Below are positions 1 through 48,384 of a stretch of 48,384 nucleotides of DNA, one piece after another. The stretch covers positions 1 through 48,384 of the forward strand of contig JAFTLK010000358.1 in the NCBI GenBank assembly GCA_017455975.1, read 5' to 3'. This DNA is from Clostridia bacterium. GTDB taxonomy: Bacteria > Bacillota > Clostridia > Oscillospirales > CAG-272. The notes under the pieces are model-generated. The model ran no database searches. It was not told the DNA's origin and saw only the letters and a program-made list of their open reading frames with translations. Both the position numbers and the translations under genes were made by a program. Positions within the stretch are counted from its first letter, which is position 1, and each line of letters starts with the position of its first letter.

Positions 1-1521
1 CAGCGGCGTTTTCAGATCGTGGGAGACATTGGTGATCAGCTCCGTGCGGAACCGCTCGCTTTTCATACGGTCCTCCACCGCAACGGAGATCGCGTCGCCG
101 ATGTGATTGAGGCTGTCGCCGATCTGCTTCGGTGCACCGTGCAGACGGGCGGTGTCGGTGTGGTAATTGATATCACCTGCGGCAATCTTCTTCGCACCGC
201 GCCTGACAACATCCAGCTCCAGCATATAAAAGCAAAGGAACAGTCCCGCCGCCAGTGTCGTCAAAAACCACAGCACGACAAGCCCATTGGAAAAGATCAC
301 AATCAACGTCCACAGACCGAAAATCGCACATCCGGCAAGCCATTTGGCTGTCAGCGGCAGATTTTCAAACACCAGCGCACATCTGCGCCACACCGCCCGA
401 CAGCCGCCGAAGCACAGCCGACCGAACCGGAAAATGAGCGTATTGCGCCACCATTTTCCGCCGCGCAGCCGTCGTACGCCCTCACGCAGGATGGACAGGA
501 TCAGCAGAACAAATGCCGCTGCCAGCGCAATGATTCCAAGCGGTACCAGCCATTCATACAGATTGCCCTCGATATAGCCAAACAGCAGAAAGACCGTTTG
601 TATGTGAAACCAATCCAGCGCGAATATCCCCGCCATGCAAAGCACCGCAAGAGCCCCTTTGACAAATAAGGTGATCTCGTACGGCAGACGGTCGATGACA
701 TTCAGCTTCACGCCGGGTGCGGAATATTGCATGCCCGTTTGTACAAGCACACAAAGAAGGCATACAAGCGATACAAGGGCCGCAATTCCCGTCGCCAGCA
801 GCCACCCCTCCCATTGCAGGGCATCCAGTCGCCATGCATTGACATAGGTTTGGTAGTCGTCGGCATACGGTCTGCTATGCAGGATGCCGTATTCGACGGC
901 GACCGCGTGTCCGGACACGGTGTTGCTGCCGTAACTCGGTGTGGAATACCGTCCGCCAAAGATAAGGGTTTCATCCCATGCTGCGTCGTTTGTGAGGATA
1001 ACACGGTCATCGAGCAGGACACGAAATCGGAGATTGGAGCCGCTGCCCGGATATTCGTCAAGAAATGCTTTCAGTCCGGCATATTCCTCTTTGGGATAGG
1101 ACATATTGTTCTCGGTCACAATTTCCGGGAAATCCGCATCCCCGGTGTAGGTGTAGGTAACGTCCTCCCCGTTCTCCTCTCTGACTGTTCCGTTGTTCAG
1201 ATATGCAGAAAACGCGGGAGACTGCAGCTGTTCCCGGATGCCGTCGGCAAGCCGGTCCTCGCCATACCAGTAGTTGTGTTCCTGCCGCATATCAAGCATG
1301 GAGGACCATGACCACTCGCTCGGCCACCAGAGCTTGATTGTGCGGTTCCAGTTATATTGATACCGGCTCGGAATATCGAATTCCGCATTTTCGCTCATCA
1401 TCCCGAATGATTCCAGGTACATACTCCGCACTCCGCAGAACGCAAAGGCAAGGATCGACACAAAGCACAGAATCAGACAAAGCCCTTTGATGAGCGGATG
1501 ATAAAACAGATTTTTCTTCAT
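1..1521 (-). CDS. Membrane sensor histidine kinase (HAMP + HisKA), 3' end runs off the window
   Basis: Absent from the ORF track because it is open at the edge. Manual translation from ATG 1521 (MKKNLFYHPLIKGLCLILCF...) gives several hydrophobic segments and ends ...MKSERFRTELITNVSHDLKTPL, a canonical H-box. It starts 5 bp downstream of the response regulator. Confidence 0.92.
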   Translation of the reverse strand, partial: MKKNLFYHPLIKGLCLILCFVSILAFAFCGVRSMYLESFGMMSENAEFDIPSRYQYNWNRTIKLWWPSEWSWSSMLDMRQEHNYWYGEDRLADGIREQLQSPAFSAYLNNGTVREENGEDVTYTYTGDADFPEIVTENNMSYPKEEYAGLKAFLDEYPGSGSNLRFRVLLDDRVILTNDAAWDETLIFGGRYSTPSYGSNTVSGHAVAVEYGILHSRPYADDYQTYVNAWRLDALQWEGWLLATGIAALVSLVCLLCVLVQTGMQYSAPGVKLNVIDRLPYEITLFVKGALAVLCMAGIFALDWFHIQTVFLLFGYIEGNLYEWLVPLGIIALAAAFVLLILSILREGVRRLRGGKWWRNTLIFRFGRLCFGGCRAVWRRCALVFENLPLTAKWLAGCAIFGLWTLIVIFSNGLVVLWFLTTLAAGLFLCFYMLELDVVRRGAKKIAAGDINYHTDTARLHGAPKQIGDSLNHIGDAISVAVEDRMKSERFRTELITNVSHDLKTPL

Positions 1522-1526
1522 AACCG

Positions 1527-2267
1527 TTATACGTCCTTTCTCTGGGATTCGATCTTATATCCGCGTCCCCAGACGACCTTTAAGTAACGGGGATTTGCGG
1601 GATCGATCTCAATTTTCTCGCGCAGATGGCGGATGTGCACAGCGACGTTGTTCTCTGCCCCGTAGGTGTCGCCGGACATCCCGAGCCGCAGCGCCTTTGC
1701 ACAGATTTCCTTTGTGGAAAATACGGTATCCGGCTCGCTCATTAAGAGCTTCAGAATCGCATATTCCGTCGGGGTCACGGAGATCTCCTCGCCGTCCATG
1801 GACACCGTGCGCGTATCGGGATCCAGCTCCAGTCCGCCGCACCGCAGTACCTCCGGGCGGGATACCCTGCTGCCCAGATACAGATACCGCCGCAGCTGCG
1901 ATTTGACCCTTGCGACCAGTTCTGCCGGGTGAAACGGCTTTGCGATGTAGTCATCCGCGCCGAGGTTCAGTCCAAGCACCTTATCGGCATCCTCGCCCTT
2001 CGCCGTCAGCAGAATGACCGGCAGATTGCAGGCGGGAGAATCCGTATCTGCACGCAATGCCGTGAGTGCGGCGATGCCGTCCATCTCGGGCATCATGATA
2101 TCGAGGATCAGAAGCGACAGCGATTCGCGCCCGCAGATGTCCAGCGCTTCCCGTCCGTTGGAGGCGCACAGAACATCATATCCCTCCGCGCGCAGATAGA
2201 TCGAGATCGCGGATACAATGTCCGCCTCGTCGTCACATACCAGTATTTTTGCTTTTTCGTTTGCCAT
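1527..2267 (-). CDS. OmpR/PhoB-family DNA-binding response regulator
   Basis: Receiver motifs ILVCDDE, LDIMMPEMDG, LLTAK and GADDYIAKPF; winged-helix C-terminus VAVHIRHLREKIE...YLKVVWGRGYK. Confidence 0.96.
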   Translation of the reverse strand: MANEKAKILVCDDEADIVSAISIYLRAEGYDVLCASNGREALDICGRESLSLLILDIMMPEMDGIAALTALRADTDSPACNLPVILLTAKGEDADKVLGLNLGADDYIAKPFHPAELVARVKSQLRRYLYLGSRVSRPEVLRCGGLELDPDTRTVSMDGEEISVTPTEYAILKLLMSEPDTVFSTKEICAKALRLGMSGDTYGAENNVAVHIRHLREKIEIDPANPRYLKVVWGRGYKIESQRKDV

Positions 2268-2301
2268 GGTGACTCACTTCCTGTTTTTTGTTTGTGACAC
2301 T

Positions 2302-2330
2302 ATTATATCACAGAAATCGTGAATTTCCAA
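2302..2330 (-). promoter_or_regulatory. sigma-A promoter for the two-component operon
   Basis: Minus strand reads TTGGAA (2330-2325), 17-bp spacer, extended -10 TGnTATAAT (TATAAT at 2307-2302). Confidence 0.6.
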
Positions 2331-2414
2331 TAGGGTATCTTTTTAAGATTTCTTAATAAATGCATCATTTCGTGAAAAAATATTGGATAATTCATGAACT
2401 TTCGCTCCATCTGC

Positions 2415-2442
2415 TTGACTTTACCTCGATTTGTGCTATAAT
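2415..2442 (+). promoter_or_regulatory. sigma-A promoter of htpG
   Basis: TTGACT (2415-2420), 16-bp spacer ending in TGn, TATAAT (2437-2442), directly upstream of the CIRCE. Confidence 0.75.
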
Positions 2443-2445
2443 ATA

Positions 2446-2472
2446 TTAGCACTCACATGATGAGAGTGCTAA
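2446..2472. promoter_or_regulatory. CIRCE element (HrcA operator)
   Basis: Exact consensus TTAGCACTC-N9-GAGTGCTAA (ttagcactc acatgatga gagtgctaa) between the -10 box and the htpG start. Confidence 0.97.
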
Positions 2473-2514
2473 AACAGTCAATCATATATTGAATAGATAG
2501 AGAGAAAGGAACGT

Positions 2515-4422
2515 ATGAATATGGAAAAGAAACAATTCCGGACAGAATCGCAGAAGCTGCTTGACATGATGATCAACTCCATCTACACGCACAAGGAAAT
2601 CTTCCTGCGTGAGCTGATCTCCAACGCAAGCGACGCCATCGACAAGCTCTACTACCGCTCGCTGACCGACGATGCGGTTACCCTGACACGCGGCGATTAT
2701 GAAATCCGCATTGATTGTGACCGTGTTGCCCGCACGCTGACCATCTCCGACAACGGCTGCGGCATGACGGCCGATGAGCTCGAAAACAACCTCGGTACGA
2801 TTGCAAAGTCCGGCTCCTACGACTTCAAGCATGAAAACGAACAGAAGGAAGATGTCGATATCATCGGACAGTTCGGCGTCGGCTTCTATTCCGCGTTCAT
2901 GGTCTCCGACAAGATCACCGTCACGACCCGTGCGTTCGGCTCCGATACCGCTTGGGTCTGGCAGTCCGAGGGTGTCGACGGCTATACGATGACCGAGGGT
3001 GATAAGGATACCGTCGGTACCGAAATCGTCCTGCACCTGCGCGAGGATACCGAAAACGAAAAATATTCCGAGTACCTCGATACCTGGCGTATCAAGAGCC
3101 TCGTCAAGAAGTATTCCGACTACATCCGCTATCCCATCCGCATGGATGTCACAACGGAAAAGCTCAAAGAGGGCGTCGACCCGTCCTCCGATGCGGAAGA
3201 CAAGTATGAATCCGTCACGACCACCGAAACGCTCAACTCCATGACCCCCCTCTGGAAGAAGCGCGCACAGGAGGTCACCGACGAGGAATATGCCGCGTTC
3301 TACCGCGAAAAGTTCTATGACTTTGAAGCACCGGCAAAGACCATCCACTTCAAGTCCGAGGGTACGGCAACCTTCGATGCCATGCTGTTCATCCCTGCCA
3401 AGGCTCCGTTCAACTATTACACCAAGGACTACGAAAAGGGTCTGCAGCTCTATTCCTCCGGCGTTCTGATTATGGAAAAGTGTGCCGATCTGCTCCCCGA
3501 CTACTTCTCCTTCGTCCGCGGTCTTGCCGATTCTGCCGATCTTTCGCTGAACATCTCCCGTGAGCTGCTCCAGCATGACCATCAGCTCAAATTCATCGCA
3601 AAAGCGATTGAAAAGAAGATCAAGAACGAGCTTGCAAAGATGCTGGAAAATGACCGCGAAAAGTACGAAGCATTCTGGAAAGCATTCGGCATGCAGCTGA
3701 AGTTCGGTCTGTATGCCGATTACGGTCAGCACAAGGACGTACTGCAGGATCTGGTGCTGTTCACCTCCTCAGCTGAAAAGAAGCTCGTCACGCTGAAGGA
3801 ATATGTTTCCCGCATGAAGGAAGACCAGAAATCGATCTACTATGCCTGCGGCGAGACCGTCGACAAGATCGAAATGCTCCCGCAGTGCGAAGCCGTCACG
3901 GGCAAGGGCTTTGAGGTCCTCTATCTGACCGACGATATCGACGAATTTGCGCTCAAGATGCTGATGAACTACGACGAAAAGAACTTTGTCAACGTCTGCG
4001 CCGAGGAGCTTGACATCGCAACCGAGGAAGAAAAGGAAGCCGTCAAGGCAGAAAACGAATCGCAGGAGGATATGCTGAATGCGATGAAGGAAGCACTCGG
4101 CGATGCCGTTTCCGCTGTCCGCTTCACCAATGCGCTGAAAAATCATCCCGTTTGTCTGACAAGCGAAGGCGGTCTTTCCGTCGGTATGGAGCAGGTGCTC
4201 AACCGTATGCCCACAGGGGAAGAAGCCGTCAAGGCACAGATCGTCCTTGAAATCAACGCCTCCCACGCGATTGCCGACAAATTAAAGTCCCTCTATGTCT
4301 ACGACCGCGACAAGCTGACCGCTTATGCAAAAATCCTCTACGCACAGGCGCGTCTGATCGGCGGTATGTCCATCGACAACCCCGCAGAGCTTTCCTCGCT
4401 CGTCTGTGATCTGATGATCTGA
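2515..4422 (+). CDS. htpG: Molecular chaperone HtpG (Hsp90)
   Basis: Hsp90 signatures YTHKEIFLRELISNASDAIDK, LGTIAKSG, IGQFGVGFYSAF and LSLNISRELLQ; 635 aa. The start may be 2515 or 2521. Confidence 0.98.
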   Translation: MNMEKKQFRTESQKLLDMMINSIYTHKEIFLRELISNASDAIDKLYYRSLTDDAVTLTRGDYEIRIDCDRVARTLTISDNGCGMTADELENNLGTIAKSGSYDFKHENEQKEDVDIIGQFGVGFYSAFMVSDKITVTTRAFGSDTAWVWQSEGVDGYTMTEGDKDTVGTEIVLHLREDTENEKYSEYLDTWRIKSLVKKYSDYIRYPIRMDVTTEKLKEGVDPSSDAEDKYESVTTTETLNSMTPLWKKRAQEVTDEEYAAFYREKFYDFEAPAKTIHFKSEGTATFDAMLFIPAKAPFNYYTKDYEKGLQLYSSGVLIMEKCADLLPDYFSFVRGLADSADLSLNISRELLQHDHQLKFIAKAIEKKIKNELAKMLENDREKYEAFWKAFGMQLKFGLYADYGQHKDVLQDLVLFTSSAEKKLVTLKEYVSRMKEDQKSIYYACGETVDKIEMLPQCEAVTGKGFEVLYLTDDIDEFALKMLMNYDEKNFVNVCAEELDIATEEEKEAVKAENESQEDMLNAMKEALGDAVSAVRFTNALKNHPVCLTSEGGLSVGMEQVLNRMPTGEEAVKAQIVLEINASHAIADKLKSLYVYDRDKLTAYAKILYAQARLIGGMSIDNPAELSSLVCDLMI

Positions 4423-4441
4423 TTATCTTAACCGTATTATC

Positions 4442-4491
4442 TCCCGTATGCCGCAGCATCCCCCGATGCTGGCGGTGTGCGGGATTTTTTT
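4442..4491 (+). terminator. Rho-independent terminator after htpG
   Basis: Long GC-rich stem (tcccgtatgccgc-agcatc / gatgct-ggcggtgtgcggga) followed by T7. Confidence 0.8.
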
Positions 4492-4523
4492 GTGGATTTC
4501 ATGAAAAAAATCGTGAAAATCCG

Positions 4524-4552
4524 TTGCATTTTGCCGTGGTTTCCTGTATAAT
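4524..4552 (+). promoter_or_regulatory. sigma-A promoter
   Basis: TTGCAT-17bp-TATAAT. It overlaps the ORF-track start at 4555, which supports the later ATG at 4603. Confidence 0.65.
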
Positions 4553-4602
4553 GAATGCAGAACAACTTCCCACAGGGAAGAACACAGAAAGGAATCATCC
4601 AT

Positions 4603-5682
4603 ATGAGCGAACAGATCATCCGATACGGCATCATCGGCTGCGGCAGCATTGCGCGCGGCGTGCATATTCCGGGGATTCAGGCAGCCGTGGGGGCTGAAAT
4701 CACTGCCATCTGCGACACTGATCCCGCGCGTCTTGAGCAGACCCGAAGCTCCCTTGGTCTTCCGCCGGAGGCCGCATTCACCGATTACGAGGCCCTGCTT
4801 GATTCGGGACTCGTCGATGCGGTTTCCGTGACCACGCCGAACAACCTGCACATTCCGGCTGCCATGGCGGCGGCAGAACGCGGGATTCCCTTTGCCTGCG
4901 AAAAGCCGCTGTCAGTCGATGCGCCGACAGCAAAACCGCTTTATGACCTTGTCATGAAAACAGGCGTTAAGAATATGGTCTGCTTCTCCTATCGCTTCAA
5001 AAAAGCAGCACGGTATGCGCGCGATCTGATCGCGGAAGGCCGGATCGGTACCATCCGTCATATCTATGTCCGATATCTGCAGGGCTGGGGCAACCCGGAA
5101 AAGGACTGTCCGCGTGTCTGGCGGTTTGACCATGCGGCAAGCGGCTCCGGCACCCTTGCTGACCTCGGCTCCCATATGCTCGATCTCGTCCGCTTCCTGA
5201 CAGGTGAGGAATACACGCGCTTCACCGCGCAGAACGGCACCTTCGTCCATGACCGCCGCTCGACCGATCCCGAAAAACAGGGACAGCGTGAACCGGTCGA
5301 TGTCGATGATTACGCGCATTATTTTGCAAATACGACAGGCGGTATCGCAGCATCCTTTGAGATTTCCCGCAATGCCTTCGGACGCGGCAATTTCCAGCAC
5401 ATTGAAATCTACGGTGACCGCGGTGCGCTGACGTATGAGCTTGAGGACGATGATTTTCTGGAGATCTGCGAGGGTGCGGATGAGGGAAGCCATATCTACC
5501 GCCGTCTGGAAATCCCCCCAAAGTATCACGTCTCGCAGATGCAGTGCTTCATCGACCGCCTGCGCGGCGACGAATACGGACTTGCCGCAACGGTTGCCGA
5601 CGGCTATGAGGATATGCTGGAGCTTGATGAAATCATCCGATCTTCTGACGAGGGCATCACGGTCAAACATATAGTACAGTAA
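4603..5682 (+). CDS. Gfo/Idh/MocA family NAD(P)-dependent oxidoreductase
   Basis: Rossmann motif YGIIGCGSIA, CEKP motif, GTLADLGSHMLD; RBS GAAAGGA before ATG 4603. Confidence 0.92.
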   Translation: MSEQIIRYGIIGCGSIARGVHIPGIQAAVGAEITAICDTDPARLEQTRSSLGLPPEAAFTDYEALLDSGLVDAVSVTTPNNLHIPAAMAAAERGIPFACEKPLSVDAPTAKPLYDLVMKTGVKNMVCFSYRFKKAARYARDLIAEGRIGTIRHIYVRYLQGWGNPEKDCPRVWRFDHAASGSGTLADLGSHMLDLVRFLTGEEYTRFTAQNGTFVHDRRSTDPEKQGQREPVDVDDYAHYFANTTGGIAASFEISRNAFGRGNFQHIEIYGDRGALTYELEDDDFLEICEGADEGSHIYRRLEIPPKYHVSQMQCFIDRLRGDEYGLAATVADGYEDMLELDEIIRSSDEGITVKHIVQ

Positions 5683-5837
5683 CCGCCGCAGCACCTGACA
5701 GGAATTTGCATAATTCTGACAAAACAGTGTTTGTTCATCTTCGTTTTACATATTATTCATATTTCGTTCACGTGCGTGCTGTATAATTATTCTGTGCATA
5801 CAAAATAATATATACGAAAGAAAGGGAGCACAGTTTT

Positions 5838-7613
5838 ATGGATATTTTTTCTGTAATCACGCTGCTCGGCGGTCTGACATTCTTCTTGTTCGGTATGAGT
5901 GTCATGTCAGACAACCTCGAAAAACTCGCCGGTTCCAAGCTGGAATCGATTCTCCAGCGTATGACCTCCAGTCCCATCCGCGGCCTGCTGCTCGGTACTG
6001 CCATCACAATGGCAATTCAGTCCTCCTCCGCAACCACCGTCATGCTGGTCGGTCTTGTCAACTCCGGTATCATGCAGCTGGCACAGACCGTTGAGGTCAT
6101 TTTCGGTGCCAACATCGGTACCACCATCACATCGTGGATTTTCAGCCTTGCGGGCATTGAAAGCGATATGTTCTTCATCAAGATGATGAAGCCGGTATAC
6201 TTCTCCCCGGTTCTCGCATTTATCGGCATCGTCATGAAAATGATGTCCAAAAGCGAACGCAAGCACACCGTCGGTACCATCTTCATCGGCTTTGCCGTTC
6301 TGATTTTCGGTATGGACATGATGGCCGGTGCTGTTGAACCGCTGTCGGAATCCGAAGCATTCAAAAACATTCTCGTAAAATTTGACAATCCCATTCTCGG
6401 TCTTCTCTTTGGTACAGTCGTTACTGCAGTTGTACAATCCTCTTCCGCATCCGTCGGTATTCTCCAGGCACTGGCACTGTCCAGCTTCATTCCGATCAGT
6501 ACAGCAATTCCGATCATCATGGGACAGAATATCGGTACCTGTATCACGGCAATTCTTTCCGCCATCGGTGCCAACACCAATGCAAAGCGCGTTTCCATTG
6601 TGCACCTGGTCATCAAAGTCCTCGGAGCGGTTGTTCTTTTAACGATATTTATCCTTGTCAGCACATTTATAAAACCCACAATTCTCTCTGAAGGTGCTAC
6701 CGTTTTCAGCATCGCGGTCATTCATACGATCTTCAACGTCATCAACACAGCTATGCTGATGCCTGCCAAGGGACTTCTGCTCCGCATCACAGAAAAGCTC
6801 GTTCCCGAAAAGGAAAAGCACGTCGAATCCACCTCCGAGGTTCTGTACCTCGACGAGCGTCTGCTCATCTCTCCGCCCACCGCGCTGATCGCCTGCGACA
6901 ATGCGGCGAACCGCATGGCAGAGCTGGCACATGCCTCCGTTGACATGGCGCTGTCTGTGCTTGGCAAAATTGAAGATGACAATACCGCCGACATCTCCGT
7001 CGATGCTGCCGTCATCAAAAACACCGAAGACGAAACCGACCAGTTTGAAGATACGCTCGGCTCGTATCTGGTCAAGCTCTCCGGTATGGATCTGTCCGAT
7101 CACGACGCACAGATCGTTGCAAAGATGCTGCATGTCATCAGCGACCTCGAACGTCTCGGCGACCACGCACTGAGCCTGTCCAAGGCGGCACTTGAAATTG
7201 CTGAAAAGAAGATGTCCTTCACGCCCGATGCAACAGCGGAGCTTAAGAATCTCGCCGCTGCCATCGATGAGATCATGGAGATCACCTTCAATGCATATCT
7301 CAGCAATGACCCCGTTCTTGCAGGTGATGTAGAACCGCTGGAACAGGTCGTCGACCGCCTGATCGCAAACATCCGCAAGGGTCACATCACACGTCTCCAG
7401 CACGGTCAGTGTACCATCGAAGCGGGCTTTGTCTTAAACGACATTCTCAACAACTTCGAGCGTGTCTCCGACCACTGCTCCAACATCGCGGTTGCTGTCA
7501 TCGAAGCGAAGCTCTCTTCCTTCGATACACACAAATACCTCAACGACCTCAAGTACGGCGACGAGGAATTCAAGTCCAAGTACGACGCTTTCGCTGAAAA
7601 ATATTCTGTCTGA
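5838..7613 (+). CDS. Na/Pi cotransporter family protein with C-terminal PhoU-like domains
   Basis: Duplicated QSSSA motifs (AIQSSSATTV, VVQSSSASV), GANIGTT and GQNIGTC, and C-terminal LERLGDHA and FERVSDHCSNIA. Confidence 0.93.
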   Translation: MDIFSVITLLGGLTFFLFGMSVMSDNLEKLAGSKLESILQRMTSSPIRGLLLGTAITMAIQSSSATTVMLVGLVNSGIMQLAQTVEVIFGANIGTTITSWIFSLAGIESDMFFIKMMKPVYFSPVLAFIGIVMKMMSKSERKHTVGTIFIGFAVLIFGMDMMAGAVEPLSESEAFKNILVKFDNPILGLLFGTVVTAVVQSSSASVGILQALALSSFIPISTAIPIIMGQNIGTCITAILSAIGANTNAKRVSIVHLVIKVLGAVVLLTIFILVSTFIKPTILSEGATVFSIAVIHTIFNVINTAMLMPAKGLLLRITEKLVPEKEKHVESTSEVLYLDERLLISPPTALIACDNAANRMAELAHASVDMALSVLGKIEDDNTADISVDAAVIKNTEDETDQFEDTLGSYLVKLSGMDLSDHDAQIVAKMLHVISDLERLGDHALSLSKAALEIAEKKMSFTPDATAELKNLAAAIDEIMEITFNAYLSNDPVLAGDVEPLEQVVDRLIANIRKGHITRLQHGQCTIEAGFVLNDILNNFERVSDHCSNIAVAVIEAKLSSFDTHKYLNDLKYGDEEFKSKYDAFAEKYSV

Positions 7614-7620
7614 TATCAAA

Positions 7621-7666
7621 AACCCCTTAATACAAGCCCGGATCTTCGGGACCGTATTAAGGGGTT
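7621..7666. terminator. Hairpin terminator between convergent genes
   Basis: Perfect 13-bp inverted repeat AACCCCTTAATAC / GTATTAAGGGGTT with A and T tracts on the flanks. Confidence 0.8.
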
Positions 7667-7689
7667 CCTTTTATGCGTTTTCGTGCGTA

Positions 7690-9354
7690 TCAGTCGGCCG
7701 ACCGCTCGATCATCTCACACAGCGTTTCATGAAGTGCATTCAGATACTCTGCATCACGCGGGTATTCCGTGAATGTGATCGGTGCTTCCAGACCGTCCTC
7801 GACCGCAGCCATGACCGCATCACGTCCGCAGCACGCTTCCGCCAGCTGCATCAGGCGGAGATCGCGCAGCGCCTCAACAAACAGCTGATAGTGCTGTGTT
7901 TCGTATGCTGTTCCGTCGGGCGCGGGATAGACCTGGAATGCGTCGCCCGTGGGTGCAAAATACTCACCGTCGTTGACGCGGTACGGATCGATGTGTTCGA
8001 TCGAATACTGGCTGTTGTAGAAATTGAAGCCCCACTGCAGAAAGCCTGCAATGCGGTACTTATACAGCTGAACACCGAGAATGCGCGTCCGTGCGCCGGG
8101 CATGGCGACGAACCGATTGGACAGCTTCACATTCTGCGTACAGCAGTAATACGTCCAGAGGTTCGGGACATTGCCCTCAAGGAACGGCTCGATGCGCGAG
8201 GTCGACGGGATCGGACGCTCTACAACACCGGCGCGATAAAAATCGTAGTTGGACAGCGCATCCATAATGACAAATCCGCGCAGATGCTCTGCCACCTGTG
8301 CGCGCGCCGCGCCATAGCGTTCGAGATGCTCCACATGCGGCTCATCGGAGATGTGGAAGACACACTTGTCGGCGATACCGCGGTCTCGCAGATACTGCGT
8401 CAATGCAGGCAGGAAGGCATCGAGGAAGGTACGGTATTCGTCAGACAGAGAATCCGTTTCCCAGCCGAACACCTTCTTGTATACCCCGTCCACCGTCGCC
8501 ATGATCTTCGGCGCATATCCTGCACCCCACTGCGTGTAAAGATGCGCCATTTCAAGGTATTCAATGCCCTGACGCTGTGCCATATCGATCCAGCGTCCCA
8601 GTTTTGCGAAATCAAACGACCAGACACCCGCATCGCAGTTGATGTCAATCAACTGACATGTTGTCCGTTCACCGCCGACCGCAGTATCGAGTGCCGGAGT
8701 AAAGATCGGTGTCAGCAGCATATTGACACCGCCGCGTACAGCCGCACGTACAAAGTTTTCAACGATACGCCAATGCTCCTCCGACCAGACAGGGATTCTG
8801 TAATAGTCGGCAAGACAGTCCGCATGGAACCATTCCGTGTGCTGCAGCGTCTGCTTCGGCAAAATCGCCGCAACGATATGCAGCTCAAACACAGCCGAGA
8901 ACCGTTCCTCGCCGCGGTCGTTGACCATGGAAAGCCGGATCGGGCAAACGCCGGCCGGTGCATCGGCGGGAATGTCGATATCGATCCACAGTGCATGTGT
9001 CACGCGGGATGTGACAAAAACCTGCGTTTTTTCGGAAATCGGCATCAGAAGATCGGGATACAGTCCCATTTCTCCACGCAGATAATTGTCGTCGTGCCGC
9101 AGCTCATAATACGGCATGCGGATCGGAATCAGCTCGACACGCTGTGCCGAAACGGCATCACCAAGCACCGATTCCGCACGGAAATAACAGACCTCCTTTG
9201 CGTCAAGCGGTGTCTCCGAGCGAAAGACCCACTGAAATGAAAACCGTTCCCCGCGCACGGCGCGCGCTGCGGAAAATTCGGAAAATGACGCAACGGCGGA
9301 ATCGCCGAAGCACTTTTCCATTGATGAGATCAACTTATTTGCAATTGTCCCCAT
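7690..9354 (-). CDS. DUF4091-domain putative glycoside hydrolase (GH123-related, possible N-acetylhexosaminidase)
   Basis: TEWFHADC, HISDEP (adjacent D-E pair), LWTYYC, GFLQWGFNFY and GDAFQVYP, as recalled for DUF4091 proteins. GGAGG lies 6 nt before ATG 9354. Confidence 0.75.
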   Translation of the reverse strand: MGTIANKLISSMEKCFGDSAVASFSEFSAARAVRGERFSFQWVFRSETPLDAKEVCYFRAESVLGDAVSAQRVELIPIRMPYYELRHDDNYLRGEMGLYPDLLMPISEKTQVFVTSRVTHALWIDIDIPADAPAGVCPIRLSMVNDRGEERFSAVFELHIVAAILPKQTLQHTEWFHADCLADYYRIPVWSEEHWRIVENFVRAAVRGGVNMLLTPIFTPALDTAVGGERTTCQLIDINCDAGVWSFDFAKLGRWIDMAQRQGIEYLEMAHLYTQWGAGYAPKIMATVDGVYKKVFGWETDSLSDEYRTFLDAFLPALTQYLRDRGIADKCVFHISDEPHVEHLERYGAARAQVAEHLRGFVIMDALSNYDFYRAGVVERPIPSTSRIEPFLEGNVPNLWTYYCCTQNVKLSNRFVAMPGARTRILGVQLYKYRIAGFLQWGFNFYNSQYSIEHIDPYRVNDGEYFAPTGDAFQVYPAPDGTAYETQHYQLFVEALRDLRLMQLAEACCGRDAVMAAVEDGLEAPITFTEYPRDAEYLNALHETLCEMIERSAD

Positions 9355-9486
9355 ATCCATCCTCCATAACATATTGAAAACTGAATTTTATATTCGCGGC
9401 GACCGCCGCATTTATCCGACAATATTATATCACACATTCACCGATTGCACAAGATGAACAGCAATCATTTTTCCTGCCATACAGTC

Positions 9487-9515
9487 TTGACGAATGGGAA
9501 AATGTGTGGTAGAAT
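9487..9515 (+). promoter_or_regulatory. sigma-A promoter
   Basis: TTGACG-17bp-TAGAAT with extended -10 TG. Confidence 0.6.
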
Positions 9516-9569
9516 ATACGCAGCATCAAACGTGCTGCCATATGACGGGAAGCAAAAAAGGAGTCAGCC

Positions 9570-10667
9570 ATGAAAAGAATCGGCATTGTCGGTATCGGAT
9601 GCATCTCCGGTATCTATCTTGAAAATATCACCAAGCGTTTTACTGATATCGAGATCATCGGTGTCTGCGACCTTGTCCGTGAACGTGCGGAAAAGGCTGT
9701 GGAAGCATACAATATCCCCAAGCTATATAACGATATGCACGAACTCTTTGCCGACCCCGAGGTCGATATTGTTCTCAATATCACCCGCCCATATGAGCAT
9801 TATGAGGTCTCCCGTGCCGCCCTTCTTGCAGGTAAGCATGTGTACTCGGAAAAGCCTCTCGGTGCATCGTGGGAGGAAGGGCGTGCGCTGGTAAAGCTGG
9901 CTGAAGAAAAGGGACTTTGGATTGGCGGTGCACCCGATACATTCCTCGGTGCCGGCATCCAGACCTGCCGCAAGCTCATTGATGAGGGTGCGATCGGCGA
10001 CATCGTCGGTGCGACCGCATTCATGACCGGACACGGACCGGAATCGTGGCATCCGGATCCCGAATTTTTCTATAAATACGGCGGCGGTCCGATGATGGAT
10101 ATGGGTCCGTATTACATCACCGCTCTCATCAACCTGCTCGGCGGCGTTCGCCGCATCGGCGGCATGACTGCCATTCCGTTCAAGCAGAGAACTGCCACCT
10201 GCCGTGAGCATAACGGCGAGATCATCGACGTAGAGGTTCCGACCTCGTATTACGGCGTATTGGAATTCACCTCCGGTGCCGTTGCATCCATCATGACATC
10301 GTTCGATATTTACGGTGCACATCTGCCGATCATTGAGGTATACGGCTCCAAGGGTACCCTGCGCGTTCCCGATCCCAACTGCTTCGGCGGCCCCGTCATC
10401 CTTCACACACCGGAAAACGGCGATGTGGAGATCCCGCTTGCCTTTGATTATCCGGAAAACTCCCGTGCCCTCGGTCTTGCCGAAATGGCATCGGCGCTGG
10501 AACACGGACGTGACCCGCGCGCAAGCTGGAAGCAGACTTTGCATGTTCTCGAAATTCTGACCGGATTTGAACGCGCCATGAAGAACGGCGGTTATCTGGA
10601 GCTCGAAACGACGTTTGAGCGCAAAATGCCGATGCAGACCGGCCTGCCGCACGGAACGTTGGATTAA
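9570..10667 (+). CDS. Gfo/Idh/MocA family oxidoreductase
   Basis: IGIVGIGCIS, HVYSEKP, WHPDPEFFY and GPMMDMGPYY; AAGGAG RBS. Confidence 0.93.
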   Translation: MKRIGIVGIGCISGIYLENITKRFTDIEIIGVCDLVRERAEKAVEAYNIPKLYNDMHELFADPEVDIVLNITRPYEHYEVSRAALLAGKHVYSEKPLGASWEEGRALVKLAEEKGLWIGGAPDTFLGAGIQTCRKLIDEGAIGDIVGATAFMTGHGPESWHPDPEFFYKYGGGPMMDMGPYYITALINLLGGVRRIGGMTAIPFKQRTATCREHNGEIIDVEVPTSYYGVLEFTSGAVASIMTSFDIYGAHLPIIEVYGSKGTLRVPDPNCFGGPVILHTPENGDVEIPLAFDYPENSRALGLAEMASALEHGRDPRASWKQTLHVLEILTGFERAMKNGGYLELETTFERKMPMQTGLPHGTLD

Positions 10668-10677
10668 ACGTAAAAAC

Positions 10678-10716
10678 AGCCCTCCCGCATCACGCACTGT
10701 GATATGGGAGGGCTTT
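10678..10716. terminator. Bidirectional terminator
   Basis: AGCCCTCCC...GGGAGGGCT stem with an inner ATCAC/GTGAT pairing, lying between convergent genes. Confidence 0.75.
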
Positions 10717-10727
10717 ATTGCTTTGTA

Positions 10728-11483
10728 TCAATCTCTGCGCAACCGACAGTAATAGCTTCCGTTATCCGCGATCATATCCACGCCGAAGACTTCATGCAGA
10801 ACCCCGGACGTACAAACTTCACCCGGTGTCCCGCTCATGACAAGCACTCCATTGCGCATCACCCATACCGCGTCGGCATAAGTCAGCGCAAGCGGCAGAT
10901 CATGCATGATGGCAGCCACAGCACAGCCGCCGTCGGCAATCGACCGCAAAAGCCGCATAAGCGCCAGCTGATGCCCGATATCGAGATATGTCGTCGGCTC
11001 ATCAAGCAGGATATAGTCCGCCTGCTGTGCCAGCGCCATTGCAAGACAGGCACTCTGGCGCATACCGCCCGACAACGCGGATAGCGGCCGTTTGGCTTCG
11101 GCTGATATCCCCATCTGAGCCATCGCATCCTCGGCGATCCTGCGGTCCTCAGCGGAATATCTGCGAGGAAACTGCAGATGCGGAAACCTCCCGTGCAGCA
11201 CCAACTCCCCGACCGTCATGGCAGGAATGCGCCGCCCCTGTGACAGATATGCCATCCGTTTTGCAAGCGCTGTGCGCGGATAATCCGTCACCGCACGTCC
11301 GTCGAGCAGTATCTTACCGCCGGTTATCGGCAGAATGCCGGGCAGGGTTTTAAGAAGCGTGCTTTTGCCGCAACCGTTGGGACCGAGAATACAAACAAGC
11401 TGACCGGGACACAGATTTGCCCGGATACCGTGCAGAACCTCTGAATGACCGTATCCCGCACGCAAATCCCACAGTTCAAGCAT
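10728..11483 (-). CDS. Iron-chelate/cobalamin ABC transporter ATP-binding protein (FecE/BtuD-like)
   Basis: Walker A GPNGCGKST, LSGGMRQ signature, LLDEPT Walker B, IMHDL H-loop. The ATG at 11483 overlaps the permease stop. Confidence 0.93.
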   Translation of the reverse strand: MLELWDLRAGYGHSEVLHGIRANLCPGQLVCILGPNGCGKSTLLKTLPGILPITGGKILLDGRAVTDYPRTALAKRMAYLSQGRRIPAMTVGELVLHGRFPHLQFPRRYSAEDRRIAEDAMAQMGISAEAKRPLSALSGGMRQSACLAMALAQQADYILLDEPTTYLDIGHQLALMRLLRSIADGGCAVAAIMHDLPLALTYADAVWVMRNGVLVMSGTPGEVCTSGVLHEVFGVDMIADNGSYYCRLRRD

Positions 11484-12474
11484 GATCCTGCCCCCCTCTC
11501 CCGCGCAGCAGCAAAAACAGGAAAAACGGTGCACCGAGGAACGCCAGCAGAATACCGACCGGCAGCTCATACGGCGCAAAGAGCGTACGTGCCGCCGTAT
11601 CGCAGAGAACGGTAAACGCACCGCCGAGCACAGCACACATCGGCAGCAGCATTCCTGCCCCGCCGCCGGTCAGACGCCGTACGGCATGCGGTACGAGCAG
11701 ACCGATAAACGAAAGCAGCCCTGCCGTACTGACCGCCGCACCGGCAAGCAATGCCGCAAGCAGCAAAAACAGCACCCGCATGCGTCCGGTATGCATGCCG
11801 AGCCCGCGTGCTGTTTCCTCACCGAGCCCCAATACATCAAGCTCGTTTGTAAGGAACAAAAGAAGCCCGAGTGCACAGAGGATGATGACAGACGGCACGC
11901 GCAGGCTCTGTGCGGTCACCGATGAAAAATCCCCTGCACGGAAAAAGGTGCTCTGAATGCTGACATCCGGCACAAGGGTCGTCACGGTATCGCTGCAAGC
12001 GCCGAGCAGGCTGTTGACCGCCGCACCGATCAGAATAACAATGCTGTCCGATGCGCCGAATCTGTGCGCGGCCGCACTCACAGTCAGTGCCGTCAGAAAA
12101 GCGCCGAGGAAAGCCGCCGCCGACAGCCGCCATCCGCCGAGAATCCCACAAGCTGCACAAAGCACGACCGCAAACCCGGCACCTGCATTGATGCCGATCA
12201 TGCCGGGCGATGCCAGCGGATTGCCGAGTACCCCCTGAATGACCGCACCGGAAACCGCCAGCGCCGCGCCGCAGATCATGGCACCCGCCACACGCGGCAC
12301 GCGGACATACCACACGATCCGTCCGGCAGCCGTCGCCCTTTGCGTATCGGCAAACGCATCCCATAGCTCCGTCAGCGTCAGCCCCGCCGCACCGGACATC
12401 AGTCCGGCCAGAACAGACAGGAGCGCAAACAGCAGTGCACCGACGGCAAGGAGCACTGTTTTTTTATGTATCAT
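11476..12474 (-). CDS. FecCD/BtuC-family ABC permease
   Basis: VRVPR, GAALAVSGAVIQGVLGNPLASPGMIGINAGA, LGEETARGLG, FIGLLVPH and ELPVG motifs. The start at 12474 overlaps the binding-protein stop. Confidence 0.94.
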   Translation of the reverse strand: MIHKKTVLLAVGALLFALLSVLAGLMSGAAGLTLTELWDAFADTQRATAAGRIVWYVRVPRVAGAMICGAALAVSGAVIQGVLGNPLASPGMIGINAGAGFAVVLCAACGILGGWRLSAAAFLGAFLTALTVSAAAHRFGASDSIVILIGAAVNSLLGACSDTVTTLVPDVSIQSTFFRAGDFSSVTAQSLRVPSVIILCALGLLLFLTNELDVLGLGEETARGLGMHTGRMRVLFLLLAALLAGAAVSTAGLLSFIGLLVPHAVRRLTGGGAGMLLPMCAVLGGAFTVLCDTAARTLFAPYELPVGILLAFLGAPFFLFLLLRGRGGQDHA

Positions 12475-13429
12475 TGAGTGTCTCATATAAGATCCGGTAA
12501 GCCTCCGCCCAGCGGTCATTCGGTTTGAGATGGAACAGTGACCGATCCATGACATGGATACGTCCCCGGGCGACCGCATCGAGCGTCTGCCACGCAGGGT
12601 TGCCGGAAAAGAGTGCATCGAGTGACTCCATCGCGGCCGATGTGTCGCTGCCCATCGTTACGACAAAAATATGTGCAGGGTTCTTTTCAAGGATTGATTC
12701 CAGCCCCAGCGTTTCGAGAAGCGCGGTATCGCTGTCGGCGATGTTTTCGCACCCGAGATCGTAAAGCATTCCGCCGAGGATCGTTCCGTCGCTGCCCTTT
12801 GCCTTAACGCCGCCGGAGGATGCCCGCAGCAGCAGAATGGAGGGCGGTTCGGGACATGACGATGTAAACTGCGTCCTGATACCGGCAATCTCGTCGTACA
12901 GCTGCGTTCCGTGTGCCTCGTATAAATCCGCACGTCCCGTGATGCGGGTACAGAGGGCAAGCGCATCAAGGTAGTCATCAAAGGATTCCACCTCAAAATA
13001 CGCCGTCGGAATACCGACAGATTCGAGAAAACCGAGAAGTTCAACATGCGCGGCGGTCGATGCGGAGGCAATGATGAAATCGGGTCCCGCCGATAAAAGC
13101 AGCTCGGTGTTCGGGCTGTGCGCACCGCCGATGTTTACGGTATCCTCCCCGTTATACCCAAAGTCCTCCCATGCGTCCTCCGATGCGGCACAAAGGCTGC
13201 CGCCCGCCAACAGCCAGAGATCGGCAAGACTGCCCGACAGGCTCGCCGTCCTCACAGGCACGGACGGCAGTTCCACTTCCCGTCCGAGCGCATCGGTAAA
13301 AACGATGGCTGTATCCGAGGTCGTACCCGGATCTGTGATACCGCACGAGGACAGCAATATCCCCGCAAGCATCAACCACACAGTCGACAAACATAAACAC
13401 AAGCGCACGATCTTTGATGATCTTTGCAT
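12464..13429 (-). CDS. Class III (iron-siderophore/B12-type) substrate-binding lipoprotein
   Basis: Lipobox LLSSC; FTDALGREVEL; PNTELLLSAGPDFII; WQTLDAVARGRIHV; GGAGG RBS before ATG 13429. Confidence 0.9.
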   Translation of the reverse strand: MQRSSKIVRLCLCLSTVWLMLAGILLSSCGITDPGTTSDTAIVFTDALGREVELPSVPVRTASLSGSLADLWLLAGGSLCAASEDAWEDFGYNGEDTVNIGGAHSPNTELLLSAGPDFIIASASTAAHVELLGFLESVGIPTAYFEVESFDDYLDALALCTRITGRADLYEAHGTQLYDEIAGIRTQFTSSCPEPPSILLLRASSGGVKAKGSDGTILGGMLYDLGCENIADSDTALLETLGLESILEKNPAHIFVVTMGSDTSAAMESLDALFSGNPAWQTLDAVARGRIHVMDRSLFHLKPNDRWAEAYRILYETLNDT

Positions 13430-13460
13430 CTGTTTTCCTCCCCAAATCACCCAAAACCGA

Positions 13461-13489
13461 TTGACATACGACGCGCCGGGTGATATAAT
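13461..13489 (+). promoter_or_regulatory. Consensus sigma-A promoter for the reductase-esterase-uxaBA operon
   Basis: TTGACA-17bp-TATAAT with extended TG. Confidence 0.8.
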
Positions 13490-13498
13490 AAATTGAAA

Positions 13499-13519
13499 GC
13501 ATACACTTCTGATGTATGC
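13499..13519. promoter_or_regulatory. Putative operator palindrome between face-to-face promoters
   Basis: GCATACA-N7-TGTATGC covers both predicted transcription starts. Confidence 0.5.
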
Positions 13520-13523
13520 ACCC

Positions 13524-13552
13524 ATTATATCACACTTTTCCCAAGGTGTCAA
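13524..13552 (-). promoter_or_regulatory. Consensus sigma-A promoter for the ABC importer
   Basis: Minus strand reads TTGACA (13552-13547), 17 bp, TATAAT (13529-13524), with extended TG. Confidence 0.8.
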
Positions 13553-13602
13553 TCGGCGGAAAAGTGTACACCGTCCAAAACCAATCATGAGAGGAATCAT
13601 TT

Positions 13603-14532
13603 ATGACAACACTGACAAAAGAACAGATCACCTCGGTCAAGGGACGCGGCTTCCTTCTGAACCGCGGCACCGATTGTTTCTCCGGCCGTATCATCGCACC
13701 CGCCGGCATTTACACACCCGACATGCTCGCCGCCATCGCCGCATGTGCGGACACTTACGGCAATGGCAAGGTCATCTTTACCGCACGTCTTTCTGCCGAA
13801 ATCGTCGGCATTCCGTTTGAACGCATTCCGGAAGCGGAGGCCTTTATGGCCGAACACGGTCTGTCCTTCGGCGGCACCGGCGCAAAGATCCGCCCGATCG
13901 TCGCATGCAAGGGTTCCACCTGCGTCTACGGCAACATCGACACGCACGGTCTTGCAGAAGCCCTGCACGAAACCTTCTATCTGGGCATGCGTTCCGTCGC
14001 TCTGCCGCATAAATTCAAGATCGGTGTGGGCGGATGTCCGAACAGCTGCATGAAGCCGAGCCTCAACGACATCGGCATTGAGGGCTGCCGCCCCTACACC
14101 TTTGATGTCTCCCTCTGCCGCGGCTGTAAGGTCTGTGCCGTAGAAAAAGCCTGCCCGTCAAAGGCTGTCTCCGTATCCGACGGTCATGCGGTCATCGACA
14201 CCGCACGCTGTACCAACTGCGGTGTCTGTGTCGGAAAATGTCCCTTCGGCGCGGTTCCGAAGGACGCAGACGCACGCTGCCGCATCTATGTCGGCGGAAC
14301 ATGGGGCAAGACCCAGCGCGTCGGCACACCGCTGTCCGCGACATTCACGCCGGACGAGATCCCGACCATCGTGGAAAAGGTCATCCTCTGGTACAAGGAA
14401 AACGGTCGCGCAAAGGAACGGCTCGGTGCTGCTATCGACCGTCTCGGCATGGCACATCTGGAGGCGGCACTGGCCGATGACGATCTGCTCCGCCGCAAGG
14501 ATGAAATTCTCGCCTCCCCCATACAGCAGTGA
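13603..14532 (+). CDS. Nitrite/sulfite reductase-like siroheme-[4Fe-4S] protein with ferredoxin domain (AsrC-like)
   Basis: CX5C (CKGSTC region), LPHKFKIGVGGCPNSC and DIGI, plus two CxxCxxxCxxxCP/CxxCxxCxxxCP clusters and a C-terminal KERLG. Confidence 0.85.
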   Translation: MTTLTKEQITSVKGRGFLLNRGTDCFSGRIIAPAGIYTPDMLAAIAACADTYGNGKVIFTARLSAEIVGIPFERIPEAEAFMAEHGLSFGGTGAKIRPIVACKGSTCVYGNIDTHGLAEALHETFYLGMRSVALPHKFKIGVGGCPNSCMKPSLNDIGIEGCRPYTFDVSLCRGCKVCAVEKACPSKAVSVSDGHAVIDTARCTNCGVCVGKCPFGAVPKDADARCRIYVGGTWGKTQRVGTPLSATFTPDEIPTIVEKVILWYKENGRAKERLGAAIDRLGMAHLEAALADDDLLRRKDEILASPIQQ

Positions 14533-14547
14533 AAGGATGAATCTATC

Positions 14548-16308
14548 ATGAACGAACGCTATCAGGTTCTCGGCTATCCCCCAAACGATGCCCGCCTCCG
14601 CATCAGCCGCCACACCAATTCCATCTTCCCCATCACCCGTTTTTCCTCTCGTGAGGAAGTCGAAACCCGCAGAGAGGAACTTCGTTTCAATCTCCGTATG
14701 GCGGCAGGTCTGTATCCGTGGCCTGAGAAAACGCCGCTCAATGCAAAATACGAGGATGTCGGTATCTTCGACGGGTATTCCGTAAAGAAGATCATGTTTG
14801 AAACCCGCCCCGGTTTCTGGTCGACAGGCAATCTCTATCTGCCGCATCCGATGAAAGAAAAGATGCCCGCCATCCTCAACGTCATCGGCCACTGGGAAGA
14901 CCAGCGTCTGACGCGCACGGATACGGGCGACTATCCCATCCAGCTTGCCAACTTCGCCCGTATGGGATTTGTCTGTCTCGTCACAGATATGATCGGTATG
15001 GTCGACAGCCGTCAGATCTCCCACTATTACGGACGCGATGAGAAGGAGCTGTGGACCTCAAACGGTCTCGGTATCCAGCTCTGGAACAACATCCGCGCCC
15101 TTGACCTGCTCTCCTCCCTGCCATATGTCGATGCAGACCGCATCGGCATGACCGGCGCGTCCGGCGGCGGCTCACAGACGCTGTTTCTGTCCCTGCTTGA
15201 CGCGCGTGTCCGCGCAGCCGCACCGATCAACATGATCTCTCTGAATATGCAGGGCGGCTGTCAGTGTGAAAACGCTGAGGGGCTGCGCCGCAGCACCGAC
15301 AACACCGAAATGTGTGCCATGCTCGCGCCGCGCCCGCTGTTCCTTGCCGGCTCCACCGGCGACTGGACGTGCTGGCTGGAAACCGATGAGCTGCCCGGCG
15401 TGCTGGAAGCATACCGTCAGTACGGGGCCGAAGATCAGGTCGAGCACTTCTATCAGGATGCACCGCATCAGTACAACGAAAAGACCCGTCATCATGTCTA
15501 CAGCTTCTTTGCACGCCATCTGATGGGATATGACCCGCATTGGGTCGAGCAGCCCATCGAGCCGGGCGATCTTGCCGATTATACATGGTTCCGCGGTGAG
15601 GGACATGCACCGGGCATCGACTCGGATGACGCATTCTTTGCATACCACAAGACCGAGCGTGCATCCGCAATTGCGTCGCTTGACACGGACGAAAAACGCC
15701 GCATGCTCGCATGGATGACCGGCATCCGCGAACAGCGTCACCACTTCATTCCCTTATCCAATCTGTCAGAGGACGGCATCGCAATCCGCCGCGGCATTCT
15801 GGTCGGGAAGCACGATGAAAAAATCCCGACGGTTACCGTGATCCCCGAACAATGGGACGGCAAGCAAATCTGTCTGGCACTCGGCAGCAACGGAAAGGAC
15901 ATCATTGATACCCCGGCGGTACAGGCCATTCTGTCAGGCGGCACAGCCGTTGTCAGCGGCGACCTTTACAAAACCGGTGAATCAGCAGCATGCGTTCAGA
16001 CCGATGAAGAAAACGAAGCAAACAACCGCTACTTTACGACCTTCCACGATACCACCGATGCCTGCCGTGCGCAGGATGCGGCGGCACTGCTTGCGTTTGC
16101 TCGCGATATCGCCTCTGACGTGACCGTATATGCATCCGGCACGGCTGCAGGAGCCGCGGCTTGTGCACTTGCATTGACCGACGGCATCCGTTCGGCACAG
16201 CTGGAAGCTGTGGCATGCGAGAGCATACCCGTCATGCCGGGCATGGCAGCATTCGGCGGCATCCGTACCTGCATCGCGCTGGCACGGTGCCCCATCACTA
16301 CATTCTGA
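14548..16308 (+). CDS. Alpha/beta-hydrolase, acetylxylan-esterase-like
   Basis: VDADRIGMTGASGGG nucleophile elbow, MQGGCQCEN, LAPRPLFL and APHQY. The C-terminal half looks like a degenerate second hydrolase domain. Confidence 0.8.
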   Translation: MNERYQVLGYPPNDARLRISRHTNSIFPITRFSSREEVETRREELRFNLRMAAGLYPWPEKTPLNAKYEDVGIFDGYSVKKIMFETRPGFWSTGNLYLPHPMKEKMPAILNVIGHWEDQRLTRTDTGDYPIQLANFARMGFVCLVTDMIGMVDSRQISHYYGRDEKELWTSNGLGIQLWNNIRALDLLSSLPYVDADRIGMTGASGGGSQTLFLSLLDARVRAAAPINMISLNMQGGCQCENAEGLRRSTDNTEMCAMLAPRPLFLAGSTGDWTCWLETDELPGVLEAYRQYGAEDQVEHFYQDAPHQYNEKTRHHVYSFFARHLMGYDPHWVEQPIEPGDLADYTWFRGEGHAPGIDSDDAFFAYHKTERASAIASLDTDEKRRMLAWMTGIREQRHHFIPLSNLSEDGIAIRRGILVGKHDEKIPTVTVIPEQWDGKQICLALGSNGKDIIDTPAVQAILSGGTAVVSGDLYKTGESAACVQTDEENEANNRYFTTFHDTTDACRAQDAAALLAFARDIASDVTVYASGTAAGAAACALALTDGIRSAQLEAVACESIPVMPGMAAFGGIRTCIALARCPITTF

Positions 16309-16325
16309 CAATCGAGGATCATCCG

Positions 16326-17801
16326 ATGAATATCAATAAACCCACCCGTCCCACAAAGATCCTGCAGTTCGGACAGGGCAACTTTCTCCGCGGCTTCTGT
16401 GACACGCTGATCGATGCCGCCAACGAAGCCGGTGTATACAACGGCGGCATCGTTGTCGTGCAATCCGTCGGACAGACAAATCCGGCATATGCCGCACAGA
16501 ACAACTGCTATACCACACTCCTGCGCGGCAAGGAAAACGGTGATGTCATCAACACGCCGCATATCATTACCTCCCTGCAGGACATCGTTCATGCCGACAA
16601 TGCAGAGGCCTTTCTGTCCTATGCCGCCTGCCCGACGCTGGAAGCTGTTCTGTCCAATACGACAGAGGCCGGCATTGTCTATGACGGGACCGACAGCCTG
16701 ACAGCCGGGATACCGCGCACCTTCCCCGGCAAGCTGACCCGCTTTCTCCATGAACGGTACTGTGCCTTTCACGGCGACCCGACACGCGGGCTTGTCATCT
16801 TTCCGACTGAGCTGATTGAGCACAACGGCCGTGTTCTGCGTGACTATGTTCTGCGCCATGCACACCGTATGGCAGATGGAGATGCCTTTGCGGCCTGGAT
16901 CGATGGCTCCTGCCTGTTCTGCGACACACTCGTGGACCGCATCGTCACGGGCTACCCGAAGAATCCGGAGGATGCTGAACGGATCTTTGCGCAGCTCGGC
17001 TATACCGATGCGCTGCTGACCGTTGCGGAGCCGTTTGGGCTGTGGGTCATCGAAGCCCGTGACACGGCACGTGCCGAAGCGGTGCTTCCTCTCGACCGCG
17101 CCGGTCTTCCGGTTGTTTTCACCGATGATCTGACCCCGTACCGCGAACGCAAGGTCCGCATTCTCAACGGTGCACATACATCGTTTGTTCCCGCAGCATT
17201 TCTGGCAGGTGAGGACATTGTCCGTGACTGCATGTTCCATCACGTCATCCGACCGTTCATCGACACCTGTATCTATCATGAGATCCTGCCGACGCTGGAG
17301 GGCAGACTTGACACGGATGATCTGCGCGCATTTGCAAATGCCGTCTGCGAACGCTTTGAAAATCCGTTCATCGACCATGCGCTGATCTCCATCTGTCTCA
17401 ATTCCGTATCGAAATGGCGGGCGCGTGTCCTGCCGTCGGTGCTCGATTCCGTCAAAAACGGCATACTCCCGCACTGTCTGATTTTCTCCTTTGCCGCGCT
17501 GTGCCATTTCTATGCAGCAGGCAGGATGACCGATGACGGCTTTGTCGGCACAAGAGCGGTTGACGGCAGAGATCCTCGCTACACCGTCTCCGACAGCGCA
17601 GAGGTGCTTGCCTTCTTTGCAGAGCACGGCCATGCAGACAATGTTCTTGCGCGCTTTGCTGCCTGCACGGAATTCTGGGGCATGGATCTGACATCGATTC
17701 CCGGCTTTGCGGAGGCGGCACAAATGTATTTTGATGCCATCGCCGACCGAGGAGTACTTCCCGCCATGCGGGATGCGATACATACATCAAGGAGGGTCTG
17801 A
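16326..17801 (+). CDS. uxaB: Tagaturonate (altronate) reductase
   Basis: ILQFGQGNFLRGF, SNTTEAGI, TFPGKLT, TLVDRIVTGYP, YRERKVRILNGAHT, ERFENPF and LNSVSKW; GAGGA RBS before ATG 16326. Confidence 0.93.
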   Translation: MNINKPTRPTKILQFGQGNFLRGFCDTLIDAANEAGVYNGGIVVVQSVGQTNPAYAAQNNCYTTLLRGKENGDVINTPHIITSLQDIVHADNAEAFLSYAACPTLEAVLSNTTEAGIVYDGTDSLTAGIPRTFPGKLTRFLHERYCAFHGDPTRGLVIFPTELIEHNGRVLRDYVLRHAHRMADGDAFAAWIDGSCLFCDTLVDRIVTGYPKNPEDAERIFAQLGYTDALLTVAEPFGLWVIEARDTARAEAVLPLDRAGLPVVFTDDLTPYRERKVRILNGAHTSFVPAAFLAGEDIVRDCMFHHVIRPFIDTCIYHEILPTLEGRLDTDDLRAFANAVCERFENPFIDHALISICLNSVSKWRARVLPSVLDSVKNGILPHCLIFSFAALCHFYAAGRMTDDGFVGTRAVDGRDPRYTVSDSAEVLAFFAEHGHADNVLARFAACTEFWGMDLTSIPGFAEAAQMYFDAIADRGVLPAMRDAIHTSRRV

Positions 17802-17802
17802 T

Positions 17803-19272
17803 ATGGACCACATCCGCATTCATCCCGACGACAATGTCGCCGTTGCGCTCAAGCCTCTTGCGAAAGGCATGTCTGTCTGCGGCGTCACACTGTGTGACGA
17901 CATTCCGCCGGGTCATAAATTCGCACTGACGGGCATTGCAAAGAACGAAAACATTCTGAAATACGGCGCTCCCATCGGCCACGCAACCGAAGCCGTTGCC
18001 CCCGGTGCGTGGGTACACACGCACAACACAAAGACAAATCTGTCCGATGTTCTCGATTACACCTACTGCCCGGTGCATCCTTCTCTGCCGTCACAGCCGC
18101 CGCGAACCTTCCGTGGTTATCGCCGCCCCGACGGCCGGGTCGGCATCCGCAACGAAATCTGGATCATTCCGACCGTCGGATGCGTCAACAGTCCGGCACA
18201 GGCACTTGCAAAGGAAGCTGCGTCTTTTGTACACGGCACCGTTGACGGCGTTTATGCATTCCCGCATCCCTACGGCTGCTCCCAGCTCGGCGGCGACCAC
18301 CGTAATACACAGCGCGCGCTTGCCGGGCTCGTCCGTCACCCGAATGCCGGCGGTGTTCTGGTGCTCGGACTCGGCTGCGAGAATAATAACATAACGGAAT
18401 TCCGTGCTGTTCTGGGAGACATTGACGAATCCCGCGTGAAGTTTTTGAACTGCCAGGATGTCAGCGACGAGATCGGTGCGGGGCTTGCGCTTCTGCGTGA
18501 ACTCTGCGATACAGCGGCCGATGATGTGCGGGAGGACATTCCCGCCTCGGAGCTGATCGTGGGCCTCAAATGCGGCGGCTCGGACGGTTATTCCGGCATT
18601 ACGGCAAATCCGTGCGTCGGCGTGTTCTCCGACATGCTGACCGCTCAGGGCGGAACAGCGATTCTGACCGAGGTACCGGAAATGTTCGGTGCAGAGGAGC
18701 TGCTCATGGCACGGTGCGAAAACGAAGCGCTGTTTGCAAAGACGGTATCCCTTATCAACGACTTCAAGCGCTACTTCCAAAGCCATGACCAGCCGGTCTA
18801 TGAAAATCCCTCTCCCGGCAACAAAGCCGGCGGCATCACGACGCTTGAGGATAAGTCCCTCGGCTGCACGCAGAAATCCGGCTCTGCACCCGTCCGTGCG
18901 GTCATCGGCTACGGTGACCCGACAGAAACACGCGGTCTGCACCTGCTCTCCGCTCCCGGCAATGACCTTGTCGCCTCGACCGCTCTTGCGGTATCGGGTG
19001 CGCACATTGTCCTGTTCACGACCGGCCGCGGCACACCGTTCGGCTGTCCCGTTCCGACCGTCAAGATTTCATCCAACACCGCACTTGCCGAAAAAAAGCG
19101 GAACTGGATCGACTTTGATGCCGGCATCATCTGCGAAACAGGTGACATTACTGCCGCCGGCGAGGCACTGTACGACTATGTGCTCGCGCTTGCCTCCGGT
19201 GAGATCCGTACAAAGAACGAGAAAATGGGATACCGTGATATCGCCATTTTCAAAAACGGCGTTACGCTGTGA
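17803..19272 (+). CDS. uxaA: Altronate dehydratase
   Basis: SAF domain (HPDDNVAVAL, GHKFAL, KYGAPIG), HPYGCSQLG, LGCENN, KCGGSD, NPSPGNKAGG and FTTGRGTP; AAGGAGG RBS. Confidence 0.96.
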   Translation: MDHIRIHPDDNVAVALKPLAKGMSVCGVTLCDDIPPGHKFALTGIAKNENILKYGAPIGHATEAVAPGAWVHTHNTKTNLSDVLDYTYCPVHPSLPSQPPRTFRGYRRPDGRVGIRNEIWIIPTVGCVNSPAQALAKEAASFVHGTVDGVYAFPHPYGCSQLGGDHRNTQRALAGLVRHPNAGGVLVLGLGCENNNITEFRAVLGDIDESRVKFLNCQDVSDEIGAGLALLRELCDTAADDVREDIPASELIVGLKCGGSDGYSGITANPCVGVFSDMLTAQGGTAILTEVPEMFGAEELLMARCENEALFAKTVSLINDFKRYFQSHDQPVYENPSPGNKAGGITTLEDKSLGCTQKSGSAPVRAVIGYGDPTETRGLHLLSAPGNDLVASTALAVSGAHIVLFTTGRGTPFGCPVPTVKISSNTALAEKKRNWIDFDAGIICETGDITAAGEALYDYVLALASGEIRTKNEKMGYRDIAIFKNGVTL

Positions 19273-19343
19273 CGGTCACGCAGCAGCAGCCATACAGTGA
19301 CCGCTGCGCCGCAGCCGTCACCGCACGACTATCATAAATCAAA

Positions 19344-19386
19344 ATCCCCCTTTACACCGTAATCAAAACGGATGCAAAGGGGGTTA
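19344..19386. terminator. Terminator between uxaA and the convergent isomerase gene
   Basis: CCCCCTTT...AAAGGGGG stem with an imperfect inner stem and an A-tract on the left. Confidence 0.6.
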
Positions 19387-19396
19387 TCCGGTTCTG

Positions 19397-19966
19397 TTAT
19401 TCCGGCTTTGTTTCGAGCTTCAGCGGGTAATCGCCGAGATGCTCCATCTTGAAGCCGTTTGCCTTGTATGCTTCGTAGTCGAACGCATCAAGCTCATCCA
19501 TTGCCAGCTTGTGGAACTCATAGAAATTGTACCACCATTCGTAGCCGGAACCGAGCTCTGCATTCAGATACGCATCGGCGATGTCACAGCCCATCTGCGG
19601 TGCGACATAGAACGCACCCATGGCGAGCACGTTGACACCGTTGCCTGTGATCGCACGCAGTGCGGCGGGAACACTTTCGACAACACCGGCATGGACACGC
19701 GGACACTTCGATGCGGCAATATGGATACCCATACCGGTACCGCAGAACAGCAATGCACGTTCAAAATTTCCCTCGGAGATCTGTGCACCGACGCGCAGAC
19801 CCACACGGTGGAACATGTTCTCGGTATCCTCGACATTGGGATCGGTCACACCGAGGTCGGTGATCTTCCAGCCCTTTGCACGCAGATGCGCACATACCGC
19901 TTCCTTCAGCGGATAGCCTGCAAAGTCAGCACCGACGACCAGATATTTGTCTTTGACAGTTTTCAT
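19397..19966 (-). CDS. RpiB/LacA/LacB-family sugar isomerase (divergent)
   Basis: GADFAGYPLK, LFCGTGMG and NVLAMGA; GAGG RBS before ATG 19966. Confidence 0.85.
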   Translation of the reverse strand: MKTVKDKYLVVGADFAGYPLKEAVCAHLRAKGWKITDLGVTDPNVEDTENMFHRVGLRVGAQISEGNFERALLFCGTGMGIHIAASKCPRVHAGVVESVPAALRAITGNGVNVLAMGAFYVAPQMGCDIADAYLNAELGSGYEWWYNFYEFHKLAMDELDAFDYEAYKANGFKMEHLGDYPLKLETKPE

Positions 19967-20024
19967 AAGTATACCTCTTTTCCTGTTTGAATGACGATCA
20001 TGTTTGGATTTCTCCGTTGTGCTC

Positions 20025-20053
20025 ATTATATCACACACCTCCGACTTTGTCAA
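20025..20053 (-). promoter_or_regulatory. Consensus sigma-A promoter for the RpiB-like gene
   Basis: Minus strand TTGACA-17bp-TATAAT with extended TG. Confidence 0.8.
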
Positions 20054-20096
20054 GTACAGACAATCACGTATTTCTTATCCGACAGACAATATTCCC

Positions 20097-20125
20097 TTGA
20101 CAATTTTCTTTCGCCGCGTTATAAT
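20097..20125 (+). promoter_or_regulatory. Consensus sigma-A promoter with no downstream gene (orphaned by IS1182)
   Basis: TTGACA-17bp-TATAAT. About 80 nt later the IS1182 end begins at an RBS-like GAAAAGG. Confidence 0.7.
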
Positions 20126-20208
20126 AAACTCTCTGTCCGAGATAAGTATTGGTGTGTATAACTGACCTTTTTATTCATTTTCTATGAATGCTCATAAGCA
20201 AATGAAAA

Positions 20209-22024
20209 GGAACTGTTGCAAGTCCCCCCACAAAGGACTTACAACAGTTCCTTCAATTTTTCCGAAAAGAAAACCAACAGTTAGCACAGCAAAACAAGAG
20301 TGATCGAAAAATCACTCTGAAAATGATTATAAAAAGACTCAAACAAGATCAAGCAGCGGAGGAAATCTGGAAAAGATCAGACAAAACGCGGTGATTTTGG
20401 ATGCGATTGCATAGTTTTTGAATATTAAAGGCAAACGCGAGCAGGAAAAACTGCATTTCAATGTTCCGTTTGCCGCGGAAGAGGAATCTGCGGAAGGCAT
20501 AGTCCTGTTTGAGAACGCCGAAGGCACCTTCGACCTGAATGGATCGATTGACGCGGAGCAGAACCACTTCATCGCTGACGATATTGTCAAGAGACTGGCG
20601 CCGGTGCTCTAAAAATTGCTGATTGACCTTGATTTCACGGAAGCCGCGCTTGCTTTTATGGCATTTTCCGAGATGAGAACATCCGGCACAGGTTTCGTTT
20701 CGATAAATGCGGATGTGCGTTTTGTAACCGTTCGCGGTAATTTTGGTTTCTTCCCGACAAAAGCGCAGAATCTCGCCATTTTCGCAGATAAAGCAGTCGG
20801 ATTCTTCGTCATACTGCATGTGTTCAATGCTGTATTTGTCAGCCTTATACGCGCGTGTTTTGCTGATTTCGTAGTTTGTCGGCTTGATGAAGGATTTCTG
20901 TCCGTGTTCTTCCAGATACTGATAATTCTCGGAGCTTTCATATCCCGCATCGGCGATGATCTGTTCCATTCTTCTGCCGGTGTGACTGTGAAACCGCTCC
21001 AAAAACGGAATCAGGGTCTGTACGTCGGTGCAGTTGGAGAAAGCACCGCAGGCAACGATGTATTCGCTTTCCACACCGATCTGGATGTTATATCCGGGCT
21101 TGAGCTGACCGTTGCGCATATAGTCATCCTTCATACGCATAAAGGTCGCGTCGGTATCGGTTTTGGAATAGCTGTTACGGTACTTCATTTTGCCGAGATG
21201 TCCCAGATATTCAGCTTTTTTTGTGAGAAAACCGCCGAGAAGCTCAATATCCTTTTGCAGCTGTGTCTTCCTTTTGCCGCTGCCGTGCACAAATTCCAGA
21301 CCTGTTATGGCGGTATGGCTGTAAAGAGCCTCATATGCGTCCTCAATCGTGACGCACGAGACCATTCCGTAACGCTCTGCTATGACCGGAAGCTGCCCCT
21401 CGATCTTAGCGGTCAGTTTTTTCAGATTCTTTTCGACGGCTTTTTTCCATACAAAGGTATACCGATTGGCATAAGCTTCTAACTTTGTTCCGTCCACGAA
21501 CATATTCTTAAACTTTACTTCTCCGAGCACACACAGCCGATCTACCAGCTGATAGAACAGATCCTCGATCACATCTGCCAAACGCTTATCTAAAAAACGA
21601 TCGATCGTACTGTGATCCGGTACCGGTTCTCCCTGCAGAATCCACATAAACCGGATGTCTGTCCGACAGGCTTCCTCGATCTGTCGGGTGGAGAACCGTC
21701 TCTGCATATAACCAAACACGACCAACTCAAATAAGGTTTCCGGACTGACCTTCCGCCATCTTCGGACATATCTCTTGTACAGTTCGGTGTAATCCAGCTC
21801 CTCGCAGATTTCTATCAATTTCCGCACAGGATCGTTCTCCGCGATTTTTACTCCCAATTCCATCGGTAATACCAGTTGACTTCTGTCTCTCATTGTGGTA
21901 TAATATCCTCGCTTTCTTGTTGATGATGTTTAGCGATTTTATTATACACGAAAGCAGCGAACCGTTCAATACCTTTCGGTAAAGAACGGTTCGTCTTTTT
22001 TATGGGGCTTAATGCGACAGCCCC
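20209..22024 (-). mobile_element. IS1182-family insertion sequence
   Basis: Imperfect terminal IRs GGAACTGTTGCA (20209-20220) and GGGGCTGTCGCA (minus strand, 22024-22013), 9/12 matching. Subterminal hairpins at both ends. The left end cuts a coding sequence. No target duplication is visible. Confidence 0.85.
20349..21893 (-). CDS. IS1182-family DDE transposase
   Basis: STRQIEEACRTDIRFMW, PDHSTI, FVDGTK, SKTDTDATFMRMK, PGYNIQ, IADAGY and RSIQVEGAFGVLK; uninterrupted 514 aa. Confidence 0.95.
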   Translation of the reverse strand: MRDRSQLVLPMELGVKIAENDPVRKLIEICEELDYTELYKRYVRRWRKVSPETLFELVVFGYMQRRFSTRQIEEACRTDIRFMWILQGEPVPDHSTIDRFLDKRLADVIEDLFYQLVDRLCVLGEVKFKNMFVDGTKLEAYANRYTFVWKKAVEKNLKKLTAKIEGQLPVIAERYGMVSCVTIEDAYEALYSHTAITGLEFVHGSGKRKTQLQKDIELLGGFLTKKAEYLGHLGKMKYRNSYSKTDTDATFMRMKDDYMRNGQLKPGYNIQIGVESEYIVACGAFSNCTDVQTLIPFLERFHSHTGRRMEQIIADAGYESSENYQYLEEHGQKSFIKPTNYEISKTRAYKADKYSIEHMQYDEESDCFICENGEILRFCREETKITANGYKTHIRIYRNETCAGCSHLGKCHKSKRGFREIKVNQQFLEHRRQSLDNIVSDEVVLLRVNRSIQVEGAFGVLKQDYAFRRFLFRGKRNIEMQFFLLAFAFNIQKLCNRIQNHRVLSDLFQISSAA

Positions 22025-22895
22025 TATCCCTCATAGAAACCGAGGTCAGCGGAATCGCGTTCCAATTAAAATGCTCTTGAGATTTAAGCAGTTCCAATAG
22101 CCTTTTCTGACGCTCATCACTTGCTATCTTCATTCTCAACGGGAAAAAGGTTGATGCCATCAGGCAATCCGACATTCTCCCTTCTTTTACAAAATACGGG
22201 AAATAAGCGCCCCTTTCCTCGTTCCATAAATATTGATTGATGCTTTGCTTCAGACGATTTTTTCTACACTCAATTTCTTCCGCATCATTTGTTTTTCCAA
22301 ACTCAAGTGCAAGTAATCCCGTATAATGACATCCAACGTAAACCTCAACGTTGGTATCCACGGGAGCATATTCTCCCGCATAACCGAGATGCGGAATGAA
22401 GGTCTCCTCAAAAACTGCAGTGATAAGTCCTGTATTTGAATCCTGACGGTTGAAAAACCACCAATCCAAATATTTTTTTAACATATCATAGGTTGCCAGC
22501 TTCAGCTTTTCGTCGGTTGAACCTTGTATCACATGATAGGCAACATCAAATAGCTTTGGCAACGAAGAAACGTTTTCGGTCTGTTGAGGGAAATTTTCTC
22601 CGGCAACCTTGCCGGGCAACACATCAGCCCCCCAAAGGCATATCCGTCCGTCATCCTTTTGCGACTCAATAAAATTCCAAAGAGATGTCTCCGCAAATTC
22701 TCGATTAATCCATTTATATCCACACAAAGCCAAGGAAGAGTCCAACTGCCACCACTGCTTTCCGTATGCCCCTCCCGGTGAAAAATAAGGATAGTTAAAT
22801 CCGTATTTTTGAGCGTGATCCTGTTTGCACGCTTCAAGACACTCTATTGCATATTCCAAATCACTTTGTTGTAGAAATGAAGATTTGATTTCCAT
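22025..22895 (-). pseudogene. (alpha/alpha)6-barrel glycoside hydrolase (MGH1/GH63/trehalase-like), C-terminally truncated by IS1182
   Basis: PGGAYGKQWWQLDS, APVDTN, LWNEERGAYF and PLTSVS. The frame then runs into the IS end (RGCRIKP...). GAGGTG RBS before ATG 22895. Confidence 0.75.
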
Positions 22896-22945
22896 ACAGC
22901 ACCTCATTTTTTGTTGTCTATTGGTATAACTATAGTATATTTCTT

Positions 22946-22976
22946 CGCAAATTGCAATAGCAAGTTGCAATTTGCG
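22946..22976. promoter_or_regulatory. Perfect palindromic operator candidate
   Basis: CGCAAATTGCAA-N7-TTGCAATTTGCG between the divergent GH and XRE/S24 genes. Confidence 0.65.
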
Positions 22977-23014
22977 TCTGTTTATTTTTTCATCATGATA
23001 ATAGTGGCATATTT

Positions 23015-23728
23015 ATGAAAACTTTTGCTGAAAATCTAAAACACGCCAGAATCGAGCGTGGTCTTTCACAGGAACAGCTTGCTAAACTGATCGGAGTAAA
23101 ATCAGGTTCGGTTATATATAACTGGGAAAGCTGCACATCGAGACCCGATATTGATAAGATTTTCAAAATTTACGAAGTGCTTCAAATCTCAGCGAACTAT
23201 CTGTTCAATACGTCCGATGACTATCCCTCCACTGAGGAAATGAGTGTCATAAAAAAATACCGCACGCTTGATACATTCGGACGGGATGCGGTAGATACTA
23301 TTTTGAATATCGAATATGAGCGCATTATGGCTGCTGTGCCTAAAAAGAAGAAAACACGTATGCTGAAGATCAAATTTTACAGTGATCCCACTTCTGCCGG
23401 TACCGATAATTTCCTCGTTGAAACCATTCCGGATGAAATCTGGGTCAAAGAGACAGAGGAAGCAGAACGTGCCGATTTTGTCATTCCTATCCGGGGCAAC
23501 AGTATGGAGCCGACATTTTATGACGAAAGCTATATATTCGTTGAAAAGACAGAAAGTGTGGATATTGGCGAAATCGGTATCTTTGTCGTCAACGGTGAGG
23601 TGTTCATCAAAGAATTTGGAAACAACTGCCTGATTTCGCACAACAGGGAATACAGACCAAGAAAGATCGCTGCAGACGACAGTGTGTACTGCTGCGGCAG
23701 AGTGATTGGCATTGTGGATGAAACATAA
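23015..23728 (+). CDS. XRE-HTH + S24 peptidase repressor (LexA/phage CI-like)
   Basis: N-terminal HTH GLSQEQLAKLIGV...NWES; C-terminal IRGNSMEPT (catalytic Ser), FIKEF (Lys), LISHN and CGRVIG. Confidence 0.9.
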   Translation: MKTFAENLKHARIERGLSQEQLAKLIGVKSGSVIYNWESCTSRPDIDKIFKIYEVLQISANYLFNTSDDYPSTEEMSVIKKYRTLDTFGRDAVDTILNIEYERIMAAVPKKKKTRMLKIKFYSDPTSAGTDNFLVETIPDEIWVKETEEAERADFVIPIRGNSMEPTFYDESYIFVEKTESVDIGEIGIFVVNGEVFIKEFGNNCLISHNREYRPRKIAADDSVYCCGRVIGIVDET

Positions 23729-23885
23729 ACTAAATATTATTTATTGTTATTTGCTTTTTTGATCATATAAAGTCGAATTTATTTCAAATTTCATATACTT
23801 TTTACTTGTATACTTGAATTTTATATTGATTTCCAAGACTTTTTCTGGTATAATATATATGCATATGAAAAAAGGAGGAACAATT

Positions 23886-25085
23886 ATGATTATCAGACCG
23901 GATTATATCAACGCAATCACGCCATATATCGATACACCGCTGGTAAAGATTCTGGCTGGTGTACGCCGCTGCGGGAAATCTACGATTCTTGAAATGATGA
24001 AAGAAGAATTGATCCGCCGCGGTATCAAAAAAGAAAATATTATCTTCCGAAAATACAACGAAATGGAAATCGATGATGGCTTTTCAGCAAAAGATATGTA
24101 CGATGAACTCAAGGGTATCATCATTGGAAAAGGAAGATGTTATCTGCTTCTTGATGAGTTACAGGAAATCGATGGCTGGGAAAAAGCAATCAACAGTCTT
24201 CTGGAAGGTGAAGACGTTGATATCTATGTCACAGGCTCCAATTCCAAACTGATGTCAAGCGAAATATCCACATATCTGACCGGACGCTACGTTTCTATTC
24301 CGGTATATACACTTTCATTCAAAGAATATTTGCAATTCAAATCGAAAACTCAGGATGAAGCAATATCCGCCTTTGATGAGTATTTGAAATTCGGTGGATT
24401 TCCTATCATTGGTATCAGCAATTTCGATACCAACTCTGCATACCAGGTTGTGGAGGGAATTTATGCCGCGGTCATCACCAGAGATATTTCAAAACGCCAT
24501 AAAATCCGCAACAAGGAACTTTTTGACCGTGTTGTACGTTTCATCATTGAAAACGTAGGAATGACATTTTCCGCGAATTCCATCGTAAAATTCTTGAAAA
24601 ACGAACACCGCAGCATTTCCGTTGAAACCATATACAATTATTTGAAATGGCTTGCGGATGCCTTCATAATCTATCCTTGTCACCGATATGATTTGCAGGG
24701 AAAATCCGTGCTGAAAACACAGGAAAAATATTATCTTTCCGATATATCCTTCAGATACAGCAAGATGGGTTTTGATCGCAAGATGATCTCTGCCATGTTG
24801 GAAAACATTGTGTATCTCGAAATGAGACGTCGAGGGTATGATGTCTATATCGGAAAGAATGGAACCAAGGAAATCGATTTTGTCGGTGTTCGCAGAGATG
24901 AAAAAATATATATTCAGGTCTGTGTAGAACTTCCTGTTGAATCCACCCGTGAAACCGACAACCTGATGGAAATCCGCGATCATTACCGCAAGTATGTCGT
25001 CTGCCGTGATGATCTGGCAATCGGTAATGATAACGGAATCGAAATCGTTCATATTGCTGATTTCCTTTTACGTGAGAATTGGTGA
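23886..25085 (+). CDS. AAA_14 ATPase with DUF4143 C-terminal domain
   Basis: GVRRCGKS Walker A, LLDELQ Walker B, YVTGSNS, GGFP, KYYLSD, LENIVYLE and EIDFV; GGAGG RBS before ATG 23886. Confidence 0.9.
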   Translation: MIIRPDYINAITPYIDTPLVKILAGVRRCGKSTILEMMKEELIRRGIKKENIIFRKYNEMEIDDGFSAKDMYDELKGIIIGKGRCYLLLDELQEIDGWEKAINSLLEGEDVDIYVTGSNSKLMSSEISTYLTGRYVSIPVYTLSFKEYLQFKSKTQDEAISAFDEYLKFGGFPIIGISNFDTNSAYQVVEGIYAAVITRDISKRHKIRNKELFDRVVRFIIENVGMTFSANSIVKFLKNEHRSISVETIYNYLKWLADAFIIYPCHRYDLQGKSVLKTQEKYYLSDISFRYSKMGFDRKMISAMLENIVYLEMRRRGYDVYIGKNGTKEIDFVGVRRDEKIYIQVCVELPVESTRETDNLMEIRDHYRKYVVCRDDLAIGNDNGIEIVHIADFLLRENW

Positions 25086-25126
25086 TGATCTATAAGGAAC
25101 ACGGACCGAGAACAATCAATTCCTAT

Positions 25127-25215
25127 GACCGTGTTTACTATTGGGCATCAAAGTCCATATCGACATTAACGATAACCGTCTTACGATTACTTCTTCCCGG
25201 TGGTATGGTAAACAA
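25127..25215 (+). pseudogene. Small remnant of a RecG-C/HATPase_c_4-type ATP-binding regulator
   Basis: Translates LGIKVHIDINDNRLTITS, then after a 1-nt shift PGGMV, resembling the VHIDIYDDRLEIxSPGG motif from memory. Confidence 0.4.
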
Positions 25216-25225
25216 CACACAGAAC

Positions 25226-25307
25226 TACACATGAAAGCAGCGAACCGCTCAATACCTTTCGGTAAAGAACGGTTCGTCTTTTTTATAAGGCTTAATGTGA
25301 CAGCTCC
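25226..25307 (-). repeat. Isolated second copy of the IS1182 left end
   Basis: About 80 nt nearly identical to 21945-22024, in the same orientation (GAAAGCAGCGAACCG.TCAATACCTTTCGGTAAAGAACGGTTCGTCTTTTTTAT..GGCTTAATG.GACAGC.CC). No transposase follows. Confidence 0.9.
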
Positions 25308-25379
25308 ATGTATTAGGATGAATGTCCACGGATGGAATTACTTCATTGTAAGCACTAAAGATGTCCTTTCCTATCAAAA

Positions 25380-25592
25380 TTATGATGGATTGTCTCTTTC
25401 TCTTTTTAAATTATAATCTGTCGGAATTGACTTCATATGATTATGCATCGTTGAAAATGCTGTTACCATCACTGTATTATCACCGGATACAAAGTATTCG
25501 GTGATATCTATCAGATAGGGTGGAGCCAGAGCTACCCCTGCTTGCGAGAGAACAGTAAACATTCTGGAAAATTGACGATTGGAAACTATCAA
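25380..25592 (-). pseudogene. Possible C-terminal beta-sandwich remnant of a glycoside hydrolase
   Basis: APPYLIDITEYFVSGDNTVMVT resembles the PYxxDITxxLxxGxNxLxV motif of GH2/GH106-type C-termini. No good start or RBS. Confidence 0.4.
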
Positions 25593-25720
25593 TATGGAAC
25601 GAAATAAAAATTTTCAAAGTATCGCGTGCTGCCAAACGATGTTTGAAGGACCGATGACCTCTTCTTTTGGCATCGGTATTACTGATTTTAATGATTCCTT
25701 TGATGTGTGTAAATCAGCTC

Positions 25721-26569
25721 CTAATGTTTTCTATACCTCTCCCGATATTCCCCCGGCGGACAACCGGCGCATCGGTGAAACTGTTCATAAAACCGTTTCG
25801 CCTGCGTAAAACCTACAGATGCCCAGATCTCACTCACGGAAAGATCGGTCGTTAAAAGCAGTTCCTTCGCCGCTCCGATACGCAGATCGGTCATGTAGGA
25901 AAGAAAGGTCATACCTGTTTTCTGACGGAAAATACGGCAGAAATACGATTTTGTCACGTGCATATATGCCGCTGCATCCTCAAGTGTGACTGTCTGATAC
26001 CGATCGGAAAGAAAACGGAACAATTCTCCCCATCGGCGCACCTCCTGTTCACCGAGATATCCGATCCGCTTCAGAAAAATCAGAAGCAGATGCAGATAAT
26101 ACTTCGCGGCATCCTGACAGTACGGCTTTTTCTTTACACACTCCTTTTGCAGCATCGATAATATCGTTTCAAAATCTGCCTGTTCTTCCTCTGACAAATG
26201 AATGACCGTACCGCCAAGCGGATTCTGCTCTATCGATACCGACTGATCCCGCAGGGCTTCGGGACGGAAACAGCAGTTGACAACATCCATGCCCCGCAAG
26301 GAATCATATTGGTGGGAATCCTGTAAACGGAAAAAGATGACATCGCCTTTTTTGACAACATAGGTACAGCCGTTGATCCATTGGATCCCGCCGCCCGCCG
26401 CAATGTATTCCAGTTCATAATAATCATGCTGGTGTACCGTCTCATCCAGCGAAGAACGGTGCAGATTGTCGGTGGTTACAGCAATTCCGTCTGCTTCAAA
26501 AAAATTGTCATAGGCGGACAGTGTCCGATACCGGATCAGTCTGACGCCGTTACGTATCTCCTCTTTCAT
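25721..26569 (-). CDS. AraC-family transcriptional regulator (cupin + double HTH)
   Basis: HQHDYYELEY cupin; TLEDAAAYMHVTKSYFCRIF and VGFTQAKRFYEQF...PGEYR. Confidence 0.93.
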   Translation of the reverse strand: MKEEIRNGVRLIRYRTLSAYDNFFEADGIAVTTDNLHRSSLDETVHQHDYYELEYIAAGGGIQWINGCTYVVKKGDVIFFRLQDSHQYDSLRGMDVVNCCFRPEALRDQSVSIEQNPLGGTVIHLSEEEQADFETILSMLQKECVKKKPYCQDAAKYYLHLLLIFLKRIGYLGEQEVRRWGELFRFLSDRYQTVTLEDAAAYMHVTKSYFCRIFRQKTGMTFLSYMTDLRIGAAKELLLTTDLSVSEIWASVGFTQAKRFYEQFHRCAGCPPGEYRERYRKH

Positions 26570-26759
26570 ATCCATCCCGCCTTTCTGCTGATATTGTAAC
26601 ACACCTGATATCAGAATGCAATACTTTTTGGGTAAGAGTTCAGAATATCGATAATTTCGGACAATATTGACCAAAGATGGGTCAATATCCACTATTGTGG
26701 TGTCCGCCAATCTGTGATATAATACTGTCAGTAATTAAAAACAAGGAGCAATACGTCAC

Positions 26760-28406
26760 ATGAGATTAAGATATCCCGATAAAACTGTGCTTTTCACGCA
26801 GGATAAGCGCTATACCCTCGACGCCTCACTTTCCCGGGAGGATGTAAAGATTCGCTATACTCTGACCGAGGATGAATGTATGCGCATCACAGTGACAGCA
26901 GATGAAACTTCGATCCGTTTTCTGCGTCTGCGGTGGAATTACAATGAAGAAGAACGTATGGGCGGGATTGTCCGCGCACACGGCAGTATTTTCAGCGTTC
27001 CCTACGGTGCTGTCAACCGTCGATGGGACAGCATTATGCCCGAAGCCTATATGCCGTGGTACTTTATGATGACAAACGGAACCGACAGCAAAAAAGATGC
27101 TCCCGGCACAACACGGGCATGTGGTGTTATGACAGGAGGCAAATCCTTCTGTTTCTGGCAAAACGACATGGATGGATTCACACTTTGGGTGGATCTGCGA
27201 TGCGGTACTGCAGGAGTTCTTCTGCGCGGCAGAGAACTCGATGCGGCAACTGTCGTTTTCCGTGAATACAATGAACACTGCTTCACAGAGACGGAAAAAC
27301 AGCTGGCAGGCAATGTCTTTCTTGCCTGTGAGGATTTCTGCCGTGTCATGTGTCCGCATCCGATTCTGCCAAAAGAACCTGTTTACGGCTCCAACAACTG
27401 GTATTACGCATACGGCAACAGCTCTCATGAAGAAATTATACAGGATGCATCGTTTCTGGCAAAGATGACAGCGGGATTGGATAACCGTCCGTTCATGGTG
27501 ATTGACGACGGTTGGCAGCAATACGGCTGTACCGGTCCCTGGGACAAAGGAAGCGAAAAGTTCCCGGACATGCCCGGATTGGCACAGGAAATTGCCAACA
27601 TGGGTGTCAAACCCGGCATCTGGTACCGCCCCTTGTCCGATGCGGAAAAAATACTTTCATGGACAACGGACGAAATGCGTCACCCGCTTGATGCTTCCTG
27701 TCTGGACCCGTCTCATCCGACCGTTCTTGCGCATATCAAAGAAGACATGAAGCGGTTTGCAGATTGGGGATATCGGCTCGTGAAACACGACTATTCCACG
27801 CACGATATGTTTGGATTCTGGAAGCTGGAGCTGAATCCGGCTCCGGTAAAGGAACCGGTCTGGTCGTTCTATAATACCGGAAAAACAGGTGCTGAAATTG
27901 TTCTTGACTTCTATCGCGCACTGCGTGAAGCGGCAGGTGAAGACGTCATCATTCTCGGATGCAATACCATTCATCATCTTGCCGCTGGATTGGTGGAGGT
28001 CAACCGTACCAGTGATGATACCAGCGGTATTCTCTGGGAGAAGACACGTGTTGCCGGTGTCAATACGCTTGCGTTCTGTATGTGTCAGAACCGAACCTTT
28101 TATGCATCCGATGCGGACTGTATCGGTATTACCGAAAACATCCCGTGGGAGTTGAACCGTCAATGGCTGTATGCTCTGGCACACAGCGGATCGCCTTTGT
28201 TTGTTTCCTGCAAGCTCGGCATTCTCGGGGACGAACAGCTCGCTGAGCTGCGGCAGGCATTTGCGGCCGCATCGGTTCAATCCGATCGCATGGTGCCGCT
28301 GAACTGGACGGAAACCAACTGCCCTGACCGATGGCTTCTGAACGGAACACCGATTTCGTTCCGCTGGATTCCCGATGAGGGATGTGATTCGATCCATATG
28401 GAATAA
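26760..28406 (+). CDS. GH36-like (clan D) alpha-galactosidase-type glycoside hydrolase
   Basis: GSNNWY, FMVIDDGWQ, KFPDMPGL, KPGIW, LDPSHP, LVKHDY (nucleophile) and NRTSDD (acid/base). Confidence 0.82.
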   Translation: MRLRYPDKTVLFTQDKRYTLDASLSREDVKIRYTLTEDECMRITVTADETSIRFLRLRWNYNEEERMGGIVRAHGSIFSVPYGAVNRRWDSIMPEAYMPWYFMMTNGTDSKKDAPGTTRACGVMTGGKSFCFWQNDMDGFTLWVDLRCGTAGVLLRGRELDAATVVFREYNEHCFTETEKQLAGNVFLACEDFCRVMCPHPILPKEPVYGSNNWYYAYGNSSHEEIIQDASFLAKMTAGLDNRPFMVIDDGWQQYGCTGPWDKGSEKFPDMPGLAQEIANMGVKPGIWYRPLSDAEKILSWTTDEMRHPLDASCLDPSHPTVLAHIKEDMKRFADWGYRLVKHDYSTHDMFGFWKLELNPAPVKEPVWSFYNTGKTGAEIVLDFYRALREAAGEDVIILGCNTIHHLAAGLVEVNRTSDDTSGILWEKTRVAGVNTLAFCMCQNRTFYASDADCIGITENIPWELNRQWLYALAHSGSPLFVSCKLGILGDEQLAELRQAFAAASVQSDRMVPLNWTETNCPDRWLLNGTPISFRWIPDEGCDSIHME

Positions 28407-28432
28407 TGAAAACAGAACAGGAGGATTTTACG

Positions 28433-29914
28433 ATGATCTGTCAAAAGAGAACTGCCGTCGCTTTCCTGCTTCTTTCCCTGCTTGTTGTCGGGTGTGCAGG
28501 TGAGGACACAAAAACGGATATCGAAACAACCAATACCGGTATCGAAGGTACAGCGGAAACCGAAACCGTTGTCACAGAAAACGCATTACCCGACAATCTG
28601 CCGGAAATGGATTTCGGCGGTGCTATATATACCATGTATCTGCGCCGTGATAAGAATTATACGCCGGACGATTTCATGGCGGAGGAGGGTTCCGGAGATA
28701 TTGTTGAAGATGCCGTCTATCGCCGCAATCTGACAATTTCGGAACGCTTCAACGTTCAATTTGCATATAATCTTGATGAAACCGGTATGACCACATCCAA
28801 CACACCGGGTATTATCGCTCTGCGTGCAGGCGAACATGCAAATGACATTCTTGCACTGCACGGTGCGCATTGTTTTGAATATGCAAAAGAGGGTTTACTT
28901 CTGGACTGGTTTGAAATGATGTCATATAATGATCTGACACAGCCGTGGTGGGATCAGGATTTCCGCATCAACACCGCCATCGGCGGTCGCCTGTTCAGTA
29001 TGACTGGTTCTCTGAGCCATTTCAGCATCGGCGGCACATTTTGTATGTTCTTCAACAAGGACATTCTCAACCGTTTTGATATTGCCTATCCGTATCAGGA
29101 TGTACTCGACGGCACATGGACCTTTGACAAGTATTACAGCATGAGCCGCGCCGTTGTACAGGATCTCAACGGCAACAGCGTGATCGAACCGGAATACGAC
29201 CAATACGGTCTGTATACCGATGCATGTCGCTTCCCGATTGCCGCATTCTATATGGCGGGCGATAAAAGTATTACTTTGGACGGCGACGGTGTTCCGACCA
29301 TCACGGTTTATTCCGAGCAAACAGATAAAATCATGGAATCGCTTCTTTCCTACTATAAAGAACCGGGTGTCTACATCACCGGAAAATCCGGTGAATATCC
29401 GGAAAATATTTTCAGAGAAGGTCGTGCTCTGTTCATCGGTACGTATACAAAGGATCTCGCCAAATACCGTGATATGGATGCTGAAATCGGCGTCATTCCC
29501 TACCCGAAATTTGATGAATCCACAGATCGGTACTATTCACTGGTTGATGCCGGTGAGAATGTCTTTGCTGTCCCGATCACCGCAACCACAGCCAATCTTG
29601 ACATGATTTCGATTGTTACGGAAGCACTCGCTTATGAGGGATATTACTCGGTTCTGCCGACTTTCTACGAAACCGCGCTCAAAACCAAGTATGCCCGAGA
29701 CAACGAATCGGAGAAAATGCTCAGCATCATCGCATCCACCCGCTATTTTGATTACGGATACTATGATACCGGTTGTACAAAGGGATTGGCATATATCGGT
29801 TTGACGATGGTTGATCAGTCCAAAAACTTTGCATCCTATTACGAAAGCAACCGTACACCGTCCGAAAAAATGCTGAAAAAAGCATTGGAGGCGTATCTTG
29901 AGGTTGGGAACTGA
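28433..29914 (+). CDS. Carbohydrate-type extracellular solute-binding lipoprotein
   Basis: Lipobox LVVGC, Thr/Glu-rich linker, LPEMDFGG, AVYRRN, GTWTFD, IPYPKFDE and FYETALKTKYARD; GGAGG RBS before ATG 28433. Confidence 0.85.
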   Translation: MICQKRTAVAFLLLSLLVVGCAGEDTKTDIETTNTGIEGTAETETVVTENALPDNLPEMDFGGAIYTMYLRRDKNYTPDDFMAEEGSGDIVEDAVYRRNLTISERFNVQFAYNLDETGMTTSNTPGIIALRAGEHANDILALHGAHCFEYAKEGLLLDWFEMMSYNDLTQPWWDQDFRINTAIGGRLFSMTGSLSHFSIGGTFCMFFNKDILNRFDIAYPYQDVLDGTWTFDKYYSMSRAVVQDLNGNSVIEPEYDQYGLYTDACRFPIAAFYMAGDKSITLDGDGVPTITVYSEQTDKIMESLLSYYKEPGVYITGKSGEYPENIFREGRALFIGTYTKDLAKYRDMDAEIGVIPYPKFDESTDRYYSLVDAGENVFAVPITATTANLDMISIVTEALAYEGYYSVLPTFYETALKTKYARDNESEKMLSIIASTRYFDYGYYDTGCTKGLAYIGLTMVDQSKNFASYYESNRTPSEKMLKKALEAYLEVGN

Positions 29915-30070
29915 GGTGATGGAGTGTTGATGAACCATGTATAATGGATTCATACGCTGACCTTTGAAGGTCTCGCGGGTAAAGAAGGTCCGCTTCTGGT
30001 AGAACTGAAGGAAGCACATTTGTATGCGATTGGAGCGAAGATGAAATAAACGAAAGATTGTTGATGCAGG

Positions 30071-30106
30071 AAGGCGACCAGCCAAAAAAGTTGGTCGCCT
30101 TTCTTT
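30071..30106 (+). terminator. Rho-independent terminator
   Basis: AAGGCGACCA / TGGTCGCCTT stem followed by a T-rich tail. Confidence 0.7.
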
Positions 30107-30313
30107 ATATCCCATAATTTGAGGAAAACGAATAGGCCAAATATACACCTTGAGAAAATCAAAGCCGACTGAATATGGGTACGAATCTGAACAATAATGG
30201 CGTCAACTGAACTTCAAAGATATAAGAAACAAAAGATGCGGTAGACAGTTACTGCATATAAAAACCAGGCGGCACTTTTCGGTACTGCCTGACTGTGTTC
30301 TGCTATTTTCCGC

Positions 30314-30574
30314 ACCGAGATGTACACCCTCCGCATCCACGGCAAGTGCCACATCCACACGGTCGTCGATGATCAGCGGCACGCCATGTTCTTTCGTAAG
30401 TTTGTGTACCTTTTCCGCCAGAGAAATATACTCTCTGGTGGTTTTGTTTCTCTCGCGAAGCTGTAGTATGGTCACGCCGCCGCAAAGTGCCGCTTCAATG
30501 CGTGCAAGAAACTCCGCTTCTTCATAAGTTCCGCTGTCTGTGATAAAGTACAGGCTTGTGTCAAATTGTTTCAA
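30314..30574 (-). pseudogene. thiE: Thiamine-phosphate synthase, N-terminal fragment
   Basis: From TTG 30574: LYFITD...GGVTILQLRE...LIIDDRVDVALAVDAEGVHLG, after which similarity stops (about 87 aa). Confidence 0.85.
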
Positions 30575-30821
30575 GATCAAATTTCTCCAAAGATATATCA
30601 GTTTCAAATTCCACCGCGGACAGTGTGGACAGCCCGTCCATGAGATGCACCATGAACGAACCGCTGCCCGGTACTGTTTCGGCAAGCTGTCCGCAGATGC
30701 CAAGGACCGAACACGCACAGACCGCCGCATCCATATCACGCGATACGGAGAGATACGCCGCACACAGCGCACCGAGCATACATCCTGTTCCCGTAACGGA
30801 AGTGAGTCTTGGTGTACCGTA
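30561..30821 (-). pseudogene. thiM: Hydroxyethylthiazole kinase, C-terminal fragment
   Basis: GTPRLTSVTGTGCMLGAL and GSGSFMVHLMDGL; most of the N-terminus is missing. It overlaps the thiE start as in a thiM-thiE operon. Confidence 0.85.
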
Positions 30822-30899
30822 ATCCCATGGATTAAGCACCTCTATGTTACACTATCGTTAGACATAATAATGACGGCAAAAAATAAGCGTATAGGAGTA

Positions 30900-31799
30900 T
30901 TATGATTTATACCTATGCCGATATTGTAACGGTGTGATTCCGTATTTCTTCTGAAATTCCTTATAAAAGGATGTTTTCGATGCGAATCCGACCGTATGTG
31001 CAATTACTTCCGCTGTTTGATCTGTATCCAGAAGCATTTGTGCGGCAGATATGATACGACAGTGAATCACTCGTTCGCGGAATGTCATATCATACCGTTT
31101 TTTGCAGATACGGTCAAGCTGACGTGTGCTGATGAATAATTGCTCTGCAATTCTTTGCCGATCGATGGATGTCATAAATTGCGAATCGATAATATATTCC
31201 AGAGAAGCAATGCGGTTGATATCCCGATCGGAAAGATATTCTTCAAGCCCTGGATTTCCCGGAAGCGCTTCAAATCCCGCCTGTATCATTTGCGTCAGCA
31301 AAGAAAGCAGCTGCAGAGAAAACAAAAGATTGTGCTTTCCATCGTATGTATGCAGAATCGAAGTCCACGCCCGGGTAAAAGCAGGCTGATTTTTGAGAAT
31401 CAGCGGATGACGGCTGCCAAGAAGCGGTTCCAGAAAACTGTGCAGTTCGGATGTCTCCTGTCTTGTTTTGTGATGCAGCAGCTTCACGCCGATCGCACGA
31501 AAGGCAGCATCCTTCTTTTCGGTAAGACACACATGCGGCAGATGTGCCGGAACATACAGAAAATCACCGGGATGCAGTGCGGTAATGGTGTGATCGATGT
31601 TGATTCGTGTACAGCCCTCCACCCCACAAAAAAGCTCTCCGAATGCATGTGTATGAAGATTTTGAAGAACCAGCTGTTCTCTTTCATCCGTTATCTCCAC
31701 CATCGATGTTTCCGAATCACCGAGAAACAGTATGGTTGTGTCATTGACGGTAATCGGGAATTCTCTGCGGCTGCCCGGCAGTTGTTTTGTGTTGGTCAT
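30900..31799 (-). CDS. AraC-family transcriptional regulator
   Basis: LHTHAFGELF cupin; IAEQLFISTRQLDRI and IAHTVGFASKTSFYKEF...ITPLQYR. Confidence 0.93.
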   Translation of the reverse strand: MTNTKQLPGSRREFPITVNDTTILFLGDSETSMVEITDEREQLVLQNLHTHAFGELFCGVEGCTRINIDHTITALHPGDFLYVPAHLPHVCLTEKKDAAFRAIGVKLLHHKTRQETSELHSFLEPLLGSRHPLILKNQPAFTRAWTSILHTYDGKHNLLFSLQLLSLLTQMIQAGFEALPGNPGLEEYLSDRDINRIASLEYIIDSQFMTSIDRQRIAEQLFISTRQLDRICKKRYDMTFRERVIHCRIISAAQMLLDTDQTAEVIAHTVGFASKTSFYKEFQKKYGITPLQYRHRYKS

Positions 31800-31980
31800 A
31801 ATCCGCCTCCGTGTCTGATTTGATTACTATTATACATAAAAATACGAAGAGTGTCAACATGATCGTACATAAATAAGACATTTCTTGTGGGATGTTGTCG
31901 TATTGCGATATTGACATATGAAACCCGGTATGTTATGATTATGGTGAAAAAAGCATATGACCGTACAGGAGGATGCGCTT

Positions 31981-33678
31981 ATGAAGCTATATGCATTAAC
32001 AGATTTCCCGGATGACGCTCTGGACGGATTTACACCAAAGCAGATGGATGAATTCAACCGGATATTTTCCGAATACGGTGTCAGCCGTATGTACTTTCAG
32101 TATTACGGAAACCGCGATTACGGATGGTGCATGAACTGTGACCTTCCCGAACGCGAGGGCAATAAAAAAACAGCGGAGCTGATGCCGAACTATTCCCGCG
32201 TGTTTGTGGAAGCGGCGAAGAAATACGGCATGGAAGCGTGTGCTGTCATGCGTCCGCAGGAGCAGGGACTGTGGATGGTAACCTCCCCGCATATCAATCA
32301 AGGAAGAACGCCCGGAATTCCACACATCGGCGGCGAAATGCTCGGATATGCCACGTTTACCAAGGAGCATCCCGGGCTGCGAATCAAGCGGCGCGGATGG
32401 GATATTGACCCCGATTCGGTCGACAAGACCGTGGGCATGCTGAAGCTGTACAAGCAGAATGATCTGCCCATGCGATTTGGTAAGGATGAGATTACGATCT
32501 ATGTTTCCGATGACAATGCCGATTATCAGCCGTATGAAGGCAATTTTTCTGTAATAGAAACAACAGAGGCGGCAGTGGAAACGGTATATCTTTCCAAAGC
32601 AAATCCATATGCATCGGAGGTTCTGACCGAAGCCGGTGCACCGATCCGTGTGATGACGATTTCCGGACTTTCGATCGAGCATCGTTATATTGCCGTCGGT
32701 GTCAGATGTTCATCATCCGACATGCCCGAAAACCGATTTATCAATGTCCCGCTGCATGCAATCGCTTGCTTTGACGTGGACGGAAACAAGATCTGTGCAA
32801 CACCCGGCGGAACACGGATCGGCACATTGACACGGGAACCGTTTTTAACGGCAGGATTCAATTTCGACGACGGCTTCGGTGCATACATGGTAACATCGCT
32901 GGATCCCGACGAAGATGAAGGATATTATGCCATCGCCAAAGGAAAAAACGAATATGTTCACGGTGCGCTGTGTGAATGTGAGCCTGCGGTCAAAGAATAT
33001 TGGCTTTCTCTGCTTGAACAGGCGCTGGAAGACGGATACGACTGGTTCGGCAACCGTATCGAATGTCATTCCGTCCATGTCGATGAACCATTTGCTTACG
33101 GTTACAATGACTGCATCAAGGAGGAATACTTCCGTCGGTACGGAGAATGCTGCGAAGAAGAAATGGAGCTTTCCAAAATTGCCAAAATACGCGGAGATGC
33201 ATATACCGAGCTCTTTGTCGAGGCGGCACGCCGTGTCCGTGCGCGCGGCAGAAAGGTTTATCTGACACTCAATGTGGAAATGCTGCATGATCCGATTCCG
33301 CTGGATCGGCTGTATGCGTATCCGATGAATGTGGAATGGCAATGGGAGCGTTGGCTGGAGCTGATCCAACCGGATGAGATCAACTTCCGTCTGTATATGG
33401 CATCCCTTGATTTTCTGCTTGAAGATCCGCAATGTCAGCATATGATCGAGGTTGCAAAAAACTACGGTGTTCCGATGACGGTGGAGCGGTATCCGTCAGA
33501 ACAATTTGCAAAGGAATTTGAACGCTTACGTGATACAGGACTGTTTGATGCGATGATTATGTATGAAACAGCAAGTTATTTGAAAACAGACGGCACAACC
33601 GCAATGAAGCTGACAGAACTCGGTAAGACAGTTCTGCCGCAGCTGAAAACGCTATTGCAGGAGGGATCCGCAGAATGA
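31981..33678 (+). CDS. Hypothetical protein, possible TIM-barrel glycosidase-like protein with an inserted beta-domain
   Basis: Long clean ORF with GGAGG RBS, first gene of an AraC-linked carbohydrate operon. CECEPAVKEYWL...GYDW and YFRRYG...RGDAYTELF patterns recall GHL/DUF187-type barrels. Confidence 0.55.
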   Translation: MKLYALTDFPDDALDGFTPKQMDEFNRIFSEYGVSRMYFQYYGNRDYGWCMNCDLPEREGNKKTAELMPNYSRVFVEAAKKYGMEACAVMRPQEQGLWMVTSPHINQGRTPGIPHIGGEMLGYATFTKEHPGLRIKRRGWDIDPDSVDKTVGMLKLYKQNDLPMRFGKDEITIYVSDDNADYQPYEGNFSVIETTEAAVETVYLSKANPYASEVLTEAGAPIRVMTISGLSIEHRYIAVGVRCSSSDMPENRFINVPLHAIACFDVDGNKICATPGGTRIGTLTREPFLTAGFNFDDGFGAYMVTSLDPDEDEGYYAIAKGKNEYVHGALCECEPAVKEYWLSLLEQALEDGYDWFGNRIECHSVHVDEPFAYGYNDCIKEEYFRRYGECCEEEMELSKIAKIRGDAYTELFVEAARRVRARGRKVYLTLNVEMLHDPIPLDRLYAYPMNVEWQWERWLELIQPDEINFRLYMASLDFLLEDPQCQHMIEVAKNYGVPMTVERYPSEQFAKEFERLRDTGLFDAMIMYETASYLKTDGTTAMKLTELGKTVLPQLKTLLQEGSAE

Positions 33679-34520
33679 AAACCTTTGATATCGGACTCGG
33701 CGGTTATTCGATCTTACAGTCGCCCAATATGACGCATACACAGATGATGGGTTATATTATCAAAACACCCAACGGTAAACTGATTGTCATCGACGGCGGC
33801 AATCCCGGGGATGCCGGATATCTGCGAGAGCAGATTATGGAGAGCGGCGGACATGTCGATCTGTGGTTGATCACGCATTGCCATGATGACCATTTCTGTG
33901 CGCTGATGAAGATTCTGGAAGCACCCGATGGCATTACGATCGATCGGATTTGTTATAACTTCCCGCCGCGTGACTGGCTGGAAGCGGTGGAACCGTCGGA
34001 TTGGAACCGTGCGTTCTTTGAAGTGATCGATGCAAATGCGGATTTGTTTCAGGTGCTCTACGAAAAGGATACGCTGAACATTGACGGTCTGCAGATCGAG
34101 GTTCTGAATGACCCGATGGACTTCCAGCAGTTTACCGACCCGTCACCTAACGGCGGTTCCAACATCAATGATACGTCTCTTGTCTTCCGTTTCACGTTTC
34201 CGAACGGAAAAACCGCATTGTTTTTGGGTGATCTCGGACTGCGCGCAGGGGATATTTTAGAAGCAAAATACGGTGATGCGCTGAAAAGTGATATCGTGCA
34301 GATGGCACATCACGGGCAAAACGGTGCCGGCGAGAATGTTTATCAGCGCATCCGACCGACCCTTTGCATGTGGACAGCACCGATCTGGCTTTGGAACAAC
34401 GATGCCGGACAAGGCTTCAATACCCATTTTTTCAAAACCGTGACCGTTCGCGGCTGGATGGAGAAGCTCGGTGTCAAGCTCCATGCGGTTGAGGGTGAAG
34501 GTCCTGCATTGATCATTTAA
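33675..34520 (+). CDS. MBL-fold metallo-hydrolase (ComEC/Rec2-like)
   Basis: VIDGG, THCHDDH (HxHxDH), NDTSL, LFLGD and MAHHG; ATGA overlap with the upstream gene. Confidence 0.9.
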   Translation: MKTFDIGLGGYSILQSPNMTHTQMMGYIIKTPNGKLIVIDGGNPGDAGYLREQIMESGGHVDLWLITHCHDDHFCALMKILEAPDGITIDRICYNFPPRDWLEAVEPSDWNRAFFEVIDANADLFQVLYEKDTLNIDGLQIEVLNDPMDFQQFTDPSPNGGSNINDTSLVFRFTFPNGKTALFLGDLGLRAGDILEAKYGDALKSDIVQMAHHGQNGAGENVYQRIRPTLCMWTAPIWLWNNDAGQGFNTHFFKTVTVRGWMEKLGVKLHAVEGEGPALII

Positions 34521-34545
34521 TATTGATACAGAAAGGAACATGATT

Positions 34546-36006
34546 ATGAAAAAGAGTTTGTTAATTCTTGCGGCACTGCTGCTTCTTTCATCCTGTCAGG
34601 GAGGAGAGGGAACGCAGACCCCTGTGACCGATACAGCTTCGGGTACGGTGACTGCTGTCGATACTGCAGAAAAAACACCGCTGGAAATGCTTCCCGACAA
34701 TCTGGACTTCGGCGGCTATGAGTTTCATATTCTTTATACCGATGTCCTTGATCTGCAATATGAATATTATATCAGTATGGAGGAAGAAAACGGCGATCTG
34801 ATGAATGATGCGGCATACAAGCGCAACCGTTTTGTCGAAGAACGGTATAATGTAGAGCTTGTATTCTGTCCACATCCTGTGAGCCAGGGAGATACCATCG
34901 TCCCGACTGTGTCCCAGTCTGTTATGGCAGGCGATGATGCCTATCAGTACCTTCAGTTTTCCTCCTCCTGGGACAGTATGCCCGCGCTGATTTCCGAGAA
35001 TGCTCTTCTGAATCTTTTGGATTTCAAAGAGCTGAACCTTGACTCGGAAGGCTTCATGAAGGAAGCCAATGACTCCATGATCATCAACGATCAGCTGTAT
35101 TTTGGATTTTCACACTACAACAATGCCGGTAATCTTCCGCTGTATATGGTATTCAACAAGGATATCATGCGCAACAACGGTCTTGACATTCCGTATGATA
35201 TCATTTTTGACGGCGGTTGGACAATGGAGGTGTTCCAGCAGTATATCCGCGGTATCAATCTGGACCTGGACGGTAACGGAAAAGTACTCGGTAAAGATCA
35301 GATCGGTTTTGCATCCGGTGATTTGATTTCCAACTACATGGTTTTCGGTTATGACATTTCCTTATTGAAACGCGATGAAGATGGAACATACCGTCCGGAT
35401 TTACAAAACACGCACTTTGTAAATGCTGTTCAGAAATTCCTGGATTTCAAGAAGAACGATCCCGATGTCTATATTCCGTCAGCTGTCGATGGCGGTACAG
35501 GATTGACGCACATGTTCCTTTACGGCAATTCGATGTTTGCACACACCGGAGCCGGAATTTACGGTTACAGCCTGCGCGCGATTGAGGACTTTGATTTCGG
35601 TATTGCACCTTTTCCGAAATATGATGAAACACAGGAACGTTACGGATCCTACTGGTCAATGAACCAGTTTGGTATTCCCGTTACGATTTCCGAGCGTGAA
35701 ATTGTCGGTGCTGTTGCAGAGGGCTTGGCTGTTGCATCCAAGGAAATCATGACACCTGCTTTTATGGATATGTATCTGGAATCCAGAATGGTACGTGATG
35801 AAGAATCGATTCGTGTATTTAACCTGATGCGTGAGGATATGGTGCTGGATGTTTGCCGATACTATGATTTTTCGGACGGTGAAATCATGCCGGTTTATCT
35901 GCTGTCAAGAATCAAAGACATGACGAAGGTTGTTTCGTCTCTTGCCGAAGTGGAAAAACAGGCAGAAGCACAGGCAGAAGAATTCTTCAGCATTTTCTTT
36001 GACTGA
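34546..36006 (+). CDS. Extracellular solute-binding lipoprotein (same family as 28433-29914)
   Basis: Lipobox LSSC, LPDNLDFGG, AAYKRN, GGWTME, APFPKYDETQ and RDEES. Confidence 0.85.
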   Translation: MKKSLLILAALLLLSSCQGGEGTQTPVTDTASGTVTAVDTAEKTPLEMLPDNLDFGGYEFHILYTDVLDLQYEYYISMEEENGDLMNDAAYKRNRFVEERYNVELVFCPHPVSQGDTIVPTVSQSVMAGDDAYQYLQFSSSWDSMPALISENALLNLLDFKELNLDSEGFMKEANDSMIINDQLYFGFSHYNNAGNLPLYMVFNKDIMRNNGLDIPYDIIFDGGWTMEVFQQYIRGINLDLDGNGKVLGKDQIGFASGDLISNYMVFGYDISLLKRDEDGTYRPDLQNTHFVNAVQKFLDFKKNDPDVYIPSAVDGGTGLTHMFLYGNSMFAHTGAGIYGYSLRAIEDFDFGIAPFPKYDETQERYGSYWSMNQFGIPVTISEREIVGAVAEGLAVASKEIMTPAFMDMYLESRMVRDEESIRVFNLMREDMVLDVCRYYDFSDGEIMPVYLLSRIKDMTKVVSSLAEVEKQAEAQAEEFFSIFFD

Positions 36007-36029
36007 TATCAGAAATCCGTTTTCCTATT

Positions 36030-37295
36030 ATGAAACAACTACATCAAAACCTGATCAAATTATGGTTCAGCGATGCCGCATATGCTGCGGCATCTGCTGT
36101 TTCCACAGGCTCCGTATTCTCTGCATTTCTGATGCACGGAGGGATGACGGAGGGACAGATCGGACTGTACCTGTCAATCACGCAGCTGGTCAATCTTGCG
36201 GTATCGCTTCTGTTTGCAGGTGCGGCAGCCAATACCCGCGATACAAGAAAGCCGCTTTTGCTGCTCGGTACATTATCCGCTGCCATAATCGCGCTGCATC
36301 TGTGCTTTTGTTTTTCCGAAATTGGCGGCGGTATCGCGTATTCGCTGATCCTTTTGCTCGGCTGTCTTCAGGCGGCGGTAACCGCTTTGCGGACGGTGTT
36401 TATCTATAAGCTGCCGTGTGAGGTGATGGATCTTCGATATTACTCTTTGTATGCGGGGTATCAGGGATTGTTTACCGGTGCTGCGGGAATCGGGATCGGA
36501 TTTGTGCTTCCGCTGTTTTTTGAGCGGTTTTCGTTTGCGGCGGTCAACGCTGCGGCATTCGTGTTTGCGGGAATTTGCGCTGTGATATCGGCGATTCTGT
36601 TAAGAATACTCGCTCCACTTACAGACGGAGAGACAAATCCCAAAGATACAGCATCCTCCGACAAAAAAGGGATATCGATGATCGCCGATCTGCGTCGTCT
36701 GCTGCACAACCGCCTTTTTATGAGGCTGCTTCTGCCGAATATTCTGCGCGGCTTCGGTACAGGCTTGATCTCGATCTTTCCCGTTGTCGTTCTGCGTGAA
36801 CAGATTCTGTCAGAGCAGTCCGCTTCTCTTTTGACCGCAGGAACATATATCGGTACGCTGTTCAGCTGCTTTGCCTATGTATTCTGTGTCAAACGGCTCG
36901 GTGTTCCCAAAACCTGTCTGCTCGGCGGTGTGCTGTTCAGTATCATCTGTCTGACCCTGTTTGGCGGAACGACATTCTGTCTGGTACTGTACACCCTTGC
37001 CTATGTCGGCTTCAATATCGTATGCTGTGCCGTCCCCGATCTGATCTACCGCAGTGTCGGGTCGGATCTCATCAGTATTTTCCAGACATGGCGTCTGACC
37101 ATGACACAGCTCGGTGTGGTGCTGGCATCCGCTTTGTTCGGTCTTCTCATAGAATGGACGGCGGGTATCCTGATCGTTCTGATCGGTGTGATATGCTATT
37201 TGATTTGTGCCGGATGTTATTATCTGGTTTTCAAAAATAATACTGAATTCGGGATAGAGAACCGTAAGAAAGGAACTGAAAATGAAGATTTATAA
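36030..37295 (+). CDS. MFS-type membrane transporter
   Basis: About 12 hydrophobic segments in two halves separated by a central hydrophilic loop (DGETNPKDTASSDKKG); 421 aa. Confidence 0.75.
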   Translation: MKQLHQNLIKLWFSDAAYAAASAVSTGSVFSAFLMHGGMTEGQIGLYLSITQLVNLAVSLLFAGAAANTRDTRKPLLLLGTLSAAIIALHLCFCFSEIGGGIAYSLILLLGCLQAAVTALRTVFIYKLPCEVMDLRYYSLYAGYQGLFTGAAGIGIGFVLPLFFERFSFAAVNAAAFVFAGICAVISAILLRILAPLTDGETNPKDTASSDKKGISMIADLRRLLHNRLFMRLLLPNILRGFGTGLISIFPVVVLREQILSEQSASLLTAGTYIGTLFSCFAYVFCVKRLGVPKTCLLGGVLFSIICLTLFGGTTFCLVLYTLAYVGFNIVCCAVPDLIYRSVGSDLISIFQTWRLTMTQLGVVLASALFGLLIEWTAGILIVLIGVICYLICAGCYYLVFKNNTEFGIENRKKGTENEDL

Positions 37296-38442
37296 CATTC
37301 TCGATTATGGTGTGAAAGCAGGTTTGGCAGAACTTCAGACAAAAGAAATACAGTCTGTTCTTGACCTGTGTTGTGACGGAGGCGGTAAGGTCATTTTTCC
37401 GCGCGGTATTTATCGGACTGCAGGTCTTTATATCCATTCCGATACAACCTTGTATCTGGAAGCCGGTTGCTTGATCGAAGGATCGGATAACTGTGACGAT
37501 TATACGGTTTTCCCTTTTCCGGACGGCATGCAGGATCGATCCGATATGGAAATGATACGACAGTATTACGGAAAACCGTGGGCGGAATACCGCCGTGCGA
37601 TCTTCTCTGCCTATCGGGAACAGAACATTGCAATCATCGGCGAAGCAGATTCGATCATTGACGGTGTGAATTGTTATGATCCGAATGGTGAAGAAGGTTA
37701 CCGCGGTCCTCACGGCGTCTACCTCACCAACTGCAAAAACATCACACTTCACGGCTACACCATCCGCCATACGGGCAACTTTATGCATCAGCTGGATCTC
37801 TGCCGCAACACGACGGTCACAAATGTTACCTGCTACGGTGGTTCTGATGCGATCCATCTGCACCATTGCGACGATACCCTGATCGATAGCTGTAAGTTTG
37901 AAACGGGTGACGATTGCATTGCAGGTATCTATGTGACCAATCTGCGTGTCCGCCGCTGTGATCTGAATACGTCCTGTGATGTCTTTCGTATCGGCGGTGT
38001 CCATATTCTTGTTGAGGACTGTCATATTCACGGCCCGGGTGTTTGGCCGCATCGAATGACTGTTGTTAAAGGAAAGAATGATGAATTGCCGCGTCATATG
38101 GGACGTCATAACACCATATGTGTTATGATCTATTTTGCAAGTGTGCACTATCCTGATCCCCAACCGTCACATGATATTGTCTTCCGACGGTGCAGGATTG
38201 AATGCGTTGACAGGTTCCTCATTTATAACCCGAATGATCTGATTCAGTCCGGTACACATCTGACAGAAATTATGTTGGAGGATGTGACCTTTATCGATCT
38301 GAATGAGCCATCTTTTGTCTTTGCTCCCGAAGACGCTCCGCTGACTGTCAGAATGAACAATGTGTCAGCGACATTCCGAGAGGATGCGGTTTCCGATATC
38401 GGAATATTTAACGGTCTTGATCCGAATACTCACATTGTATAA
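37282..38442 (+). CDS. GH28-like / pectin-lyase-fold beta-helix protein
   Basis: YNILDYG, QTKEIQ, VIFPRGIY...LYLEAG, IDG and GSDAIH...ETGDDCIA (GH28-like D...DD). No signal peptide. Confidence 0.8.
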   Translation: MKIYNILDYGVKAGLAELQTKEIQSVLDLCCDGGGKVIFPRGIYRTAGLYIHSDTTLYLEAGCLIEGSDNCDDYTVFPFPDGMQDRSDMEMIRQYYGKPWAEYRRAIFSAYREQNIAIIGEADSIIDGVNCYDPNGEEGYRGPHGVYLTNCKNITLHGYTIRHTGNFMHQLDLCRNTTVTNVTCYGGSDAIHLHHCDDTLIDSCKFETGDDCIAGIYVTNLRVRRCDLNTSCDVFRIGGVHILVEDCHIHGPGVWPHRMTVVKGKNDELPRHMGRHNTICVMIYFASVHYPDPQPSHDIVFRRCRIECVDRFLIYNPNDLIQSGTHLTEIMLEDVTFIDLNEPSFVFAPEDAPLTVRMNNVSATFREDAVSDIGIFNGLDPNTHIV

Positions 38443-38478
38443 CCCAACAGAAACGATCCAATTATCAGGTATTCATTC

Positions 38479-38508
38479 TTGACAAGCCGCAGATAAGTGG
38501 TGTATAAT
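38479..38508 (+). promoter_or_regulatory. sigma-A promoter for the GH38 gene
   Basis: TTGACA-18bp-TATAAT. Confidence 0.65.
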
Positions 38509-38547
38509 GAAAGCAGAAATCACAAATCATCCATCGGAGGTATCAAT

Positions 38548-41409
38548 ATGTCTACCTTATTTCAAAAATACGCAGCATTAAAAAAGCGAATTCCCGGCAA
38601 CCGTGAACGAAACGGCTTTGAGTATTCCTTCGGCATGCCGCGTGAGGAGCAGCAGAATATCACGCCGACCCCGCGGTATATCGTCCGCATTCTGTCCGAG
38701 GTCGAATTTGCCATCCGACTATCAAAGGAACTTGACGGCAAATATGACGCGCTGATCGATGAGGCGCTTGCTTATCTGACCGATGCTGTGGACAACGACG
38801 GCATGCTGACAAAGTCAGTATGCGCAAAAGCCGAGGAAATACTCCTGCCGCTGTCGTCCGATGCAAAAGAATATAAGCTGATCCTCGCGGGTCACGCGCA
38901 CATTGACATGAACTGGCAATGGGGGTGGCATGAAACGGTTGCCGCGACGATTGCCACCTTCCGCACGATGCTGAACATTATGGAGGAATATCCCGATTTC
39001 TGCTTCTCGCAGTCGCAGACCTCGGTATATAAGATCATCGACGATTACGCGCCCGAAATGCACGACGAGATCAAAGTACGCATCGACGAGGGTCGCTGGG
39101 AGATCACCGCGTCCGCATGGGTCGAAACCGATAAAAACATGCCGTCTGGCGAATCGCTGATGCGGCATATCAAGTATACCAAAGAATATCTGCGCGACAA
39201 GTGGGGCATTTCTCCCGATAAGCTGGAAATTGACTTCTCGCCCGATACCTTCGGTCATTCCGCGAATCTTCCGGAAATCGATGCGCAGGGCGGTGTGAAG
39301 TATTACTACCATTGCCGCGGTCTTGCGGAAAATACGGCTCTTTACCGCTGGAGAGGGCAGTCAGGACGGGAGCTGCTGATGTACCGCGAGCAGTATTGGT
39401 ACAACAGCGGCATCACACCCGAGCCTGCCATGGGTCTGTTCGATGTTGTCCGCCGCCAAGCGGGACTGAAGACGGGACTGGTCGTTTACGGTGTCGGTGA
39501 CCACGGCGGCGGACCGACCAGACGTGACGTCGAGCGCGGTATGGAAATGATGGATTGGCCCATCTTCCCGACGGTCAAGTTCGGCACGTTCCGTGAATTC
39601 TTCAAGGAAGCGGAATCGGTGCGCGACGCACTTCCCGTTGTCGAAAAAGAGCTGAATGTCATTTTCCCCGGCTGCTATACGACACAGACCCGTATCAAGC
39701 GCGGCAATCGCCGTGCAGAGCTGGCACTCGGTGAAGCGGAAGCCGTATCCGCTTGTGCAAGTGTTTCCATCGGCGCAAAGGTACGCCGTACCGCCATTGA
39801 AGCGGCATGGCAGAAGGTACTTCTGTCGCACTTCCATGACATTCTGACAGGCTCCTGCGTACAGGATGCACGTGAACACGCAATGGGCGAATATCAGAAT
39901 GTTCTTGCCACCGCCAATTCTGAGATCGGTCTGACACTCGGCAAGCTTTCCGCGCAGATTGATACCTCGATGATTCCGATGCAAAAAGATATCAACGCAC
40001 AGTCCGAGGGTGCCGGTGTCGGTTATCAGATCAGCACCTATGCAGGACGCGGCCTGGTCGAGCGCGGTATGGGTCTGACGCGCATCTGGCATGTCTTCAA
40101 CAATACCTTTGCTGACAAGGCTGAGCCTGTCGAGATCACTGTCTGGGACTGGACGGGCGATATGCGTTGGATCCGTGTTACCGATGCCGACGGTCAGCCG
40201 CTGGATTTCCAGCTTGTGGATGGCGGTCTTCAGCACTATTGGGATCACAAATACTTCCGTATTCTCGTCCGGGTGCAGGCAAAGGCGCTTTCTTATACCA
40301 CAGTCGTTCTGTCGCAGGGCGAGATGGGCGAATATCCTGTTTACCTCTATCCCGCAAACGAACGTCATACGCCGCAGAGCAATTATGTTCTGGAAAATGA
40401 GCACATCCGCTGTGAATTTGACTATGCGACGGGTGAGATGCTCTCCATGACCGACAAGGCTGACGGGCGCGAATATCTTGCACCCGGCACACGCGCGGCG
40501 CTGTGTTACATCGATACAAACCGCCACAATTCCAACGCATGGGAGATCGGTACGCATCTGAAGACAACGCCGATCACCGACGTGACCAACATCCGCGCGA
40601 CGATGGGCGGCAGTCTGCGGTCTGCATTTGCCTTTGATGCAAAGATCGCAAACTCCCGCGTGACGGTGGAATATTCGCTTGACCGCGGTGCTCACGCTGT
40701 CCGCGCGGCAATCAGGGTCGATTGGTCTGAGGTCGGGGGCGAAACCGTTCCCGTGCTGGCGTATGTACTGCCTGCGTCCTATCATGCAGACGGATTCCTC
40801 TATGACATTCCCGCAGGCACGATCGTCCGTGCGGCGGCAGAGGAGGACATGCCCGGTCAGAGCATGATCTGCGCCGTTTCGGGCGGGGAGCGCAACCTCG
40901 GCATCATCACCGATTCCAAGTACGGCTTCCGCGGTGTCGAGCGCGACGGTCACGCGGTGCTGTACTCCACGCTGATCAACTCGGCAACCAGCCCCGATCC
41001 GTATCCCGAACGCGGCATTCACGAGATCGTTCTGCATGTCGGCTTGCTTTCGGCAAAGCCTGCGGATGCCGTCAGGACCGCTCATTCTCACAACCGCCCG
41101 ATGACGCCCGTCAGCGCATCGTATCACAAGGGAACCTTGCCGCCCGCGGGTACGTTCTTCCGGATTGATGCGCCGGATGCGATGGTATCGAGCGTGACAA
41201 ACAACGATGATGGCAGCATTACCGTACGGATGTATTCGCTGTCCGATCAGGAGAGCTGCGCGGTTCTTTACACGCAGAGGTCACCTGTATCGGCGGAAGC
41301 CGTTGATCTGTTTGGTGCTGCAGTCCCCGGTGACTGTGCGGTAAACGATGATTGTGTCACCGTTACCCTGCCGCCGCGCGGCATTGTTTCGGTGAAGATC
41401 GGGTTCTGA
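38548..41409 (+). CDS. GH38 alpha-mannosidase-family glycoside hydrolase
   Basis: GHAHIDMNWQW, WVETDKNMPSGESL, PDTFGH (nucleophile), YGVGDHGGGPT, FHDILTG and DSKYG; GGAGG RBS before ATG 38548. Confidence 0.95.
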   Translation: MSTLFQKYAALKKRIPGNRERNGFEYSFGMPREEQQNITPTPRYIVRILSEVEFAIRLSKELDGKYDALIDEALAYLTDAVDNDGMLTKSVCAKAEEILLPLSSDAKEYKLILAGHAHIDMNWQWGWHETVAATIATFRTMLNIMEEYPDFCFSQSQTSVYKIIDDYAPEMHDEIKVRIDEGRWEITASAWVETDKNMPSGESLMRHIKYTKEYLRDKWGISPDKLEIDFSPDTFGHSANLPEIDAQGGVKYYYHCRGLAENTALYRWRGQSGRELLMYREQYWYNSGITPEPAMGLFDVVRRQAGLKTGLVVYGVGDHGGGPTRRDVERGMEMMDWPIFPTVKFGTFREFFKEAESVRDALPVVEKELNVIFPGCYTTQTRIKRGNRRAELALGEAEAVSACASVSIGAKVRRTAIEAAWQKVLLSHFHDILTGSCVQDAREHAMGEYQNVLATANSEIGLTLGKLSAQIDTSMIPMQKDINAQSEGAGVGYQISTYAGRGLVERGMGLTRIWHVFNNTFADKAEPVEITVWDWTGDMRWIRVTDADGQPLDFQLVDGGLQHYWDHKYFRILVRVQAKALSYTTVVLSQGEMGEYPVYLYPANERHTPQSNYVLENEHIRCEFDYATGEMLSMTDKADGREYLAPGTRAALCYIDTNRHNSNAWEIGTHLKTTPITDVTNIRATMGGSLRSAFAFDAKIANSRVTVEYSLDRGAHAVRAAIRVDWSEVGGETVPVLAYVLPASYHADGFLYDIPAGTIVRAAAEEDMPGQSMICAVSGGERNLGIITDSKYGFRGVERDGHAVLYSTLINSATSPDPYPERGIHEIVLHVGLLSAKPADAVRTAHSHNRPMTPVSASYHKGTLPPAGTFFRIDAPDAMVSSVTNNDDGSITVRMYSLSDQESCAVLYTQRSPVSAEAVDLFGAAVPGDCAVNDDCVTVTLPPRGIVSVKIGF

Positions 41410-41422
41410 TAACTGTATCTGA

Positions 41423-41812
41423 TTGGTATATCAGGGGCTTGGGGCCAGATTGTGTCAAAAGTATTATCATATCGTGGATGAATATGCTACCGGCTGGGTA
41501 ATCCCGACAACAAGCAGCAAGACAGAGATGACAGATGTTGTTCTGGAATATATGTTGTATGCATCCGCACCTCTGGTCGAGGCTGTATATGAGACAACAC
41601 TCAAAGGAAAACGTCTGGACAGCCCGAATGATGCGGAAATGCTCGATCTTGTCCGAAAGACGACCTGGTATGAGATCACATTTGTGCTTGATACAGGTAT
41701 CCGTACGATGATGGAATCTGCTGTGAAAAACGGCAATATTGCATCGGGATATGAGAAACAATCAAAGAAGATCAGTAAAAAACTGGAGGATTACTGCATG
41801 AGTGAGCAGTAA
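41423..41812 (+). pseudogene. C-terminal fragment of a third solute-binding lipoprotein
   Basis: YYHIV...VIPTT...LEYMLY...YETTLKGKRLDSPNDAEMLDLV aligns by eye with the C-terminus of the SBP at 28433 (YETALKTKYARDNESEKMLSII). No signal peptide or RBS. Confidence 0.7.
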
Positions 41813-42284
41813 TCCCGCCGTACAGGCTGACATAACAGAACTGCTTCATGCAAAACAGGTATGGAGCGGTTTCACTTTTCGTTTGGCTGACAGTGGCTGA
41901 TTCCCGTGAAAAATCCGTTTTGTGATGTGCTGTGTCTGACAAACCACATGAGAAAAATGTTGGATTGTGATATCATGAGTGATGCAGAATTGTTCTCGAA
42001 GACATATACTGATTGAACGCTTCCTACTGAAAATCAATGATGACTATTTCGGAACTTATTATCCTCGTTATTGTTATACCGATTTTTTTACCGATTTTTT
42101 TGCACAGCATTACGAAAAGATACTGGTATTTCAGGATCTTTTTCTACCTCTTGTACTTTTTCGGCATAACTTTTTCGGTATAATAATAGCAAGCGGGGTC
42201 CTGTGCTATCACAGAACGAAAATGGCTCGGTTTTGGCTTATTCAAGCCAATTTCCGAGCCATTTTTGCTTGTTGGGGAGAACCC

Positions 42285-42956
42285 CAGAGTGTGTCAAAAC
42301 TCAATCTGGAGCCTCCCCATACTTTTGGACCGACACGCCCCAAGCCCCGGAAATAAAAAAACGAATGATTTTCATGCCGTGAGGCATTCAATCATTCGTT
42401 CAACTCCTAATATATTGATCGCCCTTTTCATATTAAATGCCGTGAAGGCGAGCGAAATCTCACCAGTTACTTTCTCTTTTCCACATAAGAGAAGATAACT
42501 GATGCCAAGAGCTCTCTTTATAGTGCCGAAGGTATGTTCAATAATACTTTTACGTTGCCTGGTGATCGTTCGGTTGGCTCTTACTTTGATTTGTTTGATA
42601 TATAAATCAGCATCATTGAAGTCTTTACTGTACTCGGAATAGTCCACTTGCCGTTCCGCCTCCTTATATCTGGAAGCAGTACACTTGCATTTACAGGCAG
42701 CACAAGCTTTGAAGTTGTAGTATTTAACAATACGTTTATTCTTGTTAAAAGTTTTTGGGTAAAGCGGTTGTCCCATAGGACAAATAAATATATTTCGTTC
42801 GGGAATGTATACACATCGACCCGTGGAATAGCTGATTACCTCCTCTGCATCTTCGGGTTTACAGGGGATACAAATGTCGTAATTTGCGCCGCAAACATGT
42901 GGATCAAATACATCTGCAATAAGACCGGCAACGTCACTTGCACTGTCATATTGTGT
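42285..42956 (-). mobile_element. Truncated IS1182-family element (transposase C-terminal part plus probable right end)
   Basis: Open frame 42956-42372: QYDSASDV...FICPMGQPL...RQRKSIIEHTFGTIKRALG...GEISLAFTAFNMKRAINILG. End-like TTTTGACACACTCTG at about 42299-42285. It is a different subgroup from the intact copy. Confidence 0.8.
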
Positions 42957-42959
42957 TTA

Positions 42960-43147
42960 TCGTTATTTACGAAGGACGGAGTTGTAAAAATAAAGCGAAA
43001 TTCGTCCAACCCTTTCAATTGCTCTATCAATTCATTGAACGCATACATAGAGAAGCACGACGCAGCAATCGACATTTTACTGCCTTTCTTTATACTGGAT
43101 ATAAGATTATCACGCAACAATTCAGTATTATTGTCAATAATTTTCAT
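42960..43147 (-). pseudogene. N-terminal fragment of an SNF2-like helicase of the type found with restriction-modification loci
   Basis: MKIIDNNTELLRDNL...KGSKMSIAASCFSMYAFNEL...FRFIFTTPSF with a GGAGG RBS, fused directly to the IS1182 remnant. The family was recognised from memory. Confidence 0.6.
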
Positions 43148-43193
43148 ATGCTCCTCCATATTAGTATTTATTTTCGTTAAAGCAAATACCAAC

Positions 43194-43433
43194 AAAGGTA
43201 TTTCCATTGACAATTTTACTTAGGATACTGTCAATCTGATTTTCTCTCATGTCAATGCTGTCAAGTGTAAACAGTTTAACAGCAAAAGTGCTTACGATAT
43301 GTTTACGTTTTACTATTCTGAAGCTCTTGCCTCAGCCTTGGGTATTTCCTTTGTTCCTGCCACCGAGGTTGTTCAATCGCCGAAATTACTGGCTGATTCC
43401 TTCTTGAATAAATGCAGTCTTAGTTGCATTTAG
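43194..43433 (+). pseudogene. C-terminal remnant of an IS30-like transposase with an internal stop
   Basis: KGISIDNFT*DTVNLIFSHVNAVKCKQFNSKSAYDMFTFYYSEALASALGISFVPATEVVQSPKLL resembles clostridial IS30 C-termini (PKGxSFD...HINS..R..LNGKSPY). Confidence 0.6.
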
Positions 43434-43692
43434 TCTGAGAAATCTACCTCTCAGGCTTTTTCGTCTTGCGCTTTTTGCGTTGCTTTTGTGCCTTTTGAGG
43501 CGTTTCTGGCCGTTTTCTCATACTTACTGCACTTGGTTCCTCTCGGTAAATGCTATGTCTTTGCTTCTGTTGCATTTACTTTGAGAATTTACGGAAGATT
43601 GGTAAAGAATTGTGAAGTTTACGGTTGTCTGTGAGAATGAGAAGTTTGTGCAGACGGTGATTGCACAAATTCCTTTGACTTTCGTTCCCTCC

Positions 43693-44541
43693 CTACTCCC
43701 GCCGCTTATACTGCAGCGGCGTCACGCCTTCCGCTGCGCGGAAGATTTTGATAAACCCTGAGCAGTCGCCGAAGCCGGTACGGTAGCAGGTCTCGGTCAC
43801 CGATGCACCGGAATCGAGCAGCAGCTTCGCATGGCTGATGCGGCATCCGGTGAGATACCCGTGTACGCTTATGCCCGTGTACCTGCGGAACAGCCGCGTC
43901 AGATAGGTCACGCTGCATCCCGCATGGGCGGCGATATCGGAAAGCCCGTCGATTTCCGCATAGCGCGTATGGATGTATTCCAACGCAGTGGAGATGACGG
44001 CGGGCATGGCGGAGGCCAGCGGATGGCGCTTCTGCGTGTCGTACAATGTCAGGCAGTATTCCAGCACCACAATCAAACAGCCGAACAGCCGCAGCGATGC
44101 CGCCTCACCGCCGTTTTGCAGCAGCGCGGCCATTCGTTCCGCCAGCCGCAACAGCTCCGCGCGAATCTCCGGAGGTGGTGAAAGATGATTCACACGATCG
44201 GCTGTGGTATCCTCGAACATGTAGGCGAAGGCCTCGCCGCCGAAGTCGGCGAGCAGGGAAGCGGGAATGAGGATTGTCAGGTATTCGTGCTCGCCCTCCT
44301 TTAGAATCCGCGCGAAGTGGATCTCCTCCGGTCGGAACAGTACCACGTCTCCGCGGATTAGATGGTCGATGCTGCCGCTCGTCACGGCGGCCATGCCATC
44401 ACGGAGCAGAATCGACAGCTTGTATCGGTCGTACAGCGTGATACAGGTATCCTCCAACAGGAACGTCTTTTTGTAATACTGAAAACAAGCGGTTTCGCTT
44501 GCCGGATGCACAGTGATCTCCTTGCTGATTTCGATTGTCAT
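43693..44541 (-). CDS. AraC-family transcriptional regulator
   Basis: LFRPEEIH cupin; LSDIAAHAGCSVTYLTRLF and TGFGDCSGFIKIF...VTPLQYK. Confidence 0.93.
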   Translation of the reverse strand: MTIEISKEITVHPASETACFQYYKKTFLLEDTCITLYDRYKLSILLRDGMAAVTSGSIDHLIRGDVVLFRPEEIHFARILKEGEHEYLTILIPASLLADFGGEAFAYMFEDTTADRVNHLSPPPEIRAELLRLAERMAALLQNGGEAASLRLFGCLIVVLEYCLTLYDTQKRHPLASAMPAVISTALEYIHTRYAEIDGLSDIAAHAGCSVTYLTRLFRRYTGISVHGYLTGCRISHAKLLLDSGASVTETCYRTGFGDCSGFIKIFRAAEGVTPLQYKRRE

Positions 44542-44660
44542 ACTGCCTCCTGTGTCAGAATTGACGATTATTTCACTCGGATTTACCTATACAGAGAATC
44601 TGAAAGATGCTATAATAATAGCATACTTTTCATTAAATTTCAATAGAATGAGGAGAAAAA

Positions 44661-46790
44661 ATGATAAATATCGACACCCCCGTAACTGCCCGTGTACAGC
44701 ATTTGCGCGAGCATTATCTCAACCACTCGCCCATGTCCACAAACCGCGATCTCGTGGCGTGGAAGTGCCACCGGTCGCTTTACTATTATGTGGAGGGCTG
44801 GATGCACGAATCCCACGCCGCCACGGTGAGACTCCGCCACGCCGGTGCGGAGGGGTACATGCTCCGCCGCATCGCGCCGGTCATCGAGCCGGGCGAGCTG
44901 ATCGTCGGCCAGCCGGATTTCACGCCGTTTTCCGAGGAGGAGCAGCAGAAATACGACCAGTACCGCAGCCTCGAATGGAACGTGATCCCGCCCAAGCGCG
45001 GCCGCGCGGATCATCTTGGCCCGGATTTCACGCTGTTATTGGAAAAGGGCATCATCGGCATGCTGGCGCTGCTAAATGAGAAGGCGGATGCGCTCGATCT
45101 TTCGGATGGAGAAAATGTGCAGAAATGGGAGTATTACAACTGCTGTAGAATTGAGCTGGAGGGTCTGCTTGATCTGGCGGAGCGGTACGCTGCTCATGCG
45201 GACGCGCTGGCGGAGGAGGCTGAGGGCGATACCAAACGGGAGCTGCGCAAGCTGGCTGCGGTACTGCATCAGGTGCCCGCGCATCCGGCGCGCACTTTCC
45301 GTGAGGCGCTGCAGAGCGTACAGCTCTTCAAATACAGCCTGTTCGGGCTGTATTCCTTCGGACATATCGACCGCTGGCTGCTGCCCTATTACCGCCGCGA
45401 CATCGAGGCGGGCATCCTCACGCCGGAGACGGCGCAGGAGCTTGTGGACTGCTTCATGTTGATGAGCGTGCCCAACATGAGCGCGTGGGCTGCAGAAGGT
45501 CTGATGCTCGGCGGCCGAACAGCGGACGGAACGCCGGTTGAAAATGAGTTGACATGGCATTTCCTTGCCGCCATCGCGCATACGCACATCCCCGACCCGA
45601 ACGTGGGCTTCTGCGTGACGCGGGACACCTCGCCGGAGATTCTGCATTATGCGGCGGAGCTGATTACAGCACACCATGCACAGCCGCAGATCTGGAACAG
45701 CGATGCGGTGACGGCATCCATGCTGCAAAACGGCTTCGAGGCGGACGCGGCGAACAATTTCACCCTCTCCACCTGCGTGGAGGTGACGCCCGTGGGCATG
45801 TCTGGCATCTCCATCACCAGCCCGTACATCAATCTTCTGCAGATTTTCCTCGATTCCCTGAAAGCCTGCCCTTCCGATGCGGATTTCGAGACGATTTTTG
45901 ATCATTTCCACAAGGAATTTGGCGAACGTGCAAAAAAAGCGATTCTGATTGAGAATCTCTTCCAGCTGGAACGCGGGCGGAATTACCACGATCCCGCGCG
46001 GGTTTCGGTGCTCATTCACGACTGCATCGAGCGCGGCCGCTCCCACGATGACAGCGGCGCGCGGTACAATCATCTCGAACCGAACATCCTCGGTATGTCC
46101 AATGTCATCGAAAGCCTGAATGTGCTGCATGAGCTGATCTACCGGCGCGGCAGGCTGACGCTGGATGAATTCCGGCAGGCGCTGGCGGACAATTACGAGG
46201 GGCACGAGGCACTGCTTTCTGAAATTCGCCAGCACGTGGTACACTTCGGCAACGATACACCGGAAACCAACGCCATGGCCAAGCGTGTGGCGGACATGGT
46301 GCTTGACACATTCAAACCCATGAAAACGGTGCGCGGCGCGCACATTGTGCCGGGCGCATTCTCCTACCGGGAACATGAGATTCAGGGGCAGAAAACGCCC
46401 GCATCGCCGGATGGGCGTGTAGCAGGGCAGCCGCTGAACGATGCCTCCTGCCCGGTGCAGGGCTACGACGTGAGCGGACCGACCGCATCGCTGCTGTCCA
46501 CTGCATCGTGGGAACCGTCGCGCTTCCTTGGCGGCACCTCGGTGAATGTGAAGCTGCCGCGGAACATTTCGCCGGAACACGTGGTGGGCATTATCCGGGG
46601 ATACCTCGAAACCAAGGGGGCGCAGCTCCAATTCAACGTGTACAATGTGGAGGAGCTGCACGACGCAAAGGTACATCCGGAGCGCCACCGCGATCTGCTG
46701 GTGCGCATCGGCGGCTACAGCGATTTCTTCGTGAAGCTGCCGGAGAGCCTGCAGAATGAAGTAATCTCGCGAACACAGAATGAAAATTAA
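44661..46790 (+). CDS. Glycyl radical enzyme (PFL-like family), substrate unknown
   Basis: PGELIVG, PARTFREALQ, FGHIDR, Cys loop TCVE, FGND, ASPDGR...PLND, GPTA and the glycyl loop LLVRIGGYS. Confidence 0.93.
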   Translation: MINIDTPVTARVQHLREHYLNHSPMSTNRDLVAWKCHRSLYYYVEGWMHESHAATVRLRHAGAEGYMLRRIAPVIEPGELIVGQPDFTPFSEEEQQKYDQYRSLEWNVIPPKRGRADHLGPDFTLLLEKGIIGMLALLNEKADALDLSDGENVQKWEYYNCCRIELEGLLDLAERYAAHADALAEEAEGDTKRELRKLAAVLHQVPAHPARTFREALQSVQLFKYSLFGLYSFGHIDRWLLPYYRRDIEAGILTPETAQELVDCFMLMSVPNMSAWAAEGLMLGGRTADGTPVENELTWHFLAAIAHTHIPDPNVGFCVTRDTSPEILHYAAELITAHHAQPQIWNSDAVTASMLQNGFEADAANNFTLSTCVEVTPVGMSGISITSPYINLLQIFLDSLKACPSDADFETIFDHFHKEFGERAKKAILIENLFQLERGRNYHDPARVSVLIHDCIERGRSHDDSGARYNHLEPNILGMSNVIESLNVLHELIYRRGRLTLDEFRQALADNYEGHEALLSEIRQHVVHFGNDTPETNAMAKRVADMVLDTFKPMKTVRGAHIVPGAFSYREHEIQGQKTPASPDGRVAGQPLNDASCPVQGYDVSGPTASLLSTASWEPSRFLGGTSVNVKLPRNISPEHVVGIIRGYLETKGAQLQFNVYNVEELHDAKVHPERHRDLLVRIGGYSDFFVKLPESLQNEVISRTQNEN

Positions 46791-46895
46791 AGGAGTATAG
46801 CGTGAAAGTAATGTTTACCCCGTCCCCCAAAAGGCATAACTAAAAAGCCCTGCAATAAAGAAATTTATTGCAAGGCGAAACACAGAAAGGAAATC

Positions 46896-48140
46896 CTAAG
46901 AAACGGTCAATCCTTGCTTTTCAAGAAATTTAGTAGCTTGTTTAACGGCTTTGGATAATTGCCGCTCTTTAAGGGATTCGGTCATATCCACCTTAAACAA
47001 GTCTGTAGGATTCCAGACCTCACCCGTAGTCATCATTTGGAAAATAGCAGTGAGAATCATTCGTGCAATGGCAATAATGGCTCGTTTCTTTCCTCTGCGT
47101 TTTGAAATCTGCTCATACTTTAAGCGGTAGTAAGAATTGTCAGACGCTTTCACGGCTGCATGGGCAACTTGCACCAATGCAGGTTTAAGATATACTCCTG
47201 CACGTGTTATGCGAACAGACTTTTTCTTGCCGGCAGATTCATTGTTGCCGGGCGTTAGTCCCGCCCAACAGCACAAACGTTTTGAAGAACCAAATTGAGA
47301 CATATCATTACCGATCTCGGAAATGATGGTAATTGCAGAATTGCGGTCAACACCGGGAATGGTACGGAGCAAAGAGATTGTATTTTCAAACTCCGCAACC
47401 ATTGAATCGATCGCAGAATCCACCTGTGCAATCGCATCTGTGATGTAATCAAGATGTGAACGAACAATTCTCATACGAAGCTTTTGCTCCTCTGTAATCG
47501 AATAACCTTCAATGGATTCAAGCACAGAATCGGACTTCTTTTTCAAAGAGCGTTGCAAAAGAGAGACACAGTATTCCGGATTGAAGGAATCTTCGGATAT
47601 CAGGTAGTCTGTAATGGCAGTTGCAGATTTCCCAAACATGTCCGAGACAACAGAATCAAGAGCAACGTTGCAGACGGTGAATGCGTTTTGAAAACGGTTT
47701 TTCTCACTGCTTTTCATAGAAACCAGCTTGTAGCGGTATCGAGTAAATTCACGTAGAATACGAATATTCTTTGGCGGAATAAAGCTGCTGGGAACCAAAC
47801 CCAAACGGAATAGATCGCCTATCCATTTGGAATCTTTCGTGTCGTCTTTGTTACCCTTTACGGCTTTTACCCACTTGGGGTTGGCAATGGTCACACGGAT
47901 TCCTCGTTCTTCAAGAATGTTGAATACGGGAACCCAATACTTGCCCGTGGACTCCATACAAACATCAACGCAGTTGTTTTCGTGAAGCCAATCGGCAAAA
48001 CGGTGTAGATCAGAATTGTAAGTAGAAAAGCGTTTCTTTTGGTAATGAGGTTGTACGCCGTTCGTGGTGGAAATGATGGTTCCAACTAAAAAGGTCTTGT
48101 GAACGTCTACACCGCAACAAACCGGGTAAACAACTTTCAA
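46896..48140 (-). CDS. IS110-family DEDD transposase/recombinase
   Basis: CGVDVHK (D), CMESTG (E), KDDTKDS (DD), TIPGV and WAGLTPGNNESAG (catalytic Ser). TTG start with a GGAGGG RBS. Confidence 0.96.
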   Translation of the reverse strand: MKVVYPVCCGVDVHKTFLVGTIISTTNGVQPHYQKKRFSTYNSDLHRFADWLHENNCVDVCMESTGKYWVPVFNILEERGIRVTIANPKWVKAVKGNKDDTKDSKWIGDLFRLGLVPSSFIPPKNIRILREFTRYRYKLVSMKSSEKNRFQNAFTVCNVALDSVVSDMFGKSATAITDYLISEDSFNPEYCVSLLQRSLKKKSDSVLESIEGYSITEEQKLRMRIVRSHLDYITDAIAQVDSAIDSMVAEFENTISLLRTIPGVDRNSAITIISEIGNDMSQFGSSKRLCCWAGLTPGNNESAGKKKSVRITRAGVYLKPALVQVAHAAVKASDNSYYRLKYEQISKRRGKKRAIIAIARMILTAIFQMMTTGEVWNPTDLFKVDMTESLKERQLSKAVKQATKFLEKQGLTVS

Positions 48141-48169
48141 AAATATCCCTCCTCGAATTAAGATACGAG

Positions 48170-48365
48170 GAAAAGATAGTGACTGAATCATCACACAATC
48201 TAACAGGTGTTAAAACAATTCTTAGCGTACGTGCTCAAAAGCAACACTTATTTGTGCTTGACAAGATGATTCTAACACTGATTAATATACTGTTTTCAGC
48301 AAGAAGTACCTCTACGACTCCTCCTACCGTGCGTTGTAGTTTGTCTTTCCCCCATAAACAGTATA
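48170..48365 (-). ncRNA. Putative IS110 bridge RNA
   Basis: Non-coding leader with two stem-closed domains (TATACTGTTT 48286-95 / AAACAGTATA 48356-65; GAATCATC 48185-92 / GATGATTC 48265-72). It carries 6-nt matches to the element end and to the target flank. Confidence 0.6.
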
Positions 48366-48384
48366 CAACAAATTTGTTACAAAA

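Follow-up and report, generated by a model that had tools for sequence, protein, structure and literature searches.

RNA guidance of IS110-family transposition has been described for IS621 and for the seekRNA elements of the IS1111 group. IS621, as described in the text of Durrant et al. (2024; PMC11208160) and by Hiraizumi et al. (2024; PMC11208158), possesses a DEDD + Tnp transposase, a guide RNA whose gene lies in a long left end, ahead of the transposase gene, left guides with top-strand polarity that include the core, and a dinucleotide core at both junctions. All of these features recur in the insertion sequence studied here, whose transposase is a distant relative of that of IS621, but its core is TA instead of CT. 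The IS1111 group, according to Siddiquee et al. (2024; PMC11187229), has subterminal inverted repeats of 7–17 bp. A covarying inverted repeat connects both ends of the element here too, but it comprises 6–7 bp and its left copy is located some 40 nt from the left terminus. The non-coding region is located upstream, not downstream, of the transposase gene. IS900, an IS110-family element from Mycobacterium avium subsp. paratuberculosis, is reported to have the target motif CATGNNNNNNTCTCCTT, i.e., CATGN6TCTCCTT (PMC8141618). The target considered here is a site of the same type as that of IS900, as given in this source: both consist of a start codon, a spacer and an anti-Shine-Dalgarno (anti-SD) stretch and are used in one orientation. 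The two elements occur in different phyla, and a long antisense reading frame like hed of IS900 is absent from the open reading frame list of our element. With a probability of about 0.85, the locus represents an intact IS110-family element of ~1647 nt with a TA core, a bridge RNA produced from the left end, and targeting of the SD/ATG region. This corresponds to the known mechanism of RNA-guided IS110 elements, confirmed in a new gut-bacterial lineage and with variant details.

The window, i.e., the whole stretch of 48,384 nt that was analysed, contains this IS110-family insertion sequence in the region 46790–48384, where it is truncated by the contig end. The transposase gene is located on the minus strand at 46896–48140 (TTG start at 48140–48138, 414 codons, stop at 46898–46896). 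The encoded protein displays PF01548 (DEDD_Tnp_IS110, E 2.5e-23) followed by PF02371 (Transposase_20, E 7.3e-20) in Pfam, reaches 242 bits with NCBIfam NF033542 ('IS110 family RNA-guided transposase', cut-off 140), and matches the IS621 (E 8.9e-14) and ISCro4 transposases in PDB. The family assignment made in an earlier, sequence-only reading of this DNA thus agrees with all three resources. No ISfinder name was assignable, and the annotated plasmid matches were all called just 'IS110 family transposase'. Relatives of this transposase, with identities of 73–99%, were collected from 80 loci; 61 of their left ends were aligned for fold and covariation tests. Tepidibacillus infernus MBL-TLP (nine copies), Acutalibacter sp. 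1XD8-33 and Lawsonibacter sp. LCP25S3_F5 are candidate cultured strains that carry the element.

The right end includes 96 non-coding nucleotides (46800–46895, minus strand) and terminates with CTTTCA (46808–46803) followed by CGC. The core dinucleotide TA occupies 46798–46799 (minus strand), so that the right junction reads ...TTTCACGCTA|TACTCCTTTAA on the element strand. The presence of TA at right junctions was built into the search pattern, which required it. The dinucleotide at 69 left junctions has the form nA (TA in 49, AA in 15 and CA in 5 of them). In the tandem copy identified in locus L048, ...TTTCACACTA is joined directly to ATCAACCATTC with nothing in between. At the other side, the interior of the left end (48366–48384, minus strand) runs off the contig. 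The conserved element sequence continues for 62 nt past the window edge on contig C9 (L003:142–203), passing the 5' stem-loop and reaching the left end, ATCTCCATTC, at position 203. This contig is the putative left neighbour of the window copy, as suggested by a 141-nt overlap and by a flank that fits the guide described below.

The element termini are ATCTCC... and ...CACGC, with no terminal inverted repeats, as expected of the IS110 family. The CTTTCA motif near the right end and TGAAAG inside the left end form the inverted repeat mentioned above; it occurs in two compensatory variant classes and links both ends by covariation. Genome G041 carries nine copies of 1636 nt each, whose sequences part exactly at the element ends. 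No true empty site was recovered from relatives of the window genome, from the genera of G041 and G042, or from metagenome contigs. The relatives of the window genome yielded weak matches to the glycyl-radical domain in 4 of 41 genomes, including G000. The genus of G041 comprises this genome alone, the two flanks of L066 are located 580 kb apart in G071 from the genus of G042, and the exact 29-mer of the window right flank had no match in metagenome contigs. The element boundaries rest, therefore, on the tandem junction and the multi-copy comparison.

The host DNA next to the right junction (46785–46797, minus strand) reads TACTCCTTTAATT on the element strand. Its reverse complement is an SD sequence, AAAGGAGTA, directly after the TAA stop codon (46788–46790) of a glycyl-radical enzyme gene. 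The survey of other insertion sites revealed the same arrangement. At 64 of 69 left junctions, positions -7 to -5 are occupied by CAT, the reverse complement of a host start codon, with 4 nt separating it from the element, and the frames starting from these CATs are open for at least 100 codons in 45 of 64 cases, compared to 211 of 817 other ATGs. An anti-SD motif was found within the first 12 nt of 54 of 75 right flanks versus 7 of 75 in a control window (positions 31–42). In G041, the element occupies 5 of the 21 CATAATA sites that have CCTC within the next 8 nt, versus 3 of 722 other CATAATA sites (Fisher p 5.8e-7), and the element-free ortholog of the L066 host gene has CAT-N7-TCTCCTT at this place. 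With CAT on its left and the anti-SD stretch on its right, the element sits between the SD sequence and the ATG of a host gene, antisense to that gene. The earlier view that such elements land between genes of operons is therefore refined: insertion is not simply intergenic, but occurs between SD and ATG and in one orientation. The first six element bases (ATCTCC; GGAGAT on the host strand) are hypervariable and SD-like, and would supply the displaced gene with a substitute SD sequence.

The left end, i.e., 306 nt upstream of the transposase gene, is predicted to harbour, in the orientation of the transposase gene, the gene for a bridge (seek) RNA. The RNAalifold consensus suggests an RNA of ~190 nt (48165–48353, minus strand), with putative ends. 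Its closing stem is formed by GGGGGAAAGA (48353–48344) and UCUUUUCCUC (48176–48167), or columns 104–116 with 287–298 of the alignment, and one of the pairs, 113–290, shows four pair types. Compensatory changes were detected at 19 of 39 predicted pairs, and many G.U pairs are compatible solely with the transposase-sense strand. The single-sequence fold has an energy of -52.8 kcal/mol (z -2.73). Whole-alignment pairwise column covariation was discarded, with clade-level differences swamping the signal. An Rfam search with L001–L003 on both strands gave no matches at E up to 1; release 15 may or may not hold a bridge RNA family.

The sequence-only reading had proposed a fold of two domains. All sequences it quoted were recovered at the positions given there: ACTCCT at 46796–46791, ACGCTA at 46803–46798 and again at 48228–48223, AGGAGGAGT at 48325–48317, and the GAATCATC/GATGATTC stem. 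The latter closes the donor-binding arm (48185–48272, minus strand) as GAAUCAUC (48272–48265) with GAUGAUUC (48192–48185) and stood the comparison with 61 relatives, with 98.4% of cells paired and six of eight pairs changed on both sides. The inner hairpin of this arm (columns 214–220/227–232) is compensatory as well. The 10-bp outer stem of the other domain failed: 59.7% of cells are paired, five of its ten pairs depart by unpaired cells alone, and its 3' strand falls on the 5' portion of the left target guide, an invariant stretch. The inner CTACAAC/GTCGTAG stem gives an ambiguous picture: 82.7% of cells are paired, compensatory changes are lacking, and 52 of 61 rows show an A.C mismatch. 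The GCAC/GUGY stem of the target arm is uninformative, since it is invariant or varies on one side, and the paired fractions of the 5' stem-loop in the left end (52–80%) are weak counts because this part of alignment A1 is poorly aligned.

The region also includes an anti-SD/SD hairpin (48148–48170, minus strand), in which CCUCG (48170–48166) pairs with CGAGG (48155–48151). The SD sequence of the transposase gene, GAGGAGG (48154–48148), begins within the CGAGG strand. The helices of this hairpin, also visible in the alignments, have 92.3% and 74.7% of cells paired, with compensatory changes. The closing stem of the bridge RNA and the transposase SD would both require this CCUC, and such competition would link translation of the transposase to the folding of the RNA.

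A -10-like hexamer, TATACT (48360–48365, minus strand), with TG one base upstream (TGTATACT), is conserved in position in the alignment and may represent an internal promoter of the bridge RNA. A promoter consensus scan of two loci scored CAGACA-17-TAAAAT in L066 and nothing in L008; no outward promoter toward the host gene was found in either of them. Inspection by eye revealed no promoter across the junction of the right and left ends (RE-LE), unlike the situation described for IS621 (PMC11208160, PMC11208158). Contigs from four of four RNA libraries, representing four studies, span the left end, a count compatible with DNA carry-over and one in which strand and ends are not readable. One contig (run X20) ends at 48173, close to the 3' end predicted for the RNA; being a single contig, it is not evidence.

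The best-supported candidate for a target guide is a segment on the start-codon side, other than the SD-like loop, that had been overlooked in the sequence-only reading. This left target guide, UAUAUUA + AUC (48280–48289, minus strand; consensus UAUnnnAAUC), has the polarity of the top strand and corresponds to CATATTA|ATC, the sequence of the left junction on contig C9. Exact identity with the left flank was observed for 47 of 56 loci, a number reached in none of 5000 shuffles (mean 4.6, maximum 13 exact matches), and these exact matches are spread over 20 different trinucleotides. Guide columns 174–176 agree with the left flank at identities of 0.88, 0.96, and 0.96 and display mutual information (MI) of 1.1–1.45 against a background of at most 0.36. 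This covariation shows that UAU-nnn-A, on the 3' side of the target arm, reproduces the left flank together with the core; its pairing partner would accordingly be the bottom strand at this place. The guide closes with AUC, and at 54 of 56 loci these last three nucleotides are the same as the first three of the left end; this extension copies the first element bases and, thus, the LT-core-RD product.

The left donor guide, ACGCUAA (48222–48228, minus strand), consists of the right-end ACGC, the core TA, and the first base of the left end. The genomic ACGC and TA at 46803–46798 represent the left-donor sequence that it reads. The assignment of ACGCUA to this role, with the polarity given earlier, holds in 60 of 60 loci and covers four right-end variants (ACGCTA, ACACTA, ACGTTA, and AAGTTA). 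The polarity rule applied to it, with the left donor guide in top-strand polarity and the right target guide as the reverse complement, agrees with the account of Durrant et al. (PMC11208160). Several candidate segments for a right-donor guide were compared by eye, and none was consistent across lineages: in the closest relatives AGAUUG can pair with TAATCT, and in L069 UAUUG can pair with TAATA, but other lineages do not fit. The MI test for this guide was confounded by clade structure. As in IS621, the donor for recombination would be a circle, RE-TA-LE.

The role of the SD-like loop UAGGAGGAGU (48317–48326, minus strand), which is complementary to the right flank on the element strand and was previously proposed as the right target guide, is less clear-cut. 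It forms six Watson-Crick and two G.T pairs with ACTCCTTT. The 6-nt AGGAGU/ACTCCT match on which the proposal was based is at chance level by itself, as family loops average 5.55 against unrelated family flanks. Weak support for the proposal comes from an alignment-free comparison, in which complementarity to the own flank (5.92 versus 5.55 for shuffled flanks) was reached in 9 of 2000 shuffles; fixed-register covariation of the right flank was found with none of the RNA columns. Its pairing with the right-flank strand that holds the anti-SD would be loose in register.

Alternatively, the start-codon-side guide, together with the core, could select the target alone, the GGAGG loop being structural or regulatory and the right-flank anti-SD motif reflecting the neighbourhood of start codons and purging of intragenic insertions. 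The missing fixed-register covariation, the small excess of complementarity, and the offset between CTCC and the core, which varies from 1 to 6 nt, agree with this explanation. So do the 21 of 75 right flanks that have no anti-SD motif in the first 12 nt; insertions of this kind had been named beforehand as speaking against a guide that reads AGGAG. Selection could also produce the enrichment of sites in G041. We nevertheless consider this explanation unlikely, given the rarity of equally complementary shuffles, the 11 contiguous complementary bases in L021 (GUUGAGGUGAG versus CTCACCTCAAC, the best case), and the non-SD loop GGGACG of L070, which stands opposite CGTCCC. The loop is, moreover, the most variable patch amid an otherwise invariant context, and it is not obvious that an insertion between SD and ATG would be neutral.

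It is far less probable that the variable trinucleotide and CAT belong to the element, which would turn the matching RNA segment into a donor guide. This idea takes support from (C/A)ATAATA preceding the left end in all nine G041 copies, but one of these has AAT in place of CAT. In the L048 tandem copy, ATCAACC follows the right end immediately and no such bases intervene, guide and flank mismatch in 9 of 56 loci, and CAT opens the long host reading frames counted above. The view of the upstream region as a mere 5' leader that governs transposase translation via the anti-SD hairpin, with no guide role, fits the conservation of this hairpin and the lack of Rfam matches but is hardly credible, because it gives no reason for two RNA segments to covary with the left flank and the right end, both outside the RNA gene.

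Under the preferred reading of a bridge RNA-guided element, several details deviate from IS621 as presented in PMC11208160 and PMC11208158. The extension of a guide that matches the recombination product is reminiscent of the IS621 handshake guides, but is attached here to the left target guide, and the donor arm forms a multi-branch loop. A clear right-donor guide was not found. The order within the target arm is also different. According to Durrant et al. (2024; PMC11208160), bottom-strand pairing is a property of the 5' side in the IS621 bridge RNA. Here, the SD-like loop (columns 131–141), which would pair with the top strand, precedes the left target guide (columns 171–180), which would pair with the bottom one, and the IS621-type order does not apply.

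Tentatively, these features may be viewed as a third layout of RNA-guided IS110/IS1111 elements, which combines a mixed architecture with a target arm homing to start sites and an SD-mimicking end. The upstream position of the RNA gene would then be shared with the IS110 group, and the guide order and end-linking repeat with the IS1111 group. One guide would read the start codon and four bases exactly, while the other, itself an SD sequence, would locate, at a sliding distance, the strand that bears the anti-SD. The first six element bases would mimic the right half of the target and occasionally be swapped for it (L070 versus L071). As a joint proposition this possibility is held with reservation; mimicry and swapping would rebuild the SD sequence of the displaced gene and explain the hypervariability of the six bases.

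Some IS110-family elements, including IS900, have long been known to land between the SD sequence and the start codon, and our reading offers an RNA-guide explanation for this preference. Our literature searches yielded no paper that connects a bridge RNA with IS900 or with targeting of SD/ATG sites, although this lineage may already appear in the supplementary target tables published by Durrant et al. and by Siddiquee et al. To those who work with bridge recombinases, the family offers natural reprogramming (the left target guide has 20 trinucleotide variants), a candidate guide that would tolerate a sliding register, and a layout outside the published dichotomy of IS110 and IS1111 elements. 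As regards genome annotation, such elements split operons at a precise and predictable point, and contig breaks occur inside them.

The IS110-family transposase gene (positions 46896–48140, minus strand) encodes a 414-codon protein with both domains characteristic of IS110-family transposases. The protein scores 242 bits against the NCBIfam model 'IS110 family RNA-guided transposase' (cut-off 140), and the IS621 transposase, whose structure is solved, is a distant relative (E 8.9e-14). Scanning a single genome from each species gave 80 loci encoding proteins 73–99% identical to the window protein. Their hosts are mainly uncultured gut Clostridia, together with one Tepidibacillus isolate and several environmental Bacillota. 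Decayed relatives were also present: the transposase match in L069 is cut at residue 359, with unrelated sequence beyond; L024:1078–1503 carries a ~120-nt insertion in the left end; and a deletion in L061:1272–1503 takes out the loop that resembles a Shine-Dalgarno (SD) sequence.

The window, which ends within the element, is the whole of contig C323 in a genome bin of 412 contigs. About 2 kb of it (41400–43600) have a G+C content of 36–44%, the remaining contig 54–63%. The remainder of the element is on contig C9, which shares 141 nt with the end of the window. A second, 91% identical copy is represented by its 3′ end on contig C399. Upstream, conservation extends 62 nt past the window end, up to ATCTCCATTC; downstream, it stops at ...TTTCAC(G/A)CTA. 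The ends and a TA core were fixed by locus L048 (2436–2900), in which two copies lie head-to-tail and ...TTTCACACTA directly adjoins ATCAACCATTC, with a single TA between the right and left ends. This pair is either a tandem dimer or one copy inserted at the end of the other. Nine copies in genome G041, each of exactly 1636 nt, diverge at the same end points. The window copy is ~1647 nt long: its right end stops at 46800 and its core is 46799–46798 (both minus strand), and its left end is at L003:203 on contig C9. The latter is the candidate left flank, being the only one in the bin and fitting the guide described below. A covarying inverted repeat joins the ends, with TGAAAG ~40 nt inside the left end and CTTTCA beside the right terminus; the variants are TGGAAG/CTTCCA in L070/L071 and TGAAAA/TTTTCA in the Tepidibacillus group. 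On contig C399 (L002:222–365), ATTACCATGG, which lacks an anti-SD motif, comes directly after the right end of the 91% identical copy. Some 120 nt further lies a second, solitary right-end-like sequence, ...TTTTTCACGCTA followed by AATCCTC, with its inverted repeat GCGTGAAAA preceding it.

At all loci, the element begins with 6–7 hypervariable nt that resemble typical right flanks and differ even where copies are near-identical in the rest of their sequence. Among 69 junctions, the element starts with ATCTCC (22), ACCTCC (13), ATCACC (12), ATCAACC (11) or, more rarely, ATCAGCC, ATCCACC, ATCGTCC and others.

CAT occupies positions −7 to −5 in 64 of the 69 distinct left junctions; the other five read CAC (three: the tandem junction and L070/L071), AAT and ATA. 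The ATG opposite this CAT opens at least 100 codons in 45/64 left junctions, and in another 3 the frame is still open where the locus ends; among the remaining same-strand ATGs, 211/817 are equally open. CTCC, CCTC or TCCT occurs within 12 nt in 54 of 75 distinct right flanks, compared with 7/75 in a control window at positions 31–42. Thus, the element occupies the gap that separates a host gene's SD from its start codon, and its orientation relative to that gene is always antisense. The right flank of the window copy is the SD AAAGGAGTA, which touches the stop codon of a glycyl-radical enzyme gene (44661–46790; 709 aa, PFL-like and Gly_radical domains); the element parted this SD from the next gene. 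On C9, the flanking DNA begins a GFO/IDH/MocA oxidoreductase gene. In another species, the L066 host gene has an element-free ortholog, which reads CAT-AGTGCCA-TCTCCTTT. Two more right flanks, TTCTCTTTCC and ATTCTCCTTATC, found as loose ends of RNA-library contigs, also fit the site pattern. ATCTCC-type left ends give ATGGAGAT on the host strand (L003:196–210). This supplies an ATG 12 nt ahead of the host start codon and in the same frame (ORF 196–1254), which would add four residues if used. The SD–ATG interval is not new as a target; it is already known for IS900, which, according to older papers, reportedly inserts between the ribosome-binding site and the start codon. PMC8141618 gives the IS900 target motif as CATGNNNNNNTCTCCTT.

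The guides were sought in an alignment of 61 left ends (A1). It omits the window row, which combines two sources; exact duplicates (L016, L029, L078–L082); L024 and L061, for their insertion and deletion; loci whose left end was not set by the pattern or whose flank was too short (L020, L023, L057, L025, L054); and loci missing the upstream part (L004, L009, L033, L072, L075). When A1 was compared with the 16 nt flanking the element on the left (n=56), three positions, namely the first base of the core and the two bases preceding it, matched columns 174–176 with identities of 0.88, 0.96, and 0.96 and mutual information (MI) of 1.10–1.45; all remaining column-position pairs have MI ≤0.36. The guide trinucleotide equals that of the flank in 47/56 loci, with 20 variants (shuffles: mean 4.6, maximum 13; 0/5000 reach 47), and in 54/56 loci the RNA then continues with the same three bases that open the element. 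This segment is the left target guide, of top-strand polarity, and its extension matches the product of left target, core and right donor. In the window, it is UAUAUUAAUC (48289–48280, minus strand). All strings quoted in the sequence-only reading were found in place; it missed this guide because the left junction lies outside the window. Its proposal of ACGCUA as donor guide was borne out: in 60/60 loci, with four variants, the segment includes the terminal six bases of the right end and core combined. The left donor guide of the window, ACGCUAA, is at 48228–48222 (minus strand). In L070/L071 the left target guide itself reads ACGCUA, identical to a donor guide; these near-identical elements (left junctions at L070:430–470 and L071:1195–1235) directly follow a right-end-like palindrome, GCGTGAAAG...CTTTCACGCTA. 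Their first six bases are ATCCTC in L070 versus ACCGTC in L071, the latter identical to its own right flank.

The SD-like loop had also been proposed as a target guide. Its alignment-free score against its own flank (54 rows) is 5.92 versus 5.55 for shuffles (sd 0.136; 9/2000 as high), but the right flank showed no fixed-register covariation with any A1 column (n=54). The best complementarities reach 11 nt (L021), 10.5 (L060), and 9.5 (L015), and L070 has a pair without an SD, GGGACG/CGTCCC. In G041, CATAATA occurs 743 times; 21 of these sites had CCTC within 8 nt before insertion and 5/21 are occupied, compared with 3/722 of the others (p 5.8e-7). Selection could be an alternative source of this excess. 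No convincing right-donor guide was found among the aligned left ends.

RNAalifold on A1 predicted a closing stem (columns 104–116 with 287–298; pair 113–290 occurs as four pair types), a short invariant GCAC/GUGY stem surrounding the target segments, a donor arm (188–195 with 273–280), and an inner hairpin with compensatory changes. Of the stems drawn from the window alone, GAATCATC/GATGATTC in the second domain recurred in the aligned relatives, while the 10-bp outer stem of the first did not. The 194-nt stretch in the window folds at −52.8 kcal/mol (z −2.73), and its abundant G.U pairs are compatible with the transposase-sense strand only. The closing stem shares CCUC with a conserved hairpin pairing the transposase SD, which suggests mutually exclusive folds. 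A conserved −10-like TATACT/TAAAAT marks a possible RNA start region; a complete promoter-like site was scored in L066 and none in L008. If, as in IS621, the RNA began at the left end, it would also contain a 5′ stem-loop. Two direct copies of GCACAAAUA, one in the 5′ strand of the donor arm and one in the loop of this stem-loop (window 48246–48254 and L003 ~169–177, respectively), are invariant in 61/61 aligned relatives. All three RNA modules start with GCAC; in two, a later GUGY could close a stem. At least part of the stretch occurs in 23 public runs (15 studies), 14 of them with half or more of the sampled words. Six of the 23 are RNA libraries; contigs from all four of those that were aligned to the region cover the left end, although contigs cannot show transcription.

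The polarity rule that the sequence-only reading gave for IS621 guides is right, according to Durrant et al. (PMC11208160). The product-matching extension resembles the handshake guides of Hiraizumi et al. (PMC11208158), but is here on the left guide. The top-strand-pairing SD loop precedes the bottom-strand-pairing guide. According to Siddiquee et al. (PMC11187229), IS1111-type seekRNAs share this order but have the non-coding region downstream, whereas the IS110 type has it upstream, as here, with the reverse order. Literature searches linking IS110, Shine-Dalgarno and bridge RNA, or IS900 and bridge RNA, returned nothing relevant. A 2026 preprint lists 86 covariance models and 32,190 bridge RNAs of diverse folds, so this lineage may already be catalogued. 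Of the four expected guides, covariation establishes two; support for a third is weak, and the fourth was not found. The finding is real and its initial interpretation largely right: the element belongs to the RNA-guided IS110/IS1111 kind, and its layout matches neither described type.
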